64,000 nt of DNA, taken from assembly GCA_026770705.1 (NCBI GenBank), contig JANJGN010000035.1, positions 2,604,001-2,668,000 on the forward strand. Reading direction: 5' to 3'. This document shows, piece by piece, positions 1 through 64,000 of this stretch. Each line of letters starts with the position of its first letter. Within the stretch, counting starts at the first letter, position 1. Under the pieces are notes generated by a model. The model ran no database searches. It was not told where the DNA came from and saw nothing but the letters and a program-made list of their open reading frames with translations. The translations under genes were made by a program, and so were the position numbers. The stretch is from Isurus oxyrinchus. Taxonomy: Eukaryota.

Positions 1-345
1 ATCAGCCACATAATCGCTAGCAGTGAAATACTCAGCACGCTCCAAGCAACAATGACTTACCGGGAATTCCAAAGGATGTGAGAATTGGTTAGTAAATTTC
101 CGTTAGTTGCAAAATCGTTGGCCGGATCATTTCCGTAGAAGACTGCGATGGATTACTCAATTTTCTGAATTGCATTAAAGATCCATAAAAGTTTCCGAAT
201 TTATAGGCCAATTTGTGTTGCGGTGAGGAAATCAGCTTACACAATAATTAGACAAAACAAAACTGCGGATGCTGGAAATCCAAAACAAAAACAGAATTAC
301 CTGGAAAAACTCAGCAGGTCTGGCAGCATCGGCGGAGAAGAGAAG

Positions 346-384
346 AGTTGACGTTTCGAGTCCTCATGACCCTTCGACAGAACT
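346..384 (-). ncRNA. Minimal type I hammerhead ribozyme motif (CUGUCGA core variant)
   Basis: Reverse complement reads AGTT-CTGTCGA-A-GGGTC-ATGAG-GACTC-GAAAC-GTC-AACT, giving stem I, stem II and a palindromic ACGT stem III. Confidence 0.75.
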
Positions 385-1824
385 TGATTTCGAGTCCAAG
401 AAAAAGTTGAAATATAAGCTGGTTTAAGGTGTGTGTGTGGTGGGCGGAGAGATAGAGAGAGAGAGAGAGAGAGAGGTTGGGGGGGTTGGGGGGGGGTGGG
501 GGTTGGGGGTGTGGTTGTATGGACAAACAAGCAGTGATAGAAGCAGATCATCAAAAGATGTCAACCACAATGGTACAATAGAACACATAGGTGTTAAAGT
601 TAAAGTTGGTGATATTATCTAAACGAATGTGCTAATTAAGAATAGATGGTAGGGCACTCAAGGTATAGCTCTAATGGGGGTGGGAGAGCATAAAAGATTT
701 TAAAATATTTAAAAATAATGGAAATAGGTGGGAAAAGAAAAATCTATATAATTTATTGGAAAAAAAAGAAAGGGGGAAACAGAAATGGGGTGGGGATGGG
801 GGAGGGAGCTCACAACCTAAAGTTGTTGAATTCAATATTCAGTCCGGAAGGCTGTAAAGTGCCTAGTCGGAAGATGAAGTGTTGTTCCTCCAGTTTGCGT
901 TGGGCTTCACTGGAACAATGCAGCAAGCCAAGGACAGACATGTGGGCAAGAGAGCAGGGTGGAGTGTTAAAATGGCAAGCGACAGGGAGGTTTGGGTCAT
1001 TCTTGCGGACAGACCACAGGTGTTCTGCAAAGCGGTCGCCCGGTTTACGTTTGGTCTCTCCAATGTAGAGGAGACCACATTGGGAGCAACGAATGCAGTA
1101 GACTAAGTTGGGGGAAATGCAAGTGAAATGCTGCTTCACTTGAAAGGAGTGTTTGGGCCCTTGGACGGTGAGGAGAGAGGAAGTGAAGGGGCAGGTGTTA
1201 CATCTTTTGCGTGGGCATGGGGTGGTGCCATAGGAGGGGGTTGAGGAGTAGGGGGTGATGGAGGAGTGGACCAGGGTGTCCCGGAATTGTTCCAGTGAAG
1301 CCCAACGCAAACTGAAGGAACAACACCTCATCTTCCGACTAGGCACCTTACAGCCTTCCGGACTGAATATTGAATTCAACAACTTTAGGTCGTGAGCTCC
1401 CTCCCCAATCCCCACCCCATTTCTGTTTCCCCCTTTCTTTTTTTCCAATAAATTATATAGATTTTTCTTTTCCCACCTATTTCCATTATTTTTAAATATT
1501 TTAAAATCTTTTATGCTCTCCCCACCCCCATTAGAGCTATACCTTGAGTGCCCTACCATCCATTCTTAATTAGCACATTCGTTTAGATAATATCACCAAC
1601 TTTAACTTTAACACCTATGTGTTCTATTGTACCATTGTCGTTGACATCTTTTGATGATCTGCTTCTATCACTGCTTGTTTGTCCATACAACTACACCCCC
1701 AACACCCCCCCCCCCAACCACCCCCCCCCCCCAACCTCTCTCTCTCTCTCTCTCTATCTCTCCGCTCACCACGCACACACCTTAAACCAGCTTATATTTC
1801 AACTTTTTCTTGGACTCGAACTCA

Positions 1825-1863
1825 AGTTCTATCGAAGGGTCATGAGGACTCGAAACGTCAATT
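1825..1863 (+). ncRNA. Hammerhead motif copy with mutated core (CUAUCGA)
   Basis: Same motif in the inverted pLTR with a G5-to-A change, so probably inactive. Confidence 0.6.
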
Positions 1864-3234
1864 CTTTTCTTCTCCGCCGATGCTGCCAGACCTGCTGAGT
1901 TTTTCCAGGTAATTCTGTTTTTGTTCCCCTCTGTACAGTGTTGGATTCCTGGGGCTTCATATTATTCTTTTGCGATCTTGACTCGTCCATTGCAGAATGT
2001 AAACGTGTTATAAAATGTAATTGCTTAACGTAGACTTCATGTCTTCTGTGGTGAAACCTCGTGATGACTCGGCGTTATTATTACTGACGATGATATTTCT
2101 CTGACATTAAGAATACTGGCGATGTCCGTATATTTGTGCTGTTGCTATCAGTCAGCAGTACTAGTCATTATAAACTCTAACATTAATAGTGGAAAACATA
2201 TTGGAAAATAACCCGTGCTGGTTTTATCAGTGCAAACTCCAGTCAAAAATAAGGATGCCCTGCTCCAACATTACTTGTTGGGAAATACAAGCAGAAAATG
2301 CTGGGAATTCTTAGAAGATCCTGCAGCATCAGTGGAGAGTCAATCAGAGTTAATGTTTCAGGTAATGGTCAGCATTGACTTTTTCAATTTCAGGTTTCCA
2401 TCATCGCCATATTTTGTTTTTGGGTTATTGTTTTTGATCCTGTTCCAGAACTTTCACAGTGACTCTATTCTAGTTATTTGGTGATATTAGCATAACATCA
2501 CTGGTGGTAACCCAACTGTGGGGTTACAGGACAGGCTCCTACTCAACTCTTATTCGTGATATCCTTTCACTAACATTACTGTGGGTGAGGTCACCGTTAA
2601 TTTTTTTACTGTTAATTTAATATTACTGAGGAAGCCTCTGCACAAGCATTAATAGTTGTGTCCATGCAGAGAATCATTACAATATTTCGATTTGTAACCC
2701 TAATCCAACGTTATTTTTCAGACCCTACGCAAAGTTATTCGTGATGAAAACATTGCTGGAGGTAATCCAGTGCCTCCAAGTAATTTTCTAGTTTTGTTTT
2801 ATTTCCTTCCTAAACCAGATCACCCGATTATAAGGTAAAAGTTCGCATTGCCGTAATTAATGCGGATATATTTCAATCAATACTCTGGGTAAAGTAGGAA
2901 AGCCCCTACTATCTAAAGCGATGCTTCTTGCAATCCTCTGTTTCACATTTGGAGTATTTTTAATACTTTGTTTAAGTATCATTACACACGTACTCTTGGG
3001 CATAATTAAAAGAGAAATAAGGAAAATTCTCCGATACATTTCGGTTGTAACTGGGCTTGGAGAATGAAACGGTGGCATGACATGTCACTGAAAAATTGTT
3101 GAGTGATCAGAGAAATAAAGTATACGCTCAAATTTAATGCAGGAGGAAAATTTGTATCCTTGAATATGTACAGTTGATGTTGACGTTTACACCGTACACA
3201 CAAAACGGAGTCACAAAATGAAACGGAACGTCAA

Positions 3235-3332
3235 CCAATGGAGAATATTACTTCTTCCAATTGGCGAGACATCAATTGTGTGTCACACCAATCGACAGTG
3301 AAAAAAAAGGTAAAAATTCGCTTTAGCCCAAT
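3235..3332 (+). promoter_or_regulatory. Cluster of four CCAAT boxes (possible relic NF-Y promoter)
   Basis: CCAAT starts at 3235, 3257, 3288 and 3328. A CR1 fragment follows immediately downstream. Confidence 0.35.
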
Positions 3333-3399
3333 GGACTTACGAATGACAGTAGTCGCTTTCAAGAGAAGAGCTAAATGTAGCTATTAAACTGAGAGCAGA

Positions 3400-4035
3400 T
3401 GCAAGGATGATAATGTGGTGAATTGCATAAGCAAGTTGGCTGATGACACGAAGATTGGAGGCGTTGTGGACAGCGAGGAAGGCTTTCAAAACTTGCAGAG
3501 AGATCTGGACCAGCTGGAAAAATGGGCCAGAAAATGGCAGATGGAATTTAATGTGTAAAAGTGTGAGGTGTTGCATTTTGGAAGGTCAAACCAAGGTAGG
3601 ACATACACACTAAATGGTAGGGCACTGAGGAGAGCAGAGGAAAAAAAGTATCTTGGAGTTCAGATACATAGTTCCCTGAAAGTGGCGTCACAGGTAGACA
3701 AGGTTGTAAAGAAAGCTTGTGGCATACTCGCTTTCATAAATCAAAGTATCGAGTATAGGAGTTGGGATGTTATGGTGAGGTTGTATAAGACATTGCTGAG
3801 GCCAACTTTGGAGTTTTGTGTGCAGTTCTGGTCGCCTAACTACAGGAAGGATATCAGTAAGATTGAGAGAGTGCAGAGAAGATTTACTAGGATGTTGCTG
3901 GGTCTTAAAGAGTTGAGTTACAGGGAAAGATTAAACAGGTTAGTACTTTATTCCTTGGAGCGTAGAAGAATGAGGGGAGATATGATAGAAGTTTACAAAA
4001 TTATGAGTAAATGCGAGTAGGCCCTTTCCACTTTG
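3400..4035 (+). mobile_element. CR1 LINE fragment (RT C-terminal part)
   Basis: SKLADDTKIGGVVDSEE, then ORF 3568-4020 LHFGRSN...RPTLEFCVQFWSP...RRRMRGDMIEVYKIM, typical of CR1 ORF2. Confidence 0.92.
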
Positions 4036-4074
4036 GTACTCCATGCCCTGATTAATAAAATCCAGGATTCGGGG

Positions 4075-4440
4075 ACCAGAGCTGCTTACTCAAACTGTCC
4101 TGCCAGCTTCAATGATTAATGCAGATAGTCACCTAAGTCCCTCTTCTCCTCCATCAATTTAGAATTATGCCCTTCATTTTATGTCAGCCCTCCTCGTTCA
4201 TCTGACCAAAATGTATCACTTCACACTCCAGCGCATTAAAGTTCACCTGCCCCGAGTCTTCCCATTCCACCAGCTTATACATATCCTCTTGAAGTCCATC
4301 ATTAAATTCCACAAATTTCACAATACTTCCAAGTCATGCATCATCCTCAAATTCTGAAACTATGCCCTGCACTCCCAGGCCTACGCTATTGATATGAATC
4401 AAGAAATGCAGTGGTCCAGCTACATACTGCCACCATGGCA
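4075..4440 (-). mobile_element. Degenerate CR1 LINE fragment
   Basis: Minus strand gives IVSEFEDDA (ISKFADD-like) and similarity to the other CR1 copies. Confidence 0.55.
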
Positions 4441-4889
4441 CAGCACCTGCAGCACACCCGCATCTCCCTCCCCTGCCCCCAGCCACCACAGTCACAAGTA
4501 AATAACATTTTCTGTAATTCATGCTTTAATAGTCTTGAATTCAATAACTGAGCTGTGGCATAGTGGAATTCTAGCTTTTCTAACGATTAACGGTTCACAA
4601 CACCACATGGCTCGAAATGAACTGTTTCAGGGAACAGGTCCTCAAATCATTAACACAGAGGGAACGAATGTAAGAGCTGATTTAGAAATGATATGGTTAA
4701 CTCGTTTGTTTAGAGCTCCTGAACCTCAAAATCACCCACTTCATCACTGCATTTGTATCATTCATTTTGTTGTTAATAGCTACATCAAGTCGCCTGTATA
4801 TAGCACCTCTAAAATAACTCATAAGAAGGACTTCTGGACTCAGCCAGAACCATCGGTTTCAAGTGCCACACCTGGGTGTGAAGACCAAT

Positions 4890-6055
4890 CATTATTTTTA
4901 TTCATTTACAGGATATGGTCTTCTCTGGATCCGCCAGCATTAATTGCCCATCCTTAGTTGCCCTTGAGAATTTGCTTGTGAGCTACCCTCTTGAACAATC
5001 GCAGTCCTTGTGGTATAGGTACACCATAAGTACTGTTAGGAATAGAGTTGCAGGAGTTTGACCCAGTGACAAGGAAGGATGGGAGATATATTTCCAAGTC
5101 AGGATGGTGAGTGGCTTGGAGGGGAACATCCAGGTAGTGCTGTTCCCATGTGTTTGCTGCACTTATCCTCCTAGATGGTAGCGGTCATTTGTTTGGACGG
5201 TGCTGGTTATGGAGCCTTTGTGAATTCCTGCATTAAATCATAATGCATTCTGTAGCTACTCTGCTTCGATGGTGCAGGCTATTAATGTTTGTGGATGGGA
5301 TTCCAATCAAGCGGGCTGCTTTGTATTGGATGGTGCAAATCTGCTTGAGTGTTATTGGAGCTGCACTCATCCAGGAAAGCGGAGGGTATTCCATCACACC
5401 CTTGGCATAAGCATTGTTGATGGAGGGCAGGCATTGGAGAGAAAGGAAGTGAGTTACTCGCTGCAGGATTCCTAGCCTATGACCTGCTCTCGTAGCCACA
5501 GTAATTATATGGCTAGTCCAGTTCAGTTTAATTTCACTATTAATTGCCAGGATGCTGATAGAGGGGAATTCATTGTCAGAATGTCATTAAAATCCATGGT
5601 GCAATGGTTAGATTCTCTCTTGCTGGAGGTGGTCATTGCCTGGTGCTTGTGTGGCACGCCTGCTACTTGCTACTTGTTCCCTCAAGCTGGATATTGCCCA
5701 GGTCTTGCTGCATTTGGATATGGGCTGCTTCCATGTCTGAGGAGTCGGGAATAGCACTGAACATTGTGCAGTCATCAGCAAACATCCCCACTTCTGACGT
5801 CCTGAAGGAAGGAAATCCATTGATGAAGCGGCTGAAGTTAATTGGGCAGACAACACTGCCCTGACGAATTTCTGGAGTGATGACCTTGGAACTGACCTCC
5901 AACAACCATAATCACCTTAATTTGTGAATGGTTTGAATCCAATCAGCAGAGAGTTTCCCCCTGGTTCTCATTGACTCCAATTTTGCAAGGTCTCCTTTTT
6001 GCCACACTGGGTCAAATGCTGCCTTGATATAAACGGCATTCACTTCCACCTCAAG
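4890..6055 (-). mobile_element. CR1-group LINE 3' fragment (second family)
   Basis: Minus ORFs give QGSVVCP, VGMFADDCTMFSAI and RLGILQRV...VMEYPPLSWMSAAP...IQYKAARLIG. Same family as 30.1-31.0 kb. Confidence 0.85.
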
Positions 6056-6911
6056 CGGGGAACATCACTGAAGTCAAACACATCGAACAGTTTAAGCGGA
6101 TGACTTTTTCTCAGAACTGAACAAAGGTCCGAATGAGCTTTCTTGCTTTCAGCGGGATGGTATCACAATTTCTCAAAACAAATACCATATGAAATTGTTT
6201 ACTCACTGTTCAAATAAACCACACTGGTGTTGTATCTTCCTGGAATTTCTGCAATTTAATATCTCCCCGAGAAAACATGTAATATTCAAAGTTGTAATTG
6301 TCTCTACTGCTGTTCGCTGGGTGAGGTGAGTGTAACTGCATTCTATATCAGAGCAGCATTTGACCGAGTGTGGCATTCAACAACCCTACAAAAATTAGAG
6401 TCAATGGGAATTCGGGGTTAAACTTGCTGCTGGCTCTAGGGCTGGAGCTTTTTTGAGGAAGGCTTTGGAATTTTATGATTCTCAGAATTTAGAACGTTAT
6501 TCCCAATGAGCTTTTTTGCTTTATTAGGGTTAATATCGCACTTTCCCACAACAAACACAATATTGTTTTTTTTACCCATTCGCAAAATCCAACTCTCTGG
6601 TCTTGGTGCTTTCCTCTCCAATTTCTTCAACTTAAGTTCTCGGCACAATAAACACAATCTTCAAAACTTTTACAGTTCAGTGCAGACAGCTGTGTAACTA
6701 CAGTTGTCACATCACAAGCCTCGAGTGAGTAGCGAGTAGTCATTGTAAATTTGGAGATTTGTGCAATGAATCCAAAGGGAGGCTGCTGGTCTGCCTGTGA
6801 GGGAAATGCGATGTAGAGGGTGAATTACCAAACTAGGGAATGCAAGCAAACTATGGTTTGCAGTGCCTCATGACAGATTGTGAAGGCTTCTGTGGGAAGC
6901 TTGTGTGATCC

Positions 6912-6984
6912 AGCTGGATATCTCAAACAGTAAAACATAAAAGGTTTAATCTGTGGGTCTGTGGTTCGAGTCCCGGTCCAAACG
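6912..6984 (+). pseudogene. tRNA-Lys(TTT) pseudogene
   Basis: Colinear over 73 nt with vertebrate tRNA-Lys-TTT (ctggata...tttaatctgtgggtctgtggttcgagtcccggtccaaacg). D-arm and stems disrupted; TTTT follows. Confidence 0.75.
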
Positions 6985-8816
6985 CTGCCTTTTGAGTCCA
7001 GGTGATTTCCCCCTCTACACCCCCTACCCCCCACCCCCCGCCGTGAAACTACAGGGTGGAAAAGTGTAAGGGATGCTGAATTCTTCAAGAGAGCAGAAGA
7101 GACAGATACTTCTTCATTAGCAAATAAATACTGCCTTCAGGAAATTATTGCAGTTTCGATCAACTCTTAAGAATTATTTCTAGATTTACAGTTGCCCTAA
7201 ATGTGGAAATAGATTCTTGATTTTTCTCTTGGTTGGCATGGACACCATCGCTGTGAATCAATGTCAAAAATGTGAATTGATTCCACCCCACACCTACCGC
7301 CAGGGATAGCAGCTTCTCTCGTTTTAACCTAACTTGTGGTTTATACGGAATGGAAACTTCAGTCAAATCACCCTTCATTCTTCTTTTCTAAAGATAAAAT
7401 AAACAATGAAAAGCCCTGAAATGGAAAACTAACGTGTGGGACAAGGCGGCAGATTGAAAATAGGTGAATTTCTCCATCAGAGAGCCTGCACAGACAGGAT
7501 GGAACAAACGTTTTGTGCTCTATCTGTTCTATGATTATACCTTTCTATAATTATCAAAGCTGAACTCCTGAAGTAACCAACTGAACTCTGAAATCCAACT
7601 GGTGAATCAGCACTGTTTCCACTCCAAGGCCAACATACGCCTGGTGGTTCATCGGAGTAGTGCCTGTAAGAACATGAGAAACAGGAGCAGATGTATCATG
7701 GATTTGACGGCTTCTCAACAAATTCCTGATCTTTCTGGTGGATCTTCTGCCTCAACTGCACCTTCCAGAGAATTCTCAATTCCCCCTGTCGTACAGCGCC
7801 ATCACAGATAAAGCATACATGATTAATTTTAAGCCACTGAAGAGGTGAACATTGATCTCTACTGCACAATAATAGACTACAATTCAAAAACTTGTTTGCA
7901 TGTTTTTTATGCCTCTTTTAGTGACATGCATTGTATTCTAATTGCAGCAGCAAGTTCAGGACAATTGTCTGAATATCGATTGTAATGAGTGTTAACTCGG
8001 ATATGACAGCCTGGAAGTTTTGGTCTACAAATGATTTTTTCTTGTCCATGTGCAGTGATGGTTTGTGAGCCCTCTACCTGGAGACTTAAATCCATTTGCT
8101 TTTCCACGATCCCTTCCTTCTCACCAGATAGCAAATATTCTCCTTGCTCAATTGGTCCCTGAAAGATATGTTCCTTGTCTATTCTCCATACCCTTACTGA
8201 CAGGCTCTGCATCTACTGCCCATTGTATTCCTATTCCGTCTCCTATGTTCTGAATACACACACAGCCTGGGGAAGCAGATTCTTTCAAGCCATTGTATCG
8301 AATCCACAAGCACTTTTCTTGGTAGTTTTCCAAATCTAAATGGCAGAATAGAATACGAAAATAGAAAAATCATAGTCGAATATAACTGGATTCTCTTTGT
8401 GTTTCTGCCAACAAAATCTTTATTTCCTGTTGCGGATTGCGTGACAGCAGTTTTTCAATGTGCAAGTATTTATAATTAACGTTGTGACCTTTGAAAATGG
8501 AATTGTGTTTCTTGGTGTGCTAGCTCTGAATTAATATGTGTGTAACTGTGTTATCTCTCAATGCACTTGTGTGTATCTGCGTTGTGTGTAAGTATATTTA
8601 AGAGTGATTGGGAAAAGAAGAGAAACAGGCAGAAAAAAAATATTTCTGCATCAAACCAGATTCAGACCAAATGAGGAAAATACAGATCTCTGTAACCAGA
8701 AGAATGAAAAAGTACACTTATATTCAGCACAAGAAGTCAAAATTACACTATAGACGGCCACTTTATGAGCGTTGTTTTGGGCGGAGGTAAGTGTGGTTTA
8801 TTGACTACCAAGTTAT

Positions 8817-8898
8817 GTAGTTGTGGCTAAGTGGTTAACGCGATGAAGTAGAAATCCATTCGGGTATTCTTGTGCAGATACGAATCCTGTCGACTGCA
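8817..8898 (+). pseudogene. tRNA-Ser(AGA) pseudogene
   Basis: 82 nt colinear with tRNA-Ser-AGA (gtagttgtggctaagtggttaacgcgatgaagtagaaatccatt...cgaatcctgtcgactgca). T-loop reads GATACGA instead of GGTTCGA. Confidence 0.85.
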
Positions 8899-10569
8899 CA
8901 GCTCCTTTTACTTGCGCAGATTAAAATTTGGACCAAGTTCCTTTTACACAAATCATACCTTACGTGGGATGATACACCACACCTTTCAACAACATAAGCC
9001 AGTTTCCTTATTCTTATTCATCTGCGTGTATTCACGAAATTCCTTTCATAAATACAGCAAATATCAGCTAAATTAATGACACCCACCTTTTCTTCCCTCT
9101 CTCACAATGTCTAAGTCACTTTATGTCTTATAATATGTGTCCTACCTTGTGCGTGGGCATGTTTATGTGTGCATTTGTAGTGTTCCGTTGCGCGTTGTTT
9201 TTGTTTATTGCTCCTGCATTGTTCTTATTTATTGAGTTGTTCTAAGACACTCTCCTTCAAAAGCCTTTCCAATTTTGTTTTAAACTTATTCACAAAATTA
9301 TCTTCTACCACTTTTTCAGTTGGGGCGTTGCAGATCCCAACGACTCAGTGCATATGTCTCTGCTAACATCCTCTGTATATCATTTACTCAATGACTTTGT
9401 ATCCACGTCTTTAGCTATTGACCTACAAGCAGAGGGACGCTTTTCCTGTTTACCCTGGCCAAACCTCACGTGATGTGGAAAATCACAATTAGATGATTTT
9501 CTAATCTTCTCTGTCCGAAGTGCAACAGCCAGAACTTCCCCAGCAACACCTCATGACTGAACGATTTCATCCTTGGAAACCTCCCTGTGAGCGTCCTCAG
9601 CCTCCTTTCTCATGCTTTTCTGAAGATCGGTGACCATCCTTAACCACAGGGCTCCTTACTAATGTCGAACTGCAGTTGCTAACGTTTTAGCATGATCTCG
9701 ATGCTTGAATACACTATTTTTCGATGTATAAACCCAAATAACCAATGTACTTTTCGAAGTACAATACAAACTTTGTGGTATGGAGACAAATATCCCTCTG
9801 CCCATCCCCATTTTACAAAAACTCACACTTATACACTGTAGCGACTTTCCATAATAGTTCTGCCAAAGTTCATAATTTCATCGCTTACATCCTCGTATTG
9901 AAATGTGTATACTTTTTTAATCTGTTATTATTATTTGTGCTTCTTAATTTCTGAACTCCTTTCTCAGTGGGTCTTTGTTTCCCTGGAAGCCTTTCTCTTT
10001 TCCACTTTCAACTAATGACGCGATAGAATTGCGACGCGTATCTCTGTCCTTCATTCTCTACTTGACGCTTTTTGAATATCTGTCTGTTTGTCTCTGTTTC
10101 CCTTTCCTTGACATCTCTATTTAATAATAAAAAAATCTCCCAATCGGATGAAGGTATAGGCGCAGGACCATTCTCATATCCCGTGATCAGCACAGTATTC
10201 AATAACCGATGGATTTCAGCTTTGAATATACTGAGCTCTCCCAATCCTCTAGGGTAAGGTGCTTCAAAGTTTGAATGAAGCTCAATTTCTACTCATCACT
10301 AATTATACTCAACTTCAAAGAGAATAACCTCATTTTACTCCATCCCTCCTCTGAATCCAGGAATGAATCAGGGATCAAGCTCTATTATCAACACGTGCAG
10401 TTCGACCTTTTAAATCGCAGTCTCTATTCAGCAGGTCAGACAGCACCTTTGGCTTTCCGACCTGAAATATTGACATTTTTCCTCTCCAAGGAAGATGTAG
10501 TGTTTGCAGAGCATAACAGGAATTTTCTATTTTTACTTCAGAATTCCAATATCTGCAGTTACTCCGAAC

Positions 10570-11820
10570 ATACGAACTAGGAGCAGAAGTTCGCAATTGC
10601 CCCCGCGAGGCTGCTCCTCTGCTCAGAAAGATCATAGCTGATGTGTTTGCATTTCAAGTTCCACATCCCCATCTACCCCAAGAATCTGTCTGCCTCTATC
10701 TTCAAAATATTAAATGATACCGCCTCTACTCCCTTCTGAGGTAGGGAGTTCCAACGTTGCATAACCGTTTGAGAGAGAAAAAAATCTTCATTTCTGCCCT
10801 ACAACGAACACAACTAATTTTGAGAGAGTACCCCCTAGTCTTTGGCTCAACCACAAGGGGAAACGTCATTTCCACGTCCTCAAGGCCAGTTAGCATCTTA
10901 TATACTTCAATGAAGAAACTCCTCACTCTTCTAAGCTACAATGGAAACAAACCCAACCTGTCCAAACTATCCTCATAAGAGAACCCGTTAATTCCAGGTA
11001 TCAATGTTGTGAACCCCCTCTGAACTGCCTACAACTCACTTACATCACACCTTAAGTAAACTGCAAGACAGCATTAGAGACGTGGCGACATAAATGCCCT
11101 ATAGAATTGAAGCATACCATCCTTACTTCGGTGATTCATTCCTCTAGTAATAAATGATAGCATTCTATTAGGCTTCTGCATAACTTGCAGTACCTGCATG
11201 CTAAGTTTTTTTGACTCATGAACTACGACACCTAGATGCCTCTGAAATTTGGAACTCTGCAGGCGTTCTCTGTGTAATTAATGTTTTCATTTAAATTCTC
11301 CATGGCAAAGTGAACAACTTCACGTTTTCCAATGCTTTAATCCATCTACCAGATTTTTGTCCACTCACTCAACCCATCCCTTTTCCATCTGCAAATTATT
11401 TGGTCTTTTTCACAAATTTCCTACCTATCTTTGTGAGATCTGCAAATTTAGCTTCCAGGCCTTCACTCTCCTCATCCAAGCCATTGATGTAATTTTTTAA
11501 AAGTTGAGGCCCCAGCATATAATCATGCAGTTCCCCACTTGTCACATCCTGTCAATCAGACAAAGACCCATGTATATTGCTCTCTGGTTCTGAAAGACAG
11601 CCAGCCTTCTCTCCATGCCAATGTATTACCCCCTGCGCCATGAGCATTTATTTTCTGCAATAACCTTTGATGTTGCACCTTCTCAAATGTCTTTTCGAAA
11701 TACAAGTGCAGAACGTCTACAGGTTCCCCTTCATCAAGAAAACATGCTTCTCCTTCAAAAAAAAAACTGTAATTAATTGTTGAAACGTGATTTGCCTTTC
11801 ACAAAACCTTGCTTTTGCGA
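10570..11820 (-). mobile_element. CR1 LINE 3' portion
   Basis: Minus ORF IEVYKMLTGLEDVEMTFPLVVEPKTRGYSLKI plus a CR1-type 3' UTR; similar to 37.6-39.5 kb. Confidence 0.85.
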
Positions 11821-13364
11821 GAGTCTGGTGAACCATTGTTATATCATATCTACTGGAAGTATTTCCTTCTTCAGGCCGGGACTCAATACTGACAATTATT
11901 CATTTATTTCAAGTCCTTTACAGCAAAGGCTGCCCAAAAGAAAGAGAAAGAGGCCGATGTCAACATCCTGAGACTACCTACCTCACAAGACTCTTAGTGT
12001 ACCCACTCCACATGGATTGCAGCAGTTCAAGAAGGCAGCACGCGATCAGGTTCTCGAGGAGAATTAGGGATAGGCAATGAATGATGGCTTAGCCAACGAC
12101 GCCCATGCCCCATCAATGAATTAAAAATCACCCCGACCTTCAGTATAGAATGAGCAATATGGTTTGATTTTTTTGTTTTCACGTCGTCGTGCTCAATGCA
12201 TGTAATGAAGGAGCAAAGCAGGTTGTGGGATCTGATTTCTGCAGAAATTTCTGGAGATTTATTTAAGTCCTTAACAGCAGCAATGGGCAATGCCTTGGGT
12301 TTGACTGCCTCGAAACTGGGAGCTTAACAGTATTTTTCGTACTCATCTACAAGTACAGAATGAAATTTGGACTGGGAGACCAATTCCACTTTGCTTCCTT
12401 GCTCCATGGTTTCTAGCTTCGCATCACGGAGAAAATATTACACCGGTTTATCACCCTGTGCCTGCAATATCTGCTCTTTGTGTAACACCCACATTCTTAC
12501 TGACAGGCTCTGCTTCTACTGTTTACTATTCTTCCCTTTCGCACCGGTGTGTCGTGTACACACAGTTCGAGGAGGGAATAATATGGATTAATCTTATCGA
12601 AACCTGTAGCTTTTTCAGTTGGTAGCCTTTCAAATCGATACAATACATGGAACACGGTGTAATTTTGAATATGTAAATTGGTGCTCTACGCATTTCTAGA
12701 AACAAAAACTGCCATTCTTATAGCTCTTTTAACAAAGCTGCTAAGGTGTCTCCAGTCTGGGTTACATCTGCTTCGAGATATGTCCATTTCTGAATAATAT
12801 TGTAATATTTGCAAAGGGATTTGTGGGTGCATATTATTCGGGAGATGTGTGTGAACCTATGTGCTATTTCTCAATGTACTTGTGTTTTGAGTGTACTGCA
12901 ACGTAAATACATCTGAATGAAGTCAGATCAGGCGAATTAATGAACAGAAAATATAGATACATCTCACTAGGCCTGTAAACAGCTGAGTCATAAAATACAT
13001 CACACAAAGTCAAAGGGATATAAAAATGAGCTCTGGTCGGTTCAATTATATTTGCAATGATCGCTGAAGGCTCAGAGCCGTTTCCTGCTAACCTAGTAAT
13101 TAGCTATGGATGCTTTCTCCAACTCCGCCCTTTCAAGATGGTACATTTTACAGAAAAACTAACCTCTTAGATAATTTTTGTCGGTGAAGACCAATTCCTT
13201 TCACACCATGAAGAGCCGCTGCACGTGGACCCAAACGTTTGTCAGTTGAGAAAGACATTTTGCGTGTTATCAACATTCATAAATTCATAAATCATAATAT
13301 CTGCACGATGCAAACACTTAATTGTTTGCTCAGGGGTGAAAGAAAGTCTTCAGGGAGACAGTAA

Positions 13365-14760
13365 AATGCAGAATTCCACAGATGAGCGCAGCTCTGGGAG
13401 ACAAAAAAAAAACATCATCTCCTCTTAAAAAGGAGACCTCTCATTTTTGAACTGTGCCCCTAATTCTAACCTCAACCTGATCAAGTCCCCTTGAGATCAC
13501 ATATGATTCAATAAGATCACCTCGTTTTCTTCTAAACTACAATGGGTGCAGGCCCAAATTGTCATCATCATATAAAGCCTTCCTCCTAGCAATTAATTGA
13601 GTGGAATATCTCTGAAATGCTTCTTATGCATTTTTTACGACATGGCTGATGATATGTGCCAGTTGGGCCAAATACACAAGGGAAACTTGGCCGCTCTACG
13701 ACAACGGTTTTGGCAATTTGTTATTATTACGAGAGGACTTTTGCAATGAACTCAGAGGAATTGATTCCAAAAACAACTTTAGATATTTAAAATTAAGTTA
13801 AAACATTTATTAACTAAAGGAACAAAACAAAACAATAAAGGCACAGAAGATTAAAGTCACACTGATAGCTAGTATTAACATTTCTCAAAATTCTTAAACA
13901 GGTTGCCAACTCCACTCCCCCTATAAGGCAAAGGTGCAAGATAGGTCTGCAAATACAAAATCAGCTGAGCACACGAACAACTAGACTGTGGATTCCCAAA
14001 GTCTTGTAACCCAACATTTTTGTTACTGGACACAGCAGACTTCTGCTAAAGTGGCTGGAAGCTTGTCCCCAAGGACTGCTTCACACGCAGTTCCTTTCAG
14101 TCTCACACGGCCAACCCCCCCTATCCAGTCTTTCATGCTTCTTCATATATGTTTCTCTCTCTTTCCTCTCTAAATTTCGTCATTCTACAGGTCTTTAGAA
14201 GTTTAATTTTCCCGGTATATAATAATCATTCAAAAGGTCAATATGACCTCTCTCCTTTTGCCCTATTTAGCTTGTAGTTGCAAACAGCCTACTATACCTT
14301 TCAAAACCAACCACGTTTCCACTTAATTTAAAATGCAAATTTATTTCACACCCTACATGCTGCTCTCATCCATGTTTACTCATTAGCATTTCAAATGTCT
14401 TTTTTCCCCTAGCATATTTTGACAAGTTCAACCTTACAGTCTATCTGATTCTGATTTAATTAATTCAGTCACTTAGGTAGAACCAACCACACACATACAT
14501 ACACATAAGGCTAAATAATATTATGAAACATATTATCGTTTTATGACGAATTCATTTTTTTTTCAAAGGGAGGCCAAAACTGGACACAGTATTCCAGATG
14601 TATCCTCACCAAGTACTTGTACAGCTGCAGTAAAACTTCATTACTTTTATATTCCATTATTCCTCAATAAACGTCAACATTCCCTTTGTCTTCCTAAAAC
14701 GTGTTGGACTGGCATACAAACTTTTTTTAGTGATTCATGTACTAGGGTACCACTATCCTT
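13365..14760 (-). mobile_element. CR1 fragment split by an insertion
   Basis: CR1-like sequence at 13365-13632 resumes in register at ~14549-14760 (compare 38060-38220). Confidence 0.7.
13633..14548 (-). mobile_element. Probable solo LTR (Gypsy-type)
   Basis: ~915-bp non-coding insert inside CR1. Its right end (aaataatattatgaaacatattat) resembles the end of the LTR at ~56760-56794. Termini are degenerate. Confidence 0.5.
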
Positions 14761-15499
14761 GTACAGCTATGGTCAGTTGGAGAAATTCTTTCTGCTTGCT
14801 TGGATTCTGGGAGTAAGATATAAAAAAGAAGATATATTTCAACATTGAAATTAGGAAACAATCCCAGACACCAAGGGTGTTTTAACTTCAGAGCTCACTT
14901 CTGTACACAGTAACTGGTCGTCTTAATATAAATCAATGATCGATGGCGTTTTATTGCAAAAAAAAATCATTAATGTGCATACACGACTTGGTTCACAATT
15001 GGCCACGATATCTCTGAATAACCGAACAGAATCTAGTGACTAAATCGCCTCACCAAAAACAATTTTGGAGAAAAGCGAATAATCTTTCAGCTCAGCACTG
15101 TACAGCCGCCTGAACACAAAACTGAGTTAATCGATTTTAGATCATAATAATCGCCTCCATCCTGTTCACTATTTTTTCCCTTTGTCGGCTTGGTTTGGCC
15201 CCGTTTATTCAATTATTCCTTCATGTTGTCTTCAGGCGGCTGCTATGCAAGCATTCATAACCTCTCTTAGACAAAATGTATTTTACCCTGTATTGCAAGA
15301 GTGCAAGAAGAAACACGTTTTGCTAAAATAACACAGGGCTTTGGTGACAACATAACTTTAATATTGTTTGCAGTTGTGGTCTCCATATTTAAGGAAGGAT
15401 ACAATTCCGTTGGAGGTGACACAGCGAATGTTCACTGATGGGTCCCCGGGGTGAGGGGACTGTCCTATGATCAGAGGCTGAGTAAAATGGTGCAGCATT

Positions 15500-15551
15500 C
15501 CGGCTCTCCCACGTGGTGGTTCCATATGTTACTATCCTGAACCACCAAAGC
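15500..15551 (-). pseudogene. Possible truncated tRNA-Gly(GCC) pseudogene
   Basis: Reverse complement GCTTTGGTGGTTCAG...CCACGTGGGAGAGCCGG versus canonical GCATTGGTGGTTCAG...CCACGCGGGAGGCCCGG. Middle is diverged and the T-arm is replaced by a CR1 fragment. Confidence 0.5.
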
Positions 15552-16032
15552 AGGCGTCCATCATGCTCCCGGCTTAGGTTCTATTGCCATCCGCCCTGAC
15601 ATGAGGTTCAATCTCTCCTCGCACCATAACTGTGCAGATGAGCCATCCCGAGTAGCTCGCAGGGACGGCATAGCTTTATATGAAAAATGTCCGCTTAAGG
15701 AAATATTGGATTGTTCTATAAATTGAACATTTTCGGCAGTCAATAAAATAATTGAGTCACTTACATAAATCCACATAGATATTTCATTGCAGTATTCAGC
15801 ACCAAAATCATTCCACAAAAGGGCTTGTGCCATGTGAAGTCGTGTTATAGGTTACCACCGCAGCCGGAGGAACAATAGGTGGATGGCTTCATTTACTTCC
15901 CTGGTATTATGTGGAGGGAGCAAATCGCTGGAGGGGGAATCAGAGGTCATCAGTGTCCTATATAATTTCCAAATCCTTATTGGAAAGATAGGAATTTTTT
16001 GAAAAGCTCTGCGCAGGAATAATATTCCTGTG

Positions 16033-16121
16033 CACAACCTGTGCACCATCCACGCCAAGCAAGTCAACATCTTTCCCAAAGTCATCCAGTTGGCCGCCGC
16101 AAACGCGAGGAGCGAGTCTAA
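16033..16121 (+). pseudogene. 3' fragment of a replication-dependent histone H3 gene
   Basis: Translates NLCTIHAKQVNIFPKVIQLA(fs)RKREERV* versus H3 [28 protein letters not shown]. Not in the ORF track. Confidence 0.85.
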
Positions 16122-16150
16122 AACACGGCTTCAGCACCACGTGTAACAAC

Positions 16151-16166
16151 GGCTCTTTTCGGAGCT
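16151..16166 (+). promoter_or_regulatory. Histone 3' stem-loop (degenerate)
   Basis: GGCTCTTTTCGGAGCT versus consensus GGCTCTTTTCAGAGCC, 30 nt after the H3 stop and followed by a purine-rich stretch. Confidence 0.8.
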
Positions 16167-16725
16167 TCCAAATGGACAAAGCGAACAGGGCGTGATCTGC
16201 CATTGCTTTTCCCTACCCGCTAAATGATCTTTGCAACTGAGTGATTTGAATAACACCCAGTGCTTTGCTGGGCCATTTCATGGAGACAGATAAGAGCTCT
16301 GTGTCTGGAGTCACATGTTTACCATCCCAAGGTAATTATGACAGATCGATAATCTGTGATCTGTGTCTGATTCCGGCAATGCGGCTGGTCTTTAATTCAT
16401 GGAGTGTGAGTCTGATAGCTGACCTTGAATTCTGAAGCAGCATCTCTGGCACCAGCCAGAACCTCACTTTCCCACAACAAGCATAATAGTAAATTGTTTC
16501 CCCATTCGCGAAATAAATCCTAGTCCCTTCGTACCTATCACTGGAATTTCTGCAACGTAATACCTCACTGAAAGAAAAGCAATCTTCAAAGCTTTGAAAG
16601 CCCGGTGCAGGTCAACGTTCTCATTTCGCACTCTCATAGAGCCCGTAACAGATAAACAATAAAGTTTGCATCAAAGCACTGGGATACAATTCTGAAGTTT
16701 GCTTGGCAGAGCTTGGGTTAGATTG

Positions 16726-16799
16726 GGCGTTGTGATTAAGTTGGTTAAAGCGCCTGTTGAATGAACAAAAGAGAATGCGTTCAAATCTTAGAAGTTCCT
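16726..16799 (+). pseudogene. tRNA-Thr(AGT) pseudogene
   Basis: 74 nt colinear with tRNA-Thr-AGT (ggcgttgtgattaagttggttaaagcgcctgt...gttcaaatcttagaagttcct). Anticodon loop mutated. Confidence 0.8.
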
Positions 16800-17501
16800 T
16801 TATCCGTTTTGTCGATGCATGGCTTTAAATTCAACCAATGACTTTCAGGAAGAGAATTGAGAATTAGCCGCCTATATAATGAAGCCGGACATTACCATCG
16901 TTTCCTCGGGAGGTTCATGCAAAAGGATCATTTCGAAATATTGCGCCGATAACGTTGAGCGAGGATTGGATGATTTATGCAACTGCGCGTTAGGCAAGAA
17001 AGAGCGGGGAAGGTTAAGTGTTGGAATTTCTTCGATGAACCCCTTGGACCGACACATTTATTTCCGCCCCTAACCTTTGTGATTCGCACAATTTAGAACG
17101 AATTTACTCCGAATCAGCTTTGATGTTTTCCGTGAGATGATATCACACGTTCCAACAACAAACGTCATCTGAAATTGTTTATCCACCTGCAAAATCCATC
17201 TCCGTGTCTTTTTAGCTTCCCACTACAATTATAGCTTCCAGGAATCAATGCAATATTCAAAAGTTTAAAGGCCCAGTGCAGATACCTGGGTAAGAACAGC
17301 TGTCACATTACACGCCAGAGCTAAGGAGCGAGTAGTTGCAGCAAGTTAGAGGATTTGTGAAATGAAACCAAAGGGAGGCTGCCGGTCTGTCTGTGAGGGA
17401 AATGCTCTGCATCGGGTGAATTAACAAATAAGGAAATACATAAAAAATTGTTTTGACCTTTGTTAAATAATGAGGACGGATATTGGGAAATGCGGAGTGA
17501 A

Positions 17502-17562
17502 GCCTGGGTAGCTCAGTCGGTAGATGATCTGAGGGCCCAGGTTTCAAGTCCCTGTCTGGGCG
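17502..17562 (+). pseudogene. tRNA-Lys(TTT) pseudogene lacking most of the anticodon arm
   Basis: gcctgggtagctcagtcggtaga and atctgagggcccaggtttcaagtccctgtctgggcg match the two halves of tRNA-Lys-TTT, with a ~12-nt internal deletion. Confidence 0.85.
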
Positions 17563-18489
17563 CTGCCGATTGGCAAAAGGTGCTCGCTCCCCGTCAAACG
17601 GCAAAAAACCAACAATGGTCGCTGAGTTTTTCAAGTAGAGCTGAAGAAACGGGGACCTTTCCTTGATGTGCAAGAAAAGATCCATCCCTTCGAAATTAAG
17701 GCAGCCTCCGTCAATTTTAAGATTTTTTCTGGACTTCCAGGTACTCCGAGTGTGGAAAGTGCTCCTTGACTTTCCTCCTGTTTGGCGCTATCGCTGTAGA
17801 CCTGTGGCGGAAATAAATGATAAAAATCAGCCCGGTTCCTACCGCCGGGTGCAACGGCTTCTCCGTGTTTAAACTAACAATTCATTTTAACTGGTTAGAA
17901 ACCTTGTTTAGATCACAAAGGTAAAAGCAAAACACTGCGGATGTGGGAAATCGGACACAAACACAGAAAATGCTGGATCAGATCGCATTTCATTCTTTAA
18001 TAATCAAGAGAATAGAAAACAGTGAATTCCTGAAAGTAAAAACAACGAGCAAGGAGCGGGGAGAAGGCGGGGGATTGATCGTGGGCCAGCACAGAAAGGA
18101 TGGGCCAAATGGCTCCTCTTCTGCTTTACTCATTCTATGATTGTTCGAATCTAGGATTATGAAACTTGACCTCCAAATGTAAACTACTGAACTCTGGAAT
18201 CCCACTGGTGAATCAAGGCCGCTTCTTTTCCAAGGTCAAAAACTCCTGCTGTTTCCTGTGTGTGGTGTCTGTAAGAAGATGACAACAGGGGCAGCTGTGT
18301 CATGGATTTCCTGGATTCACAAACATTCAAGTATTTCCTGATAGCATATCCGCCTCAATTCCGCATTCCTGAAAATTCTCAGTTCACACTGCCTTACTGC
18401 CCTGTAGCAGGTGAAGAATTTCCACCGAGTTTGCAGCAAAATAGAGAGACACGCTTGAAAATATCGCTGCCTGGTGTTGTTTGCATTTT

Positions 18490-18564
18490 TTCACAGTGGT
18501 TTACTGGGTGACATCTTAGATCTAGGAATGGATGAGATCCTGATTTCGAATCACAAAGGCGCTT
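18490..18564 (+). pseudogene. Highly degenerate tRNA-Thr(AGT)-like pseudogene
   Basis: gtggttta...tctag...gagatcctgatttcgaatcacaaaggcgct matches the Thr-AGT 3' half GAGATCCTGGGTTCGAATCCCAGCGGTGCCT; TTTT follows. Confidence 0.5.
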
Positions 18565-19499
18565 TTACTTATTTAAAATTAATCAGGCAAAGTGCTGAGC
18601 ATTTTCGAGTCGGTGGAAAGCGTTTGGAATGATGTGTGAATATAAAGAAGCACAGCAGGATCGAAATTTCCTTATATGCGAACGTGCACCGTTGTCGTTA
18701 AGTATCGCTTCCTCTTCACTTCAACCAAATGAACCAGTGGGTTTGCCGGTTTACGCAAATGAGAACTACTTTGGGGTAAGTGCAGACGTTTTGTAGGAAA
18801 TCCCATTTTCTTTTCATCTTTGATCTGGATCCCAACACACACTTTCACAAAGAGGATCAATCTTCGAAAATTTCGAGGGATTTGAGAAGTAATTCTGGCA
18901 CAAAAAACCGTCTTTAAAGACATCTCAATCAATCACAATGCATTTCAATGAATTTTGTTCTCCGCTTTCATTGCACCTGGAAACTGTTCTTGACATGAAT
19001 CTCACTGGAACAGAGGGTGACTGTGCTATCTGCCAACGTGTAGGTGATGCAGTTTGTGCCACTGCAGGACTCTCAACTGGGACTCTCACAAGACCCCAGG
19101 GTAGAATTGCTGCAAGACTTCGAACACGTTGCCAACTTTTTTTTTTCTTTTATTGCTTTGTGGATGTGAGAATCGCTGGTAAGGCGATTTTGGAGCTTCT
19201 TTCTCCAATCAGTGTTTAATTAACCACTACCATTCAGGACTGGATGTGACAGGATTACAGAGCTTAAACCTAACCCATTCGTTATGGGATTAATTCGAAA
19301 GCGATTGTCTGTGAGGACAGGAAACAGAGGTTTCATGGCACAATAACCAAATGGTGTTGTCCTTGCAATAAGATAAACAAGATTTGTAGAAGGCACTATT
19401 TCAGCCTCAGCTGGTGCATCCCGTCTGGTTCTGGCCGCTGATGTTGTGGATGGATGGGAAGATGTAAAGGGTGTTGGAAAGAGGGCAGAAAATATTCAC

Positions 19500-19975
19500 G
19501 AGAGTGTTTCCTGAATGAAGGAACTTCAGTTATGAAGGTAGATTGGAAAATTAGGACTATTTTCCTGAGAGAAAAAAAAAGGCTGAAAGGAGACTTGATG
19601 GAGGGATTGAAAATCAAGAGGGATCTGTACACATTGGATGTGAAGAAAATGTTCCCGTTCCTAAAAGGATCAAGTTCGGGCTGGTGCAGATTTAAAGTAG
19701 TAGTTAAAAATATGAAAAAGTGATACGAGGTAAAAAAAGAAAAATGATTCCTTCTCGCGGGAAGTGGTTAAGGTCTGGAATACAGCGCCTGAGAGTGTGG
19801 CGGAGGGAAAGGGAAAAATCCAAACGGGAGTTAGATTGTTATCTGGAAAGGAAGAACGGTCATGCGGGAAGAAGGCGGGGAATGGCACAAAGTGAATTAC
19901 TCAGTCAGAGAAATGGTGCAGACAACATTCGTCGAATGACCCCTCCTGCGCTGTAACATTTCTGAGTTTCTGTGA
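19500..19975 (+). mobile_element. Old CR1 3' end
   Basis: EKKRLKGDLMEGLKI motif and a CR1-type 3' UTR. Confidence 0.65.
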
Positions 19976-22377
19976 TTCTGTGGGTATAATAAGGAAACAA
20001 AAGATGCGTCCAGATGATGTTGTGAATGGCAGCACAGCAAACACCCGAATGTAACATGGAGCATAAGGAAAGAAATGTGACAAACCAAACCGCAAGAAGA
20101 AAAAGTACACGCTGGAAACAACATGGAGGCAGATTCTAGTGTCTAAATTCGTTGAACTCATTGTTGAGTCCAGAAGGCTGCAGTTGGAAGATGAGGAGTT
20201 CTCCTCGGATGTTTTCTGTTGTTGACGCCATTTAGTCCCAAGAACACATTTAGTGAAGTTGTGCCTGATTGGAGAAGAGCTGCATATGCTCGCCTTTGCC
20301 TCATATTCGTTAATACCCTCTAATAAAACACTATGAATCTCAGATTGAAAATACAACAAGCGATCAAGCATTAGTTTGCTTGTACAGTGGGAGCTCTTAA
20401 GTTCCAGCACCCTTTCTGTGTAGAATTGTTTCTCAATTCCTATTCTGGCTTTAGATTTTTGACTGTGGCCCTTAGTCCGAGATTCCCAGGGAACGCAAAT
20501 AGGTTCTGGCAATGATCTTTTGATTCCCTTGGCATACGGAATTCTTGGATCAAATCAGTGCATGAATCACGAAGGAGAATTCGTTCCAGGGACTGAGCTG
20601 TGTTTTACTGTCCGGAATTGAGGAGCGTGAGGAGAGAGTTCAAGAAGCAAATGGTTTTGCAGAGCAACACAGTTGAAAGATTGGCGACGAGCGAGAGCGA
20701 GGAATATGAATACCGTTCAGGAATTTTTTTCCAAAATGCCTTCAGATAGAAAAGTAATGTAGTACGGAGACTGGAAAACTGAAAGAAAAATTTAAAAAAC
20801 AAAACATTCTGGAAATATTCAGCAGCTCATAGAGCATGTATGGAGACAAAAGTTGAACTGTTCAGGTCGATGACTTTTAATCAAAATGGAAGTAAGATGT
20901 GAATATAACAAGATTTAAACCAGTGGAGTGCGGGAGTAGGTGGCGTGTATATAAGAGAATGTCAATGAGGATGGAGGGCAGGGGGAAAGGTTCCATGGTT
21001 ACAAAAATATATATAATGGCTGTAGGAAAGAAAATAAAAATATGTGTCCATGTGAGGTTATGAATGGCCATTAGCAACGGTCCGAATGTAACATGAAAGA
21101 ATAAAGAAAGATAAGTGACCAAACAATGTTGAAGCAGATGTTCTGATCTAAAATTTTTGAACTCAGTATTCAGTCCAGAATGCTCTATCCTACCCAGTTG
21201 AGGGGCTGTTCCTCGAGCTTTGCTCTTGTTGAGATCCTTTAGTCGATGGAGCACGTTGTTATTCTGAGATCCTGGTTGTTTGGTAACTACCGCTATATGT
21301 TCATTTTCTCTCATATTCCTTTAAAACCTCTTTTAATGAAATTATTTGAATCTCAGATTTAAAATAAAACAATGGGTTAAACAATATTTGCCGTAATCAG
21401 TAGCTCCAGCGTCATTTGTGTGTAGAATTATTTTCTAATTCCCCTGTAAAAATCTCTGGTATTAATTCTTCAACTGTGACCTGGGTCCTAGATTCCCAGT
21501 CAGCGGCAGTAGTTTATGGGGCGATTTTATCCATTCAACGCTACAAACAAAAGTATCGAATCCCTCCTGCAATCATGAAGGACTACGGTAAAGGGACAGT
21601 CAATGAGTTAAATGTAGAGACTGAGCTGCTGTTTAGTCTCGGGAGTTGAAGAAAGTTAGGAGGGATTTCATGAGACAGAGTTACAGGGGAAGAAAATTCT
21701 GAAAAATTGACGAGGAAGAAGAGCGATGGATATGAATGACGTTCAACATCTTGCAAATTTTGATCAATGAAAGACCGAAAGAGAAATCAATCTCTGAGCC
21801 AAGGAGTTGCTGATCCGTGCAGTGACCATAAAATAGATTTGAAATGTGCAGTTTCATGGTTTTTACTGAGGGAGATGTAATGGGACAAGCAAATAAATAA
21901 AAGATGGAGGATGATTAGCAGGACACTAAACAGCTGCCGTCCGGGAACAAGAATTAAATTTTAAAATCTGAAAAAAAAACGGTGGCAGAGATTACAATGT
22001 AAGTCACTCTGTCATGTTACTGTCACTCTTTTCAAGATGCACTTTTGCATTCAGATTATTCATGAATTCTGGCTCATTATTCATTACTAAATTCAGCATG
22101 GCCGGTTCCGCTCGGTTTCAAAGTGTCTTGTTTCAGCAAACTGCTCTGGAATGAGGCTAACCATTCACCGATTTCCCGGATATTCCGATTCAAGCCAGTT
22201 TAGGACAAAAAAACAGTTTTTGTGCTAAAACACATACAGAAATGTAGTCCAACTATTGTTGTGAATAGGCCTTCCTTTCAGGTTTCTCTCACACACCTCT
22301 GAAAACAACCGCTGTTCCTTTATTTGCACGAAATGTTTGCTTTAATTCAACCAATTTCCAATTGCTTCCTTTGTAAT

Positions 22378-22382
22378 AAAAA
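22378..22382 (-). terminator. Pol III terminator (T5) of tRNA-Asp
   Basis: TTTTT on the minus strand, one nt after the tRNA discriminator base. Confidence 0.8.
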
Positions 22383-22383
22383 T

Positions 22384-22455
22384 CTCCTCGTCGGGGAATT
22401 GAACCCCGGTCTCCCGCGTGACAGGCGGGGATACTGACCACTATACTAACGAGGA
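22384..22455 (-). tRNA. tRNA-Asp-GTC: tRNA-Asp(GTC), apparently intact
   Basis: Reverse complement TCCTCGTTAGTATAGTGGTCAGTATCCCCGCCTGTCACGCGGGAGACCGGGGTTCAATTCCCCGACGAGGAG: 72 nt, all stems pair, A and B boxes intact. Confidence 0.96.
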
Positions 22456-22645
22456 ATACATGAAGACCACTCCAAATAAAGGAACCTGAGGTTAGCTTCA
22501 CCCATTAGCAAATGAAATTGAAGAGGTGGTCTGATGTGGGGCTGCAGGAGGTGCCAGCTTCCTTCAGAGATCCCAGAGACAAGGATGGCAGGATACCTTC
22601 CCTGAGTGAAGTCACACTGTCTTAATTCCGATCTGGGCTTCATGG

Positions 22646-22840
22646 AACAAAAGCAAAAATTGCTGGGAAAACTCAGCAGCTCTGACAGTATCTGTAGTGA
22701 GAAAGGCAGAGATAACGTTTGGAGTCCACAGAGTATTGCGGCCTTGAAACGCTAACTCTGCCTTTGTCTCCACAGATGCTGTCAGAGCTGCTGAGTTTTT
22801 CTAGCATTTTTTTTGTTTTAGATTTCCAGAATCCTCAGTA
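22646..22840. mobile_element. ~195-bp palindromic element made of two inverted PLE 3' ends
   Basis: Arms ~22646-22720 and ~22746-22818 are reverse complements (gaaaactcagcagctctgacag / ctgtcagagctgctgagttttt). Flanked by ctgggcttcat and ctggacttaat. Confidence 0.8.
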
Positions 22841-22940
22841 GCCTGGACTTAATTATGCTTAATAACCCATCAATTGACAGAATTATTGAAGAGTACAAAT
22901 TGAGTTGTCCCATGCTCAGTGCAGTTATACCGTGAAGAAT

Positions 22941-22960
22941 TCCTTGTGAGTATAGTGGTT
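22941..22960 (+). pseudogene. 5' fragment of tRNA-Asp
   Basis: tccttgtgagtatagtggtt. Its upstream flank is the inverted homologue of the flank of the tRNA-Asp pseudogene that starts at 34696. Confidence 0.7.
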
Positions 22961-25099
22961 CCATTTCTCAATGAGAAAATGCAGCCGATAGTGAGAGCTG
23001 CGCATGTAAGACTCACAGCACATTTCCAGGAAAGTTGCCAATTTCGGCGATCGCCAGACTTCAGATTTTAATTATTAATTTCAATTTATTTATTTCAGGA
23101 TTTTTGTTTGTCAAAGCTTCCCCATCACTGACTGGTCTGTAATAGGCTGGTTGGTTTTGCCCCCTTTTTTGAATATGGATGGAACATTTTCAATCCTCCA
23201 GTCTTCTGGCACCGATGGATGACTCTCTCTCTCTCTCTCTCACCACCTCGCGATCGCCACTTGCCCTTCTCCGATATATTTTCACAATTGCAGTTTGCGG
23301 TTTTTAATATATTTGATTGTTTTTACACAAAACGATAATTATTCTCGTTTGGGTGAGTCAGATATATGAGAACATTCTCTACAATATGAATACGATCAAT
23401 TATTGTTTATAAAAGTTATGTAGATGAATGTTGCTTACAGTATTCTAAATGCGATTAAATCTGAGGCCGATATCTGTGGCACGAGGGTACAGAACACATT
23501 TGTAGGGTGGGCTGTTGGTAAGCTCCAGTACATTGTTTGTTGTAGAAACTGTTTATTAGAATTTCAGTCTGGCTAGAATTGATTAGAAGACTAGTTTACG
23601 AATGATTGATTAGATTACAAATCCATTGGATTTGCAAGAGAGAGAAATAGAGAAGTTATCCAATTGGCCTAAGGCCTGGTCTCTCTGATTCACTGCTTGT
23701 GAACATGTTCTTGGGAAAGTCGAGGGCGAGTGCAGGATGGTACCTCTCAGTGAGACCTGAGTTCACGTAATGGAGAGAGGTTTCCACAAGTACTCACCCA
23801 CTTTTCACCTTCAGGCCCGCCATCAGTGCCACAATTGCCCTCCAAAAGAACAACAATGCTCCTCATGAAGTGCAGCTTTCCAGGAATTGCAGCTTAAATG
23901 GAGAGAGGAAAGTCACTGGTTACTTTCTCTGGCTACCGAGAGGAATCCAAAGGCTATAAATGCAGCAGACATGTGATGGGGGTGGATGGAGTTGGCGGGA
24001 ATGATCCACATACATTGCATGACATCCAATTGCAGAATCTCTACCAGGTTAAGGGATGTCCAATTCCAAGCTCACAAAACACGGTTTTTAGGTGTCTCAT
24101 ACAACACAGCATAATGTGCAGGGACACAACAATCATACTGAGTAGTGTTGTGTCCTTGTCCAAATTCTCAATTGGACCCACAGTGTCTTGTTCTCTGCAC
24201 GTAGGGCACCATTTTCCTTCGTCAGGGCTTCGATTTCACGCAGAATCTCTCCTAGGCCATAGTGTGCTTGTCCACCTAAAACACCTCTGTGTCTGACAAC
24301 TGGTTATTAAGGAGATTGGTAAAATGGTGGTGGACCTGTGATGCTGGCCCGTCCATGTCCGTTTCCCACCCATGGCTGCTGCCAAATGAAGCTCGGCCTG
24401 ATGTGGCAGTGAATGCAACTGCTGAGGGGCTCTCCTTCTCATTGGACTCATGTGTGACTGTTTTCATTCTGACTGGTGTCGCAATGTTAAACCTCATCCT
24501 CACGTTTCCTTGCCACAAACTCTCTAGATGGCTCACATGACTCCTTTCAGCTGTGACTGTGCGGAGTGGCCGTTTTCAACAATGCTGACCGCTGCTCAGT
24601 GCCACTGGTGGAGGTTGACACAATCCTGATGGGAGGTAGTTCCTCCCCCTCCTCCTCATCCTCCAGCTTGCCAATATCCCTGCACACAGCAGCCAGCTAG
24701 TCTCCAAACTAGGCCTAGGCCATTGACAGTATTTGACTTCTTTTCTGTGGTGAGTAACATCCATTGCCATGTAAGGAAGTGGCAGGAGGAAGCACACTGC
24801 CCTTGGACTTCATTCATCTTCTGTGCGCTCGCTCAGCTGCAGATGAACAGTGTGCTGGGTGAACTTTAGCTTCTTCCTAAAATCTGCAAAATTAATACTG
24901 GAATGTCTCATAAATCAGCCAATTCAAAATGAATAGGCTTAACTAGCAGGAGTCTTTGTTCCTCGCTTATCACAGCTTGTAGTATCTGCCTCTGTAACAG
25001 TGCAATGATCATTGCTTGTGCTGCACTCTGGAGACAAAAACATAAATCATGCATCTGATTTCACAATTGCAGGTGGACAAGTCCATCCTTTGAGCAGAG

Positions 25100-25508
25100 A
25101 TGGCTGGTATCAAACAGCTCGCCCGTAAATCCACCGGCGACAAAGCACCCAGGAAGCAGCTGGCCACCAAGGCAGCCCGAAAATGTGCCCCCTCCACTGG
25201 CCAAGTGAAGAAACCTCATTGCTACAGCTGGAGCACAGTCGTGCTCCGAGAAATCCACCGATGCCAGAATTCCACAGAGTTGCTTATCCGTAAACTCTCC
25301 TTCAAGCGTCTGGTGAGGGAATTTGCCCATGGCTTCGAAAATGACCTGAGGATCAGAGAGCTGCAATTCGAGCTTGGCAGGAAGCCAGTGAAGCCTACTT
25401 GGTTGGCCTGTTTGAGGAGACCAACCTGGGTGGCATTCATTTCAAAAAAGTGACGGTAATGCCTGAAGACACACAGCTAGCATGACGGACTCAGGGGCGC
25501 GTGCTTAA
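25100..25508 (+). pseudogene. H3-3: Intronless histone H3.3-type pseudogene
   Basis: [27 protein letters not shown] (S31). After a frameshift near 25350 it reads [23 protein letters not shown] (H3.3 AAIG-like). Premature TGA near 25483; no stem-loop downstream. Confidence 0.92.
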
Positions 25509-27379
25509 GCTCTTTACTTCATTATATTTTCTCCAGACGATTTTGAAGTGACATTTAAACAATTTCTAAAACATTGTTGGACTGTAATCTTGGCTTTTTG
25601 TGGAGGCTGGGCCTTTATTTTATATCTTTGTTAGCATTGAGTATGATCGTGTCTTAATGTGGAAGTAGCAAAATTTTTTGCAAACATTTCTTCGAACTCT
25701 TGGCTCAGTTTGAAGAATAAAACATGTGTATCTTTAAAAAATAATAAAAGAAATTTGCCGACTTTGACATATACATGCACGTCTAAACGGATGCATGGAA
25801 GAAACAGTTGTGCAGAGTGATTTTTTTAAACCGTTTTCTGGCCAGTTATACACTGTACATTGCTTGGCATGATCCCAGGCCTAGTCAATAATATAGCTTT
25901 TCCCGTTCAAATGCGCTCAACTTCACTGTAGCCTTCTCTATGTTGCAGTTGGAGAAAATAAAGAACAAATCTTCCAACTTGGTCGCAAAATTTTCCGCAA
26001 CAAGTTCCCTCGGCCCTCCCATTTGAACTAGCCCGTCCCCCCTCACTCTCGATCCTTCTGCTCGGTCAGGCAGACAGTGGCTCCATCCTGGTCAGCAGCT
26101 TCGCGATGCAGAAAACCAGAGACAACTTTCGGGTCGCTGAGGCAGGACCTGCCGGGGGCGCAGAGTGCTCAGCTGCAATAAGGTCACTGATGTCCAGATG
26201 GCCGATAGGGAAATTAAAAATAGTGGACAAAGACTGATAAGACCCTGCCGAGGGAGTGAGATGGTCAGTGCTCAGAATTGCAGAAACGATCAGAAAATGC
26301 TGAAAATTAGTGGTGGGAAGCTAAAAGATCTGGGAACATTTTATGACAAGGATTGATGTGACTATAGCATTTTGTGTGATCTCTATTTGAATGCAGGTGT
26401 TGCTACACCATTTTTAACTGTGTGTAATTATTAAACTTCAAGCAGGTGGAAACACTCTGTCCTCTTTAAACTGAGTTGAATAAAACATCTCTCTATATTT
26501 GGGTATGGGACTGTGAAAGCTTGCAAACAAACAATGCTTGAATAAAAAACGAACAGCAGATGAAGAGACTGCCACAGTTGATATAAAAACATCAGGATCA
26601 TTTTTTACCTAAAAAAAACAGGGTACATGTTTCAAGCCAGTTCCTCCACACCGCCCACCCCCGCCCTCTCACCGCTCACCCCCACTAAAGACAACCCCAT
26701 GCTGGCCTTGCTTCCTTCCTCCAATTCTCTATCACCATGCCGCCCTAGCTCTCACTTCCCCGTCTCCATGCTGACCTGACTCCCCCCACCACCACCCCTC
26801 CGAAATATCTCAATAATTGTTTGCATTCGCCATCCCACCTCTTTCGGGATCCACATGGTTCCGTCTTCACCCACCGCTGACTTAAATCGTTTCGGCCTCT
26901 CCCGGCTCCAGACTGATGCTCCAATCTCTTGCATTCTCGGTCCCGCTCACTCCCCGATGCATATGGAACTCCTTCACTTACCAATCACAAGCAGAAAAGG
27001 GGCACCGATCGGCACAGAATGTGGAAATGCCCCCGGGAGCAGCAGGTACTGGGGTAATGGCCTCTGGACCACACAAAAGCTTTTAGTGTGTCCTCCTTTG
27101 TGTGGCTGGGAGGAGCAGAGGCCTCTCCTCTAATACTCACTGTCCCAGGTACAGGCTGCATTCCCACTTCCTCTCCCAGAACAAGAGGGGATTGGGCGAT
27201 GGTTGGAAAGCAAGGCTGGACACCAGGTGAAATGTTCATGTTCTAAAATCCTGAATATATTGTAGTTCATACTGCTATCGCTTTCAAACTTTACCTGGCG
27301 GGAATAACTCCACATTCACAACATTCTAACAGTGACAATTGAGACTTGAACACCTGGAAAAGTGGGTAAGAAAGTGAGT

Positions 27380-27600
27380 ATGACATAAATGTAAGTCAGA
27401 AAGTAAGTTGTGAAGGGGGCGTAATGGTATAGACAGGATATGTGATAGGACAAAGATCTGGCAAATGTGGTATAACATAGTAAAACGTGAGGTTACCCAT
27501 TTTGGCAGGATGAAAAAAAAGGCACATAATCCAAACGGTGAGAGATGGCAAAACCATGAGATGCAGAGTGATCTGGGTGTTCTAGTGCATGAATCAATTT
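27380..27600 (+). mobile_element. CR1 fragment
   Basis: WQMWYNIVKREVTHFGR...QSDLGVLVHES, CR1 ORF2-like. Confidence 0.7.
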
Positions 27601-28959
27601 GTTTATTACTGCTGCGAAACTCTCCAATGCCATTGAAATTCGAATGGTCCAGAATCCCAGGCCAGATCATTCTTCTCCTTGAGGTTAGAATGATTGCTAT
27701 TCGAAAGGCCTCATTCTCTAAAAAGGCCTCAGTTTCGAATTAAACCTTTATTTTTATTGCTGCACCAGTCGCGCTGTCTCGACAATTCGCTGACATGTCT
27801 TTTACTTTTCTACTGAAATCTTAAAATCAGCTCAATTTTTCCGTTGAATTCTCACTTCAAAGCTGAGTAAGGCATCAGGGTAATCTGTGACAAGGAAATC
27901 ATTTTGTTTTACGCAAGAGGGCCTCAGAAATCATGCGATGAGAGCGGACACAGAAACATGGGGGCATTATTCCTACCCGTCAGCCCCTTTCACACACACT
28001 CTCTGACACAATGTTGAGGTCTGCACAGTCACAGGACAAACTGTTCCCAGATTGGCAGATCCTGTGACAGGCTCCCCCCTCCGCAGGGCCTATTCTGTGG
28101 ATTCTCGGGGGTTAGTTGTAGTTTCCCAGCTCCGCTCAAAGTGCCTGTTCCCCTGATTCAGGGCTGAAACCAAACACAGCTCTGGTTGCATTAACACAGA
28201 CCTAATTCTATGTTATTAAATTGTTCACAGGCAGTAATATATTTGATTAAGATTAAAAAAAAAACAAATTGTATGCTGTGGCCCTCCCTTAAGCGTATTC
28301 CACTTTGTTTTACAGTACAATAGATAAAAGAGAGGGCAGAGTGATAGACAGAAGCAGGGTGAGTTCAGGCAGTGAAACACAGACGGTCAAAGTAACTGTT
28401 CCAGGAAACCTTGTAGAAAGCTTCAATTGGAGTTGTCGAAGATGCAGTTTCATCTGTCACGGATATTGTACCAAAGACAAAGACAGTATTAATCTCAAAC
28501 TCAGGGGCAGTGCCAGCGAGTGAACCACAGTCGTATATTTAACCCTCGCTTCCCTGCTGAAATCTCTGCGGTCTTGCAGATCAGTTGTCGCTGGGTATTG
28601 CTCTCAGTAACTTAGTGTTTAACTTTGATTAAATGAAACTGGGAGTTCCACTGTCAGATATTAACTATTGCACGATCCCAGAAAACTTACCAACTGCCTC
28701 AATCCTCCCATGTTTCTGCAGGATGACTTTGTGAATATGAGCTCGTGAACAACAAATCCCTGCAGGGAATGATCCCAAATTGAGCTTGTTAAAGGGACAA
28801 GCCCCCAATTTTATTTTTTCTGACATTTTCCATATCTCCAGTTCTGTTCTTCAGATATTTGTCAAAGTGATTTGCAAACAATGTTGATTTTAGTTGCTGA
28901 TTTAATGCGGAAAATGCCGCATGAGCTATTTAGTCCCAAACTGAACCTTGAATGCTCGT

Positions 28960-29150
28960 GAGTCAGAGACTGATAAATACAGAATCAATCCCACAGTCAT
29001 GGATAGTGCCAGAGATTGATATTGACAGAATCAATGTCACATGCATAGACAGTACCAGAGACTGATATTTACAGGATCAATTCCGAAATGACAGATAATA
29101 CCAGAGACTGTTGTTGATAGAATCAATCCGCACTCACATGAATAGTAACA
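28960..29150. repeat. Degenerate ~45-bp tandem repeat
   Basis: Repeated cagagactgata...acagaatcaatcc; same family as 36.6 and 40.3 kb. Confidence 0.65.
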
Positions 29151-29760
29151 CATTGCAGGGTTACGGGAAGTTTCAGTGGATGAATTGTTCCTTTAGAGGG
29201 CCAGCACAGATTGGACAGCCCGAATAGCCTCTTTCTGTGATGTAGCCATTCTAGGATTCTAATGGAAAATTCTGGAAGAACTGAGTAGCTCTGGCAGTTT
29301 CGAAGCTCCGACAGCGGGTCTATTCGTTAACCTTCTGTCAACCACACTTCCTGTATCCCCAGATGCTGCTGCACCTGCTGAGCGTTTGCAGCATCTTATC
29401 TTATTATTTCAGGTTCCCCGAGTGTGCAGTATTTCAGTTTTGGAATAATAAAACAATCCCTGTGCGGGAATCGATATTCAGAGAAGAAATTGGAAGCAGC
29501 AGAGTGAAAAGAGAATCGGTGAATTTTACCAAATATGAGTAATTCTATCCCGGCTCCACACGACAGCTCAGAGAAAACCTTCATTATGAGCAAAAATGAA
29601 CAAACCGGAGATATATGTTAAATGGAAGATAATTGGAGGTTGGAAATCATTTCCTTTGCATTAAAACCGACCGTGTTTTCAGAGAAAAATCTTACCAAAG
29701 CTAACTAAACTCAATGCCGAGCTTGGGATTTCAACTTGATAGGTTTAGAAACCAAGTAAC

Positions 29761-29832
29761 TGTGATGGTTGGGAATTGAACACGAGTTAACTACTTGTAA
29801 AGCAGCTACACTCACCACTATACCATCTGCAC
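29761..29832 (-). pseudogene. tRNA-Gly(TCC) pseudogene
   Basis: Reverse complement GTGCAGATGGTATAGTGGTGAGTGTAGCTGCTTTACAAGTAGTTAACTCGTGTTCAATTCCCAACCATCACA is colinear with tRNA-Gly-TCC. Anticodon now reads TAC and the acceptor stem is broken. Confidence 0.85.
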
Positions 29833-30094
29833 TTTGCACCCAAATGCAGCTATAGCAAAATGGCTCAAGACTCTTCACAAGAGCGTTATCATTATAAGTA
29901 AAATAAAGTCGATGCTGAGCCACAGAAGGAGATATTTGGTCAGATGACAAAAGCTTGCTGAAAGAGGTAGCTTTTAAATAACATCTTACAGAGCAGAGGG
30001 AGTTAGAGAAGTGGAGATGTTTAGGGAGGAGATACAGAATTTTAGAGCAGGTCAGCTGAAAGCATGTTTGTCAATGCTGTGGAGATGAAAATCC

Positions 30095-31000
30095 CATCAC
30101 CAGTTGCCCTTGACAAGGTGGTGGTGAGCTGCCTTGTTCATTCCACGTGGTATAGGTACACCCAGAGTGCTGTTAGAGGTGCGGTGGAGGGTTTTTTAAG
30201 GGTGTTGATCGAGGGAAAGTGAAAGAACGGCGAAATATTTCCAAGTCAAAATGTTGTGAGGGTTGGAGAGGTACTTCCAATTATCTGTGATCCTGTGCAT
30301 CTGCTACTCTTGTCCTCATAGATGGTGGCTGTTGTGGGTTTGGAATTTGCTGTCCAAGGAGACTTGGTGAGTTCTGGATGACGCACACTGCTGCTACTGT
30401 ACACTTGTGCTGGAAGGATGTGCCAGCCAAGTGGGTTATCTTGCCCTGGATGGTGCCAAGCCTCTGGAGGGTCGTCGCTGCACTCATCCAGCCCAGCGGA
30501 GAGTATTTCATCACAAACTTGACTTGTGTCATGTAGATGGTGGGCAGTCTTTGGGGAGTCATCAGGTGAGTTAATCGCCTCATGTTCCTTGCCCCTATCC
30601 TGCCCTTGCAGCCAATGCATTTGTATATCTGGCCCAGTACAGTGTCTGGGAAATGATACCCCAGATTTCCATAGTGAGAGATTCAGTAATGACAATGCCA
30701 TTGGACTCAATGAGCAATGGCTAGATTCTCTCTTGTTGGAGATGGTCATTTCCTAGCGCTTGTGTGGCACGAATGTAACTTGCCACTTGTCAACCCAAGC
30801 CTGGATATTGTCAAGGTTCTGATGCATTTGGACGTGGATTACTTAAGTATGTGAGGCTTCGCAAATGGTGCTTAACATTGTGCTATCTTCACTGAACATA
30901 CAAACTTCTGAACCTATGTTGGAAGGCAAGTCATTTGATGAAGTAGCTGAAGATGCTTAGGGAGAGGACACCACCCTAAGGATCTCTAGCATCATGTGGT
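30095..31000 (-). mobile_element. CR1-group LINE 3' fragment (same family as 4.9-6.05 kb)
   Basis: Minus ORF RRLTHLMTPQRLPTIYMTQVKFVMKYSPLGWMSAATTLQRLGTIQ. Confidence 0.8.
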
Positions 31001-31009
31001 CAGGGCTGA

Positions 31010-31625
31010 TAGACGTTGCACTGTCAGGGGATCAGTAATGGGGGAATGCTGCAATGTCCGAGGGTACCATTGACTGAGAACTGCACTGTCAGAGGTTTAG
31101 GCATGAGGGAGCACTGCTTTGTCAGAGGATCATGAATCCAGGAGTGCTGCACTGTCAGCAGGTCAGGACTGAGGGAGAGCTGTACTGCTGGAGGATCAGG
31201 GCTGAGGCTGTTGCACTATCAGAGTCTAATGAATGAAGGACTGCTGCGCAGTCAGGGGGTGAGGACTCAGGGAGCACTGCACTGCCAGTGGGTCAGTGCT
31301 GATCGAGCGCTGCACTGTCAAAGAGTCAGGACTGAATGAGTGCTGCACTGTCGGAGGGTTAGGCATGAGGGACCACTGCACTATCAGAGGGTCAGGAATA
31401 AGGGAGCGAAATGCTGTCAGATGGTCAAAATTGCGGGTGTGCTGCACTCTCATTGGATCAGAAATGAGGGAGCACTGCACTTTCAAAGCGTCAGGAAAAT
31501 GGAAGCGCCACACAGTTAGAGGGTCAGAAATGAGGGAGTGCTTCACTGTCAGACTTCTGAGAATGAGGGAGATATGCAGTCAGTGGGCCAGGATTGTGAG
31601 GACTGCACTGTCAGAGGGGAGCTGA
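31010..31625. repeat. 33-bp minisatellite, ~18 copies
   Basis: Consensus approximately GCACTGTCAGAGGGTCAGGACTGAGGGAGTGCT. Confidence 0.9.
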
Positions 31626-31756
31626 GCCCTGGACCAAGCTCTCAAACTAACCCTATTCCACTCTTTAATAATCCCACTCTGAACTGGAACACTGCTGGCA
31701 ATTATTTACACTTAAGAGGATTAGCCAGTGAACATTTCAGAAACTAAGTTCAGGCA

Positions 31757-31810
31757 CAGAGAGAGAGAGTGAGACAGAGAGAGAGAGAGGGAGCGAGAGA
31801 GATAGAGAGA
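31757..31810. repeat. (GA)n microsatellite
   Basis: Imperfect GA run seen directly. Confidence 0.9.
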
Positions 31811-31869
31811 AGGGCCTAAATAGAGCAACTGGAAGGAAGCTGAAAGCGTTGTTGAAGTGCAAGTAGACT

Positions 31870-33400
31870 ACGTCAAATGCTTTGCTCTCATCTACAGACC
31901 TCAATAGGAGGAATGCTCACGTAGAGTGAGCCACTGAAAGGAAATCATTACATGGTCAATTGATAGCCGAACTGTTCTGTGGAAGCGGATGAACAAGGAA
32001 CTAGACTTTGCTGTAAGGAATTTGCTACTCCTGGTGATAGAACCACGCCTCCCCCACAAATGCGGCAGAGCGTATTCTCGATTCGTCTTTTTGATGGAAA
32101 ATGTGCTTTCAAGGCTTGTTTTATTTCTTGAGGCATATTCAAACTGAAAATGGAAACAGGGGAAGGCAATTTCCCCTCTCAATTGCTAAGGAGTCAAACG
32201 CTGAATCTGAAATTCGTAATCCAAACCTTCTGTTCAGACCAAAACTTATTGCACCGATGTAAAGGGATGCAGAGCTATTCAGGTTCGCAAATGGAAGTTA
32301 ATGAGTCACGTGGTGGAACCAGGGCAAGCTGAAGGAGACAGAGGCCAAAACCATAAGCTGATAATAAGATGTTACAACTGTTTATTTACACACACATAGC
32401 GCAGAAGCCAAATGCAACATACATCGAGACAGCTTTTCCAATGGTGCAATCTAAACATATCCGAAGCAATAGGGGGACCGTTGATTGGTTAGAGGCTAGC
32501 ATCATTGTGGTCAAACCTCCCATTGAAGCCAATTGGTCCACTCATTATTTACAAGAATAATCCGAATGACAAAACTCTTAATGCCGAAGGAACAATTTAA
32601 GTTAAAAGACCAACAAGCTGTGAGGTGGTGCATCAATGACTACTGGCTCAAAACTGCCAGAACTTTGAGATATCCTTCCACACAGGGGTGTCGGGTTGGG
32701 GAGTGTGTGGAGGTAGTGTAGGGGTAGGTGGGGGATGGATTAAGGGATCAAAAAGGCAACAGATTGATCAACAAAACAAAAGTAACTCAAATGAAATCAA
32801 CGCCAGGGGAAGTCATCACTGTCTGCAATAAATAGCTGGACCAATGTTGGAACTACTCCTTGTGAGGTATGTTAGGGATAACAGTGTCACCTAGAAAGAT
32901 CTAGACACCAAAGAAAGCCTGCCTGTCTTCCTAGAGCTGTATGTCGAAGCCAAAGTGAAGGAGCTTAGCAAAGGTATTCACTCACTTGCCATTGGCAAAG
33001 CATCAGATTTTGATACTAGCCCGCCTGAACTCAACAAACACAGAAAATTGGCAGTCCTGCTGCAGCTGCTCGAAGTTCTCTGTCTCTGCTGGATGGAGGG
33101 TGCAGTGGACAAGGAAATGCACAATGCAAATATTGTGACGCACTGATTGCAGCAATGATCCAGGCATCGCCCTACTGAGCATCATGGGAAAGGTATTTGC
33201 CAATGTTGCCCTTGTCAGGCTGCTGATCTTGGTTGAACGCATCTATCCAGAACCTAAGTTTGATTTAATAATTGGAAGATCAACAAATGACATCACAATC
33301 TAAGCCCGGCAGCTGCAACCAAAATGCCGTTAACGAAGAAGACCACTATATCTTGCCTTCACTGATCTCACCAAAATATTCGACCACGTGAGCAAGGTAG
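31870..33400 (+). mobile_element. Degenerate RTE-clade LINE
   Basis: FAVRNLLLLVIEP (endonuclease region), LLEVLCLCWMEGAVDKEMHNANIVT, GIALLSIMGKVFA and YLAFTDLTKIFD are RTE/BovB-like motifs. Confidence 0.8.
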
Positions 33401-33989
33401 AGTATTTTGTTTGTTTACAATATCCATTACAATTCTCATTGGCCTTTGTACCATGAACCATTTGTGTCCTGCCCACCATCCTTACAGAGCAATGCCTTTG
33501 TAAATCGCAATTGTTACGATTGTGTCTTTCTTCAGTTTTGATGAACAGTAATCGGCTGAGCAGTTGGCTTTGATTATCTCATAATGTTCGTTGACATTAT
33601 GAGAAATTCCAGCATTTTCAGTCCATTTCAGATTTCCAGCATGCACCCTATTTTGTTTTATCTATGTGCCAGGATGGAGGAATCAGATTCAACATGGAAT
33701 TAAAGAGAACTGATGCACAGGGTGATGAGGAAAAGCCGAATTGTGGAACAAAACTGACAACCCTTTTGGCACAGGCTCGAGGGGCACAAATCCTTCTTCT
33801 GAACGGCAGGATTTTATGATTCCACGAATTTCATCTCCACATGAACTGGAGGATTGAGAAACGGCTGAAGATGTGAAGGTGATGGAACAATGATCTGGGG
33901 CAATTACCTGATGTTCTGTCCCAACCAGCTTATAGACACAACAAGGCATCATTTTTCGAGCTGTGGTGACTGAAATCTGGAAGATTTGT

Positions 33990-34370
33990 TGGGCTGCAAG
34001 AGGTGCCAGAGAAAGAGAGGGCAAGGTCAGGGATGGATATGAAAGTAAGGATGAGAATTTTAATGTTTAGGTATTGCCAAGGCAGGAGCCAGTGTAGGTC
34101 AGCAAACACCACTTGGTTGGTGAACTGGACTTGGTTCAGGTGAATTTCCGGGCAGTAGAATTTTGGATGATCACAGGCTTATGTCGGGTTGAACATGCGA
34201 GGCTGGCCAGGGGAACACTGGAATAGTCAAGTCTAAAGTAAGCAAAGGCGTGGATGAAAATTTCTGCAGCAGATGAGCTGAGGGAGGGTCGGAGTTGGAC
34301 AATGTTTAAGGTGTGGAAGAACAGTGTATTCATCTGATAACGTTCTGTCATCTTGTCCAATAGCATGTAG
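33990..34370 (-). mobile_element. L2-type LINE 3' fragment
   Basis: Minus ORF LRPSLSSSAAEIFIHAFAYFRLDYSSVPLA...IQNSTAR, typical of the L2 ORF2 C-terminus. Confidence 0.75.
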
Positions 34371-34621
34371 TTTAGTCAGGAATATTAGGGGTGAAATGAA
34401 TACAGTGTCACGCATTATTGTCTAACATATATTTGGAAAAAGACTCTTTCTAATGAAGTTCTGTTGAAGAGTCACATTCTGCTCAAAGCATGAACTCTTT
34501 TTTTCTTTCCACAGATACTGCCAGAAGAGTTGCAGCAATTTCTGGTCTTTCAGCAGAATAAGCAGTGTTTTTTTTTAAATTACATCTTTCCTTGTTATGG
34601 TTCTTTTAATTATAGCTAATC

Positions 34622-34696
34622 CTCCCCCTTTGGGGAATTGAACCTCCATCTTCGGTGTTATAGGCGGGGGGATACTAACCAATATACCGTCGAGGA
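34622..34696 (-). pseudogene. tRNA-Asp pseudogene
   Basis: Reverse complement TCCTCGACGGTATATTGGTTAGTATCCCCCCGCCTATAAC...GGTTCAATTCCCC; anticodon lost. Confidence 0.85.
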
Positions 34697-34947
34697 AGAT
34701 CTTGACGAAATGACTGGACTGATTGTGGGACAATTCAATTTCTACAATTCAAGAAATCTGTCAATTTGTGTATTAATAAACATCATAAGTTCCAGAAAAC
34801 AAAGTCAGTCCATTTAGAGAAAGGATCCTGCCATCCTTCTAGGGGTTATATCCTGATAGGATTGAGCTATCCCTTCATTCTCATATGGATTTCTAAATGC
34901 CTGACGTGAAATCTGGATTCATCGGTTCCGTTTGTTAGTTCAAACAT

Positions 34948-35019
34948 TCCTCGTTAATATAATGTTTAGTTTCCTTGTTTATTACGCGGGTCACCGGGGT
35001 TCAATTCCCTGATGGGCAA
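34948..35019 (+). pseudogene. tRNA-Asp pseudogene
   Basis: tcctcgttaatataatgtttagt...acgcgggtcaccggggttcaattccctga; B box intact, anticodon arm mutated. Confidence 0.85.
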
Positions 35020-36206
35020 CAACTTCAATCAAACTAAAAAGTAGAATAATTGGAAGTGGAGTATAGAGTTGGCAATTGTTTGATATGTAGCAGAGATTGA
35101 GTACAGATGAAGATTATGTCAGTAACAGCAGTTCTGTTTCCGAGATCCTAAGAGATAAGAGTCCCCTGGTGCCCTTCACTAGCAGGGAGGCGACGTTTCC
35201 ATCTGCTGGTGCAATTTTATACGGGAGCGACATTATGGTCCCAGTGACGTCAATGGACTTTTGGATGGATCGCCACATTTTACAGCTCTACACAGAAACT
35301 GGCTTTTTCACCTAAATTGGGCTGAATCGGAATTTCTGTAAAATCAGTGAATTAGTTGCTTGTATCCAGGACAGGTTGCTGAAACGAGACACTTCAAAAA
35401 CAAAGAGGATCTGGCCACATTCGATTTAGTAATGTGGAACAAGGCAAAATTAATTAATAATCTGAGAGTAAACATGCATTTAGTAAAGAGTGCCATTAAT
35501 ATGACAGAGTAGCTTGCACTGTAATCTCTTCCACCATATTGTTTTTCATTGTTTTATCTCCTCTTATTTCATTTTCTTTCTTTTAGTTTCGCAGCTATCC
35601 TGGAACCTGACGTTCATCCCCCTGCCCCCATCGTTTGTTTCTTTACTGAAGCCATCACCTCGCCCTCTGGCCTTGCACAACTTTTGTCATTTTTGTCATA
35701 TTTGTCATTTCATCTTTCCTGCCCTCCACCCATCATAGGCTTTCCCTTTTGTTCGTCTATCCATACTCCATCTGAGATACAAGGAACAATGCAGGCAGCC
35801 CTTTCTCATACACAGTAGATACATTATCACTCACAGAGACACTGAGACACAGACAGGTCATCAGTTCCACAGATTCAGAGAGCAGAAATGTTCAGTCCAA
35901 ACCTTATCCCAAGTTCCAGAGACATAATTTTAATATAACATTCAAACAGAGCAAGAGAGAAAGAGGTTTCCATTTTACTCCAACTCAGTCCCACTGACGG
36001 TTATATATGTAAATTACATTCCCCAAATCACATCTACGATAAGATTGAAATAAACTGCGTCAATCTGACAATAGTAAAACACATCAGCTAATTGAATAGC
36101 AGATCGGAAGATACAAATTTAATCTCGATTATGTCAGAATATCCAATTTAATGTTGCAAAGTTATTCACAATCCTGCTCGCAGTTATGTAGATTTACTAA
36201 TCGACA

Positions 36207-36417
36207 AGCAGAATACTGCGGATGCTGGACACCTGAAATAAAACCAGAAAACCTGGAAATACTCATCAGATCAGGCAGCATCTGTGCAGAGAGAAACAGG
36301 TTTAATGTTTCACGTCATGACCTTTCATCAGATGAAACGACCTAAAATATTATTTCTCTTTCTCCCTTCACAGATGCTTCCTGATCTGCTGATTGTTTCC
36401 AGCATTTTCTGTTTTTC
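36207..36417. mobile_element. Palindromic PLE-end element
   Basis: Inverted arms (ggaaatactcatcagatcaggcagcatctgtg / cacagatgcttcctgatctgctgattgtttcc) centred on a minus-strand CTGATGA...GAAA hammerhead remnant. Confidence 0.75.
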
Positions 36418-36624
36418 CTTCATGTAGATTTAGTAGATGATCAGACGTCACACACGCTGTCTGTTTAAAACGCACAGTCTCAGTGTTCAAGTTTATATGC
36501 AAGATGGAAAAACTGCTTGTACATTACAATATTAAAGATAACGCTGCAAACAGCATCTTGTAAAGGCAGACACAAATTAAATAAAGTTAAGGAACCGATC
36601 AAAAGTAGAAATAATACCAAGACC

Positions 36625-36880
36625 CAGGTACAGAATGAATCCAACACTTATACAGAGTACCAGAGATTCACAGATAAAGAATGAATCCAACATCCATACA
36701 TATTACCAGAGAATGACAGATGCAGAATGAATCCCATATTCATACACAGTACCAGCGACTGACAAATAAACACCTGCAATCAACCCTTACAGGCAGCAGA
36801 GAGTCTGGCAGCTGCAGAATGAATCCACCAGTCACAAAAACGCCAGAGTCAGAAAGAAACAGAGTGAATCTCCATAGCAG
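36625..36880. repeat. 44-46-bp tandem repeat
   Basis: aatgaatcc recurs at 36634, 36680 and 36726; unit approximately ACAGATACAGAATGAATCCAACACTCACACAGTACCAGAGACTG. Confidence 0.8.
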
Positions 36881-37399
36881 GAAGGGCACCACTCCCGCAC
36901 CTCCCAAACTCCAAACCACTATAAACTCCGAATGAATTGGAATTTTGCTGGTAAGCGTCCCGGACAATTTATTATTTTTAAGGTGCGGATACATCAGTAG
37001 CAAGTGTTAGTGAAGTGGGTGATGGGTATAACCAGGCACACTGGCTCACCACAAAAGCTGCTCCAGAGGGGGTTCTATGGGATCCACCCAAAACACAATC
37101 ACTGGTAGGAGAGATTCCAGTTAATCTTGATTTTTTTTTTAAATGTCAGGCCCCTGACCCAGATATGACTGTTGTCAAGTGGGCTGAACACCATAACAAA
37201 GAATTGCCCTCATCTCTTACAGCAAGTAAGGACTCACTCGTTATACATGATGAAGTTTTCCATAACAAGGATGGCTCTAATTTGACTTGAGTCATATTTC
37301 GATGTCTTAGAATAGAATTAATTTTGTTTATGGAACAAATTATGGTGGGTTTGTCTTTTTCAAGTCCTCGATATATTCCATAATGATTGTTGTTTTCCG

Positions 37400-38790
37400 A
37401 AGATGCATCATATTTTTTAAAAACAGTTATCAAATAAAATTTTGGCCCTATAGAAAGTGAGTCTGGGGAATTATTCATACAAAATAAGGAGATGGAAGAT
37501 GAATTGAACATGTATTATACATCAGTCATCACTATAGAGGGTACAAGTAACATCCCAGAGACAGCTGTAAATCAGAAAAATGGAATAAAAGACCTTAAGA
37601 ACTAAAGCAGGAGTTGGCAATTCAGCCCCGCCATTGAATACGATCATGACTGATATCATATTTGCCTCAAATCCAATTTCCTGCCCTCTCCCTATAACCT
37701 TCCAACCCATTATTAATTAAAATTCTGTCTATCTCCTCCACAAATTTATTCAGTGTCCCCGCATCCGCTGCACTCTGAGGTAGTGAATTCCAGACTCATG
37801 ACCCTTTGAGAAAAGTAATTCCTCCTCATGTCTGATTTCAATCTACCACCGCTTAGCCTAAAACAATGGCCTCCTGTTGTATAATGCCCCACAAGAGGAA
37901 ATATCTGATCCAAATCCAGTTTGTCTATCCTCTTTAGGATCTTATAAATTTCAATTAGATCTGCCCTCATCCTTCTCAACTCTAGCGAGTGTAGGCCTCA
38001 ACTGCTCAATCTCTCCTCATAAGGCAAGCCCTGCATCTCTGGCATTAATCTAGTGAACCCCCTCTGAATCGCCTCCAATGCAACTACCTCCTTCCTCAAG
38101 TAAGGGGACCAAAACTGTGCACAGTACTCCAGCTGCAGACTCACCAATTCCTTGTACAATTGCAACAACACATCCCTGTTTTTATAATCTATTCCTTTAG
38201 CAATAAATGCCAAAATTCCATTTACCTTCCTTAATTCCTATTATACTTGCATACTAGCTTTCAGCAATTCATGCACAAGGACGCCGAGATCCCTTTGCAC
38301 TGAAGAGTTCTGAAGTTCCTCTCCTTTTAAATAATAAGTCACCTTCTTATTCTTCTGAACAAAATGGGGAACCTTTCATTTATCCACGCTAAACTCCATC
38401 TGGTAAAAGTTGGCCCTTTCACCTAACCTGTCCATATCCATTTGTAAATTTCTTATTTCTTCATCGCAACTTACTTTTCCACCTATTTTAGTGTCATCTG
38501 CTGAAGCGGGGGGAGGGGGCGGTGCAGGTAATCAAGAAAATCACAATCACCCAAGAAGCTGTGCTGAGCAAATTTTTGGTGCTGTGGGCTGGCAAGTGCC
38601 TTGGTCCTGATGGACTTTATTCTAGGGTCTTAAAATAAATGGCTAATGATGTAATTGATGTGTTGTTTTAATTTTCCAAATTTCACTAATTTCGGAAAGA
38701 TTCAATTAGGTTGAAAAATACCGAATGTAATACAATTATTATAAAAAGGATGGAGATAGGAACTATAGGCCAGTTTGATTAATATCTGAG
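37400..38790 (+). mobile_element. CR1 ORF2 fragment interrupted by an opposite-strand CR1
   Basis: Plus-strand CR1 sequence stops near 37590 and resumes near 38505 (KITITQEAVLSK...KCLGPDGLYSRVLK). Confidence 0.7.
37595..38500 (-). mobile_element. CR1 LINE 3' end, nested
   Basis: Minus ORFs LQLYKELVSLQLEYCAQFWSPYLRK and RRMRADLIEIYKIL, plus 3' UTR. Confidence 0.9.
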
Positions 38791-38799
38791 AGAAAAAAA

Positions 38800-39465
38800 T
38801 CATTAAATGGGGGATCCATTTATTTTTAAAAAGTGTTCACTAGTTCTAGATTCTCCCACAAGAGGAAACATCCTCTTGAATTCCACCCAGTCAATACCCC
38901 TCAGGAGCATATATATTTCAATTAAGTCACCACTTACTCTTCTAATCTTCAATGGATACAAGCCTAGCCTGTCCAAATTTTCCTCATAAGCAACCCTTCA
39001 ATTAGAGGTAGTAAGCTTGTAAACCTTCTCTGAATTGCTTCTAACATATTTATATCCTTCCTTAAATAAGGAGACAAATACCTACTGTACACAATTCTTC
39101 AGACGTGGTCTCACTAAAGGCCTGTACAGGTGAAGGATAAACTCCCTACTTCTGTATTCAAGTCCCCTTGCAATAACATTCTATTATTCCCAACTACTCG
39201 CTGTACCTGTATACTAGTCCTTTGCAATTCATGCACGAAGTCACCCAGGTCCCTCTGCCTCTCAGAGCTCTGCATTCCTCACCATTCAGGGAACATGCTT
39301 ATTTTTTTTTATTCTCCATGTCAAAATGGTAAATTTCACATTTGTCCACATTAGTTCCATTTGCCAAACCTGTACCCACTCAATTAACATATCCACATCC
39401 CTTATAGCCTCCTTTTGTCCTCTTCACAACTTATTTTTTTTACCTATCTTTGTGTTGTCAGCAAT
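38800..39465 (-). mobile_element. CR1 fragment
   Basis: Similar to 10.8-11.45 kb and 37.85-38.5 kb. Confidence 0.8.
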
Positions 39466-39872
39466 GCACACAGTACTTCTCAATCACAACATGTGCATTA
39501 AGCATCACAGAGATACAAACACAGACAGATCATCAGTTGCACAGGGTCAGGCAGCATAATTATTCAATCCCACTCTGATCCCATGTTCTGGGAATATGCT
39601 TTTCATCAAATTTCAAACAGAGCATTAGATAAAGAAGTCGATTCCATTTCCCTGCAACTCATTCCTGCTGACAGGTAGAGAAAGAAATCCAAGCCCCAAA
39701 ATCACTCATATTTAAAGGGGTTGTGTGAATCTCACACAAATAACCCTAGCAACTACATCAAAAACAGATCGAAAGAAATGATTTTGTTCCAAATAAAGTC
39801 ACAAAATCTGGTTTGAAGTTGCAACGCCATTCCCAATCCTATTTACAGAGATGTAGATTTGCTAATCGAAAA

Positions 39873-40087
39873 TCGCAATACTGCGGATGCCTGGGTTACG
39901 AAATAAAAATGGAAACTGTTGAAAACCTGAGCCGATCAGGCAGCGTCTGTCAAGAGAGAAAAGCAAAGTTACCATTTCAGGTCGATAACTTGTCATCAGA
40001 TGAAGCGACCTGGAACGGCAATTCTGTTTCTCCCTCCACAGATATTTCCTGATCTACTGAGTATTTCCATCATTTTCGGTTATTTCA
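39873..40087. mobile_element. Palindromic PLE-end element (paralogue of 36207-36417)
   Basis: Same inverted arms, same tcatcagatgaa centre and homologous flanks. Confidence 0.75.
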
Positions 40088-40309
40088 TGTGGATTTACTT
40101 CTTGTTCAGTAGGCTCATTTGTTCTATGATTGAAACGTATACTGTAATGTGTTCAAGTAGATCACTCTTTACACCTCAAATCCTCAATGGAAATATGCCT
40201 GTATATTGCAATGTTAAAGATACCGTTGCAAACACCATCATGTCAGGTGGGATACACATTACATAAAACTCAATAATAAATCATATGTAGAGAAAAAAAA
40301 CACCCTTCG

Positions 40310-40970
40310 AGATAAAGAATGAATTCAAGACAAACACAGTAGCAGAGACTAAGAGAGACAGAATAAGTCCAAAGCTCACACATAGAACCACAGGGTAAAT
40401 ATATATAATGAACCCAACGTTGTGATACAATACAAGAGACAAAGGGATGTAGAATGAATCAAGTACTCACACAGTGCCAGTGGCTGAATGATACATAACG
40501 AATCATACACTCAAATGCAGCATGATAGACTGATTGATAATTAATTAATCCAACACTCACACACAATATATGAGATGACAAATAAAGAATGAATCCACCT
40601 CGTAACTCAGTATAACAGACTGACAGATCAATCATGAATCTAACACTCATACATAGTAATAGAGACTGACAGGTACTGAATGAATCCAATAATCACACAC
40701 AGAATCAGAGACTGACAGAAAGAATGAATCCAACACTCACATTCAGAACCAGATACTGACAGATACAAAATGATTCCAACACTCACAGACTGTCTGAGAC
40801 TGAGAGTTACAGACTGAACCGATCATTCGCACACACAAGCAGAGACTGCACACCCAGTGACTGGCAATAAGTAGGGGGTTATTGAACGATTCTTGGTCAC
40901 ACACCGACTATCAGGCGCTGAAAGATACAGAACAAATTCTACACTCTCTTACAGTGCCAGAGGTAGACAA
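40310..40970. repeat. ~44-46-bp tandem repeat, ~14 degenerate copies
   Basis: Repeated gagactgacaga..agaatgaatccaacactcac. Confidence 0.85.
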
Positions 40971-41447
40971 ATGCATATTAATGTGAGTAAATTATCATGA
41001 AAGAGACAATATCCACTAACGTCAGTCAGCAGCCAATGAATTAGCAACGTCTTAAACAGCCGTTTTTTTGTAGGAAACCGTTCACATTTTAGAGAGAATT
41101 GTACTGCAGAGTCGAAGCAAGAGTTTAAACATTATTTCGACTGGTGTGTGATTGAATAAAATGTATGTACATCCCCTATCCATCTCCTTTATTTACAAAT
41201 TTCCACTGTGCAATATAATGTGAACATTTTTTTGTGTTTTGACTACCACTGAAATGTAACAGTGATTGCTACGGAGTGTGGGATTACCCACTGGCAACAA
41301 AATATCGGGTGCACACACGGGTCAGGTGCTGGAAGCACCTGTGGAGTGTGTCAGAGCGATAGACATCACAACGCAAGATTGTTCTCTGCATGGTCAGCCA
41401 ATAAAGCAGCCAGTCAACTCAGTGACCAAATTAAACCTTAGAGTCAT

Positions 41448-43120
41448 CATTTAAAACAGAGAGAGGACGAGTGTGGAATTTATTTAAAAGAGAGAGTGAA
41501 TGAGTTTGGACTTTATTTAAAACAGAGAGCGGGTGTGTGAGGGCTACATTTAAAACAGAAGTGGGTGAATTTGGAATTTATTTGAAACAGGGGGGTTGAG
41601 TGTGGACTTTAATTATAACAGAGGAAAGATGAACGTGGACTTCAGTTAAAATAGAGCGGATGAGTGGAATTTCATTAAAAAGGAGAGCAGGAGAGTGTGG
41701 ACTTTATTTAAAACGGTAAGCGGGTGAACGTTGACTGATTAAAATAGAGTTCGGGTGCATGTGGGCTTTATTTATAACAGAGAAGCGTGTGAGTGTCGGT
41801 TTTATTTGAAACAGAGAGCAAGTGAGTGTTGACTTTATTTAAAACAGAGCGGTGAGAGTGGACTATATTTACAGGAGGAATAGATTGTGTGCGGACTTCT
41901 GTTAAAACATTGAGCGGATGAGTGTGAACTTTATGGCAGAGGGCGGTGGAGTGTGGGCTTAATTTAAACGGAGCGGGTGAGTGTGGACGTTTTTTGAAAC
42001 ATAGATTGAGTGAGAGTGGAATTTATTTAAAATAGAGAGGGAGTGGGTGTGGATTTCACGTAAAACAGAGAGCAGGTGAGTGTGGACTTTATTTAAAACA
42101 GAGACCAAGTCAATGCGGACGTGATTTAAAACAGTGAGCGAGTGAGTGTGGACTATGTTAAAAACTGAGCGCGGGTGTGAGCGGGCTTTATTTAAAACAT
42201 AGCGAGTGAATGCGGGTGAGTGTGAGCTTTTTTTTTAAAACAGAGAGAGTGTGAGTATGGACTTTATCTACTGGAGAGAGCGAGCGTGTGCGTGTTTTAT
42301 TTAAAACAGAGAGCGAGTGTCTGGGTTTTATATCAAACAGAGATCGGGTGAGTGTGGGCTTTATTCAAAATAGATGACCTGAGGGTGGACTTGATTTAAT
42401 GTAGATAAGGGGTTATGTGCTTGTTTTATGTAAGCAGATAGCGATTGAGATTTTGCTTTATTTAAAAGAGAGCGCGGGTGAGTGTGGGTTTTATTTTAAA
42501 ACAGAGACCGTGTAAGTGTGCACCTTAATTAGATGAGAGAGCAGGTGAACGTGGACTTCGTTTAAAATAGAGCCGGTGAGTCTGGACTTTCATTAAATCA
42601 GAGAGCGGGCGACTGTGGACTTCATTTAAAACAGAAAGCGTGTGAGTGTGCACTTTATTATATGCAGAGAGCGGGTGTGTGCACGCTTTATTTAAAACAG
42701 AGAGCGAGTGAATGTGGGCTTTATGTAAAAGAGAGATCAGGTGAGAGTGGGCTTTATGTACGACAGAGAGCGGGTGAGTGTGGGATTTATTTGAAACAGA
42801 TCGGGTGAGTGTGGACTTTATTTAAAACAAAGCGGTGAGAGTGGACTTTATTTAAAGCAAGGAGGGATTTGAGTGCGGCATCAGTTAAAACAGAGGGCGA
42901 GTGGGTGTGAACTTTATGAGAGAGAGCGGGAGAGTGTTGGCTTAATTTGAAACGGAGGGTGAGTGTATATCAAGTGAAACATACAGCGAGTAAGAGTGTA
43001 AGTTATTTAAAAAAGAGAGGGAATCAGCGTGGATTTCACTTAAAATGGAGCTGGTGAGTGTGGATTTTATTTAAAACAGAAAGAGAGTCAATGTGGACTT
43101 GATTTAAAACAGAGCGGGTG
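41448..43120. repeat. 33-bp satellite array, ~50 copies
   Basis: Consensus TTTATTTAAAACAGAGAGCGGGTGAGTGTGGAC. Confidence 0.95.
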
Positions 43121-43124
43121 TATG

Positions 43125-45570
43125 CTGGTGCAAGAGAGGTCAAGGAAGGGATGGGAAGTGTTTGAGAGGAACCATGTCATAAAAATAGAGGGATGTAAAT
43201 TGGAATCAAAATTAATTTATTTTTCCAGGTCCAGACGAGAGCGTGAAGCAGCACCAAAGCGGTCACTGAAGAACCAGGGAAAGAGGTTTGGGAGGGGACC
43301 AGAGTAGGACTGGAAAAAGGAATGTAACACATACTCCATAAAGATACAAGCATAACTGAGGCCCATGCGGGTACCCATAGCCACACATTGTATTTGGAGG
43401 AAGTGAGTGGAGTTTAAGGAAAATTGTTCAGTGAGAGAACTTGTTCAGCCAGGCAGAGGAAAGTAGTGGTGGATGGGGATTGCCCGTACATCTGTTCGAG
43501 GAAGAAGTGGGGAGCCCTCAGACCATCCCGGCGGTGGATGGATGTGTAGAGGGATTGGACGTCCATGGTGAAGAGGAGGTTGTTGGGGCCAAGGAAATGG
43601 AAATTATTGATACAAAATAGGGTGTCAGAGGAATCATGGATGTAGGAGGGAAGAGATTGGACAAGGGGAGAGGGAATGGAGTCATGATTGCAAGAAATGA
43701 ATTCCTTGGGTCTGGATCAGGCTGACAAGATCAGTCTGCTGGGAGAGTCCTGTTTGTGGATTTTGGGTAGGAGGTAGAGGCAGGAGGATGGAGTTTGTGA
43801 GACTATGCGGTTGGATGCTGTGGAAGCAAGATCTCCAGAGGAGATGAAAAAAGTGACCATCCTAGAAACAATGGCTTGATGTTCAGTGGTAGGGTCATGG
43901 TCCAGCGGGTGGTAGGAGTTGATGTTCAGCCTCTGCGAGGTAGAGGTCAGTGTGCCAGAAAACAACAGCACCATCCGTGTCAGCAGGTTTGATGACAATG
44001 TCAGCATTGGACCTGAGAGAACAGAGTGCAGCAAGTTCAGAGAGAGGCAAGTTAGAGTGGGTGAGAGGAGCTGAGGAATTGAGACAACTGATGTCACACT
44101 GACAGTTCTCAATTAAAAGACCAAGAGCAGGTTAGAATCCAGAGGGAGGCGGCCAAGTGTACAAAGAATATTGGAGGTGGGTAAAATGATCCGTTGAATG
44201 GGGAGAGAATTCCTGCCCAAAGAAGTGAGCATGGAGACGAAGGCGGCTAAAGAAGAGTTCAGCATCGTGCCAAGCCCGAAATTCATTGAGGTGAGGGCAT
44301 AAGGGTATGAAACTGAGACCTTTCCTTAGGACTGAACGTTCAGCATCAGAGAGTGGAAGGTTAGGGGTTATGGCGAATACATGGCCGGGGTGGGATTGGA
44401 AGGTGGGTTGTGGACTGAGGGTTGGGCAGTGGTGCATTGTCCTGGATGGGCATTGGTGTCGATGAATTGTTGGAGCTTGCCTTCCTTTGTACCAAAAAGA
44501 AAGAGACATAGTTTCTTTTTGTGGCTTGGATGGGACGAAGAATGAAATGTAACTGGGGGCAAAGACAGCTTAGAAATAGGGTGCATCGGTGCTGCTGGAT
44601 GGAGAGTTCGATTGTGTTCATATGGCAGAGCATGGCACTGAATTTGGATCTCAGGATGCGACAAGAACAGAAGTCCAAGGAGCATTGTAAGTAAAAGAGA
44701 TAACCTTACAATGGGTATGAAACATGAGGGATGGAACTTCAGTTGAAATCCACGTGGGGTAAGTCGGGGATGGAGAGAGTCACCGAGGAAGGAAATATGG
44801 CTGGGAAAGCGAGTTTATGTAAACACCGTGTCAAACACCAGTAGAGAAATGGAAAGCAATGAAGGTGAACAGGGCAAAAGGGAGAGGCGCAAATCCTGTC
44901 AGAGAGAAGAGCAATACTTCTTCAAGGTAGGCAAGACCTCACTATGGCTTTCCACCTCATCACACCACCCTGCTTTCCTGCCGAACTGTCTGTTCTTGGC
45001 CTGCTGCAGTGTTCCATTGAAGCTCATAGCCAACTGGAGGAAAAGCACCTCATCTTCCGACTAGGCACTTTACAGCCTTCCAGACTGAAAATTCAGTTCA
45101 ACAACATTAGATCTTGAACTCTCTCCTCCTTTGCCTGCCACTTTCAAATCCCCTTTTTAACAATAATTTATATATATATTTTTCTTTTTCCACCTTTTCC
45201 ATTATTTTTAAATGTATTTCCACCCATAGTTTTATCGCTATATTTTAGTGTATTTGGATCCCATATCCCCAACCCCATGCCCACTAGGGCAATGTGTACT
45301 GTGCTGTCCTGCTTTCTACCCTTAATGTCACAATTGACACGCTTCTTAGCTAATATCAACACCGTCAGCACCTCTTTGTTATTTAGTCTGTTACATCTGT
45401 TGGCAATCTCCACCTATCACTGGCCCTCTCTCCAGCTGTACCTGTCCCACCACCCCTTAAACCAGCTAATATTTCACCTGCTTTCTATTTTTCCTTAGTA
45501 CTGTTGAAGGTTCGTACGGACTCGGAATGTTAACTGTATTCCTCTCCACAGATGATGTCAGATCTGCTGG
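43125..45570 (-). mobile_element. Older degenerate Penelope-like element with inverted 5' pLTR
   Basis: 43125-44935 is the reverse-strand homologue of ~51920-53750 (LPLSDAERSVLRKGLSFIPL..., LYLLPKIHKQ), with frameshifts. 44935-45570 is a plus-strand endonuclease C-terminus plus pLTR with a hammerhead remnant at 45501. Confidence 0.9.
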
Positions 45571-45589
45571 GATTAATCCCGAGGCCGGG

Positions 45590-47970
45590 TTGCATCAGTT
45601 TAACGCAAGGAATCTTACAAGTAATGCAGATGATTTGAGGGTGTTGATTTACGCATGGAAATATGATATTTTTGCTAAAACATGGTTGAAGGAGGGGTAG
45701 GACAGACAGCTAATTACTGATAGAACAGTCAATGGGAGAGCAGTTCGGGGATCGTGATTATAGCTATGTAATATTTAAAGTAGTTATTGAAATGGTCGAA
45801 GGTGGTCCGGAAATAAAGCCACTGACTTTGGGGGATTCTCAAGTTCAATATTAATAAACAGGGCGTTACCAAAGTGGACTGGAAGCAGTTACTTCCCAGA
45901 AAGTCTACATAATAAGCTAAAAGTGAGAGTTTGGGCCCAAAATATTGCCGAAAGGCAAATGGTAGGACGAAACTGTCCATGGAATCCTGGATGTCAAGGA
46001 ATATAAAGAACTGAAAGAGGAAACTAAAAGAATTTTATGGCAAATACAGATGGCTGCATACAACGGAAGCACTGGACGTTTATATAAAGTGTGTGTGTTT
46101 GTGGGGTGGGGTGCATTTAAAAAGTAGCTATGAGATGGAATTGGCCGCATGAAAAAAATGACTGGCAGAAGATAAAGGGAAATCGCAAGACATTGTATAA
46201 ATATATTAAGGGCAAAAGGATACTAAGGCAGCATTTTGGGCCCATTAGGGACCAACTGAGCAATCTGTGCATGGAGCAGCAGAACGTAGGTGATGTTTTA
46301 GATAACTACTTCTAATTTGTGCCCAATATGGAGAATGAGGATGTAGGTGTTGACATCAGGGAACAAATTAGCATTGAAAGGGAGAAATATATTCGTTTTT
46401 AGCGGGTTTAAAGTTCAACAAATCCTCAGGCCCAGGAGAGATTTATCCCAGACTGCTTTTTGAGGAAAAGGAGCAGATTGCAGGGGCTTCAATAGTCATT
46501 TCCAAACACTCTCTGGCCACAGGATCCATGCTAGATGATTGGTGGAGAGCGAATGTGGTTCCATTATTCAAGAAATATAGTAGGGATAGGCAAGTTAATT
46601 ACAGGCCAATGAGTCTAACCTCAGTGGCAGGGAAATAATTGGGGGGAATAATCCTGATGGACAGGGTTAATATTTACCTGGAGAGGCAGGGCTAATCAAG
46701 GGCTGTCAGCATGGCTTCAGCAGGGAGAGATCATGGTTAACAAGTTTGATTGATTTTTTTCCCGAGGACGTGACAAATTGTGTAGGTGAGGCTGGTGTAG
46801 TTGATTTTATCTACCTGGGCTTCAGTAATATTTTTGACAGTTTTGCGCATGGAAGAATAGCCAAGAAGGTAAGTTCCCACTGGATCAATTACATCTTGAC
46901 AAATTGGATCCAAAATTGGATTAGTGGCGGGAGGCAGAGAGTGGTTGTCGATGATTGTTTTTGCGATTGGTAGCCTGCGAAGAGTGCTGAAAATCAGAGA
47001 TCAATGCCCTTACTGGTTTTAGTTTATAGTAATGATTTAGAAGTGAATATAGAAGCTCGGATCAGTAAGTCCGCAGATGAGAAGAACATTTCTCATGTTG
47101 TCAATATACAGGAGGAAAACCTATGTTTGCAGAACGATATACAGCAGCTGGCAAGACGGGCATTGGAACATTGAACTTTATCGAAAAAAGTGTGAGGTGA
47201 TACATTTTTGGAGAACTCACACGGCAAGGGAATAAAGAATGAATAGTAGGTCCCTAGGAAGTACAGAGGGACAGAGGGACTTTGGTGTAAAAGTCTATTA
47301 GACCCCTAACCACAGCAGCACCGGTACATAGGGATGTTAAGAAGGCATTTGGAATACCAGCCATTATTAACTGTGGCAGAGAATGTAAGAGCAAGGAGGT
47401 TATACTGGAGGTGAAATAAATGCTTGTTATGCCACAGCTTGAGTACTGTCTGCAGTTATGGTCACCACAATATAAGAGGGAAATTATAGCACTGTAGTGG
47501 GTGCAGAGGAGTTTCAGCAGGCTGTAGCCTCGGCTGGAGCATTTCAGCTATAGAGAGAGAATGGATAAGCTAGAGATGTTTCATTGAGAGCAGAAAGGGC
47601 TGAGTGGGGACCGGTCAAAGGTATAAAAAATACAAGGGGAATAATTTGGGTACATGGGAAGAAAACGTCCCCTTCAGCGGAGGTCTCAGTAACCAGGGGG
47701 CATATATTTAATGTAAGGGGTGAGAAGTTAGAGAGGATTTTATGAATTGTTTTTACATCCAGAGCATGGTTGGAGCACGTAACATACAGGCTGAGGGGGT
47801 AGTAGAGGCAGAAACTCTCAAAGTTAAGAAAAATTTAGATTACCAATTGAAACACCATAGCATCGAGGGCCACATGTCAAGTGTTGGGACTAGAACAGAG
47901 AGGTTTTTGAAGGCCTTCACGGACACAGTTTGCTGAAACGCCAGATTCGGTGCTGTATAACTCCATGAAC
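45590..47970 (+). mobile_element. Long degenerate CR1 LINE (endonuclease remnant through RT to 3' UTR)
   Basis: RANVVPLFKK, NYRPMSLTSVAGK, VDFIYLGFSNIFD, WIQNWISGGRQRVVV and ISKSADE motifs, with many stops. Confidence 0.9.
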
Positions 47971-47984
47971 ATACATTTCTGACT

Positions 47985-48745
47985 CCGGTGTTGACTGCTA
48001 ATATATTGTTGCTGATTGTTAAAACACCAATTCAAATTGTTCAAACACTGGTCCTGATTCTTAACGTCCTGGCATTGTTTTTTTTTAATTATTCGTTAAT
48101 GGGATGTGGTCAAGCCTTGCTTGGCAAGTATTTATTATCCATCCCTAATTATCCATCTTCAGATGGGCATTTAATTGTCAACCACATTGCAGTTGGTCTG
48201 GATTCAGATATAGGCCAGGCTAGGAAATGGCAGCAGATTTTCTTTCTAAAGGGCATTTGTGAAACTGATGTGTTTTCCGTCAATCAACAATGATTTCATG
48301 GTCACCATCAGACTTTTAATTCCAGATTTTTTTTTATTGAATTCAAACTTCATATTTATGACCCCAGAGCATAATCCTGAGTCTCTGGAATACTAGTTAC
48401 TGACAATGTCACTATGCCACCGCCTCCTCCAATCCTTAGTACACTGTTGCTGATTGTTAATACTCTGGTGATGATTGTTATCATGCTGGACCTGAAAGCC
48501 AAAACACTGGCGCTGATTGTTAACACGTTTGTGCTCATTAATAACACACTGGTTTTGATTGCTAATACTCAAGATGACTTTTAGCACCATGGTGCTAGAT
48601 GTTAAAATGCTTGTGCTTATTTTTAACATACTGTTGCAAGTTCGTAACATGTTTGTTGTTGATTGTTAACACACTGGTGTTAAGCACATTTTAAGCACAT
48701 TTGTCCTGCTTGTTAAAACACTGGAGTTTTTTTGTTAACACACTG
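47985..48745. repeat. ~21-bp degenerate tandem repeat split by the SINE
   Basis: Repeated ctgattgttaacacactggt at 47985-48080 and 48432-48745. Confidence 0.7.
48088..48427 (-). mobile_element. tRNA-derived SINE, SacSINE1/DeuSINE-like
   Basis: Reverse complement starts GGAGGCGGTGGCATAGTG, contains TTTGAATTCAATAAAAA..ATCTGGAATTAAAAGTCTGATGGTGACCATGAAA, and ends A-rich. Family assignment is from memory. Confidence 0.75.
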
Positions 48746-49699
48746 GCTTTCCAGAAATTGAATCCTTCTTCACCAACTTCACCTTTCCATCCCCAATTTT
48801 TCACTGTCCATCTTGCTCACCACTCTTCCCTTTCCTCCAGCATTTTCATTAATCCAGTATTAAATGTATTGCATTCACTGAGAATTTATCGTCCTCCTCT
48901 AGCTCCTTACGGAATGTTGTTTCCTCAGTCTTATCTTTCATGTGCTGCCGATGATATGCCATGAGCCAAGTGCCTTCATCAAAGCAAATTTACAGCTGGA
49001 GCTATATGTCTTCTCTTCTGCCTCATCTGCTGGATTACCCCCATTCAGGATTACCCGATGCCATATCTGATGAAAAGTTAATTTCCTGCCACAGACATTG
49101 TGTTTAACTCATCCATAGGCTGTTCTGTCATTTCGTTATCTTCGTGATCACTGGCTAGCTTCCAACTTATAAGTTCATCTTATCTGTGGCTCTTGTTCCG
49201 ACTTTTTATATTGATGGCACACAACAACTTGCATACTATTTCAATAAAAGTGCAACACTTTCACCAAATTTCTCAGTCAGGCTTCTCCAACGTACAGCCC
49301 GTGGACAAGATGAACCTAAAGAAGTGCCCCTATGCAGGCCTTGATCCATTCTTCATAATTGCAGTCAAACAGGTGAGTTTCAACGAAAGGTTCAGAATGG
49401 AGCTGCTCCTTAATTCACAGACTGCTTCTCTACTGCCTTTGCTGCTGAGAGATTCATTTAGCCAATCACCAACAAATGTGTGAGAGGAGCACTGTCTGAT
49501 TGCATAGCAGCAACACTGGCATTTGCAAGTATCCTGAGGCTAATAGCAGAAGAAAACGAAGGCATGGCAGGGCTGAGCCTGGGGAGTATGAAGGTTCTGT
49601 GGTGAGTTCACATCCACTTAGGAGGGCAAGGTTGCATTAGGCCCAGAGTTGGCGACAGTGCCGCGGTCAGCACCTGGGAAAAAGAGTGTTCATCTGTTT

Positions 49700-49775
49700 G
49701 CATGTGTGTGTGTCTGTGTATGTATGTGTAAGTATGTATGTGTGTGTATGTGGGTGTGTGTCTGTGTGTGTGTGG
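49700..49775. repeat. (TG)n-rich microsatellite
   Basis: Imperfect TG run seen directly. Confidence 0.85.
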
Positions 49776-51920
49776 AGGGAGGTGAGTGAGTAACAGTGTG
49801 ACAAATTGGGGAATTGAAAGTGTATGAGGGGGATTGTGAGAGGCTGATCAAGTTTTTGAGGTGGTTGGAATGCGAGAGACTGAGTGAATATGTGGACGGG
49901 AGCACAACAGGCTGAGTGAGTGTGTGGGGCCGAGTGTGTCTTTCATAATATGAGAGACTGCCTAATGCACAGTCCCAGATTACTCACTAGCTCCGAATAC
50001 CAGACAGCAACACATACACGCTGCCATTCACAGTGGGTGAGGGTGAGGCATATGAGATTCTTAAGGCTGGGAGTGAGCCGGACAGACATACACAGTCTGT
50101 CTCGCAGAATAGTATTTCTACACCATAATTAGATAACAATCTGACGCACGTCCCTTCAGCTTTCATATGCTGATAAATGATAAGGCCTCCATTTTCTCAT
50201 TCAAAAGTTACTCTTAAGGTAAAAACTTCCTTGCCCATGTTTCTGAGTAAGCTGTCTGACATAACTTTTGCTTTGCAAAACATTTTTCTGTAATTTACTA
50301 ATTGCCTGGAGTTAAACATTGTATTCTGTTCTTTCCTCCTGAACACTTTAATGAAACACAGTGCAAGCTATCTGAGCTTCATCACATTATCTAGGACTTT
50401 TTAACCTCCTGTCCTTCTTGTTTCAGCCTATGAACATGTGGTCTCATTATCACACGAAATTAAAACAGCCCGGGATGCTCCTTCTGCAATGCTGCTGTTG
50501 AAGGCACATCCTCATGCTGCTCAAATTACAGAGATATCTTCCACATACGTTACCAGCTATACTATTATCCAAAATAAGATGAACCGCTCCAATGGGCAGT
50601 TTGCCCATTCTCCAACATTCAGCTCAACTGTTTTCCATTTAGTCATTAAATTTAACTTCCACTATAGAATAAGGTTAGGATTTTCACGAAACCCACTTAT
50701 TGTTCCGTGCGCCTACTCAGAGAGATTATTATCTCTCTGAACGACAAATATCACTACCCACGACATTAAGAATTGAATAGCCCCTGTGCCTCTTATAAGT
50801 TAACATCTTTCCTGACTCCAACCTGTACACATGGAAAGTGTATCCGCTCACACACAAAATCGTTGAACGTTTATGCACCCGTCTCTCCCTTGAGTAGATT
50901 ATGAACACATTCCCCTTCTTAACCTTTCACTGATTCTTCCTGTTTTTCGTCCACAGAAACCATTTTTCCTGCAACAAAACCTCAGAGGTTCAGTACATTT
51001 ACCAGCAGTACTTTTCTGCAGACCAATAATTCCAACATATTTCCCTGCAATTTCCAACACGCTGACTTCTAGTGACCGACATTATTAAAATAAAATAAGT
51101 TCAATTTTCGAATGTCGCTTCTAACCTCAACCACTTCATTTTTATTCTCAGAGAAAGAAAAGAATAAAACCACTTTTTCGATATTACCCCAAATGCTTCT
51201 CGTCCTTCCTTTCCTTTTCCCACTTTCTACCCTTCTCTGGTTTAAAATGCTGAAACAAACAGTTTAGCTCTATGAACTAATTCATAATTATTAGCTGTCT
51301 GTACGGTTTGGCTTAGCATTCGAACCCTTTCGTTCTCCAGATGAATTCTCATTACCAAACCCATTGAATCTTTAAATTCTTCCAAAAGAATTACTTCTAT
51401 AAATGCTGCATATGTTTTCTCTATCTTTAATTCTCGTATCCACCGATCACAATTAGTTTGTTTTACTCTCACAGTCAGCAAACGGTTTCCCAGAATTTTG
51501 TCCCACATTCCTAAATTGCTACCTGTATGCCTCAGGTTATATGTAAACAAAATAGTCTTTTCACCTCTCCATAATTTACCCATGCCTCGTCTGACAGCGA
51601 ACAATAAACCTCATATGCTCAAATCAACTCCCTCCCCGCCCGCCCGCCCCTCTCAACCTAGATTTTGACAACAATGCCCAGTTTCCTTGTGTCCAAGTCC
51701 TCATTTTGCTCCTTCTCAATTAAAATAAAGTTTCTCAAACTTTGGAATGTCTGTCGAAGGGTCATGAGGACTCGAAACGTCAACTCTTTTCTTCTCCGCC
51801 GATGCTGCCAGACCTGCTGAGTTTTTCCAGGTAATTCTGTTTTTGTTTTGGATTTCCAGCATCTGCAGTTTTCTTTGTTTTTATCTCTGGTTTTAATTGA
51901 CTGCCACTGCTCTTCAAGAA

Positions 51921-54676
51921 ATGCCTACCTCCTTGAAGAAGTTCTGTTCCTCTCTGCGACAAGATTTCCGTATCTCTCTGTTGCCTTGTTCACCTTCTTT
52001 GCTTTCCATTTCCCTCCTAGTGTTTGACAAGGTGTTTATTAAAACCCGCTTTCACAGCCATATCTCCTTTCTCAGTGACTGCCTCCGTCTCCGACTTACC
52101 CCACATGGATTTCAACTGAAATTCCACCCCTCATCTTTCGAACCCACCCAGGTTTACCGGTATCTCCGGGACATAAAACGTTTCTCAGACTGCTGTTCCC
52201 GTCACATTCTGAAATCCACACTCAGTGCCATGCGCCGCCATATGAACACACTCGAGCTCTCCCTCCAGCAGCACCGCCGTACCCTTTTTCAAAGCTGCGC
52301 GTGCCCCCAGTTTCATTTTATCCTTCGGCTCATCCGACGCCTCAACAAGAAACTTTTTCTCTTTCTCTCAACTGCTAAGGAACGCAAGCTCCAACAACTC
52401 ATCGACACCAACACCCATCTAGGACCCTCCACCCCAGCCTGTCCCTCCGTCCCCACCCCATCTTCCAATCCCAGCCCCAGCCGTGTATTCACTATACCCC
52501 CTGACCTTCCCCTCTCCGATGCTGAACGTTCAGTGCTCAGCAAAGGACTTAGTTTCATACCCTTACGCCCTCACCTCAATGAATTTCGGGCTCGGCATGA
52601 TACTGAACTCTTCTTTCGCCGTCTTCGTCTCCGGGCTCACTTCTTTGGGCAGGAGTCCTCTCCCAGTTCAACGGATCCTTTTACCCATCTCCAATATTCT
52701 CCCTCCACCTGGACCCCTCCCTCTGGATTCTTACCTTCTCTTGATCTTTTCATTGAGAACTGTCGGCGCGACATTAGTCGTCTCAATTTCTCTGCTCCTC
52801 TCACCCATTCTAACCTGTCTCTCTCTGAACTTACTGCACTCCATTCTCTCAGGTCCAACCCTGACATTGTCATCAAACCCGCTGACAAGGGTGGTGCTGT
52901 TGTTGTCTGGCGCACTGACCTCTACCTCGCGGAGGCTGAGCGTCAACTCGCAGACACTTCCTCCTACCTCTCTCTGGACCATGACCCCACCACTGAACAT
53001 CAAGCCATTGTTTCCAGGACTGTCACTGACCTCATCTCCTCTGGGGATCTCCCTCCCACAGCTTCCAACCTGATAGTCGCCCAACCTCGGACAGCCCGCT
53101 TCTATCTCCTACCCAAAATCCACAAACAGAACTGCCCCGGTAGACCGATCGTCTCAGCTTGCTCCTGCCCCACAGAACTCATTTCTCGTTATCTTGACTC
53201 CCTTCTCTCTCCCCTTGTCCAGTCCCTTCCCACCTACATCCGTGATTCCTCTGACACCTTACGTCACATCAACAATTTCCAGTTCCCTGGCTCCAACCGC
53301 TTCCTCTTCACCATGGACGTCCAATCCCTCTACACCTCCATCCCCCACCAGGATGGTCTGAGGGCCCTTAGCTTCTTCCTCGAACAGAGGCCCGAACAAT
53401 CCCCATCCACCACTACTCTCCTCCGTCTGGCTGAACTTGTTCTCACGTTGAACAATTTCTCCTTCAACTCCTCTCACTTTCTCCAAATAAAAGGTGTGGC
53501 TATGGGTACCCGCATGGGCCCCAGCTATGCCTGTCTCTTTATGGGATATGTGGAACATTCCTTGTTGCAGTCCTACCCCGGCCCCCTTCCACAACTTTTT
53601 CTCCGGTACATCGATGATTACTTCGGTGCCGCTTCATGCTCTCGTCGGGACTTGGAAAAATTTATTAATTTTGCTTCCAATCTCCACCCCTCCATCATTT
53701 TCACGTGGTCCATCTCTGACACTTCCCTTCCCTTCCTTGACCTCTCTGTCTCAATCTCTGGTGATAGACTGTCCACCAATATCCATTACAAACCCACCGA
53801 CTCCCATAGCTACCTCGACTACAGCTCCTCACACCCCGCTTCCTGTAAGGACTCCATCCCATTCTCCCAGTTCCTTCGCCTTCGTCGCATCTGTTCCGAT
53901 GATGCTACCTTCAAAAACGGTTCCTCTGACATGTCCTCCTTCTTCCTTAACCGAGGTTTCCACCGACGGTCGTTGACAGGGCCCTCAACCGTGTCCGGCC
54001 CATCTCCCGCGCATCCGCCCTCACGCCTTCTCCTCCCTCCCAGAAACATGATAGGGTCCCCCTTGTCCTCACTTATCACCCCACCAGCCTCCGCATTCAA
54101 AGGATCATCCTCCGCCATTTCCGCCAACTCCAGCACGATGCCACCACCAAACACATCTTTCCTTCACCCCCCTTATCGGCATTCCGTAGGGATCGCTCCC
54201 TCCGGGACACCCTGGTCCACTCCTCCATCACCCCCTACTCCTCAACCCCCTCCTATGGCACCACCCCATGCCCACGCAAAAGATGTAACACCTGCCCCTT
54301 CACTTCCTCTCTCCTCACCGTCCAAGGGCCCAAACACTCCTTTCAAGTGAAGCAGCATTTCACTTGCATTTCCCCCAACTTAGTCTACTGCATTCGTTGC
54401 TCCCAATGTGGTCTCCTCTACATTGGAGAGACCAAACGTAAACTGGGCGACCGCTTTGCAGAACACCTGCGGTCTGTCCGCAAGAATGACCCAAACCTCC
54501 CTGTCGCTTGCCATTTTAACACTCCACCCTGCTCTCTTGCCCACATGTCTGTCCTTGGCTTACTGCATTGTTCCAGTGAAGCCCAACGCAAACTGGAGGA
54601 ACAACACCTCATCTTCCGACTAGGCACCTTACAGCCTTCCGGTCTGAATATTGAATTCAATAACTTTAGGTCGTGA
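51921..54676 (+). CDS. PLE reverse transcriptase-GIY-YIG endonuclease polyprotein with one frameshift at ~53960
   Basis: Motifs IKPADKGG, LPKIHK, GRPIVS, MDVQSLYT, QIKGVAMG, RYIDD and FLDL. Adding one C at ttc|cac gives GFPPTVVDRAL, open in frame through PCPRKRCNTC and VYCIRCSQCGLLYIGET to the TGA at 54676 (918 aa). Confidence 0.92.
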
Positions 54677-55067
54677 GCTCCCTCCCCCATCCCCACCCCC
54701 TTTCTGTTTCCCCCTTTTTTCCCCTTTTTTTTCCCTATAAATTTTATAGATTTTTCTTTTCCCACCTATTTCCATTATTTTTAAATATTTTAAAATCTTT
54801 TATGCTCCCCCCACCCCCACTAGAGCTGTACCTTGAGTGCCCTACCATCCATTCTTAATTAGCACATTTGTTTAGATAATATCACCAACTTTAATTTTAA
54901 CACCTATGTGTTCTTTTGTACCATTGTCACTGACATCTTTTGATGATCTGCTTCTATCACTGCTTGTTTGTCCACACAAGCACCTCTGTCTCTCTCTCTC
55001 TCTCCGCCCCCCGACACACACACCTTAAACCAGCTTATATTTCAACTCTTTCTTGGACTCGAAATCA

Positions 55068-55106
55068 AGTTCTGTCGAAGGGTCATGAGGACTCGAAACG
55101 TCAACT
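55068..55106 (+). ncRNA. Minimal type I hammerhead ribozyme motif in the 3' pLTR
   Basis: AGTT-CTGTCGA-A-GGGTC/GACTC-GAAAC-GTC-AACT; predicted cleavage after C55102. Confidence 0.78.
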
Positions 55107-55868
55107 CTTTTCTTCTCCGCCGATGCTGCCAGACCTGCTGAGTTTTTCGAGGTAATTCTGTTTTTGTTTTGGAATGTCCTGTACAATTTTAAATATCTCG
55201 CCACTGTGCTTTAAGTTGAAGGCTTTCCCCTCATCAGGACTTTCCCCAGAACCTTATATCTCCTTTTGTTTTTAACTCCCAGCTTTAAAGCTGTTGTTCC
55301 CTGTCTCTTAACTCCATTCTCTCTTCCATTACTAATATTTGCCTCGAGAGGTCAAGATTTCACGTTTACATTTCTTTTTGTAATAATCTATATATTTCCC
55401 TTTTTTCCTGTTGCCTCTAGTCCCACTTATTTTCCGTTTCATTTGAATTCATTTTTCCTTATCATTTGCCTTCAATTGAAGCTTTTTCAGTCCATTTGCC
55501 ACCAATTCAAGCCCGTTCATTTCCAACTGAAACATCACAACCTCCATCTCTGATACACTCATATCAGATATCACTTCCAACCTTAAATACCGTCAAAATC
55601 TTCAAATATGTCAGCTTTATTTGCCCCTACAGGTACCCCTAATTGTACATTTCCTGCCAACTCCGTTACCTTGTCCTTTGATACTTTTTGGTAGGAAATC
55701 AGAGTTCTATATTCTACTCCCAAAAAAGGGTTAATCCATGGATACAGCCATTTCATCGTATCACCACTTAAAAAATAACGCAACAATGTCTGAACTCAAA
55801 GCCTTTCTCATGCTCCGTAATCACAAACTTAATATCCGCCAACTCCAAACCAGCAAACAATTTCAAAT

Positions 55869-55887
55869 ATCTCACGGCCAACCCCCA
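55869..55887 (-). other. Degenerate tRNA-Pro primer-binding site
   Basis: Reverse complement TGGGGGTTGGCCGTGAGAT versus Pro PBS TGGGGGCTCGTCCGGGAT, 2 nt from an LTR end ...TAACA. Confidence 0.55.
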
Positions 55888-55889
55888 AC

Positions 55890-56794
55890 TGTTATGTTTG
55901 AACAGTCCATGGTAAATGCTGAGCAGTATAAATCCCAGAATTTAAAAAAAACCTGCCACGGCTATTTGCAATGTACGTTTTCAGGAAATGTGCTTTGAAT
56001 TAAGTAAAACGAATTCACCTAAACTTCGAGTTATTCGACAGAACTAAATTAAATAAGTATTAAATAACATAAGGCAAAAACATTCATCAAATCCACATGT
56101 ATGTTAATTCCTCCTATCAGTGCGTTTAACTCCACTAATTAATATGCCACCATGCTACACCTCCGTTTAAGCAACTATAAAAAAACATAGATTTAAACAG
56201 ACACAAGCAATCAACAAACCCAGGACAGTTGAAGTAAAGTGAGGTTGCTTAACTTCAGTCACTGCAGAAAGCCGTTTGGTACATACAGATGGAGCAGTTT
56301 AACGCTTGTTAGCTTTTCGGTTGCGCTCCATTTCACACAAACCTGCCTCCGTTATACATATTTTCCACTTTGAATGCGAATTCCCATTGTTTCACTAAGT
56401 AATTGGACTTTACATCTCTGACAGGCAAAAAAAAATCTATCACAGTTCCAATGTTACCAGTAATCTTTTTTAAAAAAATCAAACACACTGCTTCCTATCT
56501 TCTTCTGGATAGGTGTATAATTTCACCTATTTTTGAATTCAAGCTAAGCAAGCTTTATCTAAAAACGCTAATGCTTAATTTACACCTCACATTCTGAAAT
56601 TTTCCCCCATGTTTAATAGTTAACATTTCAAGCCTAGAATCCCTTCTGATACATTAAAGCCTACAGAGAAACTGTCTTTAATTCAATTAAGTTAAACAAA
56701 AACACGAACATAGAACCATAAACACAAGCTCCACTAATCCTATGCATCATAACTAATTCCAAATAACATTATAAAAAATAATATATCTTCCTGA
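55890..56794 (-). mobile_element. 5' LTR of the Gypsy relic
   Basis: Starts TGTTA next to the PBS; non-coding; far end resembles the end of the insert at 13.63-14.55 kb. Confidence 0.6.
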
Positions 56795-56815
56795 TGAAGC
56801 AAATGCTTTAACATA

Positions 56816-59800
56816 ATGGTAAAGATTGTGACTATTATTGTGTGTAACATTAGATCTACTATGGATTGTGTTGCAATCTTGACTAAATTTGCCAAGATCA
56901 AAGCTCCTCCTCTGTTTCTGTAGCATGCTGCAATTTTGCACCTCAGCCCCGACAGGGAGTGTTCGACATGTGTTTTGCATGATCCATCGGTCTGTTCAGG
57001 AGTAAACAGCACCCATTCCTCAAGCCTGAATATTTTGCTTTAGGATCGTACTTCATCATCTCTGGGGTTAAGGAGGTGGTGGATAGGCGCCTCCTCATAG
57101 CAGGCGTATTGAACAAGCATATCCCATTCCAGCTTTTTAAATTATATGCCACAGCTCAAAACAGTTTTCGGCTGGTGGTCCTTCAGCTGCTTACACTGCT
57201 GCTGGCAACTTCCTGCCAATCATTCTAGGCGGTGACTTGAGATGCATCATCAGTGTGGCTGGACGAACTGGAGTACTGGCAGCAGACTGGAGATTATATC
57301 CAGGCTCCTGATCAAAACAGTAAAGGATGCCAACCAATGAATGTAGGGCAGCATTAGACACAACAGGTCGTAGCAATTCTGGTCCATCCATTCCAAGATA
57401 GGCTTCCAGTTCATGCCCTGTGAGTTCAAAATGAGATCCACCATAATTAAGCCGCGTATTCTTCCCTATTTCCTGCACCCTACTGGCTGAATGTCACTGA
57501 TAGAGACAACAGTGGTTTGGCAGGGCACATTGAAGCTGAACGTGAAACTTTTTCCCCCAGAGCACACTGAAAAAGTCAAAATGGATCACAAATGTGGGAG
57601 AATCGTGATACCAGTTTTGAGTGCCTGTCACACTGGTGGGAAGCGATCAAGGAGAACGCCTGCAGGATTTGCAATTCAAAGATATTCAAAAGGCTAGAAC
57701 GAAACAAAGCCCTTGCTCTAGAAAAGAAAGAAATATCTGTTCCGGCTGCAAATGATGGATTGTGATGTCAAGGAAGATCTCCAAGATTTGAGGAGACAGC
57801 AAGCCTCGATGTTTGCCGTAAATGTCTTCAAGACCACTTTCACATCTGGAGCCTGCTCCCTGGTTCCTTGCAAGATGTATTTGTGTTTCTTCGTCCTCTG
57901 TGGTCAGCAGCCTGAAGGAACGAGACAGATCAGTGACGTCAATGCACTTGGACATTGAAAGGTCAGCAAATATTTTGATGCCGGATAGTGTGACGTCAAA
58001 ACCAATAGGCAGCACGATCTCCCAGTTCTTCCGGTTCTCTATAAATGAGATCTTAGATAAACGTACATGGGGGAGTGTGCACAAATCGGAAACTCTGCCT
58101 GAGCAGACTGAACCTTTGAGCCCATTGAGAAGAGTAAAACTCCCGGGAGTGACTTAACGGCTGAGCTATAATCGGCTTTGTGGGGCGTTATCGGCCCAAA
58201 CCTGCTGCAAATGCACGAGAGTATGGTTCTTTCCAGAATCATGTCCTAATCCACGAGAACAATAATGACCACCCTCATCCTAAAGTGGAAGGCTGAAAGG
58301 GAGGAAATTAGAAATTGGTGAACCATTTCACTTTTGAATGTGGACTATAAATTTCAGTCCAAGGTCCTCACCAGTCACGTCAAGTGTGCCCTTGACTTTG
58401 TGATACACCCTGAGCAGACCTGCTCTTAACCTGGCAGGAAGACATCTGGTCATCTCGCGCTAATCAGGAATGCAATTACACATTGCATGAGAGTGGTGAG
58501 AACTCTTGCCTCATCAGCCTGGACCAGGAGAAGGCCTTTGGCAGCGTCGTACTCACCAACATAGTGGATATGCTCTCCAAAATGTCGTTTGAGTAGGGAA
58601 TCTGCAAGAGGATCCAACAGCTGTATAGAAAACTCTATAGTGCATTTTCAATCAATGAATGGAAATCAGCAAGCTTTCGGATTAAATTTGCAGTCAGGCA
58701 GGCCTGCCCTCTCTCCTGTCCTGTTCGTGTTCTGCATCGAAGCCTTCGTTGAATGCATTAGGTATAATTTGGGAACAAGAGAAGTGAGGTTCCCCAGCAG
58801 TGAAGGCACTCAGGTCAAAGTTTCCCTGTACATGGATGACAACAGTAATTTCTCCTCAGATCTGCTTTCGCTGCGCAGACTGGTCGTCATTTTCGACCAG
58901 TTCGAATTACCCTTGGGCACAAAGGTAAATTGTACCAATATTGAGTCCATATTCTTTGGGAGCTGAGATGATGGATCCTCTCTTCTCTTCAAAGTCGTCA
59001 GTTTGCTTTCAGATGCTGGTGCTATGGTTCAGATGGAGCAGGGCATGCTTTGGAAACTGGAAGGGACGAGTAGCCATATTGAAATAGAACCTGGAAATGC
59101 CGGAGTCACTCTTCCTCCCATTTGCATGTAATAAACTGTTAATCGGGTGTGAGGCATTCCTGGTGTTGCTGTTCGTGACACAGATCTGGCCCATTCCTCA
59201 CTCCTGCCCTGTGGTGATCGTCCAGGCCATCTTATACTTTACATTGAGGTCGAAACTTGACCATGTTCGCAGGGAGGTCCAAGCCTTTAGATAAAGCCAG
59301 GGAAACGCACCACAAATCACCTTCACCGTGCTGGCCGCCTCTGCCTGTGGCTTCATCAACTTTGTGTAGGCATTCAGAACGCAAACACCAAATGCCACAT
59401 CATGCTAAGGTTCTACCATGCCCCAGCGTTATGAAGTTTGGGTCTGCCCACGCTGTTGTGGCACTGTCCAAGTTGTTTGGCCGTGCTACACTGCCTATCC
59501 CTCGTGGAAAAGTTTATAAAAAGAAACACTTGTTAATACATCTCCATCAGGCAGTGGCCTGTACATAACGTTCACGGGGCCCTGTGGAGCAAAAACCATG
59601 ATGCTGGCTCCTGTCAGATGGGTTCCCGAGACGACTTTCAGAATCAGTGGGCAGAATGCCTCCTGACCAGAATTTTGAAAGATGCACCAAGATGTAGTTC
59701 AGTTAGTGGTTAGAATGGCCCCCAAAGCCCCAAACCCCTGGCAGTCACATCTATCATGGCTGGAGTTTCAAATTTTCTGTACGTTGTGCTCCAGATGTCT

Positions 59801-60480
59801 GTGGTGGGGATGGGATAGTTGTCAACCTCCAGCTAGAATGTTCCTTTGTAAAGTAGCTCCCGAGAGAGATGCCATAGTTTTTGACACAGTTCATCCCCAG
59901 CAGCTCTGTGACACAGAACTGTGTGCTCAGCAGACTATTCCCAAAGACACACACACAGATGAATTTCAACATCTGCTGGAGGGCCATCACTTTGGTGAAA
60001 GGCTTTCTTTAGTCCGCCCTAAACTTGCTGGCTTTCAACTTTAAAACGTTGTTCATGACAGAATTTTACATGCTGGCACATGCCAATGTCCAGTACAATG
60101 CTCTAAGGAGTGCACCAAAGCAGTCGCCACAACACAGAAATGTGTTAGGTCACTGGCCAGGGCTTTTCAGAGTACCGATGGACTGGGAATTTAAAAGAGC
60201 CCTCGAGGTTTCTGGCTCATATTGAATTTATTTAGTAAATATTACATGTACCATAATTGAACTGAAGCACCTCAGAGTGCAACATGATCAAAGTGGATAA
60301 TTTAAATATCGTTTTACTATCTGCCATGATCAGTTAGAACTGAATATGGTAGTATTCCGATCTTACTGAAGTGCGTCAGATTTAACGTGGTCAATGAAGT
60401 GAAACTGAAAGCCATTTGTATTTTCTGTGACGGCCATTTTGATTTGTTTGCTATGTTCCTATTTAGCAAATGTTTTTTTG
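56816..60480 (+). mobile_element. Degenerate Tx1-clade (L1 group) LINE ORF2 and 3' UTR
   Basis: MVKIVTIIVCNIRST...LFL (APE start), ISLLNVDYK, ISLDQEKAF, LSPVLFVFCIEAF and VKVSLYMDD. Confidence 0.82.
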
Positions 60481-62349
60481 GCGAACACAAATAATTATAA
60501 AATAGAGCGGTAGAAATGACATTAAATTAGGCAGTGAAAACAAAAGCAGCGCATCCAGTATGAGGGGTTAGGCGTAAATTTGCAGAGCTGCCCCGTAGAC
60601 TAGCCAATCATAGCCTGACTTAGCCCAAATCAGGAAATAATGAAATTATGCTTTAGAGTGAATGCCCTGGGTACGTTGATGACCATCTTTTTCTAAGACC
60701 TATAACACTGGCAGTAGAGACCCATCACAGGCTATGGCAGGGTCAGAGCCAGTGGGAGGGATGGCGTGGGTGTTGAGTGGGGTGAGGGACGCGTGGGAGG
60801 GGGAGGGTTGTGGTGGGGATGGGACAATGACTTCGGACCCATTTGTGCCTCAGGGCATCAGGCCAAACATGGGCAAGGAGATCTCCTGCTGATTGCGAAA
60901 TAACACCGTTCCTCTGCTCGTGAATTAGTTCTCCATGTAGATCACTATTTGCAATAAGCACAATGGAACTCTGCCTGTGGACGTCAACACCCATCTTGTA
61001 GATTGCCTCAGTGGCACTACAGTTGACTGAGCTGGCCAATTGCTGAACCATGGAGCTGCCGGATTGGTATTGCAACAAGTGCTGAGGGAACCATGAAGGG
61101 TAAAAAAAAATGCAAAGTTTGGCAGGTGCATTTTCTGATGACAGTTTAGATAGAAGTGACCACCAGACAGCCTATGTGAAGATGAAATAATTCCTCTCAC
61201 TGATCACATTGTCCGTTGTGATGTGTGTGCTACCATCGCTGCTCTAAATTAGATAGATTCAGAACAGACACATCACTAAATCTGAATATTGACAAGGAAC
61301 TGTGGACTTGCAGAAGGAGCAGCATTGTACTTAATAGATTGGTATACCTTATGATTGTGTATATTCCATCCTCCTTACCATTGCCTTTGAACCAAGGAAT
61401 GAAAGGTCATTGAGCTGAAACGCTCCTACTGCTTCTCTTTAGAGCTACTACACGGCCTTTTGAGATTCTCCAGCATGTTTTTCTTATTTCGGATTTCAAG
61501 CATCCACAGTAGTTTTGCTTTGAGCAGTATTTCAGTCTTATTGTACAGGACATGATTGGCATCACTTCAAATAGAAACTGAAACACGGAAAGAATGAAAT
61601 GCAACTTTGAAAGATGTACAGAAAACCTACAAACTGCAAAGGGATGAAATACAAAGAAAGGTCAATCTCAAAGAGAAGGGAAAATGCCGGGGAAACTCAG
61701 CAGGAGCGAAGCTTCTCTCAGCATTTCTCTTTAATAAACCTCAAGCTCTGAAATGTTAATCATCGTTTCGATTCCTCACAGATGTTGTTGAACGTGCTCA
61801 TTGTTTCCAAAAACTTCTCTGATTCTTTCAGTTTCATATTGTGAGCAGTATCTCACTTTATGAACGATGTCACAACCTCTGTATTGTAATTGATATTTAA
61901 ATAATCAATAGGAAGAAGCAGTTGGAAGCGATTCATATTATTGTTGAATTCCACTGATTCCAAAGATTTATTTCCTGGCAACACATTTCAGTTCACAGAA
62001 AACCACCATTTTCAGCAATAAGGGGCAGAGGTGAGCGGCATTTCAAATAGAAGATAAATGGTAATTGGAAAGATCTTAATTTGAATTGCTCCCCAGTGTC
62101 TTTTAGGAACAGAATCTCACTCAAAAACATCAAATTCTGCTCTGAGCGTATGGTTTCTGAAAAGAGATGTTTAACGAAATCAACAAATTGTGATTATCAG
62201 GATGCGGGTCCAAGCCAAATGTTTGAAAAACAGCCATGCTCACGAGTACATGACAATCGCTGAGCATGCAGGCTCAAATTTAGCAAAATATTCTAAGTGA
62301 GTTAAAGATAATATTGACTTTAAAAATCGACACTATCATAATATTAAGC

Positions 62350-62930
62350 CATAGAAGGAGATATTAGGTTGCAAATGTTTGGTCACAGGAGTAGATCAGA
62401 AGCAGCATTTTAAAAAGGTGAACCAGATAGAGGAATGGACATATTTGCGAGGGAGTGCAGTATTTTGGAACTGGTCAGCTGAAAGCACGAATACCAATGA
62501 TGTAGGTATTGACAACCAGAATGTTAAAGGACAGCTTCAATACATTGGTAAGATATGTTGGGCTGGAGAAAGAAAGGGGATAATTCATGGATCGAATTTA
62601 ATTTAAGGACGAGGATTTTCAAAGTGAGGCATTGCCAAGGCAGTGCCCGTTTAGTTCAGTACACGTGGTGGTTGGTGAACTGTACTTAGTTCAACTGAAG
62701 ATCAAGGCAGCAGAACTTAGAAGGAGTGCAACTATGCCTAGGTGGAAGATGGAACGTTGGCCATGGGACAACCTGAGTCGTTAATGTAGAACAAACACAG
62801 TCATGGGTGTGGATTTCAGCAGTAGATGAGCTAAGGCAGAGTCAGAGTTCGATGATGTTTAGTCTGAGGAAATACATTGTATGCATCTGAAAACATGTCT
62901 GTCCAACATCATGCAGTTTGGACAGAGATA
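62350..62930 (-). mobile_element. L2-type LINE relic
   Basis: Similar to 33990-34370 (ttggtgaact.., atttcagcagtagatgagct). Confidence 0.6.
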
Positions 62931-63224
62931 TTGGTGTGAAACTAATAGAGTGCCAGTCATTAATGTTGAATATTTGGATTTTTACTGTAATTTGCATCTC
63001 TGGAACACCATACCTTTGTACGGCCTGGGAAGAATGTCCTGCAGGCAGCCTAACGGTGAAGCAGTCTGGAAAGGGTGTGCTGCAGTCAGCATTACGATGA
63101 CATTCTGGGAACTGGTTTCTGCAGTGAGCCTCACGGTTAAGCAGTCTGGGAAGAGAGTGCTGCAGTAAGCATCATGGTGAAGCACTCTAGTAAGGCTGTC
63201 CTGCATCAGCTTTCTTTGAAAATA

Positions 63225-64000
63225 ACACACGTGACATCACAAGACAGCGCGAGGGAGCGGCGCACAGAGGGAGCGCGAGTGCGGGGAAGATTCAAAAAGT
63301 GACGTCAGCACGGAGGTGAGAGCTGATTGGTGAGTAGCGGGCAACTTCTTCCTCCAGTTTTTCCTTTCTACAGATTTTACCAAGTTTAAAATAGATTAAT
63401 GGTAAGGTTTCTGGTTTTTATTAAAAGTACATGAATAAATTAACGTTTTTACTGCATTTAACCTAAAGTAACGGTTTATTTATCAACTAGAGGCATGGGA
63501 GGGCAGCTCAGTCCCGTGTTATGTGCAGCCTACAACATAATGGAGGTCCTAGGCGCTTCTTGCGCTCTGAACGACCACGTGTGCAGGAAGTGCCATGAGC
63601 TGCTGCTACTTGAATTCCGAGTTTACGAGCTTGAACGGGACCTGGTGGCACTGAGGTGTACCCGTGAGCCTGTGAGTTTCATGAGCGTTTTTAGACGTGT
63701 TCACCCCACAACTTATGGAAGTGTGGGTAGAAAGGAAATTGGTGACCATTATTTAGAAGAATGTTATCAGGCAGATAGTGAGGAAATCCCCGGGGTGCAT
63801 CTCGCTGTGTAACCTTTTTTTCTGTGTTGGAAAACGGTGAGAGTCACAGTTCCTCTGGGGAGTGCATCCACGCGCATGGCACTGTGACAGGCTCAGCTGC
63901 ACAGGGTGTTGGGGTGGGGGGTGGGGGGCTGTATGTAAATAAGGGTCAGAGTCATAGTGATAGCAGACTGAAAAGTAAGGGGAATAGACAGACGTTTCTG
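63225..64000 (+). mobile_element. CR1 LINE 5' end: 5' UTR and ORF1, running off the window
   Basis: ORF 63495-63812 HVCRKCHELLLLEFRVYELERDLVALR (zinc finger/leucine zipper), then VIVIAD..VRGIDRRF (SGNH esterase start). CpG-rich 5' UTR. Confidence 0.85.

Follow-up and report, generated by a model that had tools for sequence, protein, structure and literature searches.

The 64,000-nucleotide stretch of Isurus oxyrinchus DNA analysed here (the window) carries, in a terminal repeat of a Penelope-like element (PLE), a motif built like a minimal hammerhead ribozyme in which core position 6 is U instead of A. Is such a motif a decaying ribozyme or a variant kept by a mobile lineage, and what might it still do? 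The first-pass annotation had described its stems, core and cleavage site, and direct reading of the letters bears out every element. The parts, all on the plus strand, are:

55068-55106, plus strand: minimal type I hammerhead in the 3' pseudo-LTR (pLTR), with U6 at 55075 and a predicted cut between 55102 and 55103
55072-55079, plus strand: core C3-U4-G5-U6-C7-G8-A9 and an extra A before stem II
55080-55094, plus strand: stem II of 5 bp with G10.1-C11.1 and a 5-nt loop
55095-55102, plus strand: G12-A13-A14, self-complementary ACGT (stem III of a dimer) and C17, an architecture as in PMC4209133
55122-55150, plus strand: conserved downstream box, 0/29 sites changed since the A6U switch

The order within 55068-55106 is AGTT (stem I), CTGTCGA, the extra A, GGGTC/GACTC enclosing the loop, GAAA, ACGT, C17 at 55102 and AACT. 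A descriptor that ignored position 6 picked out 20 instances in 800 kb but none in any of five shuffles, so that a chance origin of the motif is excluded, and 87% of alignment cells are paired at the motif register as against 50% or less when the register is slid. Covariation is slight, 110 of 500 shuffles reaching the observed score, and an Rfam covariance-model search at E up to 1 returned no hammerhead match, either for this motif or for the A6 relics of the window.

PLE pLTR hammerheads (Cervera and De la Pena 2014, PMC4209133) likewise lie in the pLTR in sense orientation to the ORF, and share a short stem I, an extra base after A9, G10.1-C11.1, a palindromic loopless stem III and an NUH triplet. 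The window motif has stems I and II, the G10.1-C11.1 pair, the additional base, GAAA, an NUH cleavage triplet and, in ACGT, a palindrome capable of forming stem III in a dimer, and it sits in the pLTR of an element encoding reverse transcriptase (RT) and a GIY-YIG endonuclease (EN). Its core departs from CUGANGA in having U6, whereas A6 is present in 44/44 alignment rows examined from that study and required by its descriptor; in the accessible part of the paper the sole core variant described is U3-A8, and the rows include no cartilaginous fish. No earlier report of a natural A6U hammerhead was found in the literature searched, the coverage of which was incomplete. The hammerhead of phage Bcep176 (PMC3088659, PMC7151607) is likewise a natural position-6 substitution, slow in Mg2+, but it has C6 in a single phage copy, whereas U6 here marks a high-copy retroelement lineage with preserved ancestors. 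Judged by its sequence, the motif is thus a lineage-fixed core variant of the known kind of PLE hammerhead, with cleavage as a predicted property. Searches based on CUGANGA miss what is the dominant hammerhead-like motif of this genome.

The motif belongs to one insertion, whose parts are:

51750-55170, plus strand: Penelope-like element with truncated 5' pLTR, ORF, 3' pLTR and tail
51897-54350, plus strand: open frame with reverse transcriptase (PF00078, E 5.5e-8), shifting frame before the endonuclease
53951-54676, plus strand: frame with C-X4-C-X2-C linker and GIY-YIG endonuclease (PF01541, at cut-off)
51741-51749, plus strand: left copy of the 9-bp target-site duplication
55168-55176, plus strand: right copy of this 9-bp duplication, overlapping the tail end

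RT followed by GIY-YIG is the arrangement of EN+ PLEs, although the copy in the window is frameshifted, and the Cys linker between RT and EN fits the definition of the Neptune/Nematis clades, which suggests that the element is a PLE of that type. Such elements (bioRxiv 10.1101/2021.04.23.441226) share with it the succession of RT, Cys linker and C-terminal GIY-YIG as well as pLTRs, inverted truncated copies and a tail; the role of the hammerhead in endonuclease-bearing PLEs is called unclear in the literature, as far as accessible. Both hammerheads of the insertion keep the cut site. Within the 5' part (51802-51836), an ATG lies 20 bases 3' of the cut site and starts a frame of 10 codons that runs up to a splice-donor-like CAG/GTAATT. 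Its GT form arises roughly when U6 does, older families having C there.

The first-pass annotation had listed U6 cores in the minus-strand copy 346-384 and at 51751, 55072, 45501 and 34461, all of which are confirmed, along with relics retaining CUGAUGA:

51750-51785, plus strand: 5' copy of the U6 hammerhead, beginning at position 2.1, uncut, lacking most of the stem I 5' strand
346-384, minus strand: young U6C7 hammerhead copy, U6 core at 380
1825-1863, plus strand: young U6 copy with a G5A mutation, additional to those listed before
45497-45535, plus strand: older, decayed U6U7/U17 copy with early-type flanks, core at 45501
34457-34498, plus strand: older, decayed U6U7 copy, core at 34461
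36299-36335, minus strand: ancient A6 relic of a different family, CUGAUGA at 36331
39966-40003, minus strand: ancient A6 relic of a different family, CUGAUGA at 39999

The motifs at 51751 and 55072 belong to opposite ends of a single insertion, bounded by the 9-bp duplication, and are therefore not independent copies. The CUGAUGA relics are indeed present on the minus strand near 36331 and 39999, but they belong to a much older family with another stem II.

Whether U6 is sporadic was settled by counts over the whole 5.0-Gb genome. A 29-base exact pattern with positions 6 and 7 left free matches 80,057 times, and only 141 of these matches have A6 and 96 G6; among the matches listed (100 of 80,057), 98 have U6 and two C6. 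Since the A6 count is close to the level of another transversion, residual A6 and G6 reflect background mutation. Copies collected independently of the core by a downstream anchor give the same picture: U6 is found in 95 of the 97 that could be aligned through the core (the remainder of the 141 anchored copies being truncated inside it), and all 20 structurally intact motifs recovered by the position-6-blind descriptor in 80 spaced 10-kb samples (800 kb) have U6. Sporadic decay as the source of U6 is ruled out by the 141 A6 among 80,057 matches and by the anchored copies. No living A6 sister subfamily of the young family was seen, the 20 A6 loci inspected looking like scattered revertants. The young family also occurs in contigs of two organisms, with no alternative at position 6 among the letters listed, and contigs from a third organism show A6 alone, at low depth. 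In a fish metagenome run, a U6 copy carries a distinct set of differences and possibly represents another subfamily or species.

The older forms with U17 preserve the history of the switch. They have 5,232 genome matches with U6 and 2,999 with A6, and the commonest U6 and A6 forms among the U17 matches listed differ at position 6 alone. Out of 149 parsed copies, the 86 with upstream homology were placed on a tree over 193 columns, positions 6-7 being masked, and the tree has the shape of a ladder. At its base are 15 A6 copies, with four more intermingled with the earliest U6 copies, and the succession runs from A6A7 through A6U7 to U6U7; above this an A-U pair of stem II becomes G-U, next come a new loop II together with U17C, and last U7C. 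Nine A6 copies chosen by their match to an A6 pattern are dispersed among the young tips. Mean non-CpG divergence from the group consensus, over seven groups in order, is 11.8, 10.9, 6.0, 4.8, 6.9, 3.9 and 2.1%, the groups being small and mixed (n = 16, 10, 27, 9, 7, 5 and 21); the A6U7 copies thus stand at 10.9%, the first U6 copies at 6.0% and the youngest at 2.1%, a trend which fits the order of changes in the tree. The change of A6 to U likely arose once, in the source lineage. U6 had been called recurrent: it does occur in several subfamilies, and is better read as having one inherited origin. The A6 ancestors (L171-L200) carry U17, that is, a GUU site; U17 was fixed in the pattern used to search for them, and 26 of 32 older-group copies found by the anchor agree. 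C17 arose after the U6 switch, and GUC is the preferred hammerhead cleavage site. A6U7 copies also occur within younger subfamilies (L011, L013, L014, L017, L019, L027), by back mutation or by gene conversion from older A6 copies.

Comparison of the first with the youngest U6 groups shows how the motif fared after the switch, during which time the source lineage diverged by about 14% at near-neutral sites (43/310 upstream pLTR sites and 9/64 four-fold ORF sites changed). None of the 23 sites in stem I, core, closing pair and palindrome changed (P about 0.03), and the five changes within the motif are all located at N7, at N17, in loop II or at a stem II site where pairing is kept (P about 0.005; one loop II site was polymorphic and left uncalled). 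The catalytic positions taken alone (0/10) are not significant (P about 0.2), and early U6 subfamilies were collected mostly by patterns demanding an intact core. The downstream box is as conserved as the motif (0/29), and another function may therefore constrain the whole region. The earlier proposal that U6 is maintained, lineage-specific and recently mobile rather than decayed, together with its call for a count of CTGTNGA against CTGANGA across pLTR copies, is answered by these results: U6 is fixed in the counts, its copies have their place on the tree, and divergence and post-switch constraint agree.

The 5' ends of copies bear on the RNA from which they were made. Among 212 downstream-anchored copies, 122 have a 5' junction near the motif. 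Junctions at -7 to -1 from C3 make up 31/81 in U6-type and 11/41 in A6-type copies, as compared with 1/81 and 0/41 at the cut site, and those of U6 copies thin out upstream of the stem I pile-up. Genome-wide, the cut-site junction pattern (three non-matching bases before the first post-cut base) occurs in 231 of 88,874 copies, against 118 and 91 at two flanking control positions, a share of about 0.6% once corrected for the filter. Of 15 such junctions inspected, 10 were inversions, among which several showed microhomology, three were small deletions and two were clean truncations; with 13/15 being inversions or deletions, the twofold local excess at the cut site is largely of that origin, and the cleavage-derived share among copies may be a few per thousand. 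Inversions account for about two thirds of young-family junctions in general. Cut or circular RNA is ruled out as the main route by the scarcity of cut-site junctions, and the copies are not bounded by the cut site as those of a circular-RNA element (retrozyme) are. Because these junctions are nearly absent in U6 and A6 copies alike, the template was uncut both before and after A6U; for the same reason, the missing cut-site ends say nothing about the activity of U6. The pile-up at the start of stem I (55061-55071 and genome loci), observed in U6 and A6 families alike, suggests that the transcript begins at the first base of the ribozyme. An extra cap-derived G at the 5' pile-up was unsupported, occurring in 2/7 cases.

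A closely comparable case is PAc, a Poseidon element of Anolis (PMC11167929), in which a PLE hammerhead likewise precedes an internal RT start. There, reverse transcription starts in the tail, ribozyme cleavage needs protein, and insertion in vitro proceeds without cleavage; as in the shark PLE, uncut RNA is the insertion substrate and cut-site ends are lacking. The scarcity of such ends here fits this scheme, and it speaks against a circular form with its limits at the cut site. PAc differs in belonging to another clade, the accessible part of the report mentions no change of A6, and its ORF begins in stem II, whereas the corresponding ATG here gives an 18-codon frame only.

Folding predictions, which are nearest-neighbour estimates without tertiary contacts, do not single out the active structure. 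The predicted fold of the 39-mer is no better than that of shuffles (z 0.06). At most stages the core is predicted to pair with the stem III region in an inactive helix, and the active swapped dimer, less stable than two monomers by 1.9 to 6.7 kcal/mol across the series, is never the predicted ground state; the window form can pair in this way, at a predicted cost of 4.5 kcal/mol. In a natural A6 revertant carrying C7/C17 the gap widens to 12.5 kcal/mol, with a perfect 5-bp inactive helix, and the misfold in this background is predicted at -11.3 kcal/mol with A6 as against -7.3 with U6. Since A6 would misfold there, a simple comparison of U6 with its A6 revertant is confounded. The energies also predict that the later C7/C17 changes entrench U6.

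Published mutagenesis points to low activity. When the CUGA turn of a type III hammerhead was mutated, every single or double change other than a C3-G8 swap gave low activity, with no rescue in the accessible data (PMC9901934), and U6 may therefore be dead; the natural A6C ribozyme cleaves at below 0.1 per min (PMC3088659) and retains good activity in Mn2+ (PMC7151607). U6 likely makes the motif a slow cutter. The reading we prefer, with a probability of about one half, is that the U6 motif is a weakened ribozyme, predicted to depend on dimerisation or protein, that has been kept under selection. A6 would have changed to U once in the source lineage, and later subfamilies would have inherited U6. 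Reverse transcription would start in the tail and read through the ribozyme, so that only uncut RNA yields copies; as copying needs uncut RNA, a slower ribozyme would be no great burden to the element and may make more template available. The slow cutting that is left, in which the protein of the element probably assists, would trim or turn over tandem transcripts, and it is because this remains useful, we propose, that the rest of the core is kept. It is tempting, although rather doubtful, to go further and suppose that A6U was favoured as a brake, displaced the A6 families and was entrenched by C7/C17, U6 still cutting with protein or Mn2+. If true, this would extend the natural hammerhead consensus and mean that PLE hammerheads are tuned slow for the sake of uncut RNA. 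Natural 39-nt forms survive in this genome as a dated series that covers the switch and the large expansion that followed; two of them differ at position 6 alone, and the series could test whether cutting speed matters to the element.

The strongest competitor, possible and clearly less probable than a weakened ribozyme, is that the motif is catalytically dead and its sequence kept as an internal promoter or as a fold or motif bound by protein. The junctions at -7 to -1 and their thinning upstream look as if transcription started at stem I, an internal promoter is described for Drosophila Penelope (PMC2377424), the equally conserved downstream box would be accounted for, both U17C and U7C replace a G-U by a G-C pair in the predicted inactive helix, and Naiad PLEs are described as multiplying without hammerheads. 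However, the five changes within the motif are confined to positions at which a hammerhead is tolerant, a restriction not required of a DNA promoter, the predicted inactive helix varies between stages, and the start of transcription is deduced from junctions, with the cap-derived G unsupported. It is improbable that U6 merely hitchhiked in a successful lineage, in a motif under no constraint and too young to have decayed: a single lineage was observed, and P is 0.03 for 0/23 and about 0.2 for the catalytic ten, but the flanks, the loop and the linker varied freely (9/48 upstream and 4/15 linker sites) across four or more subfamilies in which the structure stayed the same. Least likely is that U6 makes an alternative core of full activity, restored by C7, C17, loop II, Mn2+ or protein, for although C17 was gained after the switch, A6C is active in Mn2+ (PMC7151607) and U6 escapes the strong misfolding into which A6 is predicted to fall alongside C7/C17, no double mutant in the accessible results of a complete pairwise scan rescues the CUGA turn (PMC9901934), and U6 spread with U7/U17, earlier than the supposed rescuing changes.

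Further traces of such elements were noted elsewhere in the window. The region 279-1925 is a young, inverted and rearranged copy of the U6 PLE family that includes the GIY-YIG end as well as two U6 motifs, and 43133-45569 is an older PLE relic in which an inverted piece of the RT region (82% identity) is joined to the pLTR bearing the 45501 motif. Old head-to-head pLTR pairs lie at 22646-22839, 36236-36416 and about 39900-40090. A tRNA gene with GUC anticodon is found at 22384-22455 on the minus strand (Rfam, 61 bits), and weaker tRNA-like matches are located at 8817-8898 and 29761-29832.
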